This document shows, one piece after another, positions 1 through 37,360 of a stretch of DNA of 37,360 bases. The notes below the pieces were generated by a model. That model saw only the letters and a list, made by a program, of their open reading frames with translations. It did no database searches and had not been told where the DNA came from. This stretch comes from an uncultured virus (IMG/VR IMGVR_UViG_3300047539_000004) (taxonomy: Duplodnaviria > Heunggongvirae > Uroviricota > Caudoviricetes). Location: IMG/VR virus record IMGVR_UViG_3300047539_000004; one strand, 5' to 3'. Each line of letters begins with the position of its first letter. Positions within the stretch are counted from its first letter, which is position 1. The translations under genes and the position numbers were made by a program.

Positions 1-336
1 TGTATCTCCCGCAAATGCGTTAGAACCGCCGCCTGTAATTGTTCCGGTGAATACTGAATGAATTCCATCAGTAGAAGCAGCAACTGAAGTCAGCACTAAT
101 ACACCGACTGAAGAAGCAGCAACTGAAGTTAGAGCCAATGCTGAACCTGTGTCAACCACCGCGCCTGAAACATCGGCAACTACGGGGTCAAGTTGAAAAG
201 TCTCTGGGTAACCACCCACACCAGTCAATGACAACTTAACACCATTGTACCCCGGAGTTGTTTTGCCGGGATGAATGTTGCCAGTTGACAAAATCTGTGC
301 TGCTACGCCAAGACCTGTAGTAGAATTAAATGCCAT
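1..336 (-). CDS. Virion structural protein downstream of the capsid gene (partial, runs off the window)
   Basis: ATG at 336 after GGAGA; open frame to the window edge (MAFNSTTGLGVAAQILSTGNIHPG...); rich in Gly/Ser/Thr/Val with a repeated LTSVAAS; lies right after the capsid gene. Confidence 0.7.
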   Translation of the reverse strand, partial: MAFNSTTGLGVAAQILSTGNIHPGKTTPGYNGVKLSLTGVGGYPETFQLDPVVADVSGAVVDTGSALALTSVAASSVGVLVLTSVAASTDGIHSVFTGTITGGGSNAFAGDT

Positions 337-394
337 TTATTTTCTCCATAGACGTCAAAGGAGAGTTTTTAGGCTCTCCTTCGATCAATTTGAA

Positions 395-3300
395 TTAGCT
401 GATTGCGCTTGCGGCATCAATCTCACGGATTCTGATTGTTGTATCCTATTTGTTATCAATAACTTGCGTCATTGAGTTAGGTCATTTCTGCCTAACTCTC
501 ATGGTTTTTGTTCCCATGAGAACGGACTATCGCATCACCTTTCGGTGCCCTCTCACTTAGTCTCTCACGCTGCCTTTCGGCTTGCGCCCTGTTAGCCATT
601 TCAGCTTCCAAGTCAATCAGAGTGGGTTTATTACTCGCCCCAATACAATGTTTAGGGCCGAGCGAAGTTGTAAAATGAACTCTATCAATTTGTTATAATA
701 TTTCCCAAATCTTTGGCTAAAGTATATATTTCTTCAAGCCTTTGTAAAACAACTTCTTGTGGAAGCTGTTTACCGTATGCGCGAGTCATGCTAGCTTCCA
801 TCCAAGCTTTTAAAGTAAAGCTAGATTTGCTAGTCTGACATGATAAGAATCTGGTTTCTTCGTGTGTAGTGCAGCAAGGAACTAAGTTACCTTTTACATG
901 GCCTATAGAGGAATTTAATCTATCTAATCCCCATACTTTACCATCTTCAGGCTTTCGTCCACAATAAGCACACACTCTAGGGTTTCCTTCACTATCTAAA
1001 TAGTAAGGAATAGCTTCAACAGGACTTGTAAATCCAAATTCCCGTTTTTCAAGTTTATCAGTCCACTTCATACTAGCGTAACGTTTCCGTATGCTCTTAT
1101 AATAACCGTTCGACATGGATTTAGCTTTTAAAACGCCTTCCATACCTTCCCGGTTAAAGTGAACTAGTTTACCTTGTTTTCTCCATTTCGCAGCCCATTC
1201 TTGAATAGTACCGATAGTTACGCCGGTTCTAGTTTGAATCTCTTTTTGACTACGATTTTTAGAAAGAAGTTCGAATACTTTATCTTCAGTTTCTTTATCA
1301 ATTTTTATCATGCATACCTTAGGAGATATTAGATTGAGCATTTCTGTCAATCTCTTATAGTTTTATTCCTATAAGATCGGACTATTACTTCAGCCGTTTG
1401 GCTGTCTTCTTGTTTAGTCTCTCACGGCGAAAAGAATTTGTCAAGTCTTTTCTTCCGCCTCGTTGCCGTTTCAGGTTTCGAGTCGATTAAAGAAGATTAC
1501 TGATATCCTGTTTAAAGGGTCAGCCCATATATGATATTCTTATATCATGTAATGTTTAGGAAGTCCATCCGGGGATTAGCCCTTCGGGATCGGCAACTGT
1601 CGGTTCCTGTTATTTAGTTGCCTACAACTTCTGAGAACGCCAAACCTTTTAAAATCAATAACTTACCAGCGTTCTGAACGATATTGCACTTGATGTTGCT
1701 CCATTCACCGTCACCAAAACCTGTATCGCCTTGCGCACCGAGTTTGATAGAGAAAATACCATCACGCCCGAAGCTTGGATTGTTACTCGCTTTTTATAGC
1801 GGAGCAAGTCATTTCTGCTTGCTTCTTGGAGTTAAATTCTGTTATTAATTTGCAATGCTCTAGGAATGTAGTTTGTGAGTAGTTACTTTTGAATGAATTG
1901 CACACTCCGCAGCAAGCTACTGTATTCTCAGTTTGATAACCTTTTGCATTGTCTACTCTATCTACACCGTTATAGGTGTAACTATTTTGACTACCATAAC
2001 ATTTAGGTTTCAAAATCTGATAAGGTTCTTTACCACAATAAAAGCAAGTTTGTTTTGTAAGAATTTGAAATTCTTCAAAACTCAAAGAAAAACTGTATCC
2101 ACGTTTCTTTGCCAGAGACTTGTAAGTACCCCACAATGAACGTACCAGAGTTGTTTCATTTTTAGGTATGAGTCCAAGCTGATACCTGCAACCACAACTT
2201 TTACAGTGACCGTTCCGTAACGATGTTCCGGTCACCACAATGGTCTTTCCGCAGTCACACTGGCATATCCAACGTGCTCTATTTTTCTTTGAAATGCTTC
2301 TTTTTATGACTAAAAGACTGCTAAATCTTTTTCCCAATAAATCGTCTAATGGGCACTTTCCGCAGCTTTTGGTTGAACCGCCTACAAGATTGCTGTAAAA
2401 GAGTATGTGCTCATTTCCACAATCACACATACATTTCCACCTTGTTGAACCGTTTACAGTTCCTTCACAAGATATCGCAACAAGGCGACCGAATCGCCTG
2501 CCAACGAGGTTGGTCTTCATTTTTTCTCCAAGAACGGACTATCGCATCTTCCAAAGTCTTATTATACCACAATAAGAATAGGAAGTCAAATCGTTTAGTC
2601 TCTACTGCTGCACGGTTGCCCTGCTTGCAGTCTGTTCCCATTTCAGGGTTCAGCTTGATTAGATTTGATTTTCCGTATCAGCTTTCGTCTGATAGGACAC
2701 CTTAGTTGATGTAGGTACGTAGGGCTGTTAGACCAGTCACTGACTTGTAGTTAGGTGTCTGGGTAACTTGGTTTGTTTGGAAGAAACGTACACCTGAAGA
2801 TGGGAACTCAATCATTTCTGCAAGGTCCACAGAAATCAAATCTTCCATCTTTGCTTGACCTACTGGTGTATGCTTCAAAATGTCGATAACTGAATCATTG
2901 CTGTTGTCAGCAAGAACGTCACCGATTGCAAATGGGTGAATTACGCCAGCAAAAGTCTTGCTTGCTTCGTCAAAGGGGCGAACTGAACGACCTGCAAGGC
3001 TCTGTACTGAGTTACGAATCTGGTTAAGGCTCAGAGTTGTAAACGCAGTTAGTGATGTTGCACCTAGCTGTGTTAGAACACTTGCATCAACTGCATTCGC
3101 ACCGTCTGCTGTTGCACGAACTAGACCGCTTAGTGACTCACCAAGGCGATATGAAAGTTCGCGTGCTACATTCTCTACAGTGTTATCAATTGCGGTTGCA
3201 AGTGATAGTGAACTGAAATTAGCATAGTCCTAAGTTGTTTTGGGGTTGCTGTGTCACCACAGGGCCGCTCTCATGGTCACCCATGAGTTCAGACTCTATC

Positions 3301-4525
3301 TTCACAGAATTGTCTGTGCCTGACGTATTAGTCGTTACGGATTCACCGCGATTAAGGGCCTTATTTTTATCATAGAATTCTTTGCGCTTGGATGGGTTTT
3401 GCTCCCGTTCACAACGAATAAATTCTAAGGCGTTTAATGCCTGTTCGCGTTTAATGAGTAAATATGGAAGGATTCCTAGTAGAAAAACTTCTTGCGCCTT
3501 CACACCGCCTTTCGTAAACCACTGAAATACTGGTCTTCCGGGGTTAAGTGCTTGCTTTTTTTTATAAACAACACCGCCAAAATTCTCAACAAAAAAGTCC
3601 ATTAGTTTTTGTGATGTATTGGCAACTTGTATACGAAGCATATAGGCTTTGTATGTAGTTCCGGCGCTGGTTACATGATTTGCTGCGCCAATGCTAATGC
3701 AGCCCTCTGCATCAACCATAGCGGCAGCATAAATCCAGTTTTCTTTATTACTCATTTGTGTCTTTCCTCGGTATTGTCTGTATTATAACAGAGTTTCACC
3801 GATATAGTCAAGTTTTGATTAATGAGAACGCCAACTAATTGATACTAAAGCACTTAGCGTACTCTCCGATGGTTGCTGTCGTAGTTAAAACGTTAATTGA
3901 AATGCCACTACCAACTGTACCCTCAGTTGTCTGAGTAGTATTAGCTGCAAAAGGTACGTACATGAAAAGTTCGTACTGATTACCGCTCTTAGTTGGTAAA
4001 TCCAATCTCTCAGAACATGCTACGAAAGGTGTTTGTGCTTTCAGATTCTCTCTGAATTTCTTCAAATTTGTTACGTGTTTTCACACGGATTAGGCATTTC
4101 TGCTAATCTCATACAGTTGTTTTTCCTGTATGTTCGGACTATCGCATCACTTAAATGAGTCTACATAAGCTTTTTATCTTCAACAGTTATGCCATATTTA
4201 CGCATAAGATGTTGCGGCATATCTCGATGAGCTTCTCTATACTTTTTAGCATATTGACGCATCTTATCTCGATGTGCAGCCCTATAGTTTTTATGATATT
4301 CTTTTAGTTGTTCTGGTGTTCTCATTATTTGTGTTCTCTCGCTTAGTCTCTCACGCTGCCATTACGCTTGCGCCCTGTTAGCAGATATAATACTCATTAT
4401 ATCATATTTCAGCTTCCAAGTCAATAAGAGAGAATTTAACCACGACAAGATTATTTATCGTAGTAACGTACTGTTGACTGAGGTAAATTAGACTGACTAT
4501 TACTTGATGGACTATAACCTGCCAT
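395..4525 (-). CDS. Major capsid protein, N4-gp56-like, 344 aa; exons 4525-4457, 4062-3856, 3229-2709, 1773-1668, 1606-1558, 685-654, 445-395
   Basis: Exons sum to 1035 nt in one open frame: MAGYSPSS...VRYYD|KKFRENLKAQ...IGEYA|DYANFSSL...GVIHPF...LRTYI|FGRDG...VQNA|EPTVADPEGLIPGWTS|YRVHFTTSLGP|DTTIRIREIDAASAIS*. Every junction follows the group I rule (exon ends in U, intron ends in G). Located after portal and scaffold. Confidence 0.88.
446..653 (-). ncRNA. Group I intron 6 (208 nt, no ORF)
   Basis: P1: CUCGGCCCU pairs with GGGGCGAG; core motifs GCAGCGUGAGAGACUAAG and GAUGCGAUAGUCC; ends UAACAAAUAG. Confidence 0.92.
685..1311 (-). CDS. Intron-encoded HNH-type homing endonuclease with N-terminal HTH-like region
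   Basis: CAYCG...GLDRLNSSIGHVKGNLVPCC; likely start ATG 1311 after TAAGGT; the TGA stop overlaps the 3' splice site. Confidence 0.75.
   Translation of the reverse strand: MIKIDKETEDKVFELLSKNRSQKEIQTRTGVTIGTIQEWAAKWRKQGKLVHFNREGMEGVLKAKSMSNGYYKSIRKRYASMKWTDKLEKREFGFTSPVEAIPYYLDSEGNPRVCAYCGRKPEDGKVWGLDRLNSSIGHVKGNLVPCCTTHEETRFLSCQTSKSSFTLKAWMEASMTRAYGKQLPQEVVLQRLEEIYTLAKDLGNIITN
686..1557 (-). ncRNA. Group I intron 5 (872 nt) with endonuclease ORF in its 3' region
   Basis: Core GCCGUGAGAGACUAAAC ... GAAGUAAUAGUCCG; ends AUAACAAAUUG; removal rebuilds a T|AT Tyr codon. Its P1 looks short (CCU with GGG). Confidence 0.85.
1607..1667 (-). other. 61-nt core-less group I-like mini-intron (intervening sequence 4)
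   Basis: Contains an in-frame TAA and shifts the frame; guide GGUUUGGCGUUCU pairs over 13 nt with ligated exons AGAACGCU|GAACC; small hairpin AGUUG-UAGG-CAACU; ends AUAACAG; no catalytic core. Confidence 0.8.
1783..2520 (-). CDS. Intron-encoded HNH homing endonuclease
   Basis: Two N-terminal GxRFxxL...WxCxCDCG...KSCG repeats; C-terminal CFYCG...GVDRVDNAKGY...CCGVCNSFK; GGAGA RBS. Confidence 0.88.
   Translation of the reverse strand: MKTNLVGRRFGRLVAISCEGTVNGSTRWKCMCDCGNEHILFYSNLVGGSTKSCGKCPLDDLLGKRFSSLLVIKRSISKKNRARWICQCDCGKTIVVTGTSLRNGHCKSCGCRYQLGLIPKNETTLVRSLWGTYKSLAKKRGYSFSLSFEEFQILTKQTCFYCGKEPYQILKPKCYGSQNSYTYNGVDRVDNAKGYQTENTVACCGVCNSFKSNYSQTTFLEHCKLITEFNSKKQAEMTCSAIKSE
2561..2589 (-). 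promoter_or_regulatory. Sigma70-type promoter inside intron 3
   Basis: TTGACT-17-TATAAT with an extended TG motif, 40 nt upstream of the HNH ATG. Confidence 0.75.
3219..3755 (-). CDS. Single-motif LAGLIDADG homing endonuclease
   Basis: WIYAAAMVDAEGCISI motif and ILPYLLIKREQA helix; the ORF continues through the intron core and 11 nt into exon 3. Confidence 0.88.
   Translation of the reverse strand: MSNKENWIYAAAMVDAEGCISIGAANHVTSAGTTYKAYMLRIQVANTSQKLMDFFVENFGGVVYKKKQALNPGRPVFQWFTKGGVKAQEVFLLGILPYLLIKREQALNALEFIRCEREQNPSKRKEFYDKNKALNRGESVTTNTSGTDNSVKIESELMGDHESGPVVTQQPQNNLGLC
3230..3855 (-). ncRNA. Group I intron 2 (626 nt) with LAGLIDADG ORF
   Basis: P1: GAGUACGCU with GGCGUUCUC; core CCGUAACGACUAAU ... 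AAGAUAGAGUC; ends AAACAACUUAG. Confidence 0.9.
3782..3811 (-). promoter_or_regulatory. Sigma70-type promoter inside intron 2
   Basis: TTGACT-18-TATAAT with an extended TG motif, followed by GAGGA and ATG 3755. Confidence 0.72.
4161..4325 (-). pseudogene. Truncated endonuclease VII-like homing endonuclease (54 aa) in intron 1
   Basis: MRTPEQLKEYHKNYRAAHRDK...HLMRKYGITVEDKKLM*; the xxKYGIT segment resembles the region just before the EndoVII nuclease domain, which is absent here. Confidence 0.6.
4396..4424 (-). promoter_or_regulatory. Sigma70-type promoter inside intron 1
   Basis: TTGACT-17-TATAAT with an extended TG motif. Confidence 0.72.
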
Positions 4526-4608
4526 TTTAGTTTCCTGTTATATGGAAACCCGTATTATTTTCCTCCAAAACAAGTACAAGTTTCTGTCCTTGTACGTCAA
4601 TTACATCA

Positions 4609-4700
4609 GTTAGTAATCCGACTAACCTTCAATTGCCTTCAACTAAGACTTCAGTTAAAGTTACCTCACGCATTGGTGGTTCAACAGTAATCCGACTGTT
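4609..4700 (-). promoter_or_regulatory. Twin hairpins in the capsid gene leader
   Basis: AACAGU-CGGAUU-ACUGUU (4683-4700) and GUUAGU-CGGAUU-ACUAAC (4609-4626). Confidence 0.55.
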
Positions 4701-4704
4701 TCAC

Positions 4705-5154
4705 CTATAAATCTGACACTGGACGCGCACTTTTATACATGCACAACCCATGTCTACCGTTTCCGTACATGTTCTCGTCAACAAGCGTCACCCTATACCC
4801 CAAATCGAAGTATAGTTTTTGTGCCGGATTGTTGGCCTCTACCTGAAGCCAAAATAGGCTATTCTCAGGCTTTTGAAACTCTCCAAAAGTCTTTTCAAAC
4901 ACTTCGAAAAGCTTTGTGGCGATTCCTTGCTTTCTATGTGTATACAATACTGCTATATTATAGACATATGGTAATTCATGTTTAATCTTACCAATTAAAA
5001 ATCCAACTACTGTTCCGTTGTCTTCTGCTACCCAAGTTTGCCCTTTCTCTGCCTGTGACATAAGTAACAGTTCAGGAGTGGGCCATTCGTGTGATAATTG
5101 GTCGATTATAAAGATTTGCTTAAAGTCTTCGTCTGTATACTTGCGTATAAGCAT
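4705..5154 (-). CDS. GNAT (RimI-like) acetyltransferase
   Basis: IAVLYTHRKQGIAT acetyl-CoA motif A; LQVEANNPAQKLYFDLGY. Confidence 0.88.
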   Translation of the reverse strand: MLIRKYTDEDFKQIFIIDQLSHEWPTPELLLMSQAEKGQTWVAEDNGTVVGFLIGKIKHELPYVYNIAVLYTHRKQGIATKLFEVFEKTFGEFQKPENSLFWLQVEANNPAQKLYFDLGYRVTLVDENMYGNGRHGLCMYKSARPVSDL

Positions 5155-5155
5155 G

Positions 5156-6145
5156 TTACTGCCTTGGCTTTCTCGCGTCGGCCTCTAGCTTGTCTACCTT
5201 CTTACCGAAAGTGGGGTCTGTCAGAAGCAATCTCTTGTAATCATCGGATGGCATCGCATTGAGTGCAGCCAGTCCCGTTAAGACAGTCTTTGAACCGTCT
5301 GGTTGACGTAGCTCGTATACAATGTCGCTTCCGGCTCTAGGAGATGTGCCTACGTCTGAAGCACTCGCTCTGGTTAGCCCTGTGGCAACCCTTACGGCTA
5401 TCGGCTCGGTTACAGGAGTTGGTATAATGACTTCTACAGGAACTACAGGAACTACCGCAACCGGCTCTACAACAACTGGCACAGGTTCGTGGCGAGTTGG
5501 TGCTTCTACGATTGCGTCATGTAGTTTGAGCGTGTCATACGCCTTCTGAAAGTTACTTTTTACAGGAGCTAGATCGTATCTCAGCATCCAAGAAGTCATA
5601 GCTTCCCAGTTCTCTTTGCATTTAAAGTATTTGGGATTGTCAGCTACAAACGAATCGGCCTCAACCTTTGCGCGAAGTCTGATATTGTCTTGCTGTACAT
5701 CCCTGATTGTCTCTCCAAACTGCTTTAGCGACCCGCCAATAGAAGCTTCTAACAGTGTCGAAGTGGCCTCAAGTGCTGTAGTCGGGTCTAATAGCTTACG
5801 TGAAATGTCATAACGTTCATCATTCGTCAGTTCACGCGGCTTAAATTCGATTGGTGTAGGGAATCTTGGTGCCTCTTCTGGAATCGTTTCATTGTCCACA
5901 ATTCCCATTCTGTTCTTGCGTGTCTCACTTCTCAACTTACGGATAAGCAATACGTTCTGCTCTCGTAGTTTAGTTGCTAACTCTTCGTGAGTTCTATATT
6001 TGATTACCTGCAAGCCGCCTATCGGTCCCCCATTTTCATCTTCCGGCTGAAATTCGTACTTCAGTTCGGGCAACTCTGGTATAACTTCTACTACAGGAAC
6101 TTCTACAGGAACTACCTGCTCAATAACTTCGCTTACTTCACTCAT
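5156..6145 (-). CDS. Probable capsid scaffolding protein
   Basis: Sits between portal and capsid genes; acidic N-terminus, helical middle, Pro/Val linker. Confidence 0.6.
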   Translation of the reverse strand: MSEVSEVIEQVVPVEVPVVEVIPELPELKYEFQPEDENGGPIGGLQVIKYRTHEELATKLREQNVLLIRKLRSETRKNRMGIVDNETIPEEAPRFPTPIEFKPRELTNDERYDISRKLLDPTTALEATSTLLEASIGGSLKQFGETIRDVQQDNIRLRAKVEADSFVADNPKYFKCKENWEAMTSWMLRYDLAPVKSNFQKAYDTLKLHDAIVEAPTRHEPVPVVVEPVAVVPVVPVEVIIPTPVTEPIAVRVATGLTRASASDVGTSPRAGSDIVYELRQPDGSKTVLTGLAALNAMPSDDYKRLLLTDPTFGKKVDKLEADARKPRQ

Positions 6146-6498
6146 AGTAGCGTCTCCTCTACGCTTGGGTCATACCCGTCTAAGTCTAATGCGGCTGCTG
6201 AATCTATCGGTGTTTGGTCTAACTTAGTGCTGGTCACCAAATCGGTAACCTCTTGGTCAATACGCTTAATCAGCATTGTGTAAAACTGTGCAGCAACCTT
6301 AGCATGTCTGTGCGCTCGTAAAACCTCTTCATCTTTTTCTTTGTTTATCCACGATACGACAAATTGATCTACCACAGACTTAGCTAACTTCTGAAATACC
6401 TTGAAGCCGGGATGGTAAACAATACCGGCTAAGTCTGCTACCTCTTGGTGGTTTAGCTGCATGTCTGGGTCATATGTCTTGAAGTCCAAGTCTTCCAT
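6142..6498 (-). CDS. Hypothetical head-module protein
   Basis: 118-aa ORF with AAGGA RBS, overlapping the next gene by 4 nt. Confidence 0.7.
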   Translation of the reverse strand: MEDLDFKTYDPDMQLNHQEVADLAGIVYHPGFKVFQKLAKSVVDQFVVSWINKEKDEEVLRAHRHAKVAAQFYTMLIKRIDQEVTDLVTSTKLDQTPIDSAAALDLDGYDPSVEETLL

Positions 6499-6499
6499 A

Positions 6500-6652
6500 T
6501 TATTCTTCCTTTACAATACGAAACGAACGTACTTTCGGAAAAATAGGTTTATGGTCTGGACCTTCGAGATAATAGCCTTCTGGTAAGTAAAAAAACTTCT
6601 CTTCTTCAACTACCTCTTTAAAATTTTCAAACACTTCTTCTAGTTTTACCAT
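6500..6652 (-). CDS. Small hypothetical protein (50 aa)
   Basis: MVKLEEVFENF...KVRSFRIVKEE* after GGGAGGGG; below the ORF-track cutoff. Confidence 0.55.
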   Translation of the reverse strand: MVKLEEVFENFKEVVEEEKFFYLPEGYYLEGPDHKPIFPKVRSFRIVKEE

Positions 6653-6711
6653 TTCCCCTCCCAAGGATGTAACTGAACGGTTACTTGTTGAAAAGTAACC
6701 GCTCGGTGTCT

Positions 6712-8832
6712 TTATTCTGGTGTTGGTTCTTCTTCCCCGCCCTCTAATCCACCCGGATTAGGAGTACCCTCTTCAGCCTCTGACTTGACGCTGTTAAGAG
6801 TCGTGCCCACAATTATGTCTTTCTGAATTCTCTGTTGAGCCGCTTCGTTCTGTAATTGCGACTTCTGTTGAGCGTTCTGTTGGCTCAATGCCGATGATGT
6901 TGCTGCTTTGGTCTGTTGCTGTGCAGCTTGAGACTTGGCTTGCTGTGCAGCTATCATCTTAGGCGTAAGTGGCTTCACAATGTCATTGAAGTTCTTCCAC
7001 TCTGAAGCTTCCATCCACATCTTGAGAATTTCTTTGAAGTCAATGTACTCTTCATTAATCTCTGCAAGATTCTGTTGAATTGTCGGGTTCTCAAAAATCT
7101 GAGTAATCAAAGTCATTGACTGACTCATAGTTCTCTTAGCAGCTAGACTTGCTCCTGCAAGAACCTCATACTCGATCTGCGCGTCATGGAACGACTGCAT
7201 ATCTACTTCAAAATCCTTGCCCTTCTCTTCACCGAGTATTGCGAAAATCTCAGCATCAGAGAAATAAGTAAACACCAGCATATCCAAAATGTATAGCCAA
7301 GGCTTAAATACTTGCTCAATAAAGTTGTCAAGTGGTCCATCTAAACGTGTCGCACTTGCTTGTCCTAGTTGTGCCGCTCCTCCTGCTGTACGTCCCATTG
7401 AAGAACGTGGACCCGCTGAAGAACCTTGTACCAATTGCTGATCGGCTCCTGAACTACTTTCGGTAGCTTTTTCAGATTCCGATAAGGCAGACCATATATC
7501 TTGTGGAACCTTTGGGGTTTCCAGCAAGCCGTATGCTTCCTTAACGGCTGTGTCTACTGTAAGAATCTTGCCAATATTCGTTCTGATCATCTGGGTAGGA
7601 GTATTTGAATCTCTCTTACGCAGATAGATTGGGTTAACACCAAATGACAAGATTTTCAAGATAGCGTTAATCGTGCCTTGGTCTACTCTTTGGTTCTGCC
7701 CTACAATAAGTCCTAGACCCATTCCATAGAATGCCTTCGGTCTATTCCACCAATTAGCAGACAGGAACGGTAGGACGTTAAATGGGTTCTTCTGTGAGCA
7801 TAGTTTACGCTTTCTGTCAATAACCAGAATCTTTCTGCGCTTGTCCCAATACTCTAAGACTTCTAACTTCCTCAGTAACAAATCTGGAGAACTCTGGACA
7901 CTCATATCTTCGGCGTGATGTACAACACCTTTGACATAAGCGGCTTGGTCAGTAATCGACTGTTGCGGCATCCCCGCGTCTGTAGGCGCAATGAACCAAC
8001 TCTTTAGTTCTGTCTCGCTTGGTAACGTCCATCCTTCTTTATCAGGGTGTTTGTCGGGGAGGGCTTCAATGCCTTTGATAAGGTCTTGGAGTCCGTAAAA
8101 GTCCATGTAACGCATATCAATTGCGAAGTCGGCTCTACGAATATCGCCAACACTGCAATGCGGGTCTACAAGAACCTTAGAGATTTCTCTGCTCTCGATA
8201 AACGGTCTTGGAACATACTTACGAGTTACGGTAATATCTGGGGGCGAATCATTAGGAATCGTAGTGGTGCTTTGCATTCCCGGTATGTTACCGGACTTAA
8301 TCGAGTCCACAGTCGCTGTACGCTTACGTGTAATTACCTCTTTATAAGTAATCCCCCACTTCCAAATACCAGTCCCAAGATGGGCCATTTGTTCCAATCC
8401 CCACTTTGTCTCAGTTTTAAATGAGCATTCATCAAGTAAGTATGAAAACATAGCTGATTTAGCATCTACAACATTTTGTGAAGTCCCAGGATGAGGACGT
8501 AGAACAAACGGTGGATCGGTGTAGAACAGGCCCTTATATAAGGAGGGTACAATTGCATTTACTACTTTGGCGACAGTGAATCTCTGAACATTTGGTTCAA
8601 GAATATAGGTATTCTCAAACACCGACATTGGGCGTGGACTTTGGAAAAGTAAGTCTGAATCTCTCCACAAAAGCGCATATTGTTTGTTCTGAATAAAGGC
8701 TTCAGCAGTACTAGCTGAACCTACTACTAATGCAACTTCGGCATCGGAGTTCTTTAGCGTTCCATCAGTTTTGTAATCGGCACCTGTTAGTTCTCTGGTT
8801 GGATTTGCGCTCTCATTTTCTATTAATGCCAT
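6712..8832 (-). CDS. Portal protein
   Basis: 706 aa directly downstream of terminase; GTGIWKW, FYGMGLG, RTAGGA motifs and Gln-rich C-terminal coiled coil as in P22/N4-like portals. Confidence 0.85.
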   Translation of the reverse strand: MALIENESANPTRELTGADYKTDGTLKNSDAEVALVVGSASTAEAFIQNKQYALLWRDSDLLFQSPRPMSVFENTYILEPNVQRFTVAKVVNAIVPSLYKGLFYTDPPFVLRPHPGTSQNVVDAKSAMFSYLLDECSFKTETKWGLEQMAHLGTGIWKWGITYKEVITRKRTATVDSIKSGNIPGMQSTTTIPNDSPPDITVTRKYVPRPFIESREISKVLVDPHCSVGDIRRADFAIDMRYMDFYGLQDLIKGIEALPDKHPDKEGWTLPSETELKSWFIAPTDAGMPQQSITDQAAYVKGVVHHAEDMSVQSSPDLLLRKLEVLEYWDKRRKILVIDRKRKLCSQKNPFNVLPFLSANWWNRPKAFYGMGLGLIVGQNQRVDQGTINAILKILSFGVNPIYLRKRDSNTPTQMIRTNIGKILTVDTAVKEAYGLLETPKVPQDIWSALSESEKATESSSGADQQLVQGSSAGPRSSMGRTAGGAAQLGQASATRLDGPLDNFIEQVFKPWLYILDMLVFTYFSDAEIFAILGEEKGKDFEVDMQSFHDAQIEYEVLAGASLAAKRTMSQSMTLITQIFENPTIQQNLAEINEEYIDFKEILKMWMEASEWKNFNDIVKPLTPKMIAAQQAKSQAAQQQTKAATSSALSQQNAQQKSQLQNEAAQQRIQKDIIVGTTLNSVKSEAEEGTPNPGGLEGGEEEPTPE

Positions 8833-9024
8833 TACTGCTCCTTGCCGGTCTTTTTGATATGCCTGAATAATTCGTGTAACTCAACCATCTCACAATAAAG
8901 ATGTAGAACATAGATGGCAAATGGTGAGTCCGAAACTTTCTCTCCCGGAAACTCGTACTGAAATCTTCTGAGGACACTCTCTCGAATGTCCTCATATCTC
9001 CGTAGGGCCATCGTACCTCCCAGA

Positions 9025-9135
9025 TTACTTCTTGGGTTTCTTTCCGTCTTTCTTGCTCAACTTGTCGATCATCTTCTTGTCAGCTTTCTTATCTTCCTTC
9101 TTGAAAGCCTTAACCAAATTGTCTTTCTTAGCCAT
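9025..9135 (-). CDS. Small Lys-rich peptide (36 aa)
   Basis: MAKKDNLVKAFKKEDKKADKKMIDKLSKKDGKKPKK* after AGGAG. Confidence 0.55.
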   Translation of the reverse strand: MAKKDNLVKAFKKEDKKADKKMIDKLSKKDGKKPKK

Positions 9136-9143
9136 TAGTTCTC

Positions 9144-11189
9144 CTAGTTGTAAAGATCAGAAAGGGGGTCTGAATACTGACTCTCTGCCTGTGATACGGG
9201 ACTGTTCTCCCTTTGAAATGTTGTTGCTGGACTTTCATCAATCGGTCCTAACTCATTGAACTTGGAATATCTACCAAGGCAATAAATCATGTCATGCATC
9301 TGCTGAGACTTTTGATTGCTCACATAGTCTTGATTGACAGAGTTAACGCGGTTGTCCATGTCTGCATAAGCGCCGAATTGGTCTACAAGAAGTGAGATAG
9401 CCGACACAATATCATCATGTGCATCATCACTTGTCCCTGTAAACTTCTCCATCTCGTTGTAGAGTTCTTCTAATCCTTCGCAGGAATTTAGAAAATACAA
9501 CCGTTCGTCGCCAAGTAGTCTAAGTACTGGTTTAGCCTTGAGTTGCTTAGACCGCAGCTTACTGCCAAAACCAAGGGTACAGTATTCAACGGGTATAGAG
9601 ATTCTAAGCTGGTCCATTTCCCGTCTGAGTTCTCGTCCCATCCACTTAACACCAATTGAGTCCTCAATGGCAATTCGCTTTGGTTGCCACTTATAGCCAA
9701 CGTTTGCGATGATCTTGGGAAGGTCATATTCGTTATATCTTCCTCTGGTCATGTTGATAATGTAAAACCTACCGCCGAAAATCAATGCAGTAAGAATGAC
9801 TGTGTAATCTGCCCATGACTTGACACTGTACGCTGTGTCAACTGCCGTTACTACAATACCGCTAGGAGGAAACTGGCTGTGAGGAATTGTTCTTCTTATC
9901 AGCAGTTCTCTGGGGAACTTAATCTTGTTTATCTTTCTAGGGTTGTTGAGATACTTAATAGCAAAGTAGCCAGTATCACCTTCGGTGTCGTCTAAGTCGG
10001 AATCGGCCTTCTGTTCTTTTAACAGATACTCGTAGTTGAGTCTTTCCGGGAACCATAGAATCCAGTCCCCTTTCTTCATTTCCTCTTCGATCTTGCCGAC
10101 TAACTTAGCTTCTGGGGTTGGCCACCAACACGCTCTCAAAAATAACTTGAAGTAAACTCCGCTGTTGAATTGCCCACTATCCACACTGCCTTTGATGCTC
10201 TCAAGCATTCCTTCGGTCACTGCGAACTTCTCTTCCTTCTTGATAACAGTTCCATAGTAATCATTTTCGTCATACCATGTACCGATTACGTCAAAGAAAC
10301 CGTAAGGATGCATCATAGCTTTGTTAATACTGATCTGCTTGTTAATATCCTTGATTCGAGTTGCTGTCTTGCTGTTCTCGTTTGTAACCACATCGTCAAG
10401 CTTTAGTACGCCAAAGTGCATACCTGATAACGCTTGTTCAATAGACGCCACACGAAGTGTTGGTTCTTTGTCGTCTCCACCAGCGGGTGTCTGAAATTCA
10501 GATTGAATTCCGTTATCCGGGGGAACGCAGTGTTCCGGGAAAAGAACTTGAAAAAGACTATCTGACCATTCTCCGTTAGATTTGTCCATTAACTGGCGAT
10601 GTTTGTAAAGAACCTTCTTTCCGTCCGATATATTGCTCTCTTCCTTCGTGAAGTGCTGTTTTACTTCACTGATAAAATCGTTTGACAACCTGAGAGAACC
10701 TGTTAGAATCAAAATGGTCACTGCCGGGAAACACAAAATCCACTGTACGCAGTCTGCCATGTCGATTGAAGACTTGAAGCCGCCTCTAGGAACGAGTAAC
10801 AATCTGTCTTTCAAGTCTGTATACTGGTTAGCGAACTGTTCGAACGTAATGAAAGTTGGGTCTTTTCTGACAAAGAAACTGTTACAAATCTCTTCGTGTG
10901 AAAATACGGTTGTCTGGTTATACTTCTCTAGCAAGTGGCACAGGAAATACAAATTAGTTTGCGCTGCAAACCTGTATAGAAGCAACTTCTTGGTGTCTTC
11001 CGGTTCTGGTTTAACTTTTCCTAGTTTCTCGGCCCACGTCTTGTAGACCAAATCCTTTTGTGTCTGGGGGAGTCGGGCAAAGCTTAATGCTGCCCTCTTA
11101 AGAAGTTCCTCTTCAGATAAATCCCTGTGCTGATAATTTGGTAAAGCCTGACAGTAATTGTAGAGTTCGTCTAGTTTTTCTAACTGCAT
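9144..11189 (-). CDS. terL: Terminase large subunit
   Basis: VPRGGFKSS P-loop, LKLDDVV Walker B, AVDTAYS and AHDDIVSAIS nuclease motifs. Confidence 0.9.
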   Translation of the reverse strand: MQLEKLDELYNYCQALPNYQHRDLSEEELLKRAALSFARLPQTQKDLVYKTWAEKLGKVKPEPEDTKKLLLYRFAAQTNLYFLCHLLEKYNQTTVFSHEEICNSFFVRKDPTFITFEQFANQYTDLKDRLLLVPRGGFKSSIDMADCVQWILCFPAVTILILTGSLRLSNDFISEVKQHFTKEESNISDGKKVLYKHRQLMDKSNGEWSDSLFQVLFPEHCVPPDNGIQSEFQTPAGGDDKEPTLRVASIEQALSGMHFGVLKLDDVVTNENSKTATRIKDINKQISINKAMMHPYGFFDVIGTWYDENDYYGTVIKKEEKFAVTEGMLESIKGSVDSGQFNSGVYFKLFLRACWWPTPEAKLVGKIEEEMKKGDWILWFPERLNYEYLLKEQKADSDLDDTEGDTGYFAIKYLNNPRKINKIKFPRELLIRRTIPHSQFPPSGIVVTAVDTAYSVKSWADYTVILTALIFGGRFYIINMTRGRYNEYDLPKIIANVGYKWQPKRIAIEDSIGVKWMGRELRREMDQLRISIPVEYCTLGFGSKLRSKQLKAKPVLRLLGDERLYFLNSCEGLEELYNEMEKFTGTSDDAHDDIVSAISLLVDQFGAYADMDNRVNSVNQDYVSNQKSQQMHDMIYCLGRYSKFNELGPIDESPATTFQRENSPVSQAESQYSDPLSDLYN

Positions 11190-11216
11190 ATCCTCTCCGA
11201 TTCGCTAATTAGCTAA

Positions 11217-11939
11217 TTAGGGGATATGTGGACCAACTAAATACGCTCCAACACTAATTGCGGTTCCGGTATATCCCTCTACTTTTTGCCAGAATGTCTT
11301 TGGTGTGATGATCAGTTTTGTATAGTAATCTGCTACCTTCTTACCGTCTGCTGAGATTGCATCGCTGTTCGCCGCAATGTCTGAACTCGATTTCATTAGA
11401 GAGGCAAAATCTCGTGTAGCACCCTGTACGGCATCCGACTTAATCTCAGCCCTAATATCCTCTATTCCACCGTTTGCATTGGTAAGAATTGGTCCTAGAC
11501 CTGTGTTGGCTGTGATGATTAACTGGTTTCCAGAATTGATGGCCGTTGTTGCTGCGTCTGCTGTTGTGTTTATGTGCTTTGTGGTATCGTTTACGCTGTT
11601 TACAGCTACAGTAATCAGCTTGTCGGTCTGTGCTACCTGTCTTTGTGTTGTAACCGTTATGTCGCTGATCTTAGTAACTGTCTTGTCTATGCTGCAAAGT
11701 GTTCCGTTAGCTAACAACAGACCGTTTGCGTCTTTAGTGTTACATGGGCGGTTTACAATGGCCAGTGTCGTGTTGAGACTGGCCACTGTTGTTGAAAGAT
11801 TCTTTACAACAAGTGCTGTACCTGTCGATGTGTCACTAAGAGACTGTCCCGCTTTTCCCCATTGGAATAATGCCCAACCGAGAGTAATCAGGACCGGAAT
11901 AAGTAGAATGCCTACTGTATTGAGAATCCACTTATTCAT
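11217..11939 (-). CDS. Membrane-anchored coiled-coil protein
   Basis: N-terminal transmembrane helix and long Thr/Ala/Ser helical region; a lysis role is possible but not shown. Confidence 0.65.
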   Translation of the reverse strand: MNKWILNTVGILLIPVLITLGWALFQWGKAGQSLSDTSTGTALVVKNLSTTVASLNTTLAIVNRPCNTKDANGLLLANGTLCSIDKTVTKISDITVTTQRQVAQTDKLITVAVNSVNDTTKHINTTADAATTAINSGNQLIITANTGLGPILTNANGGIEDIRAEIKSDAVQGATRDFASLMKSSSDIAANSDAISADGKKVADYYTKLIITPKTFWQKVEGYTGTAISVGAYLVGPHIP

Positions 11940-11959
11940 TTCGCCTCCTCTTAGGCTGT

Positions 11960-12397
11960 TTAGACTACTGGTGCAACGACGGCTGCTACAACAGGGAATG
12001 CTGCAACAAGTGAACCCAATTCAGTAACTACCTTGCCCACTGTTGCTTTGCTAGTTGCGCTTACAACGTTAGTTGCTGTCAGAAGTGCTGATAGGTTGGT
12101 CTGAACCGAGCCGATAACACTTGCCACACTAGGTGTTGCGCCAAAGTCATTGATTAGGCCGCTGGCTGCAATAAGATCACTCTGTGCTGTAGTTAGAGCC
12201 TTTCCAACTAATGCACCCGCTGCTGTACCTGCTTCTGCTGTCACAACGGTCTGTAGTGCTGGACCGGCGTATGTTAGAACCGTATCCGCAATCTTTTCGA
12301 TTGTTGGCGCTTCTTGGTTGAGTTTCGCTAGTTCCTTCTCTGCCCATGCTGCGAAGGTGTGTTCCTCTGTGATAAGCCATGTAAATACGTTTGCCAT
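11960..12397 (-). CDS. Ala/Thr-rich hypothetical protein
   Basis: Likely start MANVFTWL at 12397 after AAGGA. Confidence 0.65.
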   Translation of the reverse strand: MANVFTWLITEEHTFAAWAEKELAKLNQEAPTIEKIADTVLTYAGPALQTVVTAEAGTAAGALVGKALTTAQSDLIAASGLINDFGATPSVASVIGSVQTNLSALLTATNVVSATSKATVGKVVTELGSLVAAFPVVAAVVAPVV

Positions 12398-12428
12398 TTT
12401 TATCCTTGTCTCCTCTTGTTCTTGTGTC

Positions 12429-12776
12429 TTACTTGGTGGTGCTAATTGTGGTGCTAACTGGTATGTCGTCAACTTCACTGGTTGAGTTAACGGGTGCTGC
12501 TTGAAAGGTGCTGGTGATTTGAGAATTTCCCCTTACAATCATGTTATCGACTACGATAGGTTCGACAGGGTGACCCTGCTTCAGAGTTATAAACCCAATC
12601 GCCCAGTCGAATAGGAACTTATAGGCAAGTCCCCATGACAGTCTGTCAAAACTTCCCGGTTTCGGCCATGCGGCAAAAAAAGCATTCGCAAATATTCCTC
12701 CCAGAATTGTGTTTGTTACCGCAGGATTCGATAGCGCGGCCCATACCGACGCTACTAGAGTTCCTGTGACTATCAT
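12429..12776 (-). CDS. Small membrane protein (holin-like)
   Basis: Two to three hydrophobic segments; GAGGA RBS. Confidence 0.5.
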   Translation of the reverse strand: MIVTGTLVASVWAALSNPAVTNTILGGIFANAFFAAWPKPGSFDRLSWGLAYKFLFDWAIGFITLKQGHPVEPIVVDNMIVRGNSQITSTFQAAPVNSTSEVDDIPVSTTISTTK

Positions 12777-12777
12777 A

Positions 12778-13572
12778 TTATTCCTCGGTTATTTTGAATC
12801 TAGCTGATTTTCTTCCACTCCAGTTTACAGCTTTGTCTGAATCGTTGCTCTCTAAGTGATACCCTATAATTTCAGGAATCGAATGTCTTTCCGCCCTTGT
12901 CCATTGTGTTGCAAACAATATGTCGCTTCTAGCTGCTGTAGTATGTTCTGTAGGATAGTCTTTAACTCCTGATACCGCTGGATTCCATAACTGAAAAAAT
13001 CCTAGTGGAACATAACCACCATAAGCACACACGCGCGTTCCTATCGGAAAAGCGTCTGTATGTACCCATGTGTAATCTTCGTGCTGAAGATGTAGAATCT
13101 CTTTTTCTCTAAACTCGTGCCATGCTTGCTGGCCTTTCACAATGAAACGATCACAACCATATAAGAAGTGTTTGTCTAGTTTTGCCTCTTCAAGTAGCCG
13201 TCTAGTCTGTGGGGGAAGCCACATATCGGCGTCTAGATGTAAAAACCATTCATTCTCTTTGGCGTGTTTAATGCCAAGTGCTTCTAATCCTTCTTGGATT
13301 CCTGCACCTTTGCAGAACTGGCCTTTGCGTGTATTCAGGGCATCTGTTGGAATAGCTTTCACATGATAAAACTCGCAGACCCGTTTGGTCGCTTTGTCTT
13401 CATGGTCTGTAACTACAACTATCTCGTTGAATAGAAACTTGTTCTCCGGGAGCGTGTACCTAAGAAAATCATCATATTGGCTGCACACCACAACCGCTTT
13501 CAAGCAGAACGGTTCTTCCGGTTTAGGAACTGGTACAGGACACGGCTCTTTGTATCCCTCAACATTCGCCAT
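12778..13572 (-). CDS. GT-A fold glycosyltransferase
   Basis: VVVTD, KGAGIQEGL, WFLHLDAD (DxD), GFFQLW. Confidence 0.78.
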   Translation of the reverse strand: MANVEGYKEPCPVPVPKPEEPFCLKAVVVCSQYDDFLRYTLPENKFLFNEIVVVTDHEDKATKRVCEFYHVKAIPTDALNTRKGQFCKGAGIQEGLEALGIKHAKENEWFLHLDADMWLPPQTRRLLEEAKLDKHFLYGCDRFIVKGQQAWHEFREKEILHLQHEDYTWVHTDAFPIGTRVCAYGGYVPLGFFQLWNPAVSGVKDYPTEHTTAARSDILFATQWTRAERHSIPEIIGYHLESNDSDKAVNWSGRKSARFKITEE

Positions 13573-13581
13573 TTGGTCCTC

Positions 13582-13941
13582 CTAAAACCTATATTTATGC
13601 GACTTCTCTTGTACGTACTGCTGGTTAGCGTTTACAAACACAACATCATACAACTTGTCAACCGCTTCTTCAAACGTTTTGCCCCATTGTTCAACTTTAA
13701 CTGAGTCGAGTGATGTGTAAGCAAGAACGTTTACTTGTAAATTGTCAGTACCATATGCCGTTGCGTGAACGGTAACAATGCCGTCAACTTGTTTTACAAT
13801 CCTCTTAAGTTTTTCTTCCGATGTAAGCTGTTCCGGTCTATATTCAAGAATGCCCATTGACACGTTAGTTCCGGGAAAGTACCTTGCCGTGTCGGGTTCT
13901 GGCGCAGACCTGTTTAAAAAGTGTCCCCTGCTCATGCTCAT
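13582..13941 (-). CDS. Hypothetical protein
   Basis: AGGAGGAGG RBS; within the operon. Confidence 0.65.
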   Translation of the reverse strand: MSMSRGHFLNRSAPEPDTARYFPGTNVSMGILEYRPEQLTSEEKLKRIVKQVDGIVTVHATAYGTDNLQVNVLAYTSLDSVKVEQWGKTFEEAVDKLYDVVFVNANQQYVQEKSHKYRF

Positions 13942-13959
13942 TTTCCTCCTCCTGACTAA

Positions 13960-14172
13960 TTACTTCTTGTGAAAACCCTCAAGTACAGATGCAAAGTTTG
14001 CCATATGCTTGACATGCTCGTTTGAACTGTTCTTGGCCTTCTCTAATTTGGCTGCTGGAATAGGTTCTCCAAGCGGCACATGTAGAGCTTCGTGAAGCCC
14101 TCCCTTCTGGAGATGGCCCAATGCGCGATGAAGTGACACCGGATAACCCTTTTCTGTCTTGGCTTCTGCCAT
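13960..14172 (-). CDS. Small basic phage protein
   Basis: KGGLHEALHVPLGEPIPAAKLEKA motif; 1-nt overlap with the upstream gene. Confidence 0.7.
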   Translation of the reverse strand: MAEAKTEKGYPVSLHRALGHLQKGGLHEALHVPLGEPIPAAKLEKAKNSSNEHVKHMANFASVLEGFHKK

Positions 14173-14537
14173 TACGCCCCCATTGGCGGTCCACCGGCTG
14201 ATGCTCCGGGTACTGGTGCTGCTCCACCGGCTGCTGGTGCGCCCCCACCGGCCATAGCCGCTGCCGCTGCGTTCGGGTCTGCGCTTGGGTCTGGTGCTGC
14301 TTCACCGGGGTTTGGTTGCCCCATATTGGCCATTACGTGCTGCGCTAGTTGATCGTCACCCTTAGTTGTGTGAGTTTCATCAGGATGATGTTCGGGATGG
14401 GTATGCTCGTGGCGAATTATATGCCCACCATTTGCCGATTTCGTGATGTGAAGCGATTTCACTTCTTTCTTGGGTGCTTTTTCTTTCTTTCCACCAAGTG
14501 CTTCACTTACTGCGTCTTTCATATCGCTCTTTGCCAT
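14172..14537 (-). CDS. His-rich, low-complexity hypothetical protein
   Basis: GGAGA RBS; HEHTHPEHH segment; Ala/Gly/Pro tail. Confidence 0.7.
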   Translation of the reverse strand: MAKSDMKDAVSEALGGKKEKAPKKEVKSLHITKSANGGHIIRHEHTHPEHHPDETHTTKGDDQLAQHVMANMGQPNPGEAAPDPSADPNAAAAAMAGGGAPAAGGAAPVPGASAGGPPMGA

Positions 14538-15031
14538 TATGTCTCCAAGTTATCTAACTCTGACCAATGCTCTCGCATTACCTGTCTTACTCCCATACCG
14601 GGGTCATACATTGGGTCTAAACCTCTGTAAACCTTTTCAGACATATGGAAATTATGTGGCATATCTCCAATACTTCTCAAAAAGGCTAATCCTGTAGATG
14701 GGCCTCTACTATGCCCTGCATTACATGCTACCAATACTCTATCTCCAGCATTCAACCTTTCTTTGATGAAATCTAGAGCTACTTTAAAACAATCAAATGG
14801 AATCATATTAGGGTCGTCTAAATCCAGTACGTTAACGGCCAATAGATTGCCTTTTCTAACTGACAAGTAATCTTTACCTTTTGGCGCACCGGGTGTCGTA
14901 TAGCCTAGTGTTTGTTGGTGCCCACCGGGACCGTACTTACACATTCTGGCGAATGACCAACCTTCCCTGTCTTTCATTTTCTCGTAGTCAGTGTCCCCCC
15001 CGACCCATAACTTCGGAAATATACAATGCAT
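14537..15031 (-). CDS. Dual-specificity phosphatase-like protein
   Basis: VLVACNAGHSRG (CX5R) and LWVGG; start moved to ATG 15031 because the longer track ORF overlaps a tRNA. Confidence 0.82.
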   Translation of the reverse strand: MHCIFPKLWVGGDTDYEKMKDREGWSFARMCKYGPGGHQQTLGYTTPGAPKGKDYLSVRKGNLLAVNVLDLDDPNMIPFDCFKVALDFIKERLNAGDRVLVACNAGHSRGPSTGLAFLRSIGDMPHNFHMSEKVYRGLDPMYDPGMGVRQVMREHWSELDNLET

Positions 15032-15034
15032 AAT

Positions 15035-15109
<75 letters not shown>

Positions 15110-15110
15110 A

Positions 15111-15338
15111 CTAAGTCCCTTCGATAATCAATGCTTTCGGTGGAACTGGTTGCATCTTGGCTTGTGCGTCTTTTGCTTGCCTCTGGCACATTGCTATAAA
15201 GTTTCTTAGAACAATATTGGCAAAATCCGCTGCGAACTGGGATGCTGCTGGCGGTAAAACCACGGCTAGACCGTTTTGAGTCCACACGGTTTGGAATTTC
15301 TGCGCTTCAGCTACGTCTACCTTGAAAACTGCGTTCAT
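15111..15338 (-). CDS. Hypothetical protein
   Basis: ATGA overlap with the upstream gene. Confidence 0.6.
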   Translation of the reverse strand: MNAVFKVDVAEAQKFQTVWTQNGLAVVLPPAASQFAADFANIVLRNFIAMCQRQAKDAQAKMQPVPPKALIIEGT

Positions 15339-15892
15339 GCCCCTTCCCCTCCCTGAGACGACATAATTTGTTCGAACACGGATTGCATAGCGGTGTTGGT
15401 TTCTTCCTGAGATGTTTTAACTATTTCGTCCGGGAAGTCTATCTTGTCCTTTCTCTTCTTAAACTTTCTGTCAAGGCTAGATAACTCTTTCTTCCATGCA
15501 CGAACATAAACCGGATGTATCAATGACTCAGGCTCTGCTGCCTTCTTAATCTTGTTTCTAAGATACAACCTTCTAATCTTTAACTTATCACGTTCCTTAT
15601 CTCTAAAGAACTGTTCATACAATTCGTATTTTACTAACTTTAATTTAGCTTCATTGATCGTCGGCGCACTTAGCTTGTGCAGTAAACCCTCTGGAACGAG
15701 AATCCCGTAGCAAGCGGCTATGATTCTCCCCGCTTCTAGTACCTCTAACCTAGTAGCTTTAGGATTGTTTAATACTCTGTTTCTAATTTGATCGGTGAGT
15801 TCTGCAATTCTTACTTGCCAACTAAAACCATCTTCAATGATCTGTGGTTCGGTTGAAACATACGGTTCTAATGAAACTTCTGGTTCTTCCAT
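15335..15892 (-). CDS. Hypothetical protein
   Basis: GGAGGA RBS; basic helical protein of 185 aa. Confidence 0.7.
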   Translation of the reverse strand: MEEPEVSLEPYVSTEPQIIEDGFSWQVRIAELTDQIRNRVLNNPKATRLEVLEAGRIIAACYGILVPEGLLHKLSAPTINEAKLKLVKYELYEQFFRDKERDKLKIRRLYLRNKIKKAAEPESLIHPVYVRAWKKELSSLDRKFKKRKDKIDFPDEIVKTSQEETNTAMQSVFEQIMSSQGGEGA

Positions 15893-15937
15893 CGTTCCTC
15901 CCAGAAGATGTTAGAATAAACCTTATAGCAACAAGGT

Positions 15938-16366
15938 TTAGATATATATTTTCTCACAAGGAAGTGCGGAAGTTGGTGTCCAAAATCTACATCTTGTATG
16001 TTTTATCTTGTTGCCCCAAACCGAGACAATGCCACAAAGCAATTCAGCCTCTGTGATTGCGCTCTTGTAGTCTTGTTCGCTCATTACGGCGTCTGTGTTC
16101 GGGTGAGTATGAATAGTTCCTACAATACGTTTATTAAGAAGTTGCGCCTTTTCTTTTAGTGCGTCGATTTCTGATCTTTTCCATGCAACTTCATTAGTCG
16201 TTTGAATCTCATACTCATTTGGCCACATAATGTCGGTAATTTCAATCTCATTAATTGACTTAATGTTCCCCAGAAGGTAGCATTGAATTTCCAATGGATA
16301 CTCTTGTCTAGCATGTTTCCTGAAGTAATCTAAAGCACTTTTTTTAACCCTCACCTTAGAAAACAT
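15938..16366 (-). CDS. JAB/MPN (JAMM) metalloprotease
   Basis: YPLE plus HTHPNTDAVMSEQD (HxH-x7-S-x2-D). Confidence 0.85.
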   Translation of the reverse strand: MFSKVRVKKSALDYFRKHARQEYPLEIQCYLLGNIKSINEIEITDIMWPNEYEIQTTNEVAWKRSEIDALKEKAQLLNKRIVGTIHTHPNTDAVMSEQDYKSAITEAELLCGIVSVWGNKIKHTRCRFWTPTSALPCEKIYI

Positions 16367-16471
16367 GGCTCTCCGGGTTGTCCCTTGAAAGAGGGGAACT
16401 CAATCCCCTCCTGAATAGCCCTCTTCAGGGCTTAGTAGCGCGGTTAGGTATAAAAATACGGCTACTCTAAT

Positions 16472-17272
16472 TTAAGGCTTTTCAACACTGTCCTCCGTAA
16501 AGTCGAGTTTGATTCGTTTTTTGACGTTAGCCCAGAATGTAGGAGCAGGAATATGCTCAGTAGGCTCAATTCCGAGTTTTTGCATCTTCACAAAGAGAGG
16601 TTCCAACTCTTCAAGGCTTACGCCTTTGATAATCGTGTAGCCGATCTCATCTTCTGCCCACTTTCCCCGCGCCCATCGGTCAGGACGGGTGCAATAGACC
16701 ACGTACCAGTGCTGTCGGCCCGCTTTAAGGCATCCAGCGCAGTTTCCGTGTTTGAATCGCTCATAAGTGTTTGGGCGAAGAATACCAATTTCCTCCGTAG
16801 CCCAGATGGTTCGATCTCTCCAGAGGGCCAAAGGGAAGTCCGTCTTGAACCCCTTAGAGGCAAGGTGACTGCTTCGCCGCTGGATACGACTAAGCTCATT
16901 GGCATCAAAGCCGTAGCAGATCACATCATCTGGCCTGCCATTATCCTCAAGCCAATTCTCGAACGGCTGAGTTTTCATGCGATTGGTACAGAGAGCGGTT
17001 CCGTTTCCAACCTTGAAAGCCCCGGCCTCAACTACAACATCAAACTGGTCTTTGGTCTCCCAGTTTGGGGCGTTGCAGTAAGTGATTTCCATGCCCAAGT
17101 AATCGGCAACTTCCTTCTTAAATCGCTTGATGTCCTGTCCTTCGGAAGCGGGAGCAATGTCATGGTTGAGGAGAATAACGCGGTCTTTGCCGTACCGTCT
17201 CACTGTTTCGATGGCAACCAGCGCAGACGAATGGCCGCCAGAATAGCAGTCGATGTATCTAGGATTTTGCAA
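16472..17272 (-). CDS. PAPS-reductase-like (PP-loop) protein
   Basis: CYSGGHSS, ALCTNRMK, FKHGNCAGCLKAG; likely TTG start at 17272 after GAAGGAG; visibly more GC-rich than its flanks. Confidence 0.75.
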   Translation of the reverse strand: MQNPRYIDCYSGGHSSALVAIETVRRYGKDRVILLNHDIAPASEGQDIKRFKKEVADYLGMEITYCNAPNWETKDQFDVVVEAGAFKVGNGTALCTNRMKTQPFENWLEDNGRPDDVICYGFDANELSRIQRRSSHLASKGFKTDFPLALWRDRTIWATEEIGILRPNTYERFKHGNCAGCLKAGRQHWYVVYCTRPDRWARGKWAEDEIGYTIIKGVSLEELEPLFVKMQKLGIEPTEHIPAPTFWANVKKRIKLDFTEDSVEKP

Positions 17273-17381
17273 TTTTCTTCTCCTTCCGCTTCCGCTTTTT
17301 CTGAGCCTTCGTCTTCGGTGCTGGCCGGTAGGCCAGCACCACATCTGTTATCGTGTCTAATACTTGCGGGGTTTCTTTCAT
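17259..17381 (-). CDS. Small basic ORF (40 aa) coupled to the transposase stop
   Basis: MKETPQVLDTITDVVLAYRPAPKTKAQKKRKRKEKKIAKS*; ATGA overlap with the transposase fragment. Confidence 0.55.
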   Translation of the reverse strand: MKETPQVLDTITDVVLAYRPAPKTKAQKKRKRKEKKIAKS

Positions 17382-17581
17382 GCGGTAAGCCTTTCATAAG
17401 TCAAACGCTGGCCATCAACTGCGGCGATGAACGAGTCCAGCCGGTCCAAAGTGTGATTTGCTACGTTGCCAGCATTCAGCCGGAAGGTGACTTCATTGAC
17501 GTACCGAGCAACGTGTTTGGCGCTAATGTGATGCCAAGTTCCATAGACGCCGCGTTTGAGGAGTGCCCAGACAAACTCCAA
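17378..17581 (-). pseudogene. IS1595-family DDE transposase, C-terminal fragment
   Basis: VWALLKRGVYGTWHHISAKHVARYVNEVTFRLN...GQRLTYERL; N-terminal part absent. Confidence 0.85.
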
Positions 17582-17775
17582 TCAATTGAATAGTTTCCTG
17601 TAGCTGGCTGTGAGTTTTGGACAAGGATTAGATAGTGCCCAAGTTGGCCAGTAGTTGTTGGTGTAGTCCATGCATACAGAAGTTGGCTAGGGGGAACATC
17701 TTGGGCTGTTACGGAAACAGACCCGAAGCCGAGTAGCAGTCCAATAAAAAGGACGAATGTGATAAACTTTGACAT
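17476..17775 (-). pseudogene. Secreted protein probably truncated by IS-derived DNA
   Basis: Signal peptide MSKFITFVLFIGLLLGFGSVSVTAQ; after about 17585 it reads out of frame through the transposase fragment. Confidence 0.5.
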
Positions 17776-17954
17776 TATTCTTGACTCCGGGTTTGTTTTG
17801 TTATATCGAATTCTGGTGCAGGTTGAGAAACTACGATTACTTTATCTAAATTCTCTTTCTCTGCTGCTTCAGCATAACGAGCCTTCCACATTTGATGTGC
17901 GGCTTCGTCTCTGTCTGTTCCTTGAAGGTTCGACACACAGTTAGATGCTCTCAT
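17775..17954 (-). CDS. Small hypothetical protein (59 aa)
   Basis: ATG 17954 after AGGA; TAATG overlap with the next gene. Confidence 0.5.
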   Translation of the reverse strand: MRASNCVSNLQGTDRDEAAHQMWKARYAEAAEKENLDKVIVVSQPAPEFDITKQTRSQE

Positions 17955-18124
17955 AGGAAATCCTATAGTACAAGGGGCAGGGAGAGGGATTCTCCAAGGT
18001 CTGCCCCTAATCAATCCTCCGTAAGATAGGTAAAATAAAGGGTGTGGGAGTTTAGAGACTACCTTACGGCATTCTAAACCCGGAGGAGGCCACACCCTGT
18101 TCTCTTTTGATCATGTATACGTAT

Positions 18125-18154
18125 AGTATAACAGATCAATCCGTTTGTTGTCAA
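18125..18154 (-). promoter_or_regulatory. Sigma70-type promoter
   Basis: TTGACA-18-TATACT with TG extension. Confidence 0.65.
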
Positions 18155-18206
18155 TAGGTAACTCTGTAAATTGTTGATTCTAAAGCAACTATAGTTGAAA
18201 GATTTT

Positions 18207-18740
18207 TTAGGAATTTACTTTTCTTACTTTTTTCCTCTTTATTTTCTGTGATTTAGGCACACTACGCGCCTTCTCCTCTACAGAAACCTGCTTTGCAGAT
18301 ACAACTACTACCTTCTCTTCTTTTGAAAATGGACTCTTAAAGCCCTTGATATAATAAGGACTTCTGTAAACCGGCTCAACCTTCTTCCTCTCATGCATCA
18401 ACACACGAACATCAAACTTATCGTGACAGGGTATACACAAAGGAACCAAATTACCGATAACGTTTGTTCCTCCACGGCATATGGGAACTACATGATGCCT
18501 GTGTTTAGCGAACGAATCACATAAATAACACTTTGTTGTCCCTGACCATAAATCTATCAAATCATTCGAAATCTCTTTAAAAGCATGTCTCATTATGATC
18601 ATGTCTATTTTAGATACCCAATTACCTTTTCGTAAACTACGCGTTAAGAAATCAAGTCTCTGACTCTTATGTATTGTATACAATGGACAGCCGACAAACA
18701 ACTCGCTTTCTGGTGTGTTTTCAGTAAGAACCTTCTCCAT
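18207..18740 (-). CDS. Free-standing HNH endonuclease
   Basis: CYLC...HHVVPICRGGTNVIGNLVPLCIPCH. Confidence 0.85.
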   Translation of the reverse strand: MEKVLTENTPESELFVGCPLYTIHKSQRLDFLTRSLRKGNWVSKIDMIIMRHAFKEISNDLIDLWSGTTKCYLCDSFAKHRHHVVPICRGGTNVIGNLVPLCIPCHDKFDVRVLMHERKKVEPVYRSPYYIKGFKSPFSKEEKVVVVSAKQVSVEEKARSVPKSQKIKRKKVRKVNS

Positions 18741-19181
18741 AATCCCCTTTTAGATACACCTACGGCTTTCCTTTATGCCAGTATTCTTATTATTTAATAT
18801 CACTACTGTTATAATATGATTCAAAACAGTACTGAAGTAACAATAAGTAACTATGGCATGAATCCAAGAGGTAAATTCTCCTCTCTAGCGGTTAAGATGA
18901 TGCTCTCTATCAGCCATGATATTTGTAAGAGCCACTGTTTACAATCAACTCGAAGATCATATCTTGTTGATTCCATTGCTGGTTACATGATTTCTTTTAG
19001 CATTTCTGCTTACTGGGCGCGTTCAATACGCGCAAGTCAACCGGGACGCAGCCGTAGATAGTAAGATCAAGTACTTACTCGTTGCCCGGAAAGACCCACT
19101 ACTCCATACATCTTCGTGGGATAGAAACCATTTTCAACGTTGTTCACCACTATAACTCATTTGCTTACAACTATGTGGATA

Positions 19182-19210
19182 AGCATAACACATCTATTCA
19201 GAAATGTCAA
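19182..19210 (-). promoter_or_regulatory. Sigma70-type promoter next to a DnaA-box match
   Basis: TTGACA-17-TATGCT; TTATCCACA at 19174-19182. Confidence 0.55.
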
Positions 19211-19218
19211 GCCTTTTT

Positions 19219-19656
19219 CTAAATATATTTTTGATACTTGGAAAGTGCGTCTGCAACCTTGTTATCGTCTCTAGGAACCCAATCGAAGAACAGGATTGCC
19301 CCAAGTTCCCTTAAAGTTCGTGCTTCAGTTACCGCAAACTCAGCGGCAGGATAGTAAAGTGACTCGGAATGAGCCTTTCTCTTCTTTTTCATAATGTTTA
19401 TGGCAAGAACTGAGTCTCCACGAACAAATATCTGAAACTTTTCAGTCTTATTTTGCTTTACTAGTTTGGTTATATACTCAAGACCTTTATATAGCCCGAA
19501 GAATTCTGCGTAGTTGTTCCCAAATCCTGTACCAATTTTACCGCCAGCAGCAATTTCTTCTTGGCCATCTTCTGTTATAATGAATGAGTAAGTTGCTGTA
19601 CCACCGGGGTTCTTTGGACCGCAACTGCCATCGAATGAAAGGATTAGATTTCTCAT
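19219..19656 (-). CDS. rnhA: Ribonuclease HI
   Basis: FDGSC, NNYAEF, RGDS, WVPRDDNKVADALS (DEDD motif). Confidence 0.9.
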   Translation of the reverse strand: MRNLILSFDGSCGPKNPGGTATYSFIITEDGQEEIAAGGKIGTGFGNNYAEFFGLYKGLEYITKLVKQNKTEKFQIFVRGDSVLAINIMKKKRKAHSESLYYPAAEFAVTEARTLRELGAILFFDWVPRDDNKVADALSKYQKYI

Positions 19657-19662
19657 GCTCTG

Positions 19663-19745
19663 ATCTTACCACATGTCTGTCAATTTGTCAAGGGAAAAAT
19701 TCAATATTTTTAAATCTTGACAAAGACACCCTTCTGTGGTATAGT
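19663..19745. promoter_or_regulatory. Back-to-back divergent promoters for RNase H and DNA polymerase
   Basis: Minus strand TTGACA-17-TAAGAT (19691-19663); plus strand TTGACA-17-TATAGT (19717-19745); each -10 box is 6 nt from an ATG. Confidence 0.8.
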
Positions 19746-19751
19746 AATTGG

Positions 19752-22301
19752 ATGGATGCAATCAGACAGCCTCTAGTACTTAACCCGCCTCCGAATATCA
19801 CAAGAGTTGTTGATATGGAAAGTTTGGACAAGCTTCTTGCCTTCTTGGAGAAGACTCCCGAATTCGGGTTCGACATTGAAACCACACCGACAAAGGACTA
19901 CTACTTCCGTAGAATCAGGACTTTACAGTTCGGCAACAATCAAGAGCAATACGTAATAGACCTACTTGCATGGTGTGATTACAACCCAGATGTATTGTAT
20001 GCGTGTCAAGGAGACTACGGCAAGGTTACGGCAATAGAGCCAAATATCGGAATGCTGGTTTCGAAGCTTTCTCCATATTTATCTTCCAACAAGTATCTCA
20101 AAGTGGGCGTGAACCTTGGTTTCGAGTATGAGTGTCTTTATTGGTTACTGGGGTTACGTACCTATGGTTACTATGACTGTATGCTTGCTGAGAAGTGTAT
20201 ATATGCCGGATTGGGTGGACACGCAAGCCTTAAGAACTACGGCTTCTATTCGATGGAAGATATGATGGACAGATACTTCCAAGTAATAATAGACAAGGAG
20301 TTGCAGACTTCGTTCAATCTTGACACGCTATTGACAGATGCTCAAGTAGAATATGCGGCACTCGACACAAGAACGCCACTTGCTATAAAGACTTTGCAGA
20401 GAGCCGTGGCCAATGGAACGACAGCGGAAAGCGCTCTGAAGAAAGGCAATCCCAAGCTAGCTAATTTTCTGTCCAAACTTAATCCTCTGATTCTTGGGGA
20501 CAACCTCAACAAGATTGTCGAGATTGAAAATAACGCACTGGGTAGCTTCGTTGATATGAAGGTTCACGGAGAGAACTTTGATTCAGTAAAATGGCTTGCG
20601 CGTGTAGCTGCTGAGACAGTAGAATATAAGAAACTTTTGGAGAAGTTGGATGAGTTCTTCTTACCTATCGTTGGCTCTAAGAATGAAAATATTAGCGATG
20701 CTGAAATTGCAAAACTCGAAGCTGAGTGGAAGTCGTACAACGAAGTTCCCGAAAAAGAAACCAACATGAAGAAAATGTTGCGTTTGGCTAAAAAAACCAA
20801 CGATGCTGACGGGATCGAAGCTGTTACGCATTTTCTTGAAGGAGCCGAAGCTTGGAGAAAAGAACAGAAAGAAGTATTGAAGAAAGTGTGCGGAGACGCA
20901 AAGAAAAAGAGAACGATCATTAACAAGCTGTTTGAGAAGTGTGAGGGAGAGGCGCTAATCAATTACGACTCAAGTTCACAGTTGCTCAAAATACTTAAGA
21001 CTAAGTATAAAGCTTTGGATACAGAAACCGGATTGGACGATGAAGTTCTTGAGAAACACATTCACATACCAATTATGAAGTTGATTCAGGATGCACACGG
21101 TCTGTCCAAGAAGTTAAGCACCTATGGAACCGCTTGGGGATACAAATGGAAGACGCATCCTTGCCTTGAGGAAGGTTGGTTACATCCCGGCGATGGAAGA
21201 CTTCATAGTGATTTTAACCAGTACGATGCGGAAACCGGGAGAAGCAGTTCGTCTAAACCAAACGGGCAAAACATCCCACACGTAGATGAAGTTCGCGCAT
21301 GTTGGGTTGCTGATGAACCGGACGAACACGGTGAGCGCATACTGATTACTATTGATATGTCTGGTGCAGAGCTACGCATCCTTACTGAAGAAGCTAAAGA
21401 CCCAATATGGATTAAAGCGTTTGCTGACAATGAAGATGTTCACTCGGTCTGTACAGAATTAGTTGAGGGAGAAGTGGTTTGGAAAAGCATGGCTCTCCCG
21501 GATTGTGCATACTTCAAACTAAAAGCAAATGGAGAACCACAGAGACACAAATGCAAGTGCCCGTTGCATAATGCAGCGCGTGACGGCATGAAGCCTACTA
21601 ATTTTGGTTTGCCATATGGGATTGGTCCCCGCAAACTGTCTATCCAGATTGGAAAAACGTTCAAAGATACTTGCGCTTTGATGGCGAAACACAAACAAGA
21701 GTTCCCGTACATTTGGGAATATCTTGCAGACTCTGGTAGCAAGTCTAAGATTCAGAAAAAGTCTTTCGATATGTTCGGTAGGAGAAGACTTTTCCCGGAG
21801 CCAACTTGGGAAGGCGCAAGAGAAAGATTCATCGAAGACTATGCCGACAAGCTACTTCTACCTGATGAAGATTGTGAGAAGACTCTAGAAGCCTTCTTAA
21901 CAATCAATGGGCGCAAACCAAACGTAGAAGAGAAGTACACACTGACCCATAGACAGCCGACACCCAAGGAGATTTCAAAGTCGTTCCAAGGGATGTTCGG
22001 GAACATGGAGCGTCAAGGCAAGAACCACAGGATTCAGTCTGCGAACGCTACGATTATTAAGTTAGCAATGGGAGCCGGGTATGACCCAGACGGCAAGCCT
22101 TATCTCTGGCACTTGTTCCCAAAATTCTTTGCGAGATTGCAGAAAATGGTTCACGATGAACTAGTGGTTTCTGTGCCCAAGATTTATGCAGAGGATTGCG
22201 CGAAGGCAATTCAGGATGCAATCCGCAGAGCCGCCGCAGAAAGAATGAAGTTAGTTGAGATGAAGTCTGAGTATCATATTGGAGGCGTATGGCAAAAGTA
22301 A
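19752..22301 (+). CDS. polA: Family A DNA polymerase with 3'-5' exonuclease, no 5'-3' exonuclease (849 aa)
   Basis: FDIET, YAALD, ETGRSSSSKPNGQNIP, motif A DMSGAELR, motif B KPTNFGLPYG, motif C VHDELV; start moved to ATG 19752. Confidence 0.93.
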   Translation: MDAIRQPLVLNPPPNITRVVDMESLDKLLAFLEKTPEFGFDIETTPTKDYYFRRIRTLQFGNNQEQYVIDLLAWCDYNPDVLYACQGDYGKVTAIEPNIGMLVSKLSPYLSSNKYLKVGVNLGFEYECLYWLLGLRTYGYYDCMLAEKCIYAGLGGHASLKNYGFYSMEDMMDRYFQVIIDKELQTSFNLDTLLTDAQVEYAALDTRTPLAIKTLQRAVANGTTAESALKKGNPKLANFLSKLNPLILGDNLNKIVEIENNALGSFVDMKVHGENFDSVKWLARVAAETVEYKKLLEKLDEFFLPIVGSKNENISDAEIAKLEAEWKSYNEVPEKETNMKKMLRLAKKTNDADGIEAVTHFLEGAEAWRKEQKEVLKKVCGDAKKKRTIINKLFEKCEGEALINYDSSSQLLKILKTKYKALDTETGLDDEVLEKHIHIPIMKLIQDAHGLSKKLSTYGTAWGYKWKTHPCLEEGWLHPGDGRLHSDFNQYDAETGRSSSSKPNGQNIPHVDEVRACWVADEPDEHGERILITIDMSGAELRILTEEAKDPIWIKAFADNEDVHSVCTELVEGEVVWKSMALPDCAYFKLKANGEPQRHKCKCPLHNAARDGMKPTNFGLPYGIGPRKLSIQIGKTFKDTCALMAKHKQEFPYIWEYLADSGSKSKIQKKSFDMFGRRRLFPEPTWEGARERFIEDYADKLLLPDEDCEKTLEAFLTINGRKPNVEEKYTLTHRQPTPKEISKSFQGMFGNMERQGKNHRIQSANATIIKLAMGAGYDPDGKPYLWHLFPKFFARLQKMVHDELVVSVPKIYAEDCAKAIQDAIRRAAAERMKLVEMKSEYHIGGVWQK

Positions 22302-22705
22302 AAGTAAAAGTTTACAGAACAAAAATTCCACTTCCTATTTATGGCTACGCTGTACATCTAATTTATACAGATAACTTAGAAGAGGCTTTTAAACAGGAAA
22401 TGGTAAACGACAAATTAAATATTACTTGGCTTCCGGGGGAAGGGTCAGAAGGATTTCATGTCCATCCGAAAGACAGAAACTTCTCATATATCTTCTTGAA
22501 AATGGGTGCATCGCTTGACGAAATCGTGCATGAGGCGTATCATGGTGTTTGTGGCCTGATGAAGTGGATTGGGGCAGAATATGAAGAAGAGATATGTGCG
22601 TACACTATCGGATACCTTGTAAGCCTAATGGAATCTGATTACCGTGACGCGAAAAAAAAGTACGAAAAAACCAAAAAAGTGCTTGACAAGACGGAAAAGG
22701 TCTGA
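22289..22705 (+). CDS. HExxH-motif protein
   Basis: IVHEAYH...EEEICAY; GGAGG RBS. Confidence 0.7.
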   Translation: MAKVKVKVYRTKIPLPIYGYAVHLIYTDNLEEAFKQEMVNDKLNITWLPGEGSEGFHVHPKDRNFSYIFLKMGASLDEIVHEAYHGVCGLMKWIGAEYEEEICAYTIGYLVSLMESDYRDAKKKYEKTKKVLDKTEKV

Positions 22706-22711
22706 TACAAT
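22683..22711 (+). promoter_or_regulatory. Sigma70-type promoter
   Basis: TTGACA-17-TACAAT with TG extension. Confidence 0.7.
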
Positions 22712-22740
22712 GGTAAGTGAAGTCAAGAAAGGGAGAATGG

Positions 22741-22917
22741 ATGAGCAAACTTAAGGTTAAGCGCGACACGGCAGTTCGTCTTATCGTTGAAGATTTGGTA
22801 AACCTTCCTAGTGAATACTTATCAAAGATTCTGAACATAATTGTTAAAGCGGGGTGTTCAAGTTATGTTGCCAGTGACGATTATGATACACACTACAAAG
22901 TAAAAGAAAGTGACTAA
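22741..22917 (+). CDS. Small hypothetical protein
   Basis: ATG after GGGAG. Confidence 0.55.
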   Translation: MSKLKVKRDTAVRLIVEDLVNLPSEYLSKILNIIVKAGCSSYVASDDYDTHYKVKESD

Positions 22918-23113
22918 TGTTTAATGCATCGTAAATGCATTTGGTGGAGGGCCGTAAAACGCCCCCGGAAAAGGGGTTTTGTGACAGACAATAACTACAT
23001 ATTAGATGCAGATAACAACCCTGTCTTAGAGCCTGATATTTTGAAGTGGGCCAAGTGGTATGAAACAGCTAATCGCCATGTTGGAAATACAGTTCTGGGT
23101 AATATAAAAATAT

Positions 23114-23602
23114 GGGACTTATATACTTGAGTCCCTCGGGGCGATAAATGGCTAAGTTTTCACAGAAATTTGATTCCGCAAAGCAGGACTGGACAACGCC
23201 TGATGCTCTCTTCGATCCAATCGACGCCGAGTTTCACTTCACTCTCGACGCGGCTGCAGATGAGCAGAACGCGAGGGCTGCAAAGTTCTTTACGGAGTCT
23301 GACGACGGCTTGCGGCAGGACTGGGGTGCTGAAACTGTTTGGCTCAATCCTCCCTACGGTGCTCGCGCTGGCAAACTCTCTGATTGGGTTAGCAAAGCCG
23401 CTGACGCCGCCACGAAGGGAGCAACAGTTGTGATGCTCATTCCAGCGCGAACGAACACAAATTGGTTTCATGAGATTTGCCTGCGATGGGGCATCGTTCG
23501 CTTCATTAAGGGCCGACCGAGATTCGGAGACGCAAAACATGGGTTACCACAACCGCTATGCCTTGTGATCTTCCAACCGAGGGACTCAAGTATATAAGTC
23601 CC
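23114..23602. mobile_element. 489-bp transposase-less insertion cassette (IS1595-like ends)
   Basis: Perfect 26-bp TIRs GGGACTTATATACTTGAGTCCCTCGG (23114-23139 and 23577-23602); 8-bp TSD AAAAATAT (23106-23113, 23603-23610). Confidence 0.92.
23148..23597 (+). CDS. Phage-type DNA N6-adenine methyltransferase
   Basis: DWTTP, FTLDAAA, VWLNPPYG, VVMLIPARTNTNWFH. Confidence 0.9.
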   Translation: MAKFSQKFDSAKQDWTTPDALFDPIDAEFHFTLDAAADEQNARAAKFFTESDDGLRQDWGAETVWLNPPYGARAGKLSDWVSKAADAATKGATVVMLIPARTNTNWFHEICLRWGIVRFIKGRPRFGDAKHGLPQPLCLVIFQPRDSSI

Positions 23603-23829
23603 AAAAATATCAACAGTCTTCCTTGGACTAGATCATAATTTTGGAGGCTTTGGACCACCCGTTTTGTGGGAGACAATAATATTCGGCGGGGAGCATGACG
23701 ATTACCAAGAAAGGTACACTAGTTATAAAAGGGCAGTAAATGGTCACAAACTTGCAGTAGATATGGTTAAGAAAGAGTTGTTCGAGAAAGCTATGACGCA
23801 TTAAGGGCTATTAATCGCAATATGATAGC

Positions 23830-24235
23830 CTAGCTGTAAGATAACGCTCGTGAAAAGACGTTATTATGATAGGCGCACAACACGCGGGTTCAAATCCCGC
23901 CGCGTCCACCACAGATAGCATTGGGTGTTTCGGAAGACCCTATAGCTGAACCGACAGCGTGCTATCTGTTGTGGGCGCGATCTGGGAATCGACTGGCGCA
24001 TTGTTGGGATAACGACGAGCAGGGACTGATGCTCACCTTAACGAGAGTCAAACACAGATGCGAACGATAGTTCAAATCTTATGGAACAGCGCTATCTTGC
24101 ACTTGGGAATGCCTTAGCGGGTGGACTCAGTGTTGATGGTCTTCAGAATACCGAAGTTGCTATTCCAGAACTAATTGCAGCCTAAAAACTGTGGATACGC
24201 GCTGCCCTTTTGCGTGGGAACAGAAAAAGGGGCAA
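23830..24235 (+). ncRNA. ssrA: Circularly permuted (two-piece) tmRNA; outer ends approximate
   Basis: T-arm and CGCGTCC-ACCA end at 23911, upstream of the 5' acceptor strand GGGCGCG (23973-23979); G3:U70 pair; tag frame 24060-24185 starts AND and ends LIAA*. Confidence 0.88.
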
Positions 24236-24357
24236 ATTTTAGTCTCTAACCTTATTCTAGGGGTCGCAACCCAGAAGTTAGGTAGAGGGGTTAGGTGGTT
24301 CCCCACGGCGTGAGCTTAAAATCACCCAGTTTAATGTTGGGATAGTTGAATGAACAC

Positions 24358-24386
24358 TTGACAAAGAATCTGTGCTAGTGTACCAT
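24358..24386 (+). promoter_or_regulatory. Sigma70-type promoter for the tRNA region
   Basis: TTGACA-17-TACCAT. Confidence 0.65.
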
Positions 24387-24437
24387 AGAGTTCAAGTGGG
24401 GCTATCCAGTACACCCTAAGTTTTGTAGAGCATTTAT

Positions 24438-24515
24438 CGGTGTATAGCTCAGTCTGGACAGAGCATTCCGTTTGGGGCGGAAGGGCCAGAGGTTCGAATC
24501 CTTTTACGCCGACCA
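24438..24515 (+). tRNA. tRNA-Pro(TGG)
   Basis: Acceptor CGGTGTA/TACGCCG-ACCA; anticodon arm TTCCG-TTTGGGG-CGGAA. Confidence 0.92.
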
Positions 24516-24547
24516 GTTCTTGTATAATGTTTTAAGAGAGGAAAACA

Positions 24548-25097
24548 TGAAAATTTCACTTCGCAAAGCAAACGCAGTTCAGGGACTGATTAACGAACAG
24601 ATTAATCAGAAGTTTGGCAACGGTGTGTCGATTAACAAGTACGCCGATGTGCAAAGGTAATTTGTAGAGACAATCCAAAAGAAGTTTTCGTTAATAGCGT
24701 GTTGTACACCATACGCGAAAAGGTAGCCGATGCTGGACACAAGGCCGGGGTAGCTGCATTGCTATCTGAACTTGCTGGCTTGTCCAAGGAAGAGGAGTTT
24801 TCAAAGCAGATTGCGGCTACTCCATCTTTCCTTCCACCCTTGAAGTCCATTCTTTCGGCTATTGAAGACCTTAAGAAAGAACCCGCACCTTCCGGTAACT
24901 ATTCATATTCCCGCAAGGATAATGTGGAAGTGCCACTTCTCACTAAAGAGTTTGTGGAGACTCACAGAAAATCAGCCGTTGATATTCGCAAAGAGAAGCA
25001 GAAACTCTCTGACATGTTGCTTCATCTGAACGTGTCAACGGAAATCGAGTTGAGTCCGTTTGAGGAAACGGTTCTCACAAAGTACGACATAATTTAA
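24548..25097 (+). pseudogene. Frameshifted helical phage protein (MKISLRKANAVQ...)
   Basis: Strong RBS and ATG at 24548, stop at 24658-24660; the rest (24699-25097) is in the +1 frame with no RBS. Confidence 0.55.
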
Positions 25098-25098
25098 T

Positions 25099-25341
25099 CT
25101 TTGGTGCTCTCGTATGGGTTTGAGAGCGGAGGGCACTAGAGCGGCACAAACCTTATCGCACCCCGTAAGGGGTTCAATCTGACCCAAAATCAGATGGGTG
25201 TAAAAACCCGCTTGTTACGTGTAACCCGGATAGACTTTATACTTCGTATATCTGCATGTTGCTCCGGGGACAGATGTAACTGATGCACGTTGAGGCTTGC
25301 AAATCGCATATCGCCTATTGTCCTGATAAGCGTTTGTGCCG
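25099..25341 (+). ncRNA. Unidentified structured RNA
   Basis: CGGCACAAAC-CTTATC (25142-25157) pairs with GATAAG-C-GTTTGTGCCG (25325-25341), enclosing several hairpins. Confidence 0.5.
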
Positions 25342-25352
25342 TCAAAGTTTAG

Positions 25353-25429
25353 GAGAGATTAGTTCAGCCCGGTAGAACGTCTGCCCTACACGCAGAATGT
25401 CACAGGTTCAAATCCTGTATTTCTCACCA
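25353..25429 (+). tRNA. tRNA-Val(TAC)
   Basis: Acceptor GAGAGAT/ATTTCTC-ACCA; anticodon arm TCTGC-CCTACAC-GCAGA. Confidence 0.85.
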
Positions 25430-25470
25430 GACTGTCCGAAGTTTGTGGTATTTTTCGGACAAATGACTGT

Positions 25471-25554
25471 GCTCGAATGGTGGAACCGCAGACACAATGC
25501 GTTTAGAGCGCATCGCCGAAAGGCATGGGGGTTCAAATCCCTCTTCGAGTACCA
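25471..25554 (+). tRNA. tRNA-Leu(TAG)
   Basis: Acceptor GCTCGAA/TTCGAGT-ACCA; anticodon arm ATGCG-TTTAGAG-CGCAT; long variable arm. Confidence 0.88.
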
Positions 25555-25608
25555 AATGTACTTTCAATAGCAGATTAACTGCTGTAAGATACTTTGTAGG
25601 AAGGTAAA

Positions 25609-27813
25609 ATGAGAGCAATACTAGCTACAGGTTTGTTAGCGCTTTGTCTAGGACTTACCGGATGCCCCACACAGACCCCGGTTCCGAATGTGCCGGTATC
25701 TCCACCAGTACAACCAGCACCACCACTTCCACCACCAGTTGTAACGCCAACTCCATTGCCTCTACCGACTCCAGCACCAGCACCAGCACCAGCACCCGTA
25801 TCAACCGTTATCACATATAACTGGGGAGTAATCGGTGATACATCTACATCGTTTATAAACGCGAAGAGTTGGGACACACAATCTGTCCTACCTGTAGACA
25901 TGGCGATTGCGAATGGTATTGCATACACGGCTAACGCTTACTCAGAGGGTGGAAAGAATGCATCTAGCTTCCCGCTTGCTACTCCGCAGCAACCCACGGC
26001 TTTGAATAGCGCTGGTTACTTGGACGAAGATCAATTTGTAACTACTGATGGCGTAAACGTTTACTATGCACAAGTAGGTTCAGGTTGGCCAGCAAGCGTT
26101 CCATACATCATGGCGTGGAACATTGCATCCAATAGTTACTACTTGTTTCCATCAGGAGTGAAGCCTACCAATGGAACTCTGGTGCCAAATGTAATTGATG
26201 AAGGGAATCTAGCTGGTGGAATAGCCGCACAAACTACAGGGAACATTCTAGCAGTTAGTCATACGGCTGCAAACCAGATTGTTCTATTCGATAAAACGAC
26301 TGGTGCAACACTTCAAATTGAAAGCATTCCCTCCCCCGGAAGGATGGCTTTTGAACCGGACGGAAGTCTCTGGGCAATTTCAGGAATGACTGTAGTAAAC
26401 ATTTCAGGAATAGGTGGTTCAAATAAGATCGTTACGACACTGACTCCTTTGATTGCCCCGCTTACCGTAACTGTGGACCCGGTAACATCAAATGTTCTAG
26501 TTGCTGATGGTGGTGCGTCCCAACAGGTAAAGACGTTCTCTGAAGCTGGAGTTCTTCTCTCAACTTACGGAACTCTTGGCGGCTATACGGATTGTTCCCC
26601 AACGGTAAGCAAAACACGCCTTTGGCTTGATGATACAGCTGGAAGAGGTTACGCAAAACAGACACTACTTACTGTTGCACCAGATAGTTCATTTTGGGTT
26701 GGTGACCCCGGCAATGCGCGTATCTTGCACATATCAGCTACAGGAACTTATCTTGAAGAAATTAGTTTTATGAGGTATCTCTATTATGTCGCAGTCGATC
26801 ACACAAACCCATCAAGAGTATTTGCCGATGCACTCGAATTTTCAGTTAATTACTCCGTCCCTCTCGTACCGGGAGATGGAGGAGGCGGTGCATGGTCACT
26901 TGCTCGTAACTGGGCAGCTTGTGTACCACCAAGTTATACCGGCCAGTTTGGATTCAGATTCGCCCAAGTCCAAACCTTCCCAAACGGACTAACCTATGGG
27001 CTTCTTTACAATTATGTTGCTGCAACCAATCAAGCCTACAACGAATTGGTTCAGTTTCCGGCAACCGGACCCTTAGTGCGTAGTGGACAATTCCTTTCAC
27101 CTACCGGGTGGGCATTTGATTTCTTTGATCACTCTGGAAATCTGGTGAACTGGAGTATGACAACGATTAACAGCTTGCCGGTACAAGCGGCTTATTCAGC
27201 ACCATTAACCGGATACAGTGCAACAGGTTTACCGCAATGGGGAACAGCGGTTTTAGTCGCTTCTGTTCCTAACGCCGGTGCCACGACTACGCCAAACGGG
27301 TACGCGGGTTGGGGACAGACGTTCCCTCCTATTCCAACGACAGGAGGTTACTACCCAACTTACCAGACAGCAATTAGTACGCCGGGACAGGACAAGCATT
27401 TAGGGGCTGTACTTGCAGGAGGAACCACTTGGGCATGGACTGGTGCGCCGGGAGCGATGTTGACAGCGCCGGATGGACTTGGTACATTTACAGATGTGCA
27501 ACCTTTTGGTGGACATGGAGGAATTGCAGCAGCGAGTGAAGGGAAATACATCATTCAGGGTTATGACGGACAGTGGGGACCGTATGCAAGTCAGTGGTTC
27601 TTGTATAATGAGACAGGGACATTTCTAGGACAGTATGGACACGGCTTCACGCTCCCGGCTCCAAGTGATGGGTCAGAGTACCCATTTGCTGCTGGAAACA
27701 TCTGGACAATGTCAACGGCCATGTCAACGGATGGAAAGTGTATCTATCTAATCAACTCGGACGAAGGATACCACCCCGGAGTTCACGTAACACAGTTCTG
27801 TAACTTGCCGTAA
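25609..27813 (+). CDS. Large lipoprotein, probable beta-propeller
   Basis: Lipobox LTGC, Pro-rich linker, NHL-like blades (MAFEPDGSLW, VTVDPVTSNVLVADGG, VAPDSSFWVGDPGNARI). Confidence 0.75.
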   Translation: MRAILATGLLALCLGLTGCPTQTPVPNVPVSPPVQPAPPLPPPVVTPTPLPLPTPAPAPAPAPVSTVITYNWGVIGDTSTSFINAKSWDTQSVLPVDMAIANGIAYTANAYSEGGKNASSFPLATPQQPTALNSAGYLDEDQFVTTDGVNVYYAQVGSGWPASVPYIMAWNIASNSYYLFPSGVKPTNGTLVPNVIDEGNLAGGIAAQTTGNILAVSHTAANQIVLFDKTTGATLQIESIPSPGRMAFEPDGSLWAISGMTVVNISGIGGSNKIVTTLTPLIAPLTVTVDPVTSNVLVADGGASQQVKTFSEAGVLLSTYGTLGGYTDCSPTVSKTRLWLDDTAGRGYAKQTLLTVAPDSSFWVGDPGNARILHISATGTYLEEISFMRYLYYVAVDHTNPSRVFADALEFSVNYSVPLVPGDGGGGAWSLARNWAACVPPSYTGQFGFRFAQVQTFPNGLTYGLLYNYVAATNQAYNELVQFPATGPLVRSGQFLSPTGWAFDFFDHSGNLVNWSMTTINSLPVQAAYSAPLTGYSATGLPQWGTAVLVASVPNAGATTTPNGYAGWGQTFPPIPTTGGYYPTYQTAISTPGQDKHLGAVLAGGTTWAWTGAPGAMLTAPDGLGTFTDVQPFGGHGGIAAASEGKYIIQGYDGQWGPYASQWFLYNETGTFLGQYGHGFTLPAPSDGSEYPFAAGNIWTMSTAMSTDGKCIYLINSDEGYHPGVHVTQFCNLP

Positions 27814-27821
27814 AGTTAAAT

Positions 27822-27909
27822 GGGTAGTTGGGTGAGCGGCTGATACCAGTTGTCTTGAAAACAACCGTTCCGAGAGGAACCGAGAGTTCGAATCTTTCAC
27901 TACCCGCCA
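27822..27909 (+). tRNA. tRNA-Ser(TGA)
   Basis: Acceptor GGGTAGT/ACTACCC-GCCA; anticodon arm GTTGT-CTTGAAA-ACAAC; long variable arm. Confidence 0.9.
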
Positions 27910-27924
27910 CTTTAGAGAGGGAGT

Positions 27925-28506
27925 ATGCAAAATATATGGTTCACAGGCGATTTGCACCTAGGACATTTCAATGTCATTAGGTTTTGCAATCGCCTTTTTG
28001 CGTCTACAAATGAAATGGATGAGAGTTTAATAGACAACTATAATCGCTTGGTTAAACCGAACGATATAGTTTATATACTCGGAGATTTATTTTGGAAAAC
28101 CCTAACGCAAGAACAGGCAAATAGCTATGCAGCAAGATTAAACGGGCAGAAGCACTATATTTTTGGCAACCACGAAGAAAGAATGCAGCACAAAGATATT
28201 CATAAGTATTTTGTGTGGAGAAAGGATTATGCCGAAATACATCCAGCAGATCAGAAGAGGATGGTTCTTTTTCACTATCCTCTGAGAAGTTGGCATGGAA
28301 GTAACTATGGAACCTATTGCCTTCACGGTCATTGCCACGGAAATTTGCCTGAAATAAAACAGGGCTTGACAAATGAAGAGTCCCCGTTGATAATGGATGT
28401 AGGGGTGGATTGCAATAATATGTACCCGTTCAGCCTTGAAGATGTGGTGCAAAAAATGAAGTCTAAGAAAGGGTTACATGGCGATGAAGAAGGCACCCAA
28501 CTTTAG
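27925..28506 (+). CDS. Calcineurin-like metallophosphoesterase
   Basis: GDLHLGH, LGD, GNHE, HYP, HGHCH, DVGVD. Confidence 0.9.
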   Translation: MQNIWFTGDLHLGHFNVIRFCNRLFASTNEMDESLIDNYNRLVKPNDIVYILGDLFWKTLTQEQANSYAARLNGQKHYIFGNHEERMQHKDIHKYFVWRKDYAEIHPADQKRMVLFHYPLRSWHGSNYGTYCLHGHCHGNLPEIKQGLTNEESPLIMDVGVDCNNMYPFSLEDVVQKMKSKKGLHGDEEGTQL

Positions 28507-29758
28507 CGCGTTCCATGCGGAGAAATGGGCGAAGAAACAGGATACTCAGGAGGAGTCGCAAGGGGAGTGGCAGAATTTCAAGGATGTTGTGAAGCCAATA
28601 TTACCTATCCCAACGGGTTACGGGCAAAGTGTAGAGGTATACCACGCATATGCACAAGGTAAAAACCCATCTGTGCAAGTAGGTGCTTATTCGAACGGTG
28701 CTGCTGGTCTTGCCGATTTCTACGTGTGTTGTGATGTATGCAATACGAGTGCTGAACTAAATGTCACGCATCCAATTACACACATTGATGATTATTGTAA
28801 ATTTCATGTTCATAAGTTGAAAAATGAAACGATAAGTGGCTTGGCTTTTCTGTCTAGCGGTAAAGTTCCGGCTACATATCAGGCGTATGCAGATAAGGAG
28901 TCTAACTCTAATGTAATTCTTGCTGTTATACCAGTGTTGGTTGACCCAATGGGGACACTAAACGTTAGCATTGGTTGCAAAGTTTGTAAGAGCGCTGTAT
29001 ACCATACGGAATATTCTATACAGCAGTCGTACCCCGGTTCATCGAATTGTTTCATAGATGCAGTCAAAGATTTTTGCGGTAAGCACAGACATGATGCGCA
29101 AAAGGAACAAAAGGAGCAGACACTTGAAGAGAAGGTACACATTGCATCGGACGGAAATGTTCTAACAAAGCACAACAAAAATAGTTATCCTAGTATTGAC
29201 GAATACGCTTTGACATGTACGATCTGTGAACAGAAATCGAACTGGCTTGAAGCGAATAATCTCGAACAATGTGCGTTAGGTTGGGCCAAAGATCACAAAC
29301 ACACAGCGCCAACAGCGCCAACAATGAACGTTGTAGACATTGCCGCATTCAAAGAGGCCAAATTCCCAAATGTCGCACCAGTTTATTATTATTACAATGA
29401 AGAGGGCAATCAAATATTCGCACCACAGCCGAACAAAGAAGGGGGATGGATGGAAGGGACATTACAATTTCATGGAGTTAGCCAGAAGGAACCGACCATG
29501 ACACAGGACTTGCTGAAGTCTATTGCCAAATTGTCTAACTTCAATGTCAATCTTCAGGCTAAAAGGCTAGTTACCGGGACTTATGATTACAGGGCTGTTT
29601 GTGACAAGTGCGGGAGTTCTCAGCATTTTAATTACAGGAACTTGGTAGAACAGAACGGGGATGAATGGGTGGAATTGGGTAGGTTTTTAGATGCCCATAG
29701 ACACCTAGATGTAGTGAGTGTTACAATGACGGTAGGAAGAAAGTTCAGGGTTGAATGA
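28478..29758 (+). CDS. Protein with four CxxC...HxH zinc-finger-like repeats
   Basis: CDVC..HVH, CKVC..HRH, CTIC..HKH, CDKC..HRH. Confidence 0.7.
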   Translation: MAMKKAPNFSAFHAEKWAKKQDTQEESQGEWQNFKDVVKPILPIPTGYGQSVEVYHAYAQGKNPSVQVGAYSNGAAGLADFYVCCDVCNTSAELNVTHPITHIDDYCKFHVHKLKNETISGLAFLSSGKVPATYQAYADKESNSNVILAVIPVLVDPMGTLNVSIGCKVCKSAVYHTEYSIQQSYPGSSNCFIDAVKDFCGKHRHDAQKEQKEQTLEEKVHIASDGNVLTKHNKNSYPSIDEYALTCTICEQKSNWLEANNLEQCALGWAKDHKHTAPTAPTMNVVDIAAFKEAKFPNVAPVYYYYNEEGNQIFAPQPNKEGGWMEGTLQFHGVSQKEPTMTQDLLKSIAKLSNFNVNLQAKRLVTGTYDYRAVCDKCGSSQHFNYRNLVEQNGDEWVELGRFLDAHRHLDVVSVTMTVGRKFRVE

Positions 29759-30312
29759 CATTACTCAAGGATTGGCTCTCCAAAAAGACTTCTACAGTAA
29801 TGCCGACAGAAACGCCGGTAGAACAAACTATCAAGGCGATTAAAGAATCGTTGTCGAAGAGTGGAGGGATAGTAAAAGCAGATGGTGCCATACTCTTAAA
29901 TAACCCAGAAATTCAGAAAAAGTATCAGATTCAATTGGAAGGATTATCACCTATAGGCGGTCTAGGTTGGGGTGCAGTAGCGGGTTTAGCGGGACAAGTA
30001 AATAACCAGATGGGACAAGCAAACAGCCAACTTGTACAACAGGCAAACAACCAATTTGCACAATCACTTCCGATAGGTGATTATGCAGATTATCTGAATA
30101 TGGCCGATCTAGCCATAGACAAGAAAATTGTTGACCCAAAACCACTCGGTAAAGGCTACTACGACAAAGCCTTTATACTGAAAATGAAGGCTACCACGTC
30201 AACATTTTATCCTCCTACATCGTTAACACCGGATGTACCACAGGTTGTCAAGAAGGAAGTTGTTCTGCCACATGTACCCGACTATAATGGAAGGAGATTT
30301 AGAAATGATTGA
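29755..30312 (+). CDS. Hypothetical protein
   Basis: ATGA-coupled to the upstream gene. Confidence 0.65.
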   Translation: MTLLKDWLSKKTSTVMPTETPVEQTIKAIKESLSKSGGIVKADGAILLNNPEIQKKYQIQLEGLSPIGGLGWGAVAGLAGQVNNQMGQANSQLVQQANNQFAQSLPIGDYADYLNMADLAIDKKIVDPKPLGKGYYDKAFILKMKATTSTFYPPTSLTPDVPQVVKKEVVLPHVPDYNGRRFRND

Positions 30313-30658
30313 TCATTTACTAGGACTAATCCTACAAGTGAGGGCAGCACTTCCTATAAAACATTCTACAAGAACTAAGGCTACGTTCTACGCATCCAAT
30401 TTCGAAGATAGGGTAATGGCCAATGGAAGAGTGTATCATAGTCTAGAGTACTCCGTAGCCTGTAACTTCTACCCGCTCGGAACGCTGGTATCTATTACGA
30501 CAGAAGACGGCAAGAGAGAGATTGTGGCTAGGGTGACGGACAGGAAGAGAACAAGCACGAGCATAGACCTGTCCGAGTCGGCTTACAGGGCATTGGGGCT
30601 GTCTGAGGAAGCCGGGTGGGGATGGGTAACGATGGATTTGGTGAAGGAGAACAAATGA
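30305..30658 (+). CDS. RlpA-like double-psi beta-barrel protein
   Basis: ATFYAS...MANG, YPLGTLVSI, RVTDR, IDLSESAYRALG. Confidence 0.8.
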   Translation: MIDHLLGLILQVRAALPIKHSTRTKATFYASNFEDRVMANGRVYHSLEYSVACNFYPLGTLVSITTEDGKREIVARVTDRKRTSTSIDLSESAYRALGLSEEAGWGWVTMDLVKENK

Positions 30659-30933
30659 TATACTTTACCTTGCAGGAAATGATGGCAGTTAGAGCAGAAC
30701 GCGACGACTTCGAGCGCAAAGGGAAAGAGTTGTGCAGCGCTTACGGCAATTCTCTGATCACCATTCACGACTTGAGGAAGCAGATTGCCACGCGGACGGC
30801 TCCGGTGAGCGATGAGGAGTGGAGACTAACCGGAAGTGGGATAGGCAATCAAACAGTTGCGTGGCGCTTTGAGGTAGATAGACTACTCGCAGCACGCGAC
30901 AAAGCAGACGATGTGGTGAAGGAGAACAAATGA
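30639..30933 (+). repeat. 20-bp direct repeat TGGTGAAGGAGAACAAATGA (30639-30658, 30914-30933)
   Basis: Exact copies; partial third copy GGAGAACAAATG at 31080-31091. Confidence 0.8.
30655..30933 (+). CDS. Hypothetical protein (92 aa)
   Basis: AAGGAG RBS, ATGA overlap. Confidence 0.6.
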   Translation: MIYFTLQEMMAVRAERDDFERKGKELCSAYGNSLITIHDLRKQIATRTAPVSDEEWRLTGSGIGNQTVAWRFEVDRLLAARDKADDVVKENK

Positions 30934-31079
30934 CGAAGATGATACTATGGTTTCTTGCGGGTGTATTGTGCGCAACAGTCGTAGAGATACTTATTGACCC
31001 CGCACTGAATCAGGCAAGAGTAGAAGCATGGCACAGGAATTACCAAACCGGGGAAACAATTCCGTGGTATCTGAAATGA
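30930..31079 (+). CDS. Small membrane protein (49 aa)
   Basis: MTKMILWFLAGVLCATVVEIL...; AAGGAG RBS. Confidence 0.55.
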   Translation: MTKMILWFLAGVLCATVVEILIDPALNQARVEAWHRNYQTGETIPWYLK

Positions 31080-31088
31080 GGAGAACAA

Positions 31089-31271
31089 ATGGCGAAGATT
31101 CTTTATGTTGTACAGGTTAATACATGGAAGAAGTGGCTCAAGACTTGGTGGACACGTCAAGGGAAACCAGTGTCGAAGAGAGCCGCTGAATTGGCTATGG
31201 GAAGGGCACAAGCAGCATTCCCTTACAACACGTATCGTGTACAAGTGTTTAAGTCGAAGGAGAAGATATGA
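31089..31271 (+). CDS. Small basic hypothetical protein
   Basis: GAGGAG RBS. Confidence 0.6.
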   Translation: MAKILYVVQVNTWKKWLKTWWTRQGKPVSKRAAELAMGRAQAAFPYNTYRVQVFKSKEKI

Positions 31272-31465
31272 GTTCCTATAAGATTACTTGTAGCAAGTGT
31301 AACGAGTTGGCTAGGTTGCTGATTGAATGCAGAGACGCGCTACCGGCTATTACTGTGTCAAGTGCCAAGCTACACAACGTGTCGTTATCCTTGGCAGACC
31401 GTATCGAGTACGCTTTGACACCGTGGGAAGTCGCTGAAGTAGCTGAAGGAGAGGAGGGTATATGA
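31268..31465 (+). CDS. Small hypothetical protein
   Basis: AAGGAG RBS, ATGA overlap. Confidence 0.6.
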   Translation: MSSYKITCSKCNELARLLIECRDALPAITVSSAKLHNVSLSLADRIEYALTPWEVAEVAEGEEGI

Positions 31466-31698
31466 CGAAGATCATAATAGACATGGAAAGTCTTGAACTA
31501 CTTGATCCCACTGACGCTGACAATCGGGGCCGTGTACTCGAAGAGGCGATAATCGAATGCGTCAAGTTACGTTTTGAGAATAGCTGCCTCTATTCGGCTA
31601 TAGGTACACTTCAGACTGCAAATGACAAGTTGGAACTAAAGATTTTCAGTCTACAGGCCGACATAGAGCAGTACAGGGCTAGTGAGTTGTCCAAATAA
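31462..31698 (+). CDS. Small coiled-coil protein
   Basis: GGAGG RBS, ATGA overlap. Confidence 0.6.
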   Translation: MTKIIIDMESLELLDPTDADNRGRVLEEAIIECVKLRFENSCLYSAIGTLQTANDKLELKIFSLQADIEQYRASELSK

Positions 31699-31773
31699 AC
31701 ACAAGGAGGAAGTATGACAAGGAACTATAAGGAAGTAAAGACAACAGCAAAAACCAAAGGAGCTAAATACTAG

Positions 31774-32529
31774 ATGGCAAACTCACTTCCCAATGTGATT
31801 CTTACGCAAGGTGACTGCTTAGAGATTATGCCCACGCTAACGGCGGGGTCTGTTGACTTGGTGCTCTGTGACTTGCCGTATGGGACAACCGCTTGCAAGT
31901 GGGACTCGGTTATTCCGATGTCTGAGTTGTGGGCGGAGTACACACGGCTCATCCGTACGGGCACTTGTGTCGTGCTTTTTGGGAGTGAGCCGTTTAGCTC
32001 CACTCTTCGGGTCAGCCGGTTGACTTGGTTTAAGTATGACTGGATTTGGGACAAAGTTAGACCAAGTGGGTTTCAGATAGCCAAGTATGTACCCATGAAG
32101 AGACATGAAATTGTGTCTGTGTTCTGCTCCACGTCTCCTCAATGGCACCCCATCAAAGAGGCAAGGGAAAAGCCCATAAAGGGCCGAGTGTGTAGCAAGT
32201 CCGATTCGTCCCCGTTGGCGCATAGTGACGGGTTGACCCGGACGTACTCAGACAAGAATCCGCAAAGCATCCTTGTATTTCCCAAGGGTAGTGACGGAAA
32301 GTATGTCCACCCCACACAGAAGCCCGTAGCTCTTATGGAGTACCTCATCCGCACGTACACCAACCCCGGTGACACCGTGCTTGACAACTGTATGGGATCT
32401 GGCACTACGGGTGTAGCGTGCGTCAACACGGGCCGGAGCTTCATAGGCATTGAGCAGGATGCTGCGTACTTCAAGATTGCCAGCGAGCGCATCGCTGCTG
32501 CACAGAAAGCCTGGGAGTCAAGTATATAA
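31774..32529 (+). CDS. Beta-class N4/N6 DNA methyltransferase
   Basis: LCDLPYG, HPTQKPVALMEYLI, VLDNCMGSGTTG. Confidence 0.92.
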   Translation: MANSLPNVILTQGDCLEIMPTLTAGSVDLVLCDLPYGTTACKWDSVIPMSELWAEYTRLIRTGTCVVLFGSEPFSSTLRVSRLTWFKYDWIWDKVRPSGFQIAKYVPMKRHEIVSVFCSTSPQWHPIKEAREKPIKGRVCSKSDSSPLAHSDGLTRTYSDKNPQSILVFPKGSDGKYVHPTQKPVALMEYLIRTYTNPGDTVLDNCMGSGTTGVACVNTGRSFIGIEQDAAYFKIASERIAAAQKAWESSI

Positions 32530-32534
32530 ATCCC
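32513..32534. mobile_element. Solo IS end related to the 23.1 kb cassette
   Basis: GGGAGTCAAGTATATAAATCCC, 20/22 identical to 23581-23602. Confidence 0.8.
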
Positions 32535-32598
32535 AAATATATGGGGCGGCACTAACCGGGGTAGCGATGAGTTGTCCAAATAAACACAAGGAGGAAGT

Positions 32599-33042
32599 AT
32601 GACAAGGAACTATAAGGAACTGCAAGAAAAAATGAACCCTGTGGATGTTGCCGAGAATCAGCAGCGTATAGTCGTAGGGAGAATAACATTCGGAGAACTT
32701 AACCAAAGTAAAAAACCCATTGTAAACGATACATCACAACTACAAGCGAAAAGAGATGCTTGGCCGATGATGTATCTTGGAGAAAAGCCAGAAGGTGTTG
32801 TAGAGCCGCGTCCAGCCAAAAGCAGGGTAGAACAGTTGTTGGAAGATACTTTACAGGAAGTAGAATCTCTGAAATCCCAATTGGAGTACGAGAAGACCAA
32901 GAACGATGCATACAGGAAGCTAGAGAGCGCATACTGGTATCTATTAGGAAAGTATCCGACAGAAGACCATGAGGCAAGGGAGATACTGTGCAAAGCACAG
33001 AGACTTTTTCTCGGCCAGACAAGCCCATACAGGGGATACTAA
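32599..33042 (+). CDS. Hypothetical coiled-coil protein
   Basis: AAGGAGG RBS. Confidence 0.7.
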   Translation: MTRNYKELQEKMNPVDVAENQQRIVVGRITFGELNQSKKPIVNDTSQLQAKRDAWPMMYLGEKPEGVVEPRPAKSRVEQLLEDTLQEVESLKSQLEYEKTKNDAYRKLESAYWYLLGKYPTEDHEAREILCKAQRLFLGQTSPYRGY

Positions 33043-33119
33043 GATTACTAAGTCTAGTAGAGTGTAAACGATACTACGTATTTACTCAAATTTTCTAAAA
33101 AATTAAAAAATTCGAATTA

Positions 33120-33147
33120 GGCCATCCGAAAGGGTGGTCTTTTTTTT
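33120..33147 (+). terminator. Rho-independent terminator
   Basis: GGCCATCC-GAAA-GGGTGGTC followed by a T run. Confidence 0.85.
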
Positions 33148-33784
33148 ATTGTGTGTAGGCATATAGGGATAAGCGGTACCATATTGCCTGTTAAAAGGAT
33201 AAAGACGGATAAAAGGTAATATGTTGCTGATTATAGACGTAAACCCGTATTGCGTACATAATATGATACTTAGAGAACTTAGGTAGTGACGTTAGGCCGG
33301 GTCAAGCGCTGCCAGTGACGCATGACCGGGGGAGACTCTGCCGGGTGGCTTCAAAAAAAGGGATGGTTGGGGACTTACTGATTCTAAAGGGTTTAGCAGT
33401 TTTACAGTTAAACGGGAAAAACTGGCATTCGACGTGCTAGAGGGCCTGAAAACGTATGCATCAGTTTCGACCGGCTGTAAGTTGTTGATTTTAATGGAGG
33501 GTAACCCTCCATGTATACAGTACGTCCTAATGTATACGTTTTGTCGAACGTCTAGGGGAAGGTGTAAAGTAAACTTGACACAAAAGCCAATACGGTGAAC
33601 TAAGGGCGATTTCAGCGGGTTGGGTTACTAGCCATGTAATCAACGACGCATTCAACAATGCTCGCTTTGAACTCGGAAAGAATTTCAAAAACGAGCCGGT
33701 AAGCGAGTATGATTTGCGTACCATCCGCGAGAAAGCCGATTCACTTTGGTGAGCCGGTTCCAGCGGCTCTTGTCGCATAGTTGT

Positions 33785-33814
33785 TGACAAAGTATCTCAG
33801 AAAATGCTTTAATC
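33785..33814 (+). promoter_or_regulatory. Sigma70-type promoter
   Basis: TTGACA-18-TTTAAT with TG extension, then AAGGAG and ATG 33834. Confidence 0.55.
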
Positions 33815-33833
33815 ACACTAAGGAGAAAAATCA

Positions 33834-34028
33834 ATGATTTTCAACTTGACAGTAATCCTCATTGCAAGCGGCCTGAGTATCCTTGCAATCGCAGTAATCG
33901 AAATCATTCACCGCAACGCCAACAAAGCGCAGCAGAAACGCAACTATGCACGTTTGCAAGCGCAATTACGCGCATCAGACAATGCAATTGCAGCCGAGAT
34001 CGAATCTAACATGGTTTGGCGTGGGTGA
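33834..34028 (+). CDS. Small membrane protein
   Basis: N-terminal transmembrane helix; AAGGAG RBS. Confidence 0.6.
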   Translation: MIFNLTVILIASGLSILAIAVIEIIHRNANKAQQKRNYARLQAQLRASDNAIAAEIESNMVWRG

Positions 34029-34029
34029 T

Positions 34030-34149
34030 ATGATGAATCCTGATTGCACCGTCAATCTCAAACTGCTTGTGTTAATCGTTCTGGCCGGACTGGTGTATGG
34101 TTTCTGTACCGGTCACTTAGTTGTGTTTCCGAACGGTATACCGTTCTAG
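34030..34149 (+). CDS. Small membrane peptide (39 aa)
   Basis: MMNPDCTVNLKLLVLIVLAGLVYGFC...; starts 1 nt after the previous stop. Confidence 0.45.
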   Translation: MMNPDCTVNLKLLVLIVLAGLVYGFCTGHLVVFPNGIPF

Positions 34150-34273
34150 TTGTTGTATAACCTTTGTGGACAAGTGAGGACTATCCCCCCGTATCCTTCA
34201 ATCGCGTGTAGTGGCATCCTACGCGCAGGAAAACGGCATTTAGTAAGCATACGTAAGCATGAAAGGGGAAAGC

Positions 34274-34468
34274 ATGAAAGCATCGAAGCAGTTTCCTAAG
34301 AATCCACGTCCGCCCGTCCCTGAATTCGTGACGGCAGACTTTGAACGATTCACAGCCTACGGATGGAAGTGTCTCAAGTATGGCATTCAATCCTGGGGCG
34401 ATACCAAAGCGGAAGCTATCACGCTATGGTGTGAAGCGTATCGGAGTGAATACGGTATATCGGCCTAA
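34274..34468 (+). CDS. Small hypothetical protein
   Basis: AAGGGG RBS; SWGDTKAEAI motif. Confidence 0.5.
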   Translation: MKASKQFPKNPRPPVPEFVTADFERFTAYGWKCLKYGIQSWGDTKAEAITLWCEAYRSEYGISA

Positions 34469-34527
34469 CCTGCGTTTGATAGCGGTCCAACGTCAACGCA
34501 CCATAACCAATTTGAGGGAGAGATAGT

Positions 34528-34752
34528 ATGAAATGGGAAGAAGCGAACAAGATAGTACAGAAATTGCGGCGTAGGAGACTCGAAAAGGACGGCAGCGGCA
34601 TTACTAAGATCGGAGACGCTGAAGTCCGGGTTGCTCTAGTCAACGAAGGCGACTGTGACCAGCATTTCACTTATTGGGTGAACGGCATCGAATTCAGCTT
34701 GCGGCAATTGGAACACGCCATAATGATGCGCCACTCTGTACCGGTCACTTAG
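34528..34752 (+). CDS. Small hypothetical protein
   Basis: GAGGGAG RBS. Confidence 0.55.
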   Translation: MKWEEANKIVQKLRRRRLEKDGSGITKIGDAEVRVALVNEGDCDQHFTYWVNGIEFSLRQLEHAIMMRHSVPVT

Positions 34753-34816
34753 TTGTGTTTCCGAACGGTATACCGTTCTAGTTGTTGTATAACCTTTGTG
34801 GACAAGTGAGGACTAT

Positions 34817-35053
34817 ATGAAATTGACAATGGAGCAAATTGAAATTGCGGAGTGTGAGAATATTCGAATCTGCGAAAGCGGGTTTGGATATGATTACAAA
34901 AATCAGGCATGGATTGAAGAGGGCCGATACCTGAAATGTGATCACATTGTCGTGCCCGGTACAGTGTGCAATTGCTACGGCTCACAGCATCAAGGTGAGC
35001 TAGTTACTTTTCTGTTTACCGCGAACCTATTCGCAGAATTGGGAGTGATCTAA
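34817..35053 (+). CDS. Small Cys/His-containing protein
   Basis: ATG after GAGGA; GYDYKNQAWI...C.H....CNCYG...H. Confidence 0.6.
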   Translation: MKLTMEQIEIAECENIRICESGFGYDYKNQAWIEEGRYLKCDHIVVPGTVCNCYGSQHQGELVTFLFTANLFAELGVI

Positions 35054-35054
35054 C

Positions 35055-36623
35055 ATGACGTTTCTTTCTCAGTTTAAGGCCGCACGTCGAGTCAGTACCC
35101 CGCTAGTTGCCGTTCGCACATTCGATGCCAAAAGTACCGTTGACGCTGTAAAAACCCTATTCCCGCCAAAGAAAGAGGGCACCAAAGAAGTTTCAACTAT
35201 CCCCCCCATGATACTGTGGGATTGCATTAACGGGTTCCGTTCCGTATCAGAGGCGGGAAAGTCAGCGCTTGCCAGCATGATTGCATTGAGCCAGCTTGAG
35301 TCAGTGGAACTAACTATCCCTCTTGATTCGGCACTTCGTTTTATCACGAATTTTCCCGAGGATACGATTATCTTCATTTCCAACATTCATCTCTTTTGGG
35401 GAGAAAAAGAGATAATCCAAGGGTTGTGGAATCTTCGTGATAGTTTCAAGGTTTCGGGCAATATGCTGGTAGCATTGACGAATCCAGGTGCGATTCTGCC
35501 AATAGAATTAGCTCACGATTTTCTCGTACTTGACGAACCTTTGCCAACACTAGAAGTACTTGAAGGTGTTGTCAAGAATACGTTCGAGTATGCTAAGCTT
35601 GACGCCCCGAGCGCTGAGATTATGACTCAAGCGACTGGTGCATTAATTGGTTTACCATACTTTCCCGCAGAACAGTCTACGGCAATGTGTCTCAACATTG
35701 CTAACGATAACGGAAAGGTTACGGGCACTCTTGACATAGAGGGCCTATGGGAACGTAAACGCCAAGCTATCAATGCTACGCAAGGCTTGAGCATTACCAC
35801 CGGCAAAGAAAAGCTTGACGAGATAGGCGGATTAGAAACAGTCAAAACGTTTTTGTTGCGCTTGCTAAATGGCAATGACTCCCCGCATTGCATTATCTTT
35901 TCAGACGAGATTGAGAAAACTTTCGCCGGGTCCGGGACCGATACATCAGGAGTAAAGACAGAATTGACCGGGTCCATGCTTCAATGGACTACAAAACTTG
36001 ACATGGCTGGAGTACTCGGCATTGGAGTACCGGGCGCGGGAAAGACACAGATAATGAAAGCAATCGCGGCACAAATGGGGATTCCGTTTATCACTTTCGA
36101 TTTGGCTGGTATGCAAGGTTCGCTTGTAGGTCAATCGGGCGCCGCATTACGTGCCGCGCAGTCTATCATTGAAGCGGTTTCGGGTGGGCGCATCCTATGG
36201 GTGGCAACTTGCAATTCTATTGATGCTTTACCACCCGAATTGCAAGCCAGATTTAAGGATGGAACCTTTTTCTTCGATGCGCCTACAATAGAAGAAAGAA
36301 TTTCGATTTGGGCAATTCATCGCAAGGCTTTTAACATTCCTGAAACTGATACGTTGCCAATTGACAAGGGTTGGACGGGGCGTGAGATTAGGGAATGCTG
36401 TTCTAAAGCCTATCGCCTTAAGATGAACCTTTCTGATGCGTCTCAGTACATCGTACCCGTTACGGTATCTAATGCGGGGAGTATTGACAATCTCCGCCGT
36501 CAATCGTCTGGTAAGTATCTCTCAGCGTCTCACACTGGCATCTATCGCTATGAAGAAGAAGTAAAGCCATTTACCGGGCATGTTTTGAACGTTGAACAGG
36601 GGCGTAAAATGCGCGAGAGCTAG
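35055..36623 (+). CDS. Ycf46-like AAA+ ATPase with rearranged motif order
   Basis: IGGLETVK, IIFSDEIEK, GVPGAGKT, GSLVGQS, VATCNSIDALPPEL, FFFDAP, GWTGREI. Confidence 0.85.
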   Translation: MTFLSQFKAARRVSTPLVAVRTFDAKSTVDAVKTLFPPKKEGTKEVSTIPPMILWDCINGFRSVSEAGKSALASMIALSQLESVELTIPLDSALRFITNFPEDTIIFISNIHLFWGEKEIIQGLWNLRDSFKVSGNMLVALTNPGAILPIELAHDFLVLDEPLPTLEVLEGVVKNTFEYAKLDAPSAEIMTQATGALIGLPYFPAEQSTAMCLNIANDNGKVTGTLDIEGLWERKRQAINATQGLSITTGKEKLDEIGGLETVKTFLLRLLNGNDSPHCIIFSDEIEKTFAGSGTDTSGVKTELTGSMLQWTTKLDMAGVLGIGVPGAGKTQIMKAIAAQMGIPFITFDLAGMQGSLVGQSGAALRAAQSIIEAVSGGRILWVATCNSIDALPPELQARFKDGTFFFDAPTIEERISIWAIHRKAFNIPETDTLPIDKGWTGREIRECCSKAYRLKMNLSDASQYIVPVTVSNAGSIDNLRRQSSGKYLSASHTGIYRYEEEVKPFTGHVLNVEQGRKMRES

Positions 36624-36711
36624 TCCAGGGATTATGGGGGGAGTATTGACAATCTCCCCTATTTCCTGTAATGTATTTCACAGCAGTTAAACCAATGAAG
36701 GGAAGGGAAAT

Positions 36712-37137
36712 ATGTCACAATATAGCGAAAACAAAACCCAGTTTAAGGATGCCGACACGCTGTGCGAGGCATTGCACGAACTGGGTTTCGATGCGTCTAT
36801 GATCGAACGGCATGAGAATGCAGTTTCGCTAGTAGACTTTCAAGGTCACAAAACATACTACTTGGATGAAAAGGGCGATAAAGCCGAAATAATCATCCGC
36901 AGAGTACATATCGGGTCATCCGCCAATGACATAGGTTTTAAGAAAAACCCGGATGGGACAATCTCTGCGATTATCTCAGCCTATGATTCGCACCGTTACG
37001 GTCAAGCATGGCTTACTAAGCTTAAGGCCGCATACTGCGAAAAGGGATGTATGAAGCAAGGTAAAAAGATGGGCCTTAGATTTGCGGGAAAGAAAACCGT
37101 AAACGGAAAGGTCCAATTGCAATTTCTGCAAGCTTAA
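36712..37137 (+). CDS. DUF1257 (Ycf35-like) protein
   Basis: MSQYSENKTQFKD..L..AL..LG, NDIGFKKNPDG, IISAYD; follows the AAA gene. Confidence 0.72.
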   Translation: MSQYSENKTQFKDADTLCEALHELGFDASMIERHENAVSLVDFQGHKTYYLDEKGDKAEIIIRRVHIGSSANDIGFKKNPDGTISAIISAYDSHRYGQAWLTKLKAAYCEKGCMKQGKKMGLRFAGKKTVNGKVQLQFLQA

Positions 37138-37184
37138 TACCCTTGCACATCAACCAACTTTTACCAGAAAAGAGGAGTCGAAAA

Positions 37185-37360
37185 ATGGCGAAAATCGTAA
37201 CCATTACCATCAACCCTTCAGACGCATCATTTACCGTAGACAATACGGGTTTTCAAGGTAAGGGATGTGCCGCGATAATCAAGGCTTTCGCGGAAATTGG
37301 CGAAATCACCAAAGAAGTACATAAGCCGGAATACGACCGTCCAGTCAAAACAACCAATAC
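37185..37360 (+). CDS. DUF2997-like small protein (partial)
   Basis: MAKIVTITINP...GFQGKGC...KPEY; GAGGAG RBS. Confidence 0.65.
   Translation, partial: MAKIVTITINPSDASFTVDNTGFQGKGCAAIIKAFAEIGEITKEVHKPEYDRPVKTTN

What the first reader, a model, noticed from the sequence alone, without database searches (positions are those of the whole stretch)
1607..1667. Core-less 61-nt group I mini-intron in an essential capsid gene: candidate for splicing by a neighbouring ribozyme
Seen: the insert GGUAAGUUAUUGAUUUUAAAAGGUUUGGCGUUCUCAGAAGUUGUAGGCAACUAAAUAACAG separates VQNA from EPTVADP, carries an in-frame UAA and shifts the frame. It has every substrate element of a group I intron. The 5' exon ends in a U that pairs with G. 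The guide GGUUUGGCGUUCU (1646-1634) pairs contiguously with all 13 nt of the ligated junction AGAACGCU|GAACC (P1 plus P10). It has a P9-like hairpin, the UAACA motif found near the 3' end of four of the five full introns, and a terminal G. P3-P8 are entirely absent. Established: group I cores can process P1/P10 substrates in trans in vitro. Inference: the capsid C-terminus is needed, so this may be a non-autonomous intron excised by one of the five ribozymes on the same transcript. I do not know a characterised natural phage example.
Basis: partly seen in the sequence, partly recalled or inferred. Interest (0 to 1): 0.95.

Follow-up and report, generated by a model that had tools for sequence, protein, structure and literature searches.

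The report
Spliced core-less mini-intron in phage capsid gene
A 61-base insert that breaks a soil phage's capsid gene is precisely cut out of the RNA although it lacks the catalytic part of a self-splicing intron, and it belongs to a family of such mini-introns that always sit just upstream of a complete intron, which probably does the cutting for them.

Summary
On the minus strand, 1667-1607 is a 61-nt insert between VQNA and EPTVADP of a capsid gene. The gene is also split by five full group I introns.

Metatranscriptome contigs from three studies join 1668 directly to 1606. A DNA contig from an independent sample keeps the insert.

The insert has a 5' exon U paired to a guide G, a contiguous 13-nt P10+P1 guide, a 3' hairpin and a terminal G. 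It has no P3-P8 core.

It is not unique. I found 21 distinct mini-introns (34-94 nt) at 7 sites in related capsid genes.
- All 21 follow the same rules.
- Nine guide positions carry compensatory changes.
- All 22 instances lie 20-103 exon nt upstream of a full intron, against 8 of 60 full introns that have such a neighbour.

Splicing is shown. Group I chemistry and catalysis by a neighbouring core are inferred, at about 0.6.

The closest precedents are the 56-81-nt degenerate group I introns of fungal rDNA and engineered trans-acting "spliceozymes". My searches found no phage or bacterial case. I rate it a new variant of a known kind, of high interest.

The parts
1607..1667 (-). 61-nt core-less mini-intron (the finding)
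   Evidence: Insertion relative to intact homologues. Skipped exactly in RNA contigs of 3 runs and present in the DNA contig.
1634..1646 (-). Internal guide GGUUU.GGCGUUCU: the P10 strand is 1646-1642 and the P1 strand is 1641-1634; G1641 pairs with the exon's last U (1668)
   Evidence: P10 position +3 covaries with the exon in L112.
1617..1628 (-). 3' hairpin GUUG-UAGG-CAAC, homologous to the terminal hairpin of intron 5 (GUUA-UUGA-UAAC) and followed by a UAACA-type tail
   Evidence: The comparison with the intron 5 3' end was made by eye.
1616..1622 (-). GGCAACU, which can alternatively pair with the 3' exon AGUUGCC (1598-1592): an extra exon clamp
   Evidence: 10 of 500 shuffles reach it. 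An A:U to G:C change is seen in L142.
1607..1607 (-). Terminal G of the mini-intron (omega-G position)
   Evidence: All 21 minis end in G.
1668..1773 (-). Capsid exon 4 (..FGRDG..NIVQNA); its last 8 nt AGAACGCU form P1
1558..1606 (-). Capsid exon 5 (EPTVADPEGLIPGWTS), the 49 nt between the mini-intron and intron 4
686..1557 (-). Intron 4: full group I intron (family A core at about 1480-1380) with an endonuclease-like ORF at 1350-685. It is the nearest candidate helper, 49 nt downstream.
   Evidence: The RNA joint skips 872 nt in 3 runs.
654..685 (-). Capsid exon 6 (YRVHFTTSLGP)
446..653 (-). Intron 5: ORF-less 208-nt group I intron (family A). It is a candidate helper, and it is the only downstream full intron in the relatives L112 and L142 that carry a mini at the same site.
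   Evidence: The RNA joint skips 208 nt.
395..445 (-). Capsid exon 7 (DTTIRIREIDAASAIS, stop)
1774..2708 (-). Intron 3: full group I intron with an HNH-type ORF at 2520-1783
   Evidence: The RNA joint skips 935 nt. A back-joined (circular) form is seen in run X17.
2709..3229 (-). Capsid exon 3
3230..3855 (-). Intron 2: family B intron with an endonuclease-like ORF at 3755-3219. Its IGS, UUGGCGUUCUCA, is identical to the mini's guide region.
   Evidence: The RNA joint skips 626 nt in run X15 only.
3856..4062 (-). Capsid exon 2
4063..4456 (-). Intron 1: full group I intron with a 54-aa ORF at 4325-4161
   Evidence: The RNA joint skips 394 nt in 3 runs.
4457..4525 (-). Capsid exon 1 (MAGYSPSSNSQSNLPQSTVRYYD)

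Best explanation
The 61-nt insert is a functional, non-autonomous group-I-type mini-intron. It keeps only what a group I active site needs from its substrate. That is a P1 helix (exon AGAACGCU with guide GGCGUUCU, and U.G at the splice site), an adjoining P10 (GGUUU with exon GAACC), a small 3' hairpin with a UAACA-type tail ending in G, and an optional extra clamp to the 3' exon. It has no P3-P8 core. SHOWN: it is removed from RNA exactly at U1668|G1667...G1607|G1606. It belongs to a family of at least 21 such elements whose guides co-vary with their exons. INFERRED (about 0.8): removal uses group I chemistry, meaning guanosine attack at the U.G pair followed by exon ligation after the terminal G. 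INFERRED (about 0.6): the catalytic core is borrowed from a complete group I intron lying 20-103 exon nt downstream on the same transcript. In the window this is intron 4, 49 nt away, or intron 5. The mini's preformed P1/P10 helix would dock into that core in place of the core's own P1. A downstream position would keep the helper tethered and unspliced while the mini is presented. The minis look like deletion derivatives of full introns, retaining the 5' guide plus the 3' terminal hairpin and tail.
For: RNA evidence.
- A joint 1605->1667 skips 61 nt, with 1 nt of ambiguity. It is seen in contigs of 3 of 3 metatranscriptome runs from 3 studies, at depths 384.5, 152.9 and 253 and with sides of 40-49 nt.
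- It is absent from the DNA run X7, whose 1437-nt contig runs through the insert.
- One 764-nt RNA contig with 0 mismatches carries the mini junction together with the intron 3 junction.
- All six predicted junctions match the RNA joints to the base.

DNA evidence.
- 14 DNA-type runs hold at least 0.85 of the region's sampled words.
- An identical 9.8-kb metagenome contig exists.

Family evidence.
- I found 21 distinct minis at CDS sites 60, 66, 161, 900, 906, 921 and 940.
- In 21 of 21 the exon's last U is paired to G.
- 21 of 21 end in G.
- 21 of 21 have a contiguous P10+P1 guide of 11-20 bp. Shuffles reach the observed length in 0-14 of 1000.
- 21 of 21 have an in-frame stop.
- Nine guide positions carry compensatory double changes among same-site minis. 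These include window GAACC/GGUUU versus L112 GAGCC/GGCUU.

Helper association.
- 22 of 22 mini instances have a full intron 20-103 nt downstream, against 8 of 60 full introns that have one within 105 nt (Fisher p=7e-12 on 18 versus 60).
- Only 6 of 22 have one within 106 nt upstream.

The helpers are real ribozymes.
- 14 ORF-less family A introns fold into P3-P9.1 with a P3/P7 pseudoknot.
- 97.6% of cells are paired, and 32 of 45 pairs show changes on both sides.
- 0 of 500 shuffles reach the observed values.

In vitro and engineered precedents.
- Guide supplied in trans to the Azoarcus ribozyme (PMC2709566, abstract).
- Tetrahymena 'spliceozyme' removing 100-nt introns in trans in E. coli (PMC4094466, abstract).
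Against: - No result identifies the catalyst. The helper idea rests on association and on elimination of alternatives.
- The RNA evidence comes from assembled contigs of environmental metatranscriptomes, not raw reads of a defined infection. DNA carry-over or an insert-free variant strain cannot be formally excluded. Two variant insert-free joints (1604->1669 and 1603->1681, with replaced letters) appear in the RNA runs.
- The association counts are not independent, because several minis share ancestry and intron sites cluster in the gene.
- No conserved mini-to-helper base pairing was found. The extra pairings seen are to exons and are only moderately above shuffles: 10 of 500 for the window, and up to 100-400 of 500 for others.
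- Intron 4's own P1 is weak, at 3 bp by my reading.
- Thermodynamic folding of the window mini with its flanks is not better than shuffles (z -0.43).
Confidence: 0.6

Rival explanations
1. The core is borrowed, but from any excised group I intron RNA diffusing in the infected cell, so this is true trans action. On this view the strict upstream-of-a-full-intron position reflects origin or joint inheritance (co-conversion with a homing neighbour, clustering of insertion sites), not a mechanistic need.
For: Five cores are made from the same abundant late transcript. Excised intron 3 persists as a circle in RNA. Engineered group I ribozymes act in trans in E. coli (PMC4094466, abstract). Intron insertion sites cluster at both ends of the gene.
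Against: Co-conversion or clustering should give neighbours on either side. Instead, 22 of 22 minis have a downstream neighbour within 103 nt and only 6 of 22 have an upstream one within 106 nt. Many downstream neighbours are ORF-less 200-230-nt introns without their own nuclease.
Confidence: 0.15
2. The mini-intron, together with flanking exon RNA, is itself a minimal self-splicing ribozyme. This is what was claimed for the 67-nt PaSSU intron of Phialophora, which spliced in vitro only when about 300 nt of exon were attached.
For: PMC3160393 (Background and Discussion read) reports P1, P7, P10 and a mid-intron to 3'-exon pairing in 63-75-nt introns. The window mini also has a mid-intron to 3'-exon pairing, GGCAACU with AGUUGCC, which covaries in L142.
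Against: Family members are as short as 34-36 nt, of which 11-13 nt are guide. That leaves no room for a guanosine-binding helix. No conserved P7-like pairing was seen across the 21 minis, and their internal sequences differ widely. The strict association with a full intron would be unexplained.
Confidence: 0.08
3. A protein enzyme removes the insert, for example an endonuclease plus an RNA ligase, or an intron-encoded protein. On this view the guide helix only marks the sites.
For: Degenerate group I introns of lichen rDNA cannot self-splice yet are removed in vivo, which led the authors to infer a dedicated machinery (PMC8527467, passages). Four intron ORFs are present in the window, three of them with endonuclease-like matches.
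Against: The invariant U.G wobble at the 5' site and the terminal G (21 of 21 each) are specific requirements of the group I active site, not of any known protein splicing endonuclease. No RNA ligase or splicing endonuclease family was found among 26 window ORFs scanned against Pfam. Only part of the genome is in the window.
Confidence: 0.08
4. The insert is not spliced. It is a disabling relic in a defective genome, and the joined RNA contigs come from insert-free relatives.
For: The contigs are assemblies from mixed communities. Variant joints lacking the insert but with replaced letters exist in the RNA runs.
Against: The joined contig matches the window's exons with 0 differences over 764 nt and also carries the neighbouring intron junction. 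The joined form is absent from the DNA run laid, and the insert-bearing DNA is present in many samples. Guides co-vary with exons across 21 minis, which requires selection on pairing.
Confidence: 0.04
5. Ribosomes pass the insert by frameshifting or by translational bypass of the T4 gene 60 type.
For: The insert is short, like the 50-nt gene 60 gap (recalled, not from a call).
Against: Stops close all three frames at the 3' end of the insert. The take-off codon GCU has no matching landing codon, because CAG precedes GAA. The same mismatch holds in L108 (CCU versus AUG). In any case the RNA lacks the insert.
Confidence: 0.01

Closest known systems
Small degenerate group I introns of fungal nuclear rDNA: PaSSU of Phialophora americana at 67 nt, with relatives of 56-81 nt in Phialophora, Porpidia and Arthonia (PMC3160393; abstract, Background and Discussion read)
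   Same: Similar size. P1 and P10 are retained and the P3-P8 core is missing. [quoted passage not shown] The elements must be removed for the host gene to function. They are proposed to be deletion derivatives of full introns.
   Different: The fungal introns sit in eukaryotic nuclear rRNA genes, essentially at one site and in one clade. They are reported to self-splice with long exon context and to end in U in PaSSU. The phage minis sit in a protein-coding gene at 7 sites, end in G in 21 of 21 cases, go down to 34 nt, and always lie just upstream of a complete group I intron. That points to a borrowed core.
Engineered trans-acting group I ribozymes: the Tetrahymena 'spliceozyme' (PMC4094466, abstract) and the Azoarcus ribozyme with its guide supplied in trans (PMC2709566, abstract)
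   Same: A group I core acts on splice sites of an RNA segment that has no core of its own. The intron interior is largely free and the sequences near the splice sites are constrained.
   Different: Those systems are man-made. In the spliceozyme the guide sequences belong to the ribozyme. Here the guide is inside the substrate intron, the system is natural, and the catalyst is not yet identified.
Canonical phage group I introns with homing endonucleases (T4 td, nrdB and sunY, recalled) and the five full introns of this same gene
   Same: The P1 U.G pair, P10, the terminal G, the 3' hairpin with UAACA tail, the host gene and the insertion-site logic all match. Sites 60, 66 and 161 carry either a full or a mini version in different relatives.
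   Different: The mini lacks P3-P9.1 and any ORF, so it fails the defining core test for the ribozyme family.
Euglena plastid group III introns and fragmented group II introns (recalled, not from a call)
   Same: They illustrate the concept of a streamlined intron that has lost catalytic domains and depends on RNA supplied in trans.
   Different: A different intron class and chemistry (branch-point adenosine), and a different host. This is an analogy only.

Membership tests
Group I intron (self-splicing ribozyme) | P1 helix between the 5' exon end and an internal guide, with a U.G wobble at the splice site | tested here: met
   The window has 8 bp with U1668 opposite G1641. All 21 minis show this, with compensatory changes.
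Group I intron (self-splicing ribozyme) | Terminal guanosine (omega-G) and P10 pairing of the 3' exon to the guide | tested here: met
   G1607. P10 is 5 bp, GGUUU with GAACC. All 21 minis end in G and have P10 of 4-8 bp.
Group I intron (self-splicing ribozyme) | Conserved catalytic core P3-P8 with the guanosine-binding site in P7 | tested here: not met
   The element is 61 nt in all. Beyond the 13-nt guide there is only one 4-bp hairpin. None of the GACUA...UAGUC, P3, P4 or P6 elements found in the 14 full introns is present.
Group I intron (self-splicing ribozyme) | Match to the Rfam Intron_gpI model | tested here: not met
   There is no hit at the gathering threshold or at E<=10 in 1-5000. 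This test is uninformative, because the five full introns of the gene are missed too.
Group I intron (self-splicing ribozyme) | Precise excision with exon ligation at the RNA level | tested here: met
   The joint skipping 61 nt is in 3 of 3 RNA runs and in 0 of 1 DNA run.
Group I intron (self-splicing ribozyme) | Guanosine-initiated two-step transesterification; self-splicing in vitro | not testable with these tools
   This needs biochemistry or small-RNA reads showing a non-templated 5' G.
Degenerate mini group I introns of fungal rDNA (PaSSU type) | Length of 56-81 nt with P1 and P10 but without P3-P6, P8 or P9 | tested here: met
   61 nt. Definition taken from PMC3160393.
Degenerate mini group I introns of fungal rDNA (PaSSU type) | [quoted passage not shown] | tested here: inconclusive
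   GGCAACU pairs with AGUUGCC. Shuffles reach this in 10 of 500, and one compensatory change is seen in L142. Similar clamps occur in other minis but are often within shuffle range.
Degenerate mini group I introns of fungal rDNA (PaSSU type) | A retained P7-like pairing; location in fungal nuclear rRNA genes; a single clade | tested here: not met
   No conserved P7-like pairing was seen among the 21 minis. The host here is a phage capsid gene.
Programmed translational bypass (T4 gene 60 type) | Matched take-off and landing codons flanking an untranslated gap that stays in the mRNA | tested here: not met
   GCU versus CAG. The gap is absent from the RNA.

The most novel reading that the evidence does not exclude
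Phage group I introns have evolved a natural division of labour. Substrate-only mini-introns (guide, 3' tail, terminal G) are parasites of complete introns and are spliced by the neighbour's ribozyme core acting on a foreign P1/P10 helix. That would make one core a shared, spliceosome-like catalyst for several introns on a transcript. The minis may also spread to new sites by retargeting their guide, because look-alike minis sit at sites 900, 906, 921 and 940.
Probability: 0.5. Interest if true: 0.92.

Novelty: new variant of a known kind. Interest (0 to 1): 0.86.

Why it matters
Group I introns are textbook autonomous ribozymes. A natural intron that keeps only the substrate half and relies on another intron's core would be the group I counterpart of the step thought to have led from group II introns to the spliceosome, with catalysis moved in trans.

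It also has a practical consequence. Inserts of 34-94 nt with stops make essential phage genes look broken, so gene callers and viral-genome quality tools will mis-annotate them. No RNA family model detects them.

The family offers a ready experimental system. It provides 21 natural variants with covarying guides and defined neighbours for asking how a group I core chooses between competing P1 helices. It may also suggest compact designs for guide-in-substrate RNA excision tools.

Tried and rejected
- Rfam at gathering and at E<=10 gave no intron hit, even for the full introns. It is uninformative here.
- The window's own assembly is not held. The nearest held record, G001, is a 5.7-kb fragment without the capsid gene.
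- An exact 22-mer of the mini found nothing in viral contigs.
- Frameshift and bypass readings were rejected on the stops and codons and on the RNA.
- The GTAAGT...CAG look, seen after sliding the boundaries by 1 nt, resembles a spliceosomal intron. I dismissed it as coincidence in a phage with group I hallmarks.
- The 12-mer UUGGCGUUCUCA shared with the intron 2 guide suggested descent from intron 2. However, 10 of the 12 bases are forced by the similar exon junctions (ACGCU|GA), and the mini's 3' half resembles family A, so I do not claim it.
- L135's apparent 46-nt 'mini' was an artefact: the contig starts inside a full intron. It was dropped before all counts.
- L107's 27-nt 'insert' at CDS 994 is a contig end inside an intron. 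I counted it as a truncated full intron.
- L098's 12-nt insert is an in-frame indel and was ignored.
- Seven of the 9 hits of the loose site-940 pattern had no capsid similarity and were ignored.
- I searched for pairing between minis and their helpers and found only exon clamps, many of them within shuffle range.
- Cross-site similarity of minis is modest, at z 3.8-4.3 for 5 pairs. It is a hint only.
- The folding energy of the window mini is not unusual.
- Pfam found nothing for the four intron ORFs. PHROGs gave endonuclease-type matches for three of them.
- Earlier-scan look-ups by place, by sequence and by words gave nothing on this element.
Full report
**What is there**

The window is part of a tailed-phage genome. 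It encodes a terminase, an SU10-type portal, a GNAT acetyltransferase, a family A DNA polymerase, methylases, five tRNAs and a permuted tmRNA.

Its major capsid gene lies on the minus strand from 4525 to 395. The nearest isolate is Tunturiibacter phage Tunturi_3, which has the same gene order and an uninterrupted 343-residue major head protein.

I compared the window with that protein by tblastn. I also aligned it at nucleotide level to the nearest of 59 unique intact capsid CDS from IMG/VR. Together these give seven exons separated by six insertions:
- Intron 1, 4456-4063, 394 nt.
- Intron 2, 3855-3230, 626 nt.
- Intron 3, 2708-1774, 935 nt.
- The 61-nt insert, 1667-1607.
- Intron 4, 1557-686, 872 nt.
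- Intron 5, 653-446, 208 nt.

The homologue reads ...NIVQNAEPTVADP... straight across the 61-nt site.

- The insert has an in-frame UAA, and stops close the other two frames at its 3' end. No frameshift can rescue the gene.
- The 5' exon ends in U.
- The segment GGUUUGGCGUUCU (1646-1634) pairs without a gap to AGAACGCU|GAACC, with the U opposite a G.
- There is a GUUG-UAGG-CAAC hairpin, a UAACA motif and a terminal G.
- No shuffle of the insert gave a junction-spanning helix of 13 bp: 0 of 2000 and 0 of 1000.
- The five large insertions are group I introns. Four share the core motifs CUGAAA...GACUAA...AUAGUC. Three of the four intron ORFs match endonuclease-type PHROG families; the 54-aa intron 1 ORF matched none.
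- Rfam misses all of them.
- An alignment of 14 ORF-less relatives of intron 5 folds into P3, P4, P5, P6, P8, P9 and P9.1, with an invariant P7 that forms the classic pseudoknot with P3. In it, 97.6% of cells are paired and 32 of 45 pairs change on both sides. None of 500 shuffles reaches these values.

**It is spliced**

The region 1400-2000 is held by 14 DNA-type peat or permafrost runs at 0.85 or more of its sampled words. Six metatranscriptome runs hold it at 0.35-0.58. I laid three RNA runs from three studies and one independent DNA run on 300-4700.

- All three RNA runs contain contigs that skip exactly 61 nt, from 1605 to 1667 with one ambiguous base. That is 1607-1667. Depths are 384.5, 152.9 and 253, with 40-49 nt on the shorter side.
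- The same runs skip introns 1, 3, 4 and 5 exactly at the predicted bases. One run also skips intron 2.
- One 764-nt contig with no mismatch carries the mini junction and the intron 3 junction together.
- The DNA run shows none of these joints. Its 1437-nt contig runs through the insert.
- A 9.8-kb metagenome contig is identical over the region.

Caveats: these are assembled contigs from communities, not raw reads of a clonal infection. Two variant insert-free joints with replaced letters also occur in the RNA runs.

**It is one of a family**

Among 38 non-redundant interrupted or truncated capsid regions from 139 loci, 34 carry insertions, and many of these are short. Three artefacts were removed first: L135, the contig-end piece of L107, and a 12-nt indel in L098. 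Four pattern scans added further cases. This leaves 21 distinct mini-introns of 34-94 nt at CDS sites 60, 66, 161, 900, 906, 921 and 940. Several are seen in two or more independent assemblies.

- In 21 of 21 the exon's last base is U and pairs with a G of the guide.
- 21 of 21 end in G.
- 21 of 21 have a contiguous P10+P1 guide of 11-20 bp. Shuffles reach the observed length in 0-14 of 1000.
- 21 of 21 carry an in-frame stop, including the six whose length is a multiple of three.
- The window's site has two further variants: L112 at 39 nt and L142 at 51 nt.
- Where the exon reads GAGCC instead of GAACC, the guide reads GGCUU instead of GGUUU.
- In all, nine guide positions show such double changes among same-site minis, in both P1 and P10.

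Such covariation between synonymous exon variants and the insert requires selection on the pairing, and hence on splicing.

**Anatomy and origin**

The 3' half of the window mini, AGAAGUUGUAGGCAACUAAAUAACAG, lines up with the 3' end of intron 5, GCAAGUUAUUGAUAACAAAUAG. Both have a 4-bp hairpin followed by a UAACA-type tail. The full introns of family A end the same way.

Sites 60, 66 and 161 carry a full intron in some relatives and a mini in others. The minis therefore look like full introns that have lost everything between the guide and the terminal hairpin.

Several minis have a further stretch complementary to an exon.
- In the window, GGCAACU pairs with AGUUGCC at +9 to +15 of exon 5. 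Shuffles reach this in 10 of 500, and there is an A:U to G:C change in L142.
- In L114 and L129, 8-9 bp pair with the 5' exon. Shuffles reach this in 0-1 of 500.
- Others are within shuffle range.

This recalls the mid-intron to 3'-exon pairing described for the fungal mini-introns.

**Who catalyses?**

This is not shown. The mini has no room for a core, and family members of 34-36 nt have even less. The strongest lead is position. All 22 instances lie 20-103 exon nt upstream of a complete group I intron in the same gene. By comparison, only 8 of 60 full introns have another full intron within 105 nt downstream (Fisher p=7e-12 on the first 18 instances). Only 6 of 22 minis have a full intron within 106 nt upstream. 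These counts are not independent, and intron sites cluster, but clustering alone does not predict the one-sidedness.

A simple rationale follows. An upstream ribozyme would be transcribed, splice itself and leave before the mini exists. A downstream one is still tethered when it folds and can dock the mini's ready-made P1/P10 helix instead of its own. In the window the nearest helper is intron 4, 49 nt away. The same-site minis in L112 and L142 have only the intron 5 homologue, 81-82 nt away.

The published record shows that group I cores can use a guide supplied in trans (PMC2709566, abstract). It also shows that an engineered Tetrahymena ribozyme can remove a 100-nt core-less intron in E. 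coli (PMC4094466, abstract). I put the helper model at about 0.6. The alternatives, with rough probabilities:
- A diffusible core with coincidental proximity: about 0.15.
- Minimal self-splicing: about 0.08.
- A protein machinery: about 0.08.
- No splicing at all: about 0.04.

**Comparison with what is known**

The nearest natural relatives in kind are the 56-81-nt degenerate group I introns of fungal rDNA. They retain P1, P10, a P7-like pairing and a 3'-exon pairing. One of them is reported to splice in vitro with long exon context (PMC3160393; abstract, Background and Discussion read). Lichen rDNA group I introns that cannot self-splice are nevertheless removed in vivo (PMC8527467, passages).

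The phage minis differ in host, gene type, number of sites and the invariant terminal G. They also go down to 34 nt and are coupled to a complete intron.

As for membership of the group I ribozyme family, the substrate features are met and the defining core is not. So the window element works like the substrate half of a group I intron but is not itself a group I ribozyme.

Six full-text searches found no report of core-less group I introns in phages or bacteria. Subscription journals are not covered by the library.

**Verdict**

The borrowed-core mechanism is inferred and testable. It is a new variant of a known kind, of high interest.

Noticed in passing
window 1774-2708 (minus strand): In RNA run X17 a 962-nt contig joins 2703 back to 1772, with 2 ambiguous bases and depth 36. 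That places the intron 3 terminal G next to about the 4th intron base, giving a circularised intron lacking a few 5' bases. Group I introns are known to form such circles (the circle chemistry is recalled).
   Followed up: partly
window 3230-3855: Intron 2 (family B, endonuclease-like ORF) is retained in high-depth RNA contigs of runs X16 and X17. In X17 the stretch 2708-4062 is contiguous at depth 196. Intron 2 is skipped only in X15, at depth 77. It may splice poorly or late.
   Followed up: no
window 3819-3830 and 1633-1644: The intron 2 guide region and the mini's guide region share the 12-mer UUGGCGUUCUCA. The intron 2 guide pairs better with the exon 4 end (8 bp) than with its own exon 2 end, which has a U-U mismatch that is also present in L107. 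The intron 2 ribozyme could therefore in principle bind the mini's 5' splice site.
   Followed up: partly
window 1654-1664 and about 455-465: AAGUUAUUGAU occurs both at the 5' end of the mini and in the terminal hairpin of intron 5 (and of L112's homologue). In the mini, GUUAUU (1662-1657) can pair with AAUAAC (1614-1609), closing the element.
   Followed up: partly
window 23846-24185: Rfam finds a permuted (two-piece) tmRNA at 58.2 bits against a gathering score of 47. It lies among four tRNA genes on the plus strand of this phage region. ARAGORN did not call it.
   Followed up: no
related loci, e.g. L092 5857-7865, L082, L122: The capsid gene family is an intron hot spot. I saw full introns at at least 18 different CDS positions across relatives, with up to six insertions per gene, belonging to two core families (A: UUGACUUGGAAGCUGAAAUGG; B: AAAUCUUGCUAUAUCGGUG). 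None is detected by Rfam in the window.
   Followed up: partly
L131 872-913, L087 about 6936-6986: In some relatives the mini's 3' part is complementary to the intervening exon immediately upstream of the downstream intron's own P1. Examples are L131 GACGUAG with CUACGUC, and L087/L098 UAGUCUA with UGGACUA. Such pairing would place the mini beside the helper, but shuffles often reach these scores (44-128 of 500).
   Followed up: partly
window 1661-1667 and 1607-1609: Slid by one base, the insert reads G|GUAAGU...ACAG|G, a textbook spliceosomal-looking boundary. I take this as coincidence.
   Followed up: no

Follow-up and report, generated by a model that had tools for sequence, protein, structure and literature searches.

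A 61-nt coreless group I-type intron in a phage capsid gene: a guide shared with intron 2 and a possible helper ribozyme in cis

The capsid gene and its insertions

The window, by which we mean the whole 37,360-nt stretch of uncultured virus DNA that was analysed, carries on its minus strand a major capsid gene split into seven exons by five full group I introns and one 61-nt element that has no catalytic core, referred to here as the mini-intron (Table 1). Exon ends were set by aligning the gene with its counterpart in Tunturiibacter phage Tunturi_3, which has no introns.

Table 1. Insertions, exons and pairing strands of the capsid gene, in order of transcription
Feature	Coordinates	Strand	Description
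I1	4063..4456	-	type A, 54-aa ORF in P8; RNA joint skips 394
Intron 2	3230..3855	-	type B, LAGLIDADG-like ORF (3755->3219)
Shared 12-mer in intron 2	3823..3834	-	guide GGCGUUCUC against exon-2 end GAGUACGCU (3864->3856), U.U mismatch; P10 UAGUU/GACUA
I3	1774..2708	-	type A, 245-aa ORF in P9; RNA joint skips 935
Exon-4 end AGAACGCU	1668..1675	-	5' strand of mini-intron P1, 8 bp; splice-site U pairs with G
Mini-intron	1607..1667	-	61 nt; from Tunturi_3 alignment and RNA joints; no catalytic core
P10 strand GGUUU	1642..1646	-	pairs with GAACC, the first 5 nt of exon 5 (1606->1602)
Shared 12-mer in mini-intron	1632..1643	-	UU (last 2 nt of P10 strand) + GGCGUUCU (P1 guide strand) + CA (unpaired linker)
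Tether strand GAAGUUGUA	1623..1631	-	2 nt after P1 guide; 9-bp Watson-Crick match to exon 6
Exon 5	1558..1606	-	EPTVADPEGLIPGWTS and the first two bases of the Y codon; RNA contigs connect it with exons 4 and 6
I5	686..1557	-	type-A core (144.3 bits), then HNH-like ORF reaching 3' splice site; RNA joint skips 872
Tether partner UACAACUUC in exon 6	664..672	-	1 nt upstream of 5' strand of I6's own P1 (662->654)
I6	446..653	-	ORF-less type-A group I intron, 208 nt; proposed helper ribozyme

A covariance model scan confines the type-A cores within the 37-kb window to the capsid gene, while the Rfam group I model detected none of the type-A introns. The ORF-less I6 scores 211.8 bits with covariance model R1, and its splicing was seen in all three RNA runs. 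An alignment of 16 ORF-less type-A introns reveals compensatory changes at 30 of 38 consensus pairs (P3, P4, P6, P8, P9, P9.1); the type-A introns have an invariant GACUA...UAGUC able to form P7, and P1, P10 and omega-G are present. As judged from these comparisons, I6 and the other type-A introns qualify as group I introns, with predicted core helices, P7 pseudoknot, P1, P10 and omega-G. One RNA contig of I3 goes back 932, consistent with circular intron RNA.

Structure and excision of the mini-intron

The first base of the mini-intron directly follows the U of exon 4 at 1668, which the first-pass annotation had given as the cleavage point and which is the last exon base; the element itself runs from 1667 to a final G at 1607. 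Its P1 and P10 together comprise 13 bp, a sum reached by 0 of 2000 shuffles, and a compensatory P10 variant, GGCUU/GAGCC, is found in L036. The same arrangement recurs in all 14 short insertions that were examined for P1 and P10 features (the window and 13 loci, at seven sites): in each, U precedes the 5' splice site, the last base is G, and P1 (6-13 bp) and P10 (4-8 bp) are contiguous, their observed sum being reached by 0-3 of 2000 shuffles. Homologous copies show compensatory changes in both P10 and P1. The mini-introns of L204, L220, L228, L230 and L236 end in G too. Just 27 nt follow P1, and neither a type-A covariance match nor an Rfam hit to a catalytic core (P3-P9 with the P7 guanosine-binding site) was obtained inside 1607-1667. 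What the mini-intron retains of a group I intron is the substrate alone: P1 with G.U at the 5' splice site, the adjacent P10 strand and the terminal G.

The frame of exon 5 is intact only with the 61 nt removed, and all 17 codons of this exon specify the same residues as in Tunturi_3, with synonymous differences only. In three of three peat metatranscriptomes, from three studies, RNA contigs contain the joint 1605->1667, which skips 61 nt with 1 nt of ambiguity, at depths of 253 (X15), 153 (X16) and 385 (X17); the joint is absent from DNA run X1, the single DNA control. A 764-nt contig of X17 consists of the pieces 380-445, 1667-1772 and 2708-3160 with 0 other letters in the pieces, and between the first and second of them its numbering leaves space for exons 6 and 5. 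The exon sequence of spliced RNA contigs is identical to the window, and the depth of contigs with introns is 3-10 times lower than that of exon contigs. These assembled contigs, which show neither splicing order nor intermediates, show that the mini-intron is precisely removed from mRNA in natural peat communities. The joint of intron 2 is spliced in X17 only; the main contigs of X15 and X16 retain intron 2, and other contigs of these two runs have already lost the mini-intron. RNA of intron 2 is abundant in the RNA runs.

Two readings would dispense with splicing, either because the ribosome bypasses the 61 nt or because the joined RNA contigs derive from an intronless DNA variant, and both are extremely improbable. 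In phage T4, the 50-nt coding gap of gene 60, as outlined in PMC5009743, stays in the mRNA and the ribosome hops over it, whereas the 61 nt are missing from RNA contigs of all three runs; no matched take-off and landing codons flank the mini-intron, nor does a stop follow a take-off codon, and it was rejected as a bypass element of the gene 60 type. A DNA variant is countered by the exons of the joined contigs, which match the window exactly, by the sequence divergence of at least 10% that intronless relatives show, by the lack of the joint in the DNA run and by the shallower depth of intron-bearing contigs. The mini-intron is almost certainly a real, spliced, coreless group I-type intron.

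The guide shared with intron 2

The first-pass annotation had drawn attention to a 12-mer common to the mini-intron and intron 2, and this observation holds: TTGGCGTTCTCA has exactly two copies in the window, both on the minus strand and each the guide of a capsid-gene insertion, with six further places matching at two mismatches. Both upstream exons do end in ACGCT, exon 4 as ...AGAACGCT at 1668 and exon 2 as ...GAGTACGCT at 3856, and the pairing it described was recovered, GGCGUUCU forming 8 bp with AGAACGCU, including the terminal G.U, and meeting GAGUACGCU with a U.U mismatch at -6. The guide of intron 2 recurs with its U.U mismatch in L035, L041 and L063/L064. Repeated 12-mers are unremarkable alone, 267 distinct ones occurring in the window against about 51 in shuffles; the guide position of both copies, 21-26 nt inside the insertion and pairing with both flanking exons, is not due to chance.

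The insertion sites, with AG[A/U]ACGCU before and GA after the point of insertion, differ at one of ten positions, in intronless Tunturi_3 as well, a similarity of nine in ten that 129 of 5000 codon shuffles reach. With so little difference between the sites, pairing sets all but two of the 12 guide bases; the remaining two, those after GGCGUUCU, are CA, UA, UU, UA, UG, UG and CA in the seven mini-intron variants (CA in 2/7). Outside the guide no similarity between the mini-intron and intron 2 was found (219/300 and 275/300 shuffles do as well). The identity of the guides has thus very probably been forced by the near-identical sites, and it is therefore not a sign of intron 2 servicing the mini-intron.

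The earlier proposal that excised intron 2 is the helper ribozyme is contradicted, at the level of genomes, by the refuting observation that the first-pass annotation had itself named, a mini-intron in genomes without intron 2. Intron 2, whether excised or within the precursor, would apply its core to the mini-intron P1, or its guide would bind the end of exon 4 in trans and cleave at 1668, and such a role could draw on the identity of the guides over 12 nt, the perfect 8-bp pairing of the intron 2 guide with exon 4, the residence of both insertions in one transcript and the abundance of intron 2 RNA. However, L204, L220, L036/L226 and L228 have the same-site mini-intron and an empty intron-2 site, and co-occurrence across related genomes fails, as the window alone has both among the five lineages with a same-site mini-intron and a visible intron-2 region. 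The capsid gene of L204 is devoid of type-B introns, and a blastn search of the rest of the L204 record, though insensitive, gave no match to intron 2; L009, L010, L024 and L038 have other mini-introns with type-A introns only. The tail of the mini-intron is tethered to the 5' exon of a type-A intron, in the window I6, its own intramolecular guide should win over one supplied in trans, and X15 and X16 keep intron 2 in their main contigs. No exon 2-exon 5 joint occurs among the RNA contig joints, a weak point as contigs drop rare forms. Intron 2 as helper is not supported, and we regard it as highly unlikely.

A purely evolutionary link would fit any helper. One element would have moved between the near-identical sites by guide-directed (reverse-splicing) or endonuclease-directed ectopic insertion, and the copy at 1668 would later have lost its core. 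The first-pass suggestion of a moved intron-2-like element, which the comparison neither establishes nor dismisses, is favoured by the similarity of the sites and by the better fit of the guide to the other site: each of the four distinct introns at the intron-2 site has retained GGCGUUCUC, perfect for the site of the mini-intron and with the U.U mismatch at its own. The mini-intron of L204 ends in ...UCCUAAAUG, resembling the type-B 3' motif CCUAAAC. Cores are indeed lost in place: at reference nt 66 and 161, where some genomes have mini-introns, other relatives have full introns with the same guide. Against it stand the lack of likeness beyond a guide that pairing largely dictates, the survey of about 90 relatives, none of which showed a full-length intron at the mini-intron site, the lack of a common 3'-end motif in the seven variants, and the U.U mismatch, which could be retained for function. 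Common ancestry of the two guides is possible, and the evolutionary link as a whole, movement followed by core loss, is rather less likely than not.

Pairing with exon 6 and a candidate helper in cis

The tail of the mini-intron points to I6. Compensatory variants of the tether partner occur in L036 (CACAACCUC) and L204 (CACAACUUC), and the tether is significant when scored against the last 32 exon nt ahead of the next type-A intron, the observed run being reached, per 2000 shuffles, by 10 for the window, 7 for L036, 0 for L009, 1 for L024, 12 for L014 and 30 for L038. Weaker tethers are present in L079 (6 bp, 81/2000) and L073 (7 bp, 139/2000), and that of L230 has one central mismatch. The gap between the tether partner and the helper P1 is always 0-1 nt; in L220, which has the same-site mini-intron, the helper lies 11 nt farther downstream, and the tail is a different one that pairs there. 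Minimum-energy folds place mini-intron P1, tether helix and helper P1 in series in 10 of 10 constructs and recover the window tether. A point against the tether model is that in the window and L230 the loop includes I5 (872 nt), which lies between the mini-intron and the tether partner.

The two partners also keep company. Among 80 relatives, a mini-intron lies upstream wherever an ORF-less type-A intron occupies reference nt 957-999, and contigs found via the helper alone have one in 11 of 11 cases, six of them new and several of the new ones near-identical to each other. Neither a C-terminal mini-intron without helper nor a helper without mini-intron was found among the loci sampled, and with less than 100 nt between the two this co-occurrence could partly reflect linkage. 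That no helper stands without its mini-intron hints at mutual dependence. Mini-introns near the 5' end of the gene (reference nt 60, 66 and 161) are followed by type-B introns and have no such tether, those at nt 60 pairing with their own 5' exon instead, so the tether model does not cover all mini-introns.

The mini-intron might alternatively splice autonomously, helped by folding of the surrounding exon RNA only. The tether is formally such an exon pairing, and self-splicing has been claimed for the 63-81-nt rDNA introns of Phialophora. We consider this improbable: the seven mini-intron variants have no common internal hairpin and no conserved P7-like guanosine site, the shortest relatives measure 34-39 nt, of which 12-13 nt are guide, the tether lands beside the P1 of another intron and shifts with that intron, and the strict pairing of C-terminal mini-introns with helpers argues in the same direction.

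The closest parallel in size is provided by "degenerate" small group I introns in the nuclear SSU rDNA of fungi (PaSSU of Phialophora americana, and those of Porpidia and Arthonia), which are 56-81 nt long, occupy one or two rDNA sites, end in U, and are reported to have a P7 guanosine site and claimed to self-splice (PMC3160393). The mini-intron resembles them in size class, in the P10 strand inside the P1 loop region and in a mid-intron pairing, here the tether GAAGUUGUA/UACAACUUC, an analogy that does not imply homology. It differs in that no P7 is seen, its last base is G, its host is a protein-coding phage gene, mini-introns occupy at least seven sites with a guide fitted to each, and the mid-intron pairing adjoins the P1 of a complete neighbouring ribozyme. 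Assignment to the PaSSU type was rejected, as P7 with a bulged nucleotide, omega-U and a nuclear rDNA location are all lacking.

The preferred reading is that of a core borrowed from a type-A neighbour. On the evidence of pairing and co-occurrence, I6 or another type-A intron is judged somewhat more probable than not to act as helper in cis, and the core used by the mini-intron would most likely be that of the downstream, ORF-less I6. Nine mini-intron bases would pair with exon 6 one base upstream of I6 P1, bringing the bases of both P1 helices together at one junction, where the mini-intron P1 could take the position of I6's own P1 in the active site of that intron. The I6 core would perform both steps on the mini-intron, using the terminal G of the latter, and would excise itself only afterwards; more speculatively, the tether may also delay splicing of I6 until the mini-intron is gone. 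Taken as a whole, the combination of a spliced coreless intron, guide identity forced by the sites and the core of a type-A neighbour is slightly favoured.

Tandem group I introns show alternative splice-site use, as outlined in PMC10136302, and together with engineered trans-acting group I ribozymes they resemble the proposed arrangement in that one core can act on a foreign P1 and exons are skipped between neighbouring introns. These cases involve two complete ribozymes or artificial constructs, whereas here one partner is coreless and both excisions must spare the intervening exon.

We tentatively propose, with confidence a little short of even, a class of "satellite" group I introns, coreless elements that would persist in an essential phage gene through cis hijacking of a complete neighbour's ribozyme, the tether parking the satellite P1 beside the helper P1 so that one core carries out two successive reactions in fixed order. 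Their guides would be adjustable to new sites, mini-introns being present at seven or more sites in one gene. Streamlined introns or intron pieces without catalytic domains are familiar from the group III introns of Euglena plastids and the psaA tscA system, which are thought to rely on RNA from other introns or genes; these are group II-derived and use lariat chemistry. To our knowledge, no group I counterpart with a cis tether has been described. If true, the arrangement in this capsid gene would mirror, among group I introns, the path that leads from group II introns to degenerate introns served by shared catalytic RNA.

Layout and splicing of the capsid gene

The interrupted gene lies on the minus strand of the window and codes for a tailed-phage major capsid (head) protein. 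At the protein level its longest exon is 84% identical to gp6 of Tunturiibacter phage Tunturi_3 (intronless, 343 aa), and alignment to that intronless gene resolves seven exons and six insertions. Four of these, I1, I3, I5 and I6, have one core in common (type A), for which an alignment of 16 ORF-less relatives reveals compensatory changes in 30 of 38 consensus pairs (P3, P4, P6, P8, P9, and P9.1) and an invariant GACUA...UAGUC able to form P7. Across the 37-kb window the type-A covariance model matches these four introns only, together with a weak match to the 3′ half of intron 2 (I2), which represents a second intron type (type B) whose conserved core differs. Rfam matched no group I intron, either at the gathering score over the whole window or at E ≤ 10 over positions 1–6000, and recognition of the introns rests on alignment, covariation and the covariance model built in this analysis. 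The HNH-like ORF of I5 extends to the 3′ splice site, where its TGA stop spans the junction with the G as the last intron base, and the P8 loop of I1 contains a basic 54-aa ORF of unknown family.

Exons and insertions of the capsid gene, with associated ORFs and other RNA genes of the window
Feature	Position	Strand	Type or evidence
E1	4525->4457	-	Tunturi_3 alignment
I1	4456->4063	-	type A
ORF in I1	4161-4325	-	54 aa
E2	4062->3856	-	Tunturi_3 alignment
I2	3855->3230	-	type B, LAGLIDADG-like ORF
E3	3229->2709	-	Tunturi_3 alignment
I3	2708->1774	-	type A
E4	1773->1668	-	Tunturi_3 alignment
Mini-intron	1667->1607	-	61 nt
E5	1606->1558	-	Tunturi_3 alignment
I5	1557->686	-	type A, HNH-like ORF
ORF in I5	685-1316	-	HNH-like
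E6	685->654	-	Tunturi_3 alignment
I6	653->446	-	type A
E7	445->395	-	Tunturi_3 alignment
tRNA	15038-15109	-	
Permuted tmRNA	23846-24185	+	Rfam RF04321, 58.2 bits
tRNA	24438-24512	+	
tRNA	25353-25426	+	
tRNA	25471-25551	+	
tRNA	27822-27906	+	

The remaining insertion is the coreless mini-intron. Exon 5 is in frame solely after removal of its 61 nt, and the differences from Tunturi_3 are all synonymous. Twenty public runs contain the stretch, six of them peat metatranscriptomes, and three RNA runs from three studies (X15, X16, and X17) were examined together with one DNA run. RNA contigs join 1605 directly to 1667, skipping 61 nt, in all three RNA runs (depth 253, 153, and 385); the same runs contain joints for I1, I3, I5, and I6, and one of them for I2, and the single DNA run contains no joint. 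In X17, a 764-nt contig has pieces at 380–445, 1667–1772, and 2708–3160 with zero differing letters in the pieces, and by its numbering exons 6 and 5 would fit between the first two. The mini-intron is a genuine intron that undergoes splicing; the RNA data, being contigs, demonstrate the joined form, with kinetics and order of events beyond their reach. Translational bypass of the insert was rejected as an explanation on the RNA joints and on the codons around it. A boundary ambiguity of 1 nt permits the mini-intron to be written as GUAAGU...ACAG, resembling spliceosomal consensus ends, a likeness treated here as coincidental: variants at the same site begin AGAAAU, AUACAG, AAAAAG, and so on.

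Two further RNA contigs deserve mention. The first, from X15, "goes back 932" across I3, from 2703 to 1772, which is consistent with a circular I3 RNA whose joint lies slightly inside the 5′ end, so that a few 5′ bases are missing; circular intron RNA is typical of group I introns. The second carries a weak joint running from exon 5 into I1 (1603->4088; X16 only, depth 16, with a 23-nt side), which could be chimeric or reflect a mis-reaction and is too weak for interpretation.

Short insertions with P1 and P10 in related capsid genes

At least 220 relatives of the capsid gene were found in viral contigs, and 80 were fetched; many of these are intronless, and the others have introns at more than 20 positions. 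The gene is an intron hot spot across loci L002–L081, L204, L220, and L236, with two intron types, both with and without endonuclease ORFs, at those more than 20 positions. Short insertions of 34–94 nt are present at seven sites in 13 distinct loci (near-duplicates L010 and L064 left out), or 14 including the window. In all 14 a U precedes the 5′ splice site, the terminal base is G, and adjacent P1 (6–13 bp) and P10 (4–8 bp) are fitted to the insertion's own exons, a fit matched by 0–3 of 2000 shuffles. The mini-intron of the window has a P1 of 8 bp, in which the U at the splice site pairs with G, and a P10 strand of 5 bp directly 5′ of the P1 strand; its final base is G, and the combined 13 bp were reached by none of 2000 shuffles. 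Homologous copies show compensatory differences (GAACC/GGUUU vs GAGCC/GGCUU; GAAGGCU/AGCCUUU vs GAAGGUU/AACCUUU; CCGGAU/GUCCGG vs CUGGUU/GACCAG). A hairpin, GGCAAC/GUUGCC, spans the 3′ splice site in the window and is present in the fold; it is not conserved in L036.

An exact search of viral contigs with 37 nt of the mini-intron gave no match, nor did the nearest record, G001 (5.7 kb), match the region. Pattern scans recovered five further variants at the same site (L204, L220, L228, L230, and L236), as well as close copies of the window (L225) and L036 (L226). L220 has two mini-introns. Since these scans required the guide, the intron strand that pairs with the exons in P1 and P10, they are uninformative on its conservation. 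The first gapped scan was too loose, returning 118 loci, none of which encodes the capsid protein.

The guide shared with intron 2

The first-pass annotation had described a guide common to the mini-intron and I2, and its observations hold: the window has only two exact copies of the 12-mer TTGGCGTTCTCA, at 1632–1643 and 3823–3834, ACGCT terminates each upstream exon, and the guide pairs perfectly with AGAACGCU and with a U·U mismatch with GAGUACGCU. Repeated 12-mers number 267 in the window versus about 51 in shuffles; a repeat of this length is ordinary here, but the guide position of both copies is not. The two insertion sites, AGUACGCU and AGAACGCU, each followed across the splice junction by GA, differ at 1 of 10 positions, likewise in intronless Tunturi_3, and pairing therefore fixes 10 of the 12 guide bases. 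These are UU opposite the 3′-exon GA and GGCGUUCU opposite the 5′ exon, with U opposite U in I2 as the exception. At the remaining two positions the window and L228 have CA, L230 and L036 have UA, L204 has UU, and L220 and L236 have UG. Beyond the 12-mer the mini-intron and I2 show no similarity, the comparison being equalled by 219 of 300 shuffles for the P1 loop and 275 of 300 for the tail.

Excised I2 had also been proposed as the helper ribozyme of the mini-intron, and here the evidence points the other way. Where a lineage has this same mini-intron and its I2 site is visible, an intron occupies that site in the window only, being absent in L204, L220, L036/L226, and L228, and the capsid gene of L204 has type-A introns only. 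In X15 and X16 the main contigs retain I2 at exon-like depth, and separate contigs of the same runs are already without the mini-intron. An exon 2–exon 5 joint is not listed among the RNA contig joints, from which absence cannot be shown. A blastn search with I2 against the records of L204, L036, L038, and L009 gave no match and says little, since it also missed the type-B intron of L036 itself. The spliced joint of I2 occurs in X17 only, and I2 may be spliced more slowly than any of the other introns; in an additional I2 variant from X17, 13 nt stand in place of 415 nt of ORF sequence (3345–3759).

A further proposal was that the mini-intron descends from an I2-like element that moved to a similar site. 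Similarity of the two sites is unlikely by chance (reached by 129 of 5000 codon shuffles), and the guide of all four distinct introns at the I2 site fits the mini-intron site better than its own. Against descent, only the guide is shared, and no full-length intron was found at the site of the mini-intron among the relatives examined. The two sites may be historically linked.

A proposed tether beside the downstream type-A intron

In the window, 2 nt separate the P1 strand of the mini-intron from a tail segment complementary to a stretch of exon 6 that lies 1 base upstream of the exon strand of P1 of I6, the ORF-less type-A intron downstream and the proposed helper. This tether has counterparts in relatives, with both strands changed and, in L014, a compensated serine codon switch. 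In L009 and L024 the tether lies beside P1 of the intron at reference nt 957, and in L220, whose helper is at reference nt 992, not 981, the changed tail abuts P1 of that helper.

Tethers and exon partners by insertion site (reference nt), and shuffles (of 2000) reaching the observed run against the 32 nt of exon preceding the next type-A intron
Locus	Site	Tether	Exon partner	Shuffles
Window		GAAGUUGUA	UACAACUUC	10/2000
L036	900	GAGGUUGUG	CACAACCUC	7/2000
L204	900	GAAGUUGUG	CACAACUUC	
L220	900	UGUUUGGU	GCCAGACA	
L009	906	UAACUAGUC	GACUAGUUA	0/2000
L024	906	UAACUAGUC	GACUAGUUA	1/2000
L014	921	GUUAGUUGU	ACAACUAGC	12/2000
L038	921	AAGUUGUA	UACAACUU	30/2000
L079				81/2000
L073				139/2000

The test is informative only when limited to spliced mRNA or to the exon that precedes the following intron; a region-wide search (G·U allowed, ±600 nt) was uninformative because 25–90% of shuffles equalled it. 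Minimum-energy folds place mini-intron P1, tether helix and helper P1 in series in 10 of 10 constructs, with linkers of 0–6 nt and 0–1 nt. Among the 80 relatives, an ORF-less type-A intron at reference nt 957–999 is always accompanied by a mini-intron 20–80 nt upstream, and a scan by the 5′ end of the helper alone yielded 11 contigs, six of them new and several of these mutually near-identical, with a mini-intron in all 11. Co-occurrence is complete in this sample, and could be inflated by linkage.

The P1 loop of the mini-intron also contains an 11-mer, AAGTTATTGAT (1653–1663, minus strand), identical to part of the 3′ terminal hairpin of I6 (455–465, minus strand). The identity was equalled by 2 of 300 shuffles, and in L230 ACTGA replaces ATTGA in both places, which points to either a second contact with I6 or a copying event.

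We infer that the tether would bring both P1 helices together by their bases at a common junction, and that the joining strand of the helper would run from this junction into its core. The P1 of the mini-intron could then occupy the active site of the helper, which would catalyze both steps with the P10 and terminal G of the mini-intron, and loss of the mini-intron would dissolve the tether and leave the helper to splice itself. Several features limit this scheme: the L230 tether has a mismatch, I5, which does not intervene in L204-type genes, sits within the tether loop in the window, and the mini-introns located toward the 5′ end of the gene lack this tether and are followed by type-B introns. 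In those at reference nt 60 (L045:4850–4889 and L063:4827–4867) the 5′ exon of the mini-intron itself, immediately upstream of P1, is the pairing partner of a 9-nt tail segment, UCGAUUGCG; these mini-introns are without downstream-exon pairing, and their topology thus differs from that of the C-terminal ones.

The closest described counterparts are the "degenerate" group I introns of fungal rDNA, 56–81 nt long, which have P1, P7, P10 and a pairing between mid-intron and 3′ exon, and which depend in vitro on a long exon context (PMC3160393). It has been suggested that the 50-nt gap in T4 gene 60 represents a degenerate group I intron, but the ribosome bypasses this gap (PMC5009743). Our literature search found no coreless or mini group I intron described in phages or bacteria, and the word "intron" is absent from the main text of the Tunturi phage paper. 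Neither the full introns nor the mini-introns are recognized by gene callers or Rfam, and the capsid genes of this widespread group of soil phages can consequently be expected to be mis-annotated as fragments.

An own ribozyme is the defining feature of group I introns. A natural intron with substrate helices only, spliced in vivo in an essential gene of a bacterial virus, indicates that catalysis can be outsourced within group I too. The mini-intron family is a ready experimental system, with short elements, natural constructs of less than 450 nt and built-in compensatory variants, and opens to study the choice that a ribozyme makes when offered two P1 helices, the enforcement of splicing order and the origin of dependent introns.

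Follow-up and report, generated by a model that had tools for sequence, protein, structure and literature searches.

Group I introns are known in phages from the td, nrdB and sunY genes of T4 and from Twort, in which orf142 carries three. Their cores recognise P1 chiefly by its shape. In T4 gene 60 a gap of 50 nt is instead crossed by translational bypass. Outside the phages, the group III introns of Euglena plastids are degenerate group II introns of ~100 nt, thought to depend on trans-acting parts, and engineered trans-splicing group I ribozymes use an extended guide, with an extra helix beside P1 which tethers the substrate and raises efficiency. Introns in phage capsid genes have already been reported for mycobacteriophage LittleE and lactococcal phage Tuc2009 (PMC3706429), and in crAss-like phages of the Zeta group the major capsid gene is split into five fragments (PMC7886860). 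Small degenerate elements of this class are found in fungi, namely the PaSSU introns of Phialophora nuclear rDNA (56–81 nt), of which one of 67 nt was reported to self-splice in vitro (PMC3160393). Catalytically impaired group I introns are reported from lichen rDNA (PMC8527467).

The DNA analysed here (the window) is a stretch of 37,360 nucleotides from an uncultured virus (IMGVR_UViG_3300047539_000004). Its putative capsid gene has six interruptions, unlike the crAss-like gene, for which four are described (PMC7886860). Five of the six (I1, I2, I3, I5, and I6) resemble the known phage group I introns: the 5′ cut follows a U and the last base is a G, a P1/P10 guide and a P3-P9 core with P7 pseudoknot are present, HNH- or LAGLIDADG-like ORFs sit in the peripheral loops, and the gene in which they are inserted is conserved and highly expressed. 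They differ from them in that this family escapes the Rfam model and that one of the six interruptions is core-less.

The Interrupted Capsid Gene

A tblastn comparison of the major head protein from Tunturiibacter phage Tunturi_3 with positions 1-5200 of the window gave seven collinear pieces, which were refined to exon ends. The resulting gene runs from 4525 to 395 on the minus strand, with 1035 nt of coding sequence across 4131 nt and a joined frame without internal stop:

Exon 1, 4457..4525, minus strand: 69 nt, ATG at 4525; tblastn to aa 2-23 of the Tunturi_3 major capsid protein
Intron 1 (I1), 4063..4456, minus strand: 394 nt, group I; core matches 4440-4328 (E 3e-19) and 4164-4066 (E 8e-19)
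Exon 2, 3856..4062, minus strand: 207 nt; tblastn to aa 23-91, 84% identity
Intron 2 (I2), 3230..3855, minus strand: 626 nt, group I, second subtype; weak core match 3346-3268 (E 2e-4)
Exon 3, 2709..3229, minus strand: 521 nt; tblastn to aa 92-265, 84.5% identity, E 1e-95
Intron 3 (I3), 1774..2708, minus strand: 935 nt, group I; core matches 2672-2520 (E 3e-14) and 1839-1780 (E 1e-5)
Exon 4, 1668..1773, minus strand: 106 nt; tblastn to aa 266-300, 91% identity
Intron 4 (I4), 1607..1667, minus strand: 61 nt, core-less; terminal G at 1607, U before the 5′ splice site
Exon 5, 1558..1606, minus strand: 49 nt; 16/16 residues identical to Tunturi_3
Intron 5 (I5), 686..1557, minus strand: 872 nt, group I; core match 1498-1331 (E 4e-32)
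Exon 6, 654..685, minus strand: 32 nt; 10/10 residues identical to Tunturi_3
Intron 6 (I6), 446..653, minus strand: 208 nt, group I without an ORF; one of the 25 sequences in the family alignment
Exon 7, 395..445, minus strand: 51 nt including the TAA at 397-395; 16/16 residues identical to Tunturi_3

The six interruptions and the seven exon sizes (69, 207, 521, 106, 49, 32, and 51 nt) proposed in an initial annotation of this DNA were reproduced exactly. Each of the six 5′ exons ends in U (T in the DNA), and G is the last base of every interruption. As the annotation had expected of a spliced capsid protein, the joined exons can be aligned over their full length with the 343-aa major head protein of Tunturi_3, whose gene is uninterrupted. 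The terL (9144-11189), portal (6712-8832) and DNA polymerase (19584-22301) genes are each a single ORF, and the group I core profile described below found no match in any of them, in agreement with their earlier description as intron-free.

Identification of the interrupted gene as the major capsid gene is supported at the level of sequence. Its product is 84.5% identical to an annotated major head protein, with conserved synteny, and the GenBank annotation agrees. An uninterrupted relative matched PHROG 1357 “major head protein” (E 7e-17), and the nearest Atlas clusters are capsid families (scores 0.97–0.98). A Pfam search gave no match and a search against PDB profiles only a weak one (E 0.078), while the pLDDT of the AlphaFold model (30) is too low to show an HK97-type fold. 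The source of the window would be a Tunturi_3-like phage of ~98 kb, from peat and soil, with the interrupted gene as its sole major capsid gene.

Group I Cores and Removal of the Interruptions from RNA

I1, I2, I3, I5, and I6 carry a group I core (P3, P4-P6, P7, P8, P9, and P9.1) of one phage family. An alignment of 25 ORF-less introns contains 46 pairs, including the P3/P7 pseudoknot, 34 of them with compensatory changes; 96.5% of its cells are paired, compared with 30–38% when partners are slid, and none of 500 shuffles equalled the observed values. Over the 37 kb the core profile matches I6, I5, I1, I3, and I2 and nothing else. This agrees with the P7 motifs previously noted in five introns: the profile includes P7 and matches 5/6 interruptions but not that of 61 nt. 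The fold of I6 has a free energy of −76.8 kcal/mol (z −5.66). The lengths of P1 and P10, respectively, are 8 and 4 bp in I1, 5 and 5 in I2, 4 and 3 in I3, 3 and 3 in I5, and 5 and 7 in I6, those of I5 and I3 being weak; they were equalled by 2 (I1), 8 (I2), 25 (I3), 39 (I5), and 0 (I6) of 2000 shuffles. An Infernal search with a group I model, which the initial annotation had put forward as a check, gave nothing for any of the six interruptions: Rfam RF00028 was matched neither at its gathering threshold nor with E allowed up to 10, not even in a 341-nt search. As structure and splicing are shown by other means, this lack of a match is read as a limited reach of the model.

In I1 a 54-aa ORF (4325-4161), for which profile searches gave no family, divides the core. 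I2 has a LAGLIDADG-like ORF (3755-3219) which extends 11 nt into exon 3; it matches PHROG 5046 (E 2e-14), with Pfam LAGLIDADG_1 reached only at E 0.012, below the cut-off, and no match to Pfam HNH. The ORF of I3 (2520-1783) is a putative HNH endonuclease (PHROG 374 HNH, E 5e-25), and that of I5 (1350 or 1341 to 685) is endonuclease VII/HNH-like with an HTH (PHROG 1035 endonuclease VII, E 2e-8). The five introns would be self-splicing, with homing-endonuclease genes in I2, I3, and I5.

All six interruptions are removed at the RNA level. The evidence consists of assembled contigs from three metatranscriptome runs of three studies, a kind of data from which neither rates nor order nor absence can be read. 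Joints that leave out 208, 872, 61, 935, and 394 nt were present in 3/3 RNA runs, and the one that leaves out 626 nt (I2, 3229>3856) in 1/3, so that the six junctions which the annotation had expected in RNA are all there, whereas none of the six was found in the contigs of one DNA run, which came from another sample. The I4 joint (1605>1667; 3/3 RNA runs, 0/1 DNA run) skips exactly 61 nt, and the I1 joint (4060>4455) can be slid by 2. A single RNA contig of 764 nt joins exons 7, 6, 5, 4, and 3. A circle-like I3 contig of 932 nt (intron 935 nt) joins the intron's 3′ end to a position a few nt inside its 5′ end; the loss of ~3 nt at the 5′ end is as expected from group I circularisation. The gene would be transcribed as a 4.1-kb precursor from which the six intervening sequences are taken out as RNA.

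In the two other RNA runs, contigs read through I2 while I1 and I3 are already gone. This is the sole hint towards a delay of assembly by splicing, from contigs, which cannot measure rates.

Probable Core-less Mini-introns at This Locus and in Relatives

I4 behaves as a group I substrate and is not a complete group I ribozyme. Its guide (1646-1634) comprises a P10 partner (1646-1642), for the first 5 nt of exon 5, and a P1 partner (1641-1634) for the 8 nt that end exon 4, with a G.U at the cut; this combination of 8 bp and 5 bp was equalled by 0/2000 shuffles. For a catalytic core (P3-P9, with the G-binding P7) the core profile gives no match in I4. Only splice-site recognition parts are present, and I4 is not a self-contained group I intron. 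The earlier claim that the capsid protein needs six splicing events is upheld as regards six RNA-level excisions and must be modified as regards I4.

Of the 27 nt that come after the guide of I4, 16 are engaged in pairs with exons 6 and 5. In the predicted fold, exon 5 (1598-1592) pairs with this tail and closes a loop around the 3′ splice site (hairpin strand 1622-1616), and a second strand of the tail (1631-1621), the anchor, pairs with exon 6 (674-664) in 9 bp with pair probabilities of 0.91–1.0. The anchor window ranks 1 of 1714 windows. Positions 663-654 of exon 6 are the exon strand of the I6 P1, and no unpaired nt separates anchor and P1, although 921 nt of precursor, I5 included, lie between I4 and its anchor. 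The same 61-nt element recurs in another assembly, L082, which shows 1 difference over 4196 nt.

In the loci examined there are 16 distinct mini-interruptions of 34–97 nt at 6 sites, 15 of them in relatives (five sites); those at nt 928 and nt 940 were counted as one site, since a single Trp codon is interrupted by both. Comparison of these sequences shows common rules. Each of the 15 mini-introns scored for a guide (the 77-nt one common to L143 and L154 being scored once) has a U ahead of the 5′ cut, ends in G and carries its P10 and P1 partners in one contiguous guide (p ≤ 0.0075 against shuffles in every case). A full-size intron follows within 125 exon nt in 18/18 mini contexts, at 26–120 nt (that of L035, whose contig stops 94 nt past the mini-intron, being inferred only), compared with 8/71 full-size introns (Fisher 5e-13); upstream the figures are 4/18 and 8/71 (p 0.25).

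In most mini-introns the tail pairs with exon bases which immediately adjoin P1 of the downstream intron. Such tail-to-exon duplexes exceed those of shuffles (Fisher combined p 4e-11, 13 groups), with the anchor window being the best partner of ~800 to 1700 windows in 7/15 and at rank ≤8 in 10/15. The anchor ends ≤2 nt from P1 of the presumed helper in 10/13 evaluated. It moves with the helper across six helper sites and over mini-exons of 26 to 120 nt, and synonymous codon differences are matched by covariation in it. Individual anchors are weak (shuffle p, window rank) in L043 (0.76, 124), L077 (0.16, 365), L151 (0.15, 87), L143 (0.12, 8), and L150 (0.054, 38); the values for L035 are 0.010 and 21. 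In L043/L106 the tail pairs at the place of the relatives' anchor, where the intron is absent, the next intron being 101 nt off. The shortest members (34–40 nt) have 18–23 nt 3′ of the guide, mostly taken by the anchor, and the mini-intron at nt 156 has its 5′ end, up to the guide, in common with full-size introns at the same site. By eye, the terminal G is the only thing common to all.

As far as the fungal rDNA introns are described in the reports cited above, the mini-introns resemble them in a size of tens of nt, in P1, P10 and a pairing of the intron middle with the 3′ exon, in removal in vivo and in a probable derivation from full-size introns by deletion. The fungal introns have a P7 of their own and a terminal U and lie in rRNA at one main site; their removal is ascribed to self-splicing or to an unknown machinery of the host. 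In contrast, the phage elements have a terminal G, go down to 34 nt without P7 and occupy six sites in mRNA, and a full-size intron always follows, with the tail adjoining its P1.

A Possible Helper Ribozyme and Its Alternatives

On the basis of these layouts, I6 is proposed as the helper ribozyme of I4. I4 appears to keep only the splice-site recognition parts of a group I intron, that is the guide (P1, P10) and the terminal G, and its tail is predicted to pair with 9–11 nt of exon 6 directly adjoining the I6 P1. The anchor helix would place P1/P10 of I4 beside the I6 catalytic core, which would then perform both transesterifications on I4, the likely order of excision being I5, I4, I6. A weaker 6-bp pairing lies beside the I5 5′ splice site, and I5 could be the helper instead. 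This explanation as a whole, with five group I introns and a core-less “hitch-hiker” spliced by a downstream intron's ribozyme, is considered probable. We also lean, with more reserve, towards a natural family of core-less group I introns of this kind (34–97 nt), in which one ribozyme splices two introns. No earlier paper with the mini-intron layout was found in the literature. Such a family would be similar to the Euglena group III introns in reducing an intron to splice-site recognition parts with catalysis from outside, although these follow the group II lariat rather than the group I guanosine pathway, in another host, and have no defined helper or anchor helix. The tethering role proposed for the anchor helix recalls the engineered trans-splicing ribozymes; these are man-made and carry the guide on the ribozyme, whereas here it is the core-less intron which carries the guide, with the shared exon strand as tether. 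If the family is real, it would be a group I example in which an intron gives over its catalysis to another RNA; such a step has long been invoked to derive spliceosomal introns from self-splicing ones.

I4 and the other mini-introns might instead be autonomous minimal group I introns which fold with the flanking exon through P1, P10 and a “PM”-type pairing. The same set of parts, with the intron-middle/3′-exon pairing among them, is reported for the 67-nt PaSSU intron in Phialophora rDNA (PMC3160393), and L043/L106 form a tail-to-3′-exon helix without an adjacent intron. However, the members of 34–40 nt leave no room for a P7 G-binding helix, the terminal G is all that the set visibly shares, and autonomy would leave unexplained both the one-sided downstream association (18/18 against 8/71) and an anchor adjoining P1, so that we regard it as unlikely. 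The lack of an adjacent helper in L043/L106 would equally suit splicing in trans, by a protein factor or by any group I ribozyme in the infected cell, whether an excised I1-I6 or one encoded elsewhere, with the tail-exon helix only aiding folding or preventing mis-splicing. The same precursor yields five full cores, and recognition of P1 mainly through shape would allow it. Trans-splicing is nevertheless judged quite improbable, as it accounts neither for the constant presence of a full-size intron 26–120 nt downstream, and not upstream, nor for an anchor which tracks the downstream 5′ splice site to ≤2 nt in 10/13.

That the joints are intron-less phage variants or assembly artefacts, and that the 61-nt gap is crossed by ribosomal bypassing or frameshifting, is very improbable. 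The evidence does consist of contigs and not reads, and one other relative has an intron-less twin (L115, 100% to the joined junction probes of L057/L114). Against this, the six joints coincide exactly with U|...G| boundaries in the RNA runs (three, from three studies), compared with 0/1 for DNA, and both the mixed forms, with I2 kept and I1 and I3 removed, and the I3 circle junction speak for splicing. Stops in both reading frames inside the 61 nt block a simple frameshift. As in T4 gene 60, a phage gene contains a short non-coding gap in surroundings where homing endonucleases abound; unlike gene 60, there is no matching pair of take-off and landing codons at the flanks of the gap, no stop directly follows the take-off, and the gap is absent from the RNA.

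The capsid gene and the excision of its interruptions from RNA

Over the window's first 19 kb, every gene was found to be carried on the minus strand. The features of this region, with the exons of the capsid gene refined to the base, are as follows:

11189-9144 (-), terL
8832-6712 (-), portal
between portal and scaffold-like ORF in gene order (-), two small ORFs
6145-5156 (-), scaffold-like ORF
5154-4705 (-), GNAT acetyltransferase, next to the interrupted capsid region
4525-4457 (-), capsid exon 1
4062-3856 (-), capsid exon 2
3229-2709 (-), capsid exon 3
1773-1668 (-), capsid exon 4
1606-1558 (-), capsid exon 5
685-654 (-), capsid exon 6
445-395 (-), capsid exon 7

When the largest open stretch (3229-2708) was used as a protein query, one phage record was matched, that of Tunturiibacter phage Tunturi_3 (97.6 kb, acidobacterium host), in which the ‘major head protein’ gp6 is uninterrupted. 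This protein shares 84.5% identity with that of the window, and gene order is conserved. Placement of the 343-aa Tunturi_3 protein on the window gave seven collinear pieces which cover it in full, so that the end-to-end alignment on which the initial annotation had made its reading depend was obtained. Base-level refinement of this alignment also returned exactly the exon sizes proposed there (69, 207, 521, 106, 49, 32, and 51 nt, with a sum of 1035 nt), and internal stops are absent once the exons are joined. An uninterrupted relative matched PHROG 1357 ‘major head protein’ (E 7e-17), and its nearest Atlas clusters were capsid families. An AlphaFold2 model built from 15 close homologues reached a mean pLDDT of only 30, and a PDB profile search of the capsid protein gave a single weak match (E 0.078).

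The window stretch was found in 20 public peat and permafrost runs, six of which are metatranscriptomes. Contigs were compared from three RNA runs (three studies) and one DNA run, the DNA being from another sample. With I1-I6 denoting the interruptions in gene order, joints skipping 208 (I6), 872 (I5), 61 (I4), 935 (I3), and 394 nt (I1) were identified in all three RNA runs, and the I2 joint (626 nt skipped) in one of the three. The joints lie at the predicted boundaries with a slide of 0–2 nt. None of the six was present in the single DNA run from the other sample, whose contigs were continuous across the interruptions. Exons 7-6-5-4-3 were joined on a single 764-nt RNA contig, and contigs of two RNA runs retained I2 between exons 2 and 3 with I1 and I3 already removed; as assembled contigs, these data carry no information on rates. 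The reliance of the capsid protein on six RNA excisions, as initially put forward, can thus be seen in environmental RNA for every one of its junctions.

RNA run X15 contained a circular-type contig of 962 nt (932 nt plus a 30-nt overlap) corresponding to window 1774-2705 of the 935-nt I3, in which the intron's 3′ end is joined to about its fourth base. Circularising group I introns join their 3′ end to a point a few nucleotides inside the 5′ end, and this contig looks like such a circle. The third RNA run contained a variant of I2 in which 3344-3760, most of the endonuclease ORF, is replaced by 13 other letters, so that this run also has an I2 form without the ORF. Three other joints, 350>1560, 1603>1681 (which includes 16 other letters) and 1603>4088, have low depth and short sides; we rejected them as splice products and take them to be chimeras or sequences from relatives.

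Five group I introns and the 61-nt I4

The upstream exon ends in U and the interruption in G in six of six cases. Each interruption possesses a guide, a sequence which forms P1 by pairing with the exon end, G.U being the pair at the cut; the part immediately 5′ of this forms P10 with the beginning of the following exon. A search with the Rfam group I model, a kind of check which the initial annotation had proposed, returned no match, either at the gathering threshold for the entire window or at E <= 10 for 1-5200 and 380-720; the sole Rfam rows were the chance matches U1A_PIE and Afu_199, tRNAs and a tmRNA-like match. The fold of I6 was far better than that of shuffled sequences (z -5.66), with the order P1, P3, P4-P6, P7, P3′, P8, P7′, P9. 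A core alignment was made of I6 and 24 ORF-less introns (196–229 nt) from other sites, and RNAalifold on these 25 introns recovered P3, P4, P5, P6, P8, P9, and P9.1, with compensatory changes at 33 of 40 pairs. On addition of the P7 pseudoknot, 96.5% of the alignment cells were paired, compared with 30–38% when the partners were slid; with P7 included, both-side changes were found at 34 of 46 pairs, and none of 500 shuffles reached the observed values.

Searched against the whole window, the core profile matched I6 (4e-46), I5 (4e-32), I1 (about 1e-19, in two halves around its ORF), I3 (3e-14 and 1e-5, in two halves) and I2 weakly (2e-4), with I4 and the rest of the window giving nothing better than E 0.7. 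Five is also the number of introns in which P7 motifs had initially been noticed. I1, I2, I3, I5, and I6 belong to a single phage family of group I introns. The ORFs in I3, I5, and I2 matched phage endonuclease families, that of I2 being of LAGLIDADG type in Pfam only below the cut-off. The likely ATG of the I5 endonuclease ORF (1346-1339) lies within the invariant P9.1-hairpin loop motif of the intron family. A free-standing HNH endonuclease ORF (PHROG 6050, E 1.5e-8) was also detected at 18207-18740 (-), outside the recognised introns.

I4 (1667-1607, -) lies between exons 4 and 5 and ends in G, and its 61 nt are cut out according to the RNA joints. It has a strong guide, whose pairing comprises 8 bp at the exon-4 end and 5 bp at the exon-5 start, a level which 0 of 2000 shuffles matched. 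The guide is followed by just 27 nt, which is not enough for a catalytic core. The same element was found in an independent assembly, L082, with 1 difference in 4196 nt. Frameshift or readthrough across I4 was rejected, as the exon-4 frame stops after 20 codons and the exon-5 frame one codon before exon 5, and so was translational bypass, as the flanking codons mismatch and the RNA lacks the gap. A spliceosomal-looking GTAAGT...CAG occurs in I4; we treat it as a coincidence, since removal of the 60-nt GT..AG would break the frame.

The tail of I4 (1631-1621) pairs with 674-664 of exon 6, the best of 1714 windows. When the composite with I5 spliced out is folded, 9 bp of this helix have pair probabilities of 0.91–1.0. 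This pairing, here termed the anchor, directly adjoins the 10 exon bases of the P1 of I6. With a second helix of 7 bp (1622-1616 with 1598-1592 of exon 5), the 3′ splice site lies in a loop of 17 nt. I4 shares two short identities with other introns of the gene. Eleven nucleotides of its leader (1664-1654) equal the 3′ strand of the last hairpin of I6 (465-455), which could point to shared ancestry or to another contact with I6. Twelve nucleotides around the guide (1643-1632) equal 3834-3823 of I2, and the 5′ exons of both end in the same five bases; this hints either that the 5′ half of I4 is related to I2 or that one guide was duplicated into another, similar site.

Mini-introns among the relatives

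The capsid gene in the phage group of the window is an intron hotspot. Interruptions were found in 63 of 162 capsid loci (from IMG/VR and metagenome contigs, duplicates between both collections included, plus L001 and the window), amounting to 126 interruptions, of which 85 are distinct, at >20 sites. A 20-nt gap in L149 was left out of the counts, as the frame is merely disturbed locally between two matches there and the gap is not an intron. For two full-size introns of L057/L114, the junctions of the joined exons were matched at 100% by a 27.8-kb contig (L115), so that an intron-bearing relative has a twin without introns.

Fifteen further distinct interruptions of 34–97 nt (mini-introns) were identified in relatives, and the sites, including that of I4, are nt 60, 156, 900, 906, 921, and 940, with a mini-intron labelled nt 928 counted under nt 940 as the same Trp codon is split. 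In every one, U precedes the cut and G is the last base, and there is a P1 of 6–12 bp and a P10 of 4–8 bp. The guides vary in step with the exon sequences and gave p <= 0.0075 in the shuffle test for each of 15 mini-introns (a 77-nt element common to two loci being scored once). At nt 156, the 5′ end of the mini-intron, as far as the guide, is common to the full-size introns at that site, and from this likeness mini-introns look like deletion derivatives. Joined forms of mini-introns other than I4 were not found among the contigs searched, where 10 of 124 junction probes matched, none for a mini-intron.

Two rules were observed. A full-size intron lies 26–120 exon nt downstream in 18 of 18 mini-intron contexts, compared with 8 of 71 full-size ones (Fisher 5e-13), a count which includes two downstream introns missed by the pipeline and added by hand (L145 and L035). 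That of L145 was later confirmed by the core profile (E 3.5e-43); that of L035 would lie beyond the contig end and so is not visible. For upstream introns the link is absent (4/18 against 8/71). The second rule is that the tail after the guide pairs with exon bases just upstream of the 5′ splice site of the next intron (combined p 4e-11 against shuffled tails, 13 groups). The anchor window was the top partner in 7 of 15 cases and ranked <=8 in 10 of 15 (about 800 to 1700 windows each), and its exon strand ends <=2 nt from the P1 exon strand of the next intron in 10 of 13 evaluated. The anchor position shifts with the downstream intron over six sites of the latter and mini-exons of 26 to 120 nt, and synonymous differences in the exon-6 codons for Thr-Thr-Ser are accompanied by covarying changes in the anchor. 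Counter to this rule, L043/L106 have an anchor no better than chance, and it is weak in L077, L151, L143, and L150.

The L043 element is an orphan of 40 nt (4855-4894), identical in L106, whose tail pairs with the exon place of the L077-group anchor; the intron which follows in that group is missing, and the next one is 101 nt off. L036 carries a 61-nt mini-intron (5501-5561) 21 nt further along the gene than I4 (1667-1607), with equal length and anchor motif and a guide altered to match its own exon ends, as if retargeted. The longest mini-introns, at nt 940 (L071:776-869 and the 97-nt one of L151), have an extra long hairpin whose inner stem differs by paired changes from one locus to the other, which suggests a conserved structural add-on.

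A proposed helper mechanism and its alternatives

It is proposed that I4 represents the substrate side of group I splicing, having a P1 with a G.U pair, a P10 and a terminal G, and that its catalytic core may be supplied by a downstream intron acting as helper, I6 in this case. Ribozyme cores accept P1 helices by shape. The anchor helix would stack on the P1 of the helper along the common exon strand, thereby tethering I4 to it. The simplest order of splicing would be I5, then I4, then I6, because the 872-nt I5 separates I4 from its anchor. A weaker 6-bp pairing of I4 occurs beside the short P1 of I5 itself, and I5 is a possible helper for I4. For the window, I5 or I3 could be the required helper; among the relatives, only downstream introns are associated with mini-introns.

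The main rival is that mini-introns are autonomous and aided by exon context. The PaSSU intron of Phialophora, 67 nt long, is claimed to be autonomous in this way (PMC3160393), and its list of parts agrees with that of the mini-introns. Autonomy is ill-suited, however, to the 34-nt members and to both the downstream-intron and the anchor rule.

Capsid-gene introns and multi-intron phage genes are already known (PMC3706429, PMC7886860), as are degenerate small group I introns of fungal rDNA (PMC3160393; PMC8527467). The literature searched on core-less or helper-dependent group I introns yielded these fungal degenerate introns, with no phage case and no helper model; neither core-less phage group I introns nor an intron that depends on its neighbour were described in it. 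The helper mechanism is offered as a testable claim.

The solid part of these results is that the most abundant structural protein of the phage needs six RNA excisions. We know of no earlier natural case of a group I ribozyme acting on a second, core-less intron; if the downstream ribozyme does splice the mini-introns, this would be, to our knowledge, the first, and it would provide a simple testable model of introns which lose their catalyst and become dependent on another RNA. A mini-intron may keep the homing site disrupted at a cost of only 34–97 nt, and the phage would then be immune to the intron endonuclease. Gene callers and Rfam miss both full-size and mini-introns, with the result that the capsid genes of phages like this one are mis-annotated as fragments or frameshifts.

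Elsewhere in the window, the tmRNA-like match at 23846-24185 (+) is to the Rfam permuted (two-piece) tmRNA (58.2 bits, gathering score 47, E 6e-9); ARAGORN made no tmRNA call for it. It sits in otherwise phage-looking DNA and adjoins a tRNA gene cluster (Pro, Val, Leu, Ser), with tRNA genes located at 24438, 25353, 25471, and 27822 (+) and, outside the cluster, one for Asn at 15038 (-).

Follow-up and report, generated by a model that had tools for sequence, protein, structure and literature searches.

Few enzyme folds have been studied as intensively as the AAA+ core, and the succession of Walker A, Walker B and sensor 1 along its chain is taken as a rule, one that annotation profiles incorporate. 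In AAA+ proteins that act as threading unfoldases, pore loop 1 typically carries an aromatic residue. An altered order of nucleotide-binding motifs is known from the circularly permuted GTPases of the YlqF/YjeQ/YawG type, in which the motifs run G4-G5-G1-G2-G3 and the fold is kept. Literature searches returned no description of a permuted AAA core, and nothing relevant for Ycf46 together with phage; in passages of PMC10853773 and PMC7824862, permutation concerns methylases only. Among cultured phages, a single relative of the protein described below was found, namely gp103 of the completely sequenced Tunturiibacter phage Tunturi_3 (PP885686), annotated 'ATPase', which is 43% identical to it over 98% of its length and shows the same motif order. 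The large terminase of Tunturi_3 is 54% identical to that of the window, although the two are different phage species. The terms 'ATPase' and 'AAA' do not occur in the main text of the paper describing Tunturi_3, as judged by a term search of that part.

The window analysed here is a stretch of 37,360 nucleotides from an uncultured virus, and the open reading frame in question (35055..36623, + strand, as are all features below), from a soil phage, encodes a two-tier AAA ATPase of 522 aa with a degenerate N-terminal tier and a putatively active, permuted C-terminal tier. Its motifs follow one another as IGGL, CIIFSDEIEK, GVPGAGKT, SLVGQSG, VATCN and LPPELQARF, i.e., the Walker B motif lies 40 residues ahead of Walker A, and the AAA order of Walker A, pore loop 1, Walker B and sensor 1 is broken. 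The initial annotation had reported all motifs intact and in one frame, which is indeed the case within this single reading frame: E-IGGLETVK at residues 256-264, PHCIIFSDEIEK at 277-288, LQW at 309-311, GVPGAGKT at 324-331, GSLVGQS at 355-361, IEAV at 372-375, VATCN at 383-387 and LPPEL at 392-396. The positions it had given for the Walker B acids D284/E285 (35904-35909) and for G324-T331 (36024-36047) proved exact when the frame was read again.

Tier 1 (residues 1-245; 35055..35789) is AAA-like with a normal strand order, both by sequence and in the AF2 model. No GxxxxGK[ST] motif occurs in residues 1-245, and the beta1-alpha1 turn, where a P-loop would be placed, reads RTFDAKS (sequence, AF2). 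The Walker B position is taken by SN (FISNIHLFW) and the sensor-1-like position by LTN.

Tier 2 begins with the IGGL box and helix alpha0 (residues 257-271; 35823..35867; AF2 helix 261-271), which stand ahead of the AAA core; G258 is nearly invariant (at least 90%) and G259 invariant among 115 sequences. The transposed block follows (residues 277-316; 35883..36002), comprising the Walker B strand 279-283, the acids D284 and E285 at the end of CIIFSDE (279-285; acids at 35904..35909), a GxGTDTSG loop and helix alpha3 (300-314). The conserved loop after Walker B (AGSGTDTSGVKTELTG, residues 291-306; 35925..35972) occupies the position of pore loop 2, which we take it to be from that position and from general knowledge of the fold; G292, S298 and G299 are invariant and T295 and D296 nearly so (115 sequences). 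Only then comes the Walker A motif or P-loop GVPGAGKT (G324-T331; 36024..36047), followed by strand beta2 (345-348) and the pore-loop-1 region MQGSLVGQSG (together residues 343-362; 36081..36140), which were defined from AF2 and by alignment to pore loop 1 of p97/VAT. This region (SLVG) has Leu where an aromatic residue is usual, and M353 and G359 are invariant in the 115 sequences. At the junction SGGR (residues 376-379; 36180..36191), the site of the Walker B block in a normal AAA domain, helix alpha2 runs directly into the sensor-1 strand. Strand beta4 with the sensor-1 Asn (ILWVATCN, residues 380-387; 36192..36215; AF2 strand 380-386), the second region of homology LPPELQARF (residues 392-400; 36228..36254) and a helical lid subdomain (residues 409-497; 36279..36545; AF2 helices 412-484) complete the tier. 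N387 aligns to the ATN motif of VAT/p97 and R399 to the PGRF arginine, suggesting that R399 is a candidate arginine finger acting in trans.

A second, downstream Walker B motif had been stated to be absent, and this is borne out: no hydrophobic strand with a DE motif occurs between Walker A and sensor 1, and both BLASTP and hhalign place a gap of 42-43 residues there, opposite the Walker B block of a normal-order relative. In a regex census, no downstream Walker B motif was found in any of 266 family proteins or 78 viral-locus proteins, and an upstream one was recognized in 242 of the 266, the other 24 being missed by the strict pattern. Homologs with the same order are plentiful, far beyond what chance would give: all 267 proteins in the alignment show it, as do 77 of the 78 reading frames from viral contigs; at the locus of the single exception, a different reading frame had been taken. 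The permuted family is very large and belongs to tailed phages, with about 2,466 representatives at E<=1e-30, of which the best 150 were listed. Most relatives are annotated 'hypothetical protein'. Three over-long relatives carry intein-like insertions, not a second Walker B.

An order of this kind could also be produced by a misassembled or chimeric contig. However, Logan contigs from 4 runs in 4 studies cover 35500-36700 without a joint, a single contig of 1,455 bases spans 35553-36700 unbroken, and the stretch, in whole or in part, is present in 20 run rows from 17 studies, so that the misassembly named as a possible refutation was looked for and not found. The same arrangement, moreover, recurs in the 267 database proteins, in 77 of 78 viral contigs and in cultured Tunturi_3 gp103, i.e., in hundreds of assemblies made independently of one another as well as in a cultured phage, which leaves an artefact with a negligible probability.

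The most informative comparison is with a normal-order family of the Agrobacterium phage JP1 (JP1_048) type, found in phages of ~90-105 kb, annotated 'SpoVK/Ycf46/Vps4 family AAA+ ATPase' (phrog_8638) and presumably linked to cyanobacterial Ycf46. A regex search found Walker B downstream in 116 of 120 of its members and upstream in none of the 120. Both families have a degenerate N-terminal tier, a non-aromatic pore loop 1, the LPPEL-R motif, the Walker B block signature DE[IV][DE]K-x-G..GDSGTS..G..LTW, and DUF1257 and DUF2997 genes downstream. They differ in that the Walker B block follows helix alpha2 in the JP1 type and precedes Walker A in the permuted family, and in that the JP1 type has a loop, FS.EA..FGI..PKG, leading into the Walker A strand, which has no counterpart in the permuted family.

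The two families are homologous over their full length (hhalign Prob 100, E 5.8e-51), and the homology is non-collinear. Residues 1-245 match JP1-type residues 28-307 (E 1.2e-16) and residues 318-500 match 350-586 (E 4.5e-38), while segment 274-317 taken alone matches 408-448, the Walker B strand and its helix (Prob 99.3, E 1.9e-20, against Prob 0.8 for a reversed-segment control; all by hhalign). In BLASTP, query residues 319-422 align to JP1_048 with a gap of 43 residues at JP1 404-446, and query 279-316 aligns to JP1 404-442, inside that very gap. The natural internal segment swap proposed at the outset is thus confirmed, in that block 277-316 is homologous to the block which in the sister family stands between alpha2 and the sensor-1 strand, and its order is conserved. 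Convergence in situ, with a Walker B arising anew from the sister family's FS.EA..FG loop, was also weighed and was dismissed, since the 40-residue block finds its match (E 1.9e-20) in the genuine Walker B block of that family. In an unrooted tree of 90 + 90 sequences, the families are split by a single branch (support 1.0), with or without the columns of the moved block, and from these sequences the permuted clan is placed as a sister of the JP1-type family, not a member of it. What has been found is therefore a real, natural and conserved non-circular permutation of the AAA core.

Whether the permutation also alters the fold was addressed with an AF2 model built from 115 sequences (pLDDT 93.6, pTM 0.85), which shows a two-tier, p97-like protein. 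Tier 2 has five core strands (279-283, 318-324, 345-348, 380-386 and 403-407). Superposition on canonical AAA domains by VIA-align brings model residues 1-498 onto p97 210-764 (D1+D2) with Z 18.6 and rmsd 4.8 over 403 aligned residues, tier 1 falling on D1, and residues 246-497 onto p97 D2 468-764 with Z 16.3, rmsd 2.7 and 199 of 252 residues aligned; these 199 residues correspond to approximately the whole of tier 2 minus the moved block.

The location of the moved strand itself was examined by residue covariation in a small sample (264 sequences, Meff 217). The strand covaries with beta4 (I286-A384, rank 11; I281-W382, rank 25), and further pairs from the block are C279-S376 (rank 8), which involves the junction, and W311-E373 (rank 10). 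Between the loop 291-306 and the region of pore loop 1, the pairs are K301-Q354 (rank 7) and E303-G362 (rank 13). With b3' denoting the moved strand, the block maxima are 2.73 for b3'-b4, 1.17 for b3'-b2, 0.55 for b3'-b1 and 1.97 for b1-b5, consistent with a sheet order 2-3'-4-1-5; the signal for b3'-b2 is weak, its best pair standing at rank 124. Homologous pairs common to both families number 6 of the top 69, compared with 0.68 expected and 1-3 for shifted mappings, a modest overlap. Residue covariation thus gives the moved strand the same neighbour that Walker B has in ordinary AAA domains, namely the sensor-1 strand. The suggestion that the swap rewires the fold therefore holds for the chain connectivity and probably not for the fold as such, given the five AF2 core strands and the covarying sheet order; the permutation is probably fold-preserving.

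Covariation is blind to whether a contact is made within or between chains, which bears on a reading in which the fold is completed in trans, with the moved block of one subunit inserted into the sheet of the next to give a domain-swapped ring with a two-chain active site. Between alpha3 and the Walker A strand there is a linker of just ~3 residues (L315-D316-M317-A318-G319), which might seem to favour such an exchange, but it would suffice within one chain because, by known-fold geometry, b4 and b1 start next to each other in the parallel sheet. AF2 also folds the single chain with a pLDDT of 93-96 through residues 271-330, and C279-S376 and W311-E373 covary as the intra-chain arrangement predicts, making completion in trans improbable. 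A complex prediction for a pair of 245-500 fragments together with ATP and Mg, run without controls, gave no answer (score 0.00) and is neutral on ring formation.

Profile searches see tier 2 in part. The Pfam AAA match (PF00004, residues 321-368; 52.8 bits vs. a cut-off of 21.2) covers only profile positions 2-49 of 131, and the model, which expects a collinear motif order, does not extend past residue 368. The NCBIfam CDC48 model likewise gives E 3.8e-4 for the permuted protein, compared with 1.4e-32 for a normal-order relative. The anti-phage ATPase IetA / IteA was also considered as an identity and was rejected, the match (PADLOC, NCBIfam) reaching 29.7 bits vs. a cut-off of 510 over the P-loop stretch 321-367 only, which amounts to generic AAA similarity.

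That standard profiles recognize only the P-loop half would also be expected if the moved DE block no longer worked as a Walker B, tier 2 being then an ATP-binding, hydrolysis-dead switch or scaffold in which the block is structural or regulatory and lies away from the nucleotide; the placement of D284/E285 at the nucleotide is, after all, a prediction. However, E285, K330, N387 and R399 are each found in 267 of 267 aligned proteins, position 284 is occupied by D in 262 proteins and by E in the other 5, G324 and G327 are kept in 266 of 267, and position 331 is S or T in all 267, at identities of ~35-60% among the family members compared. The catalytic residues, D and E included, are likewise kept in 77 of the 78 viral-locus reading frames. 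Since the catalytic set is conserved alike throughout, the pattern is one expected only under joint selection on the whole set. Together with the covariation that sets the moved strand beside the sensor-1 strand and the AF2 model with exactly five core strands, this makes a dead Walker B unlikely, if slightly less so than completion in trans.

The best explanation overall, which we consider very probable, is a two-tier phage AAA ATPase of the classical clade in which the tier-2 Walker B block has been transposed with fold and active site kept. Tier 1 (1-245) would be degenerate and without a P-loop, and tier 2 (~246-500) would be the active module. Block 277-316 would have moved from between alpha2 and the sensor-1 strand to between alpha0 and the Walker A strand, giving a tier-2 chain order of a0-b3-a3-b1-a1-b2-a2-b4-a4-b5-lid. 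As b1, b3 and b4 are sheet neighbours and all parallel, re-routing three loops would therefore suffice, and neither the five-stranded 5-1-4-3-2 sheet nor the active site would have to change. By homology with normal AAA enzymes, K330/T331 would hold ATP-Mg, D284/E285 on the moved strand, predicted to reach the ATP site, would serve as Mg ligand and catalytic base, N387 would be sensor 1, and R399 would act in trans from the neighbouring ring subunit. By analogy, the protein may be expected to hydrolyse ATP and to form a hexamer.

A single origin of the rewiring is most likely. In the likeliest scenario, the b1-to-a3 block would have been duplicated in tandem and the outer halves then lost, in effect permuting an internal segment circularly, and the parent may have been a normal-order Ycf46-like phage ATPase. 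This duplication-deletion route is purely hypothetical, as no intermediate with both Walker B copies was found among 266 + 78 + 120 proteins (regex census). The tree is unrooted, and derivation from the normal order therefore rests on that order being universal elsewhere.

Downstream of the ATPase gene, the window contains a DUF1257 (ycf35-like) gene of 141 aa (36712..37137; Pfam PF06868, 23.1 bits vs. a cut-off of 22.2) and a further gene truncated by the window end (37143..37358), which resembles DUF2997 weakly (PF11211, 16.8 bits vs. a cut-off of 24.1). In Tunturi_3, the ATPase is followed by gp102 (DUF1257) and gp101 (DUF2997, 29.1 bits). Pfam confirms DUF1257 in 30 and DUF2997 in 24 of 78 viral loci of the permuted family, and in 44 and 60, respectively, of 80 normal-order loci; no Pfam match was obtained for the JP1 neighbour genes JP1_047, 049, 050 and 051. 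Iterative HMMs built for the two domains grew in each round (25, 36, 53 and 67 matches) and may have drifted, for which reason the Pfam-confirmed counts alone are used as evidence. Together with the DUF1257 and DUF2997 proteins, the ATPase would form a conserved functional module. Our best guess at its role, and the weakest part of the interpretation, is that it remodels some protein or complex at the expense of ATP while the phage infects its host. Such a module would link DUF1257/ycf35 and DUF2997, both widespread, to an AAA motor in phages, and the matched permuted and normal-order families that share it would allow a direct test of chain connectivity against ATPase coupling.

If the proposed architecture is correct, the block of alpha3 and pore loop 2 is wired directly into the Walker A strand and not into the sensor-1 strand, so that nucleotide state and substrate loop would be coupled via a covalent path unlike that of every AAA motor studied, and the family would constitute a natural experiment on chain connectivity in AAA mechanochemistry. 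That a large natural family breaks the motif order with every catalytic residue kept implies that the fold tolerates an internal, non-circular permutation, and permuted AAA proteins are systematically under-annotated. The chances are about even that this is the first described natural non-circular permutation in the catalytic core of an AAA+/ASCE motor, one that is active, was fixed once and has spread through thousands of phage lineages.

The best structural matches are the type II classical AAA unfoldases p97/VCP, Cdc48, VAT and Rix7/NVL. The phage protein shares with them the two stacked tiers in one chain, the Walker A motif, the sensor-1 Asn and the SRH arginine. Unlike them, it has a first tier without a P-loop, no p97-type N-domain, a non-aromatic pore loop 1 and a permuted tier-2 chain order, and the identity is only 14-22%. 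With the permuted GTPases, it shares the status of a natural P-loop NTPase with an unusual order of nucleotide-binding motifs. Theirs, however, is a circular permutation of a whole domain in the TRAFAC class, whereas in the phage AAA protein an internal block has been transposed within the ASCE/AAA+ core, with both termini of the domain in place.

The ATPase is encoded by a single ORF of 522 amino acids at window positions 35055-36623 on the plus strand. Translation of its second tier gives, in order, EIGGLETVK (residues 256-264), PHCIIFSDEIEK (residues 277-288) with the Walker B acids D284/E285 (nt 35904-35909), LQW (309-311), the Walker A motif GVPGAGKT (324-331; nt 36024-36047), GSLVGQS (355-361), IEAV (372-375), the sensor-1 strand motif VATCN (383-387) and LPPELQARF (392-400), matching exactly the motifs, order and coordinates of the initial annotation, which had placed Walker B before Walker A. 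Standard tools see half of this AAA domain: the Pfam PF00004 match is confined to residues 321-368 (positions 2-49 of the 131 in the profile), the phmmer alignment with VAT/p97 among PDB sequences covers 318-376 and reaches the sensor-1 and SRH part only after a jump, and with the NCBIfam CDC48 model the protein scores E 3.8e-4, in contrast to 1.4e-32 for a normal-order relative. The P-loop-less first tier (residues 1-245; window 35055-35789) contains, at residues 60-70, a strand-loop-helix whose helix begins with AGKS (G68-K69-S70) and which resembles a vestigial P-loop; this motif is not conserved in the family and does not lie at the beta1-alpha1 turn of this tier.

Misassembly as the source of the odd order is ruled out. 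Logan contigs from four runs in four studies cover every bin over 35500-36700 with zero joints; one contig of 1,455 bases spans 35553-36700 alone, with 59 letters different, and each of the three re-wired junctions is bridged by shorter identical contigs. A word search found the stretch or part of it in 20 rows from 17 studies of public runs, labelled as peat, permafrost or soil metagenomes or else unlabelled. Related strains with about 95% identity to the window (runs X2, X3 and X8) occur in peat and permafrost metagenomes of several studies. Their differences in this gene cluster at third codon positions, many of them spaced every third base, the pattern that purifying selection on a gene would leave.

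The order is shared by a large family. A word-indexed search scored 8,000 candidates and found 825 relatives at E<=0.001; identities among the 120 listed span 46-98%, and most of these carry the name 'hypothetical protein'. When 1.84 billion representatives were searched exhaustively with a profile, 2,466 matched at E<=1e-30; the 150 best matches listed all exceed 490 bits along almost the entire profile, and lower ranks may include normal-order relatives. All 267 aligned proteins keep the motif order, with E285, K330, N387 and R399 present in 267/267, G324 and G327 in 266/267, and D (262 proteins) or E (5) at position 284. A strict regular expression applied to 266 proteins found Walker B ahead of Walker A in 242 and behind it in none, in line with the earlier statement that no second Walker B follows; the other 24 missed the pattern only and still fit the alignment. 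Among viral contigs, 80 loci were fetched and two dropped as incomplete; D284, E285, K330, N387 and R399 occupy the aligned positions in 77 of the 78 ORFs analysed, the lone miss being a locus whose longest ORF was another gene. Three over-long relatives, P0143 (896 aa), P0266 (846 aa) and P0309 (892 aa, normal order), carry by eye intein-like insertions in catalytic motifs, which begin with C, close on HN or GN just before a C or S, and interrupt sensor 1 (ATC|N), the P-loop after GK and the P-loop before SGKS, respectively.

That the block has moved is shown by a sister family with normal motif order, represented by JP1_048 of Agrobacterium phage JP1 (616 aa, annotated AAA-ATPase). In BLASTP, query 319-422 pairs with JP1 345-491 except for a 43-residue query gap at JP1 404-446, and a second HSP places query 279-316 at JP1 404-442, within that gap. 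Of 120 JP1_048 relatives collected, 118 were aligned, and their consensus past helix alpha2 reads PCVLFxDEIDKGLGG..GGGGDSGTSxRVLGTFLTWLQE. Profile-profile comparison matched query 3-499 to template 28-589 (Prob 100, E 5.8e-51), the N-terminal tier 1-245 to 28-307 (E 1.2e-16), 318-500 to 350-586 (E 4.5e-38), and segment 274-317 alone to the template Walker B block at 408-448 (Prob 99.3, E 1.9e-20), whereas the reversed segment matched no template region (Prob 0.8). The two families are thus full-length homologues with one 40-residue block placed differently, which bears out the proposed internal segment swap; its natural occurrence is upheld by the constant order across the family, the homologous sister block and the joint-free contigs. 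In an unrooted tree over mapped columns, built from 90 sequences per family drawn at random among rows with at most 30% gaps, a single branch with support 1.0 divides the families with or without the moved-block columns, which fits one origin of the rewiring. The simplest route would be tandem duplication of the b1-to-a3 block and subsequent deletion of its outer halves, although none of the 266 family, 78 viral-locus and 120 sister proteins examined carries both Walker B copies as an intermediate would.

Residue covariation was analysed by mean-field direct coupling (264 permuted-family sequences, Meff 217). Of the top 130 pairs, which may reflect cis or trans contacts alike, 35 join the moved block to other parts of the tier, among them helix alpha2 (eight pairs), the pore-loop-1 region (seven), b4 (six) and b2 (three), whereas b1 and b5 have no such pair. 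C279-S376, sequence neighbours in the normal order, ranks 8, with W311-E373 at 10, I286-A384 at 11 and I281-W382 at 25. The block maxima (b3'-b4 2.73, b3'-b2 1.17, b3'-b1 0.55; b1-b5 1.97, b1-b4 1.0, b2-b4 0.70) follow the pattern expected of sheet order 2-3'-4-1-5. When the normal-order family was analysed likewise (188 proteins, Meff 155), the two families had 6 of their 69 leading block-to-rest pairs in common, compared with 0.68 expected and 1-3 for shifted mappings. The covariation as a whole gives modest support. The conserved loops 291-306 and 353-359 also covary mutually.

The shared invariance of the catalytic residues speaks for a working ATPase. Judged by homology to the classical AAA enzymes, of which PMC7973254 gives a general description, K330/T331 would bind ATP-Mg, D284/E285 would supply the Mg ligand and catalytic glutamate, N387 would act as sensor 1, and R399 would reach into the adjoining subunit's site within a ring, with loops 291-306 and 353-359 probably directed at substrate.

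Downstream lie a DUF1257 gene (36712-37137, plus strand) and a weak DUF2997 match (37143-37358, plus strand) cut by the window end, both by Pfam. The sole cultured family member among 50,697 phage records, Tunturiibacter phage Tunturi_3 gp103 (43% identity), has the same neighbours (gp102, DUF1257; gp101, DUF2997); the main text of PMC11924767 describes this phage as a 97.6-kb podovirus infecting an acidobacterium from Arctic tundra soil and contains neither 'ATPase' nor 'AAA'. Counting loci as fetched, without de-duplication, Pfam confirmed DUF1257 in 30 and DUF2997 in 24 of 78 permuted-family viral loci, and in 44 and 60 of 80 normal-order loci; custom HMMs, in which drift is possible, suggest 66 and 38 of the 78. 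The AAA ATPase, DUF1257 (ycf35-like) and DUF2997 form a conserved phage module with either ATPase order (the window; locus L002, 7673-8299; viral loci L003-L162), an argument for the permuted enzyme having the same role as the normal-order one. In normal-order loci DUF1257 usually starts some 700-850 bases past the ATPase, suggesting an additional conserved gene between them. DUF1257 is ycf35, paired in cyanobacteria with DUF2997 beside ferredoxin fed7 according to PMC4284462. Very tentatively, the ATPase might drive remodelling of a protein or complex in infection, and the two small proteins might serve it as adaptors or partners.

The window large terminase shares 54% identity with its Tunturi_3 counterpart, and portal, DNA polymerase, methyltransferase and several HNH endonuclease genes are present, so the window is a piece of a tailed phage related to Tunturi_3. 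Four minus-strand ORFs (685-1350, 1783-2520, 3219-3755 and 18207-18740) match HNH or endonuclease VII homing endonucleases, an unusually high load per 37 kb. Further ORFs are phosphoadenosine phosphosulfate reductase-like (16472-17344, minus strand; phrog_424, E 1.3e-24) or encode 141 aa with a DPBB_1 lytic transglycosylase-type domain (30233-30658, plus strand). Three plus-strand ORFs between the DNA polymerase and methyltransferase (25609-27813, 28478-29758 and 29755-30312; 734, 426 and 185 aa) matched neither PHROG nor Pfam families at the thresholds applied.

Searches of the open PubMed Central and bioRxiv literature turned up no account of an AAA or ASCE core in which Walker B precedes Walker A. 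The window protein is a classical AAA ATPase whose core carries a natural, conserved, non-circular permutation, one that probably preserves the fold. In the AAA sheet, ordered 5-1-4-3-2, b3, b4 and b1 are adjoining and parallel, so that, judging from the known topology, moving b3-a3 ahead of b1 would re-route just three loops: a0 to b3, a3 to b1 and a2 to b4. An AlphaFold2 model from 115 sequences (mean pLDDT 93.6, pTM 0.85) predicts in tier 2 a helix at 261-271, a strand at 279-283, helices at 286-290 and 300-314, a strand at 318-324, a helix at 330-341, a strand at 345-348, a helix at 360-376, and strands at 380-386 and 403-407 followed by a helical lid. Superposition by Foldseek and VIA-align gave p97/Cdc48 D1+D2 as the best match to this confident whole model (Z 18.6, rmsd 4.8, 403 residues aligned), and p97 D2 matched residues 246-497 (Z 16.3, rmsd 2.7, 199 aligned). 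The 199-205 residues aligned out of 252 are roughly the number left over if a sequential aligner has to skip the moved block, and the predicted tier-2 core has five strands, the number in any AAA domain.
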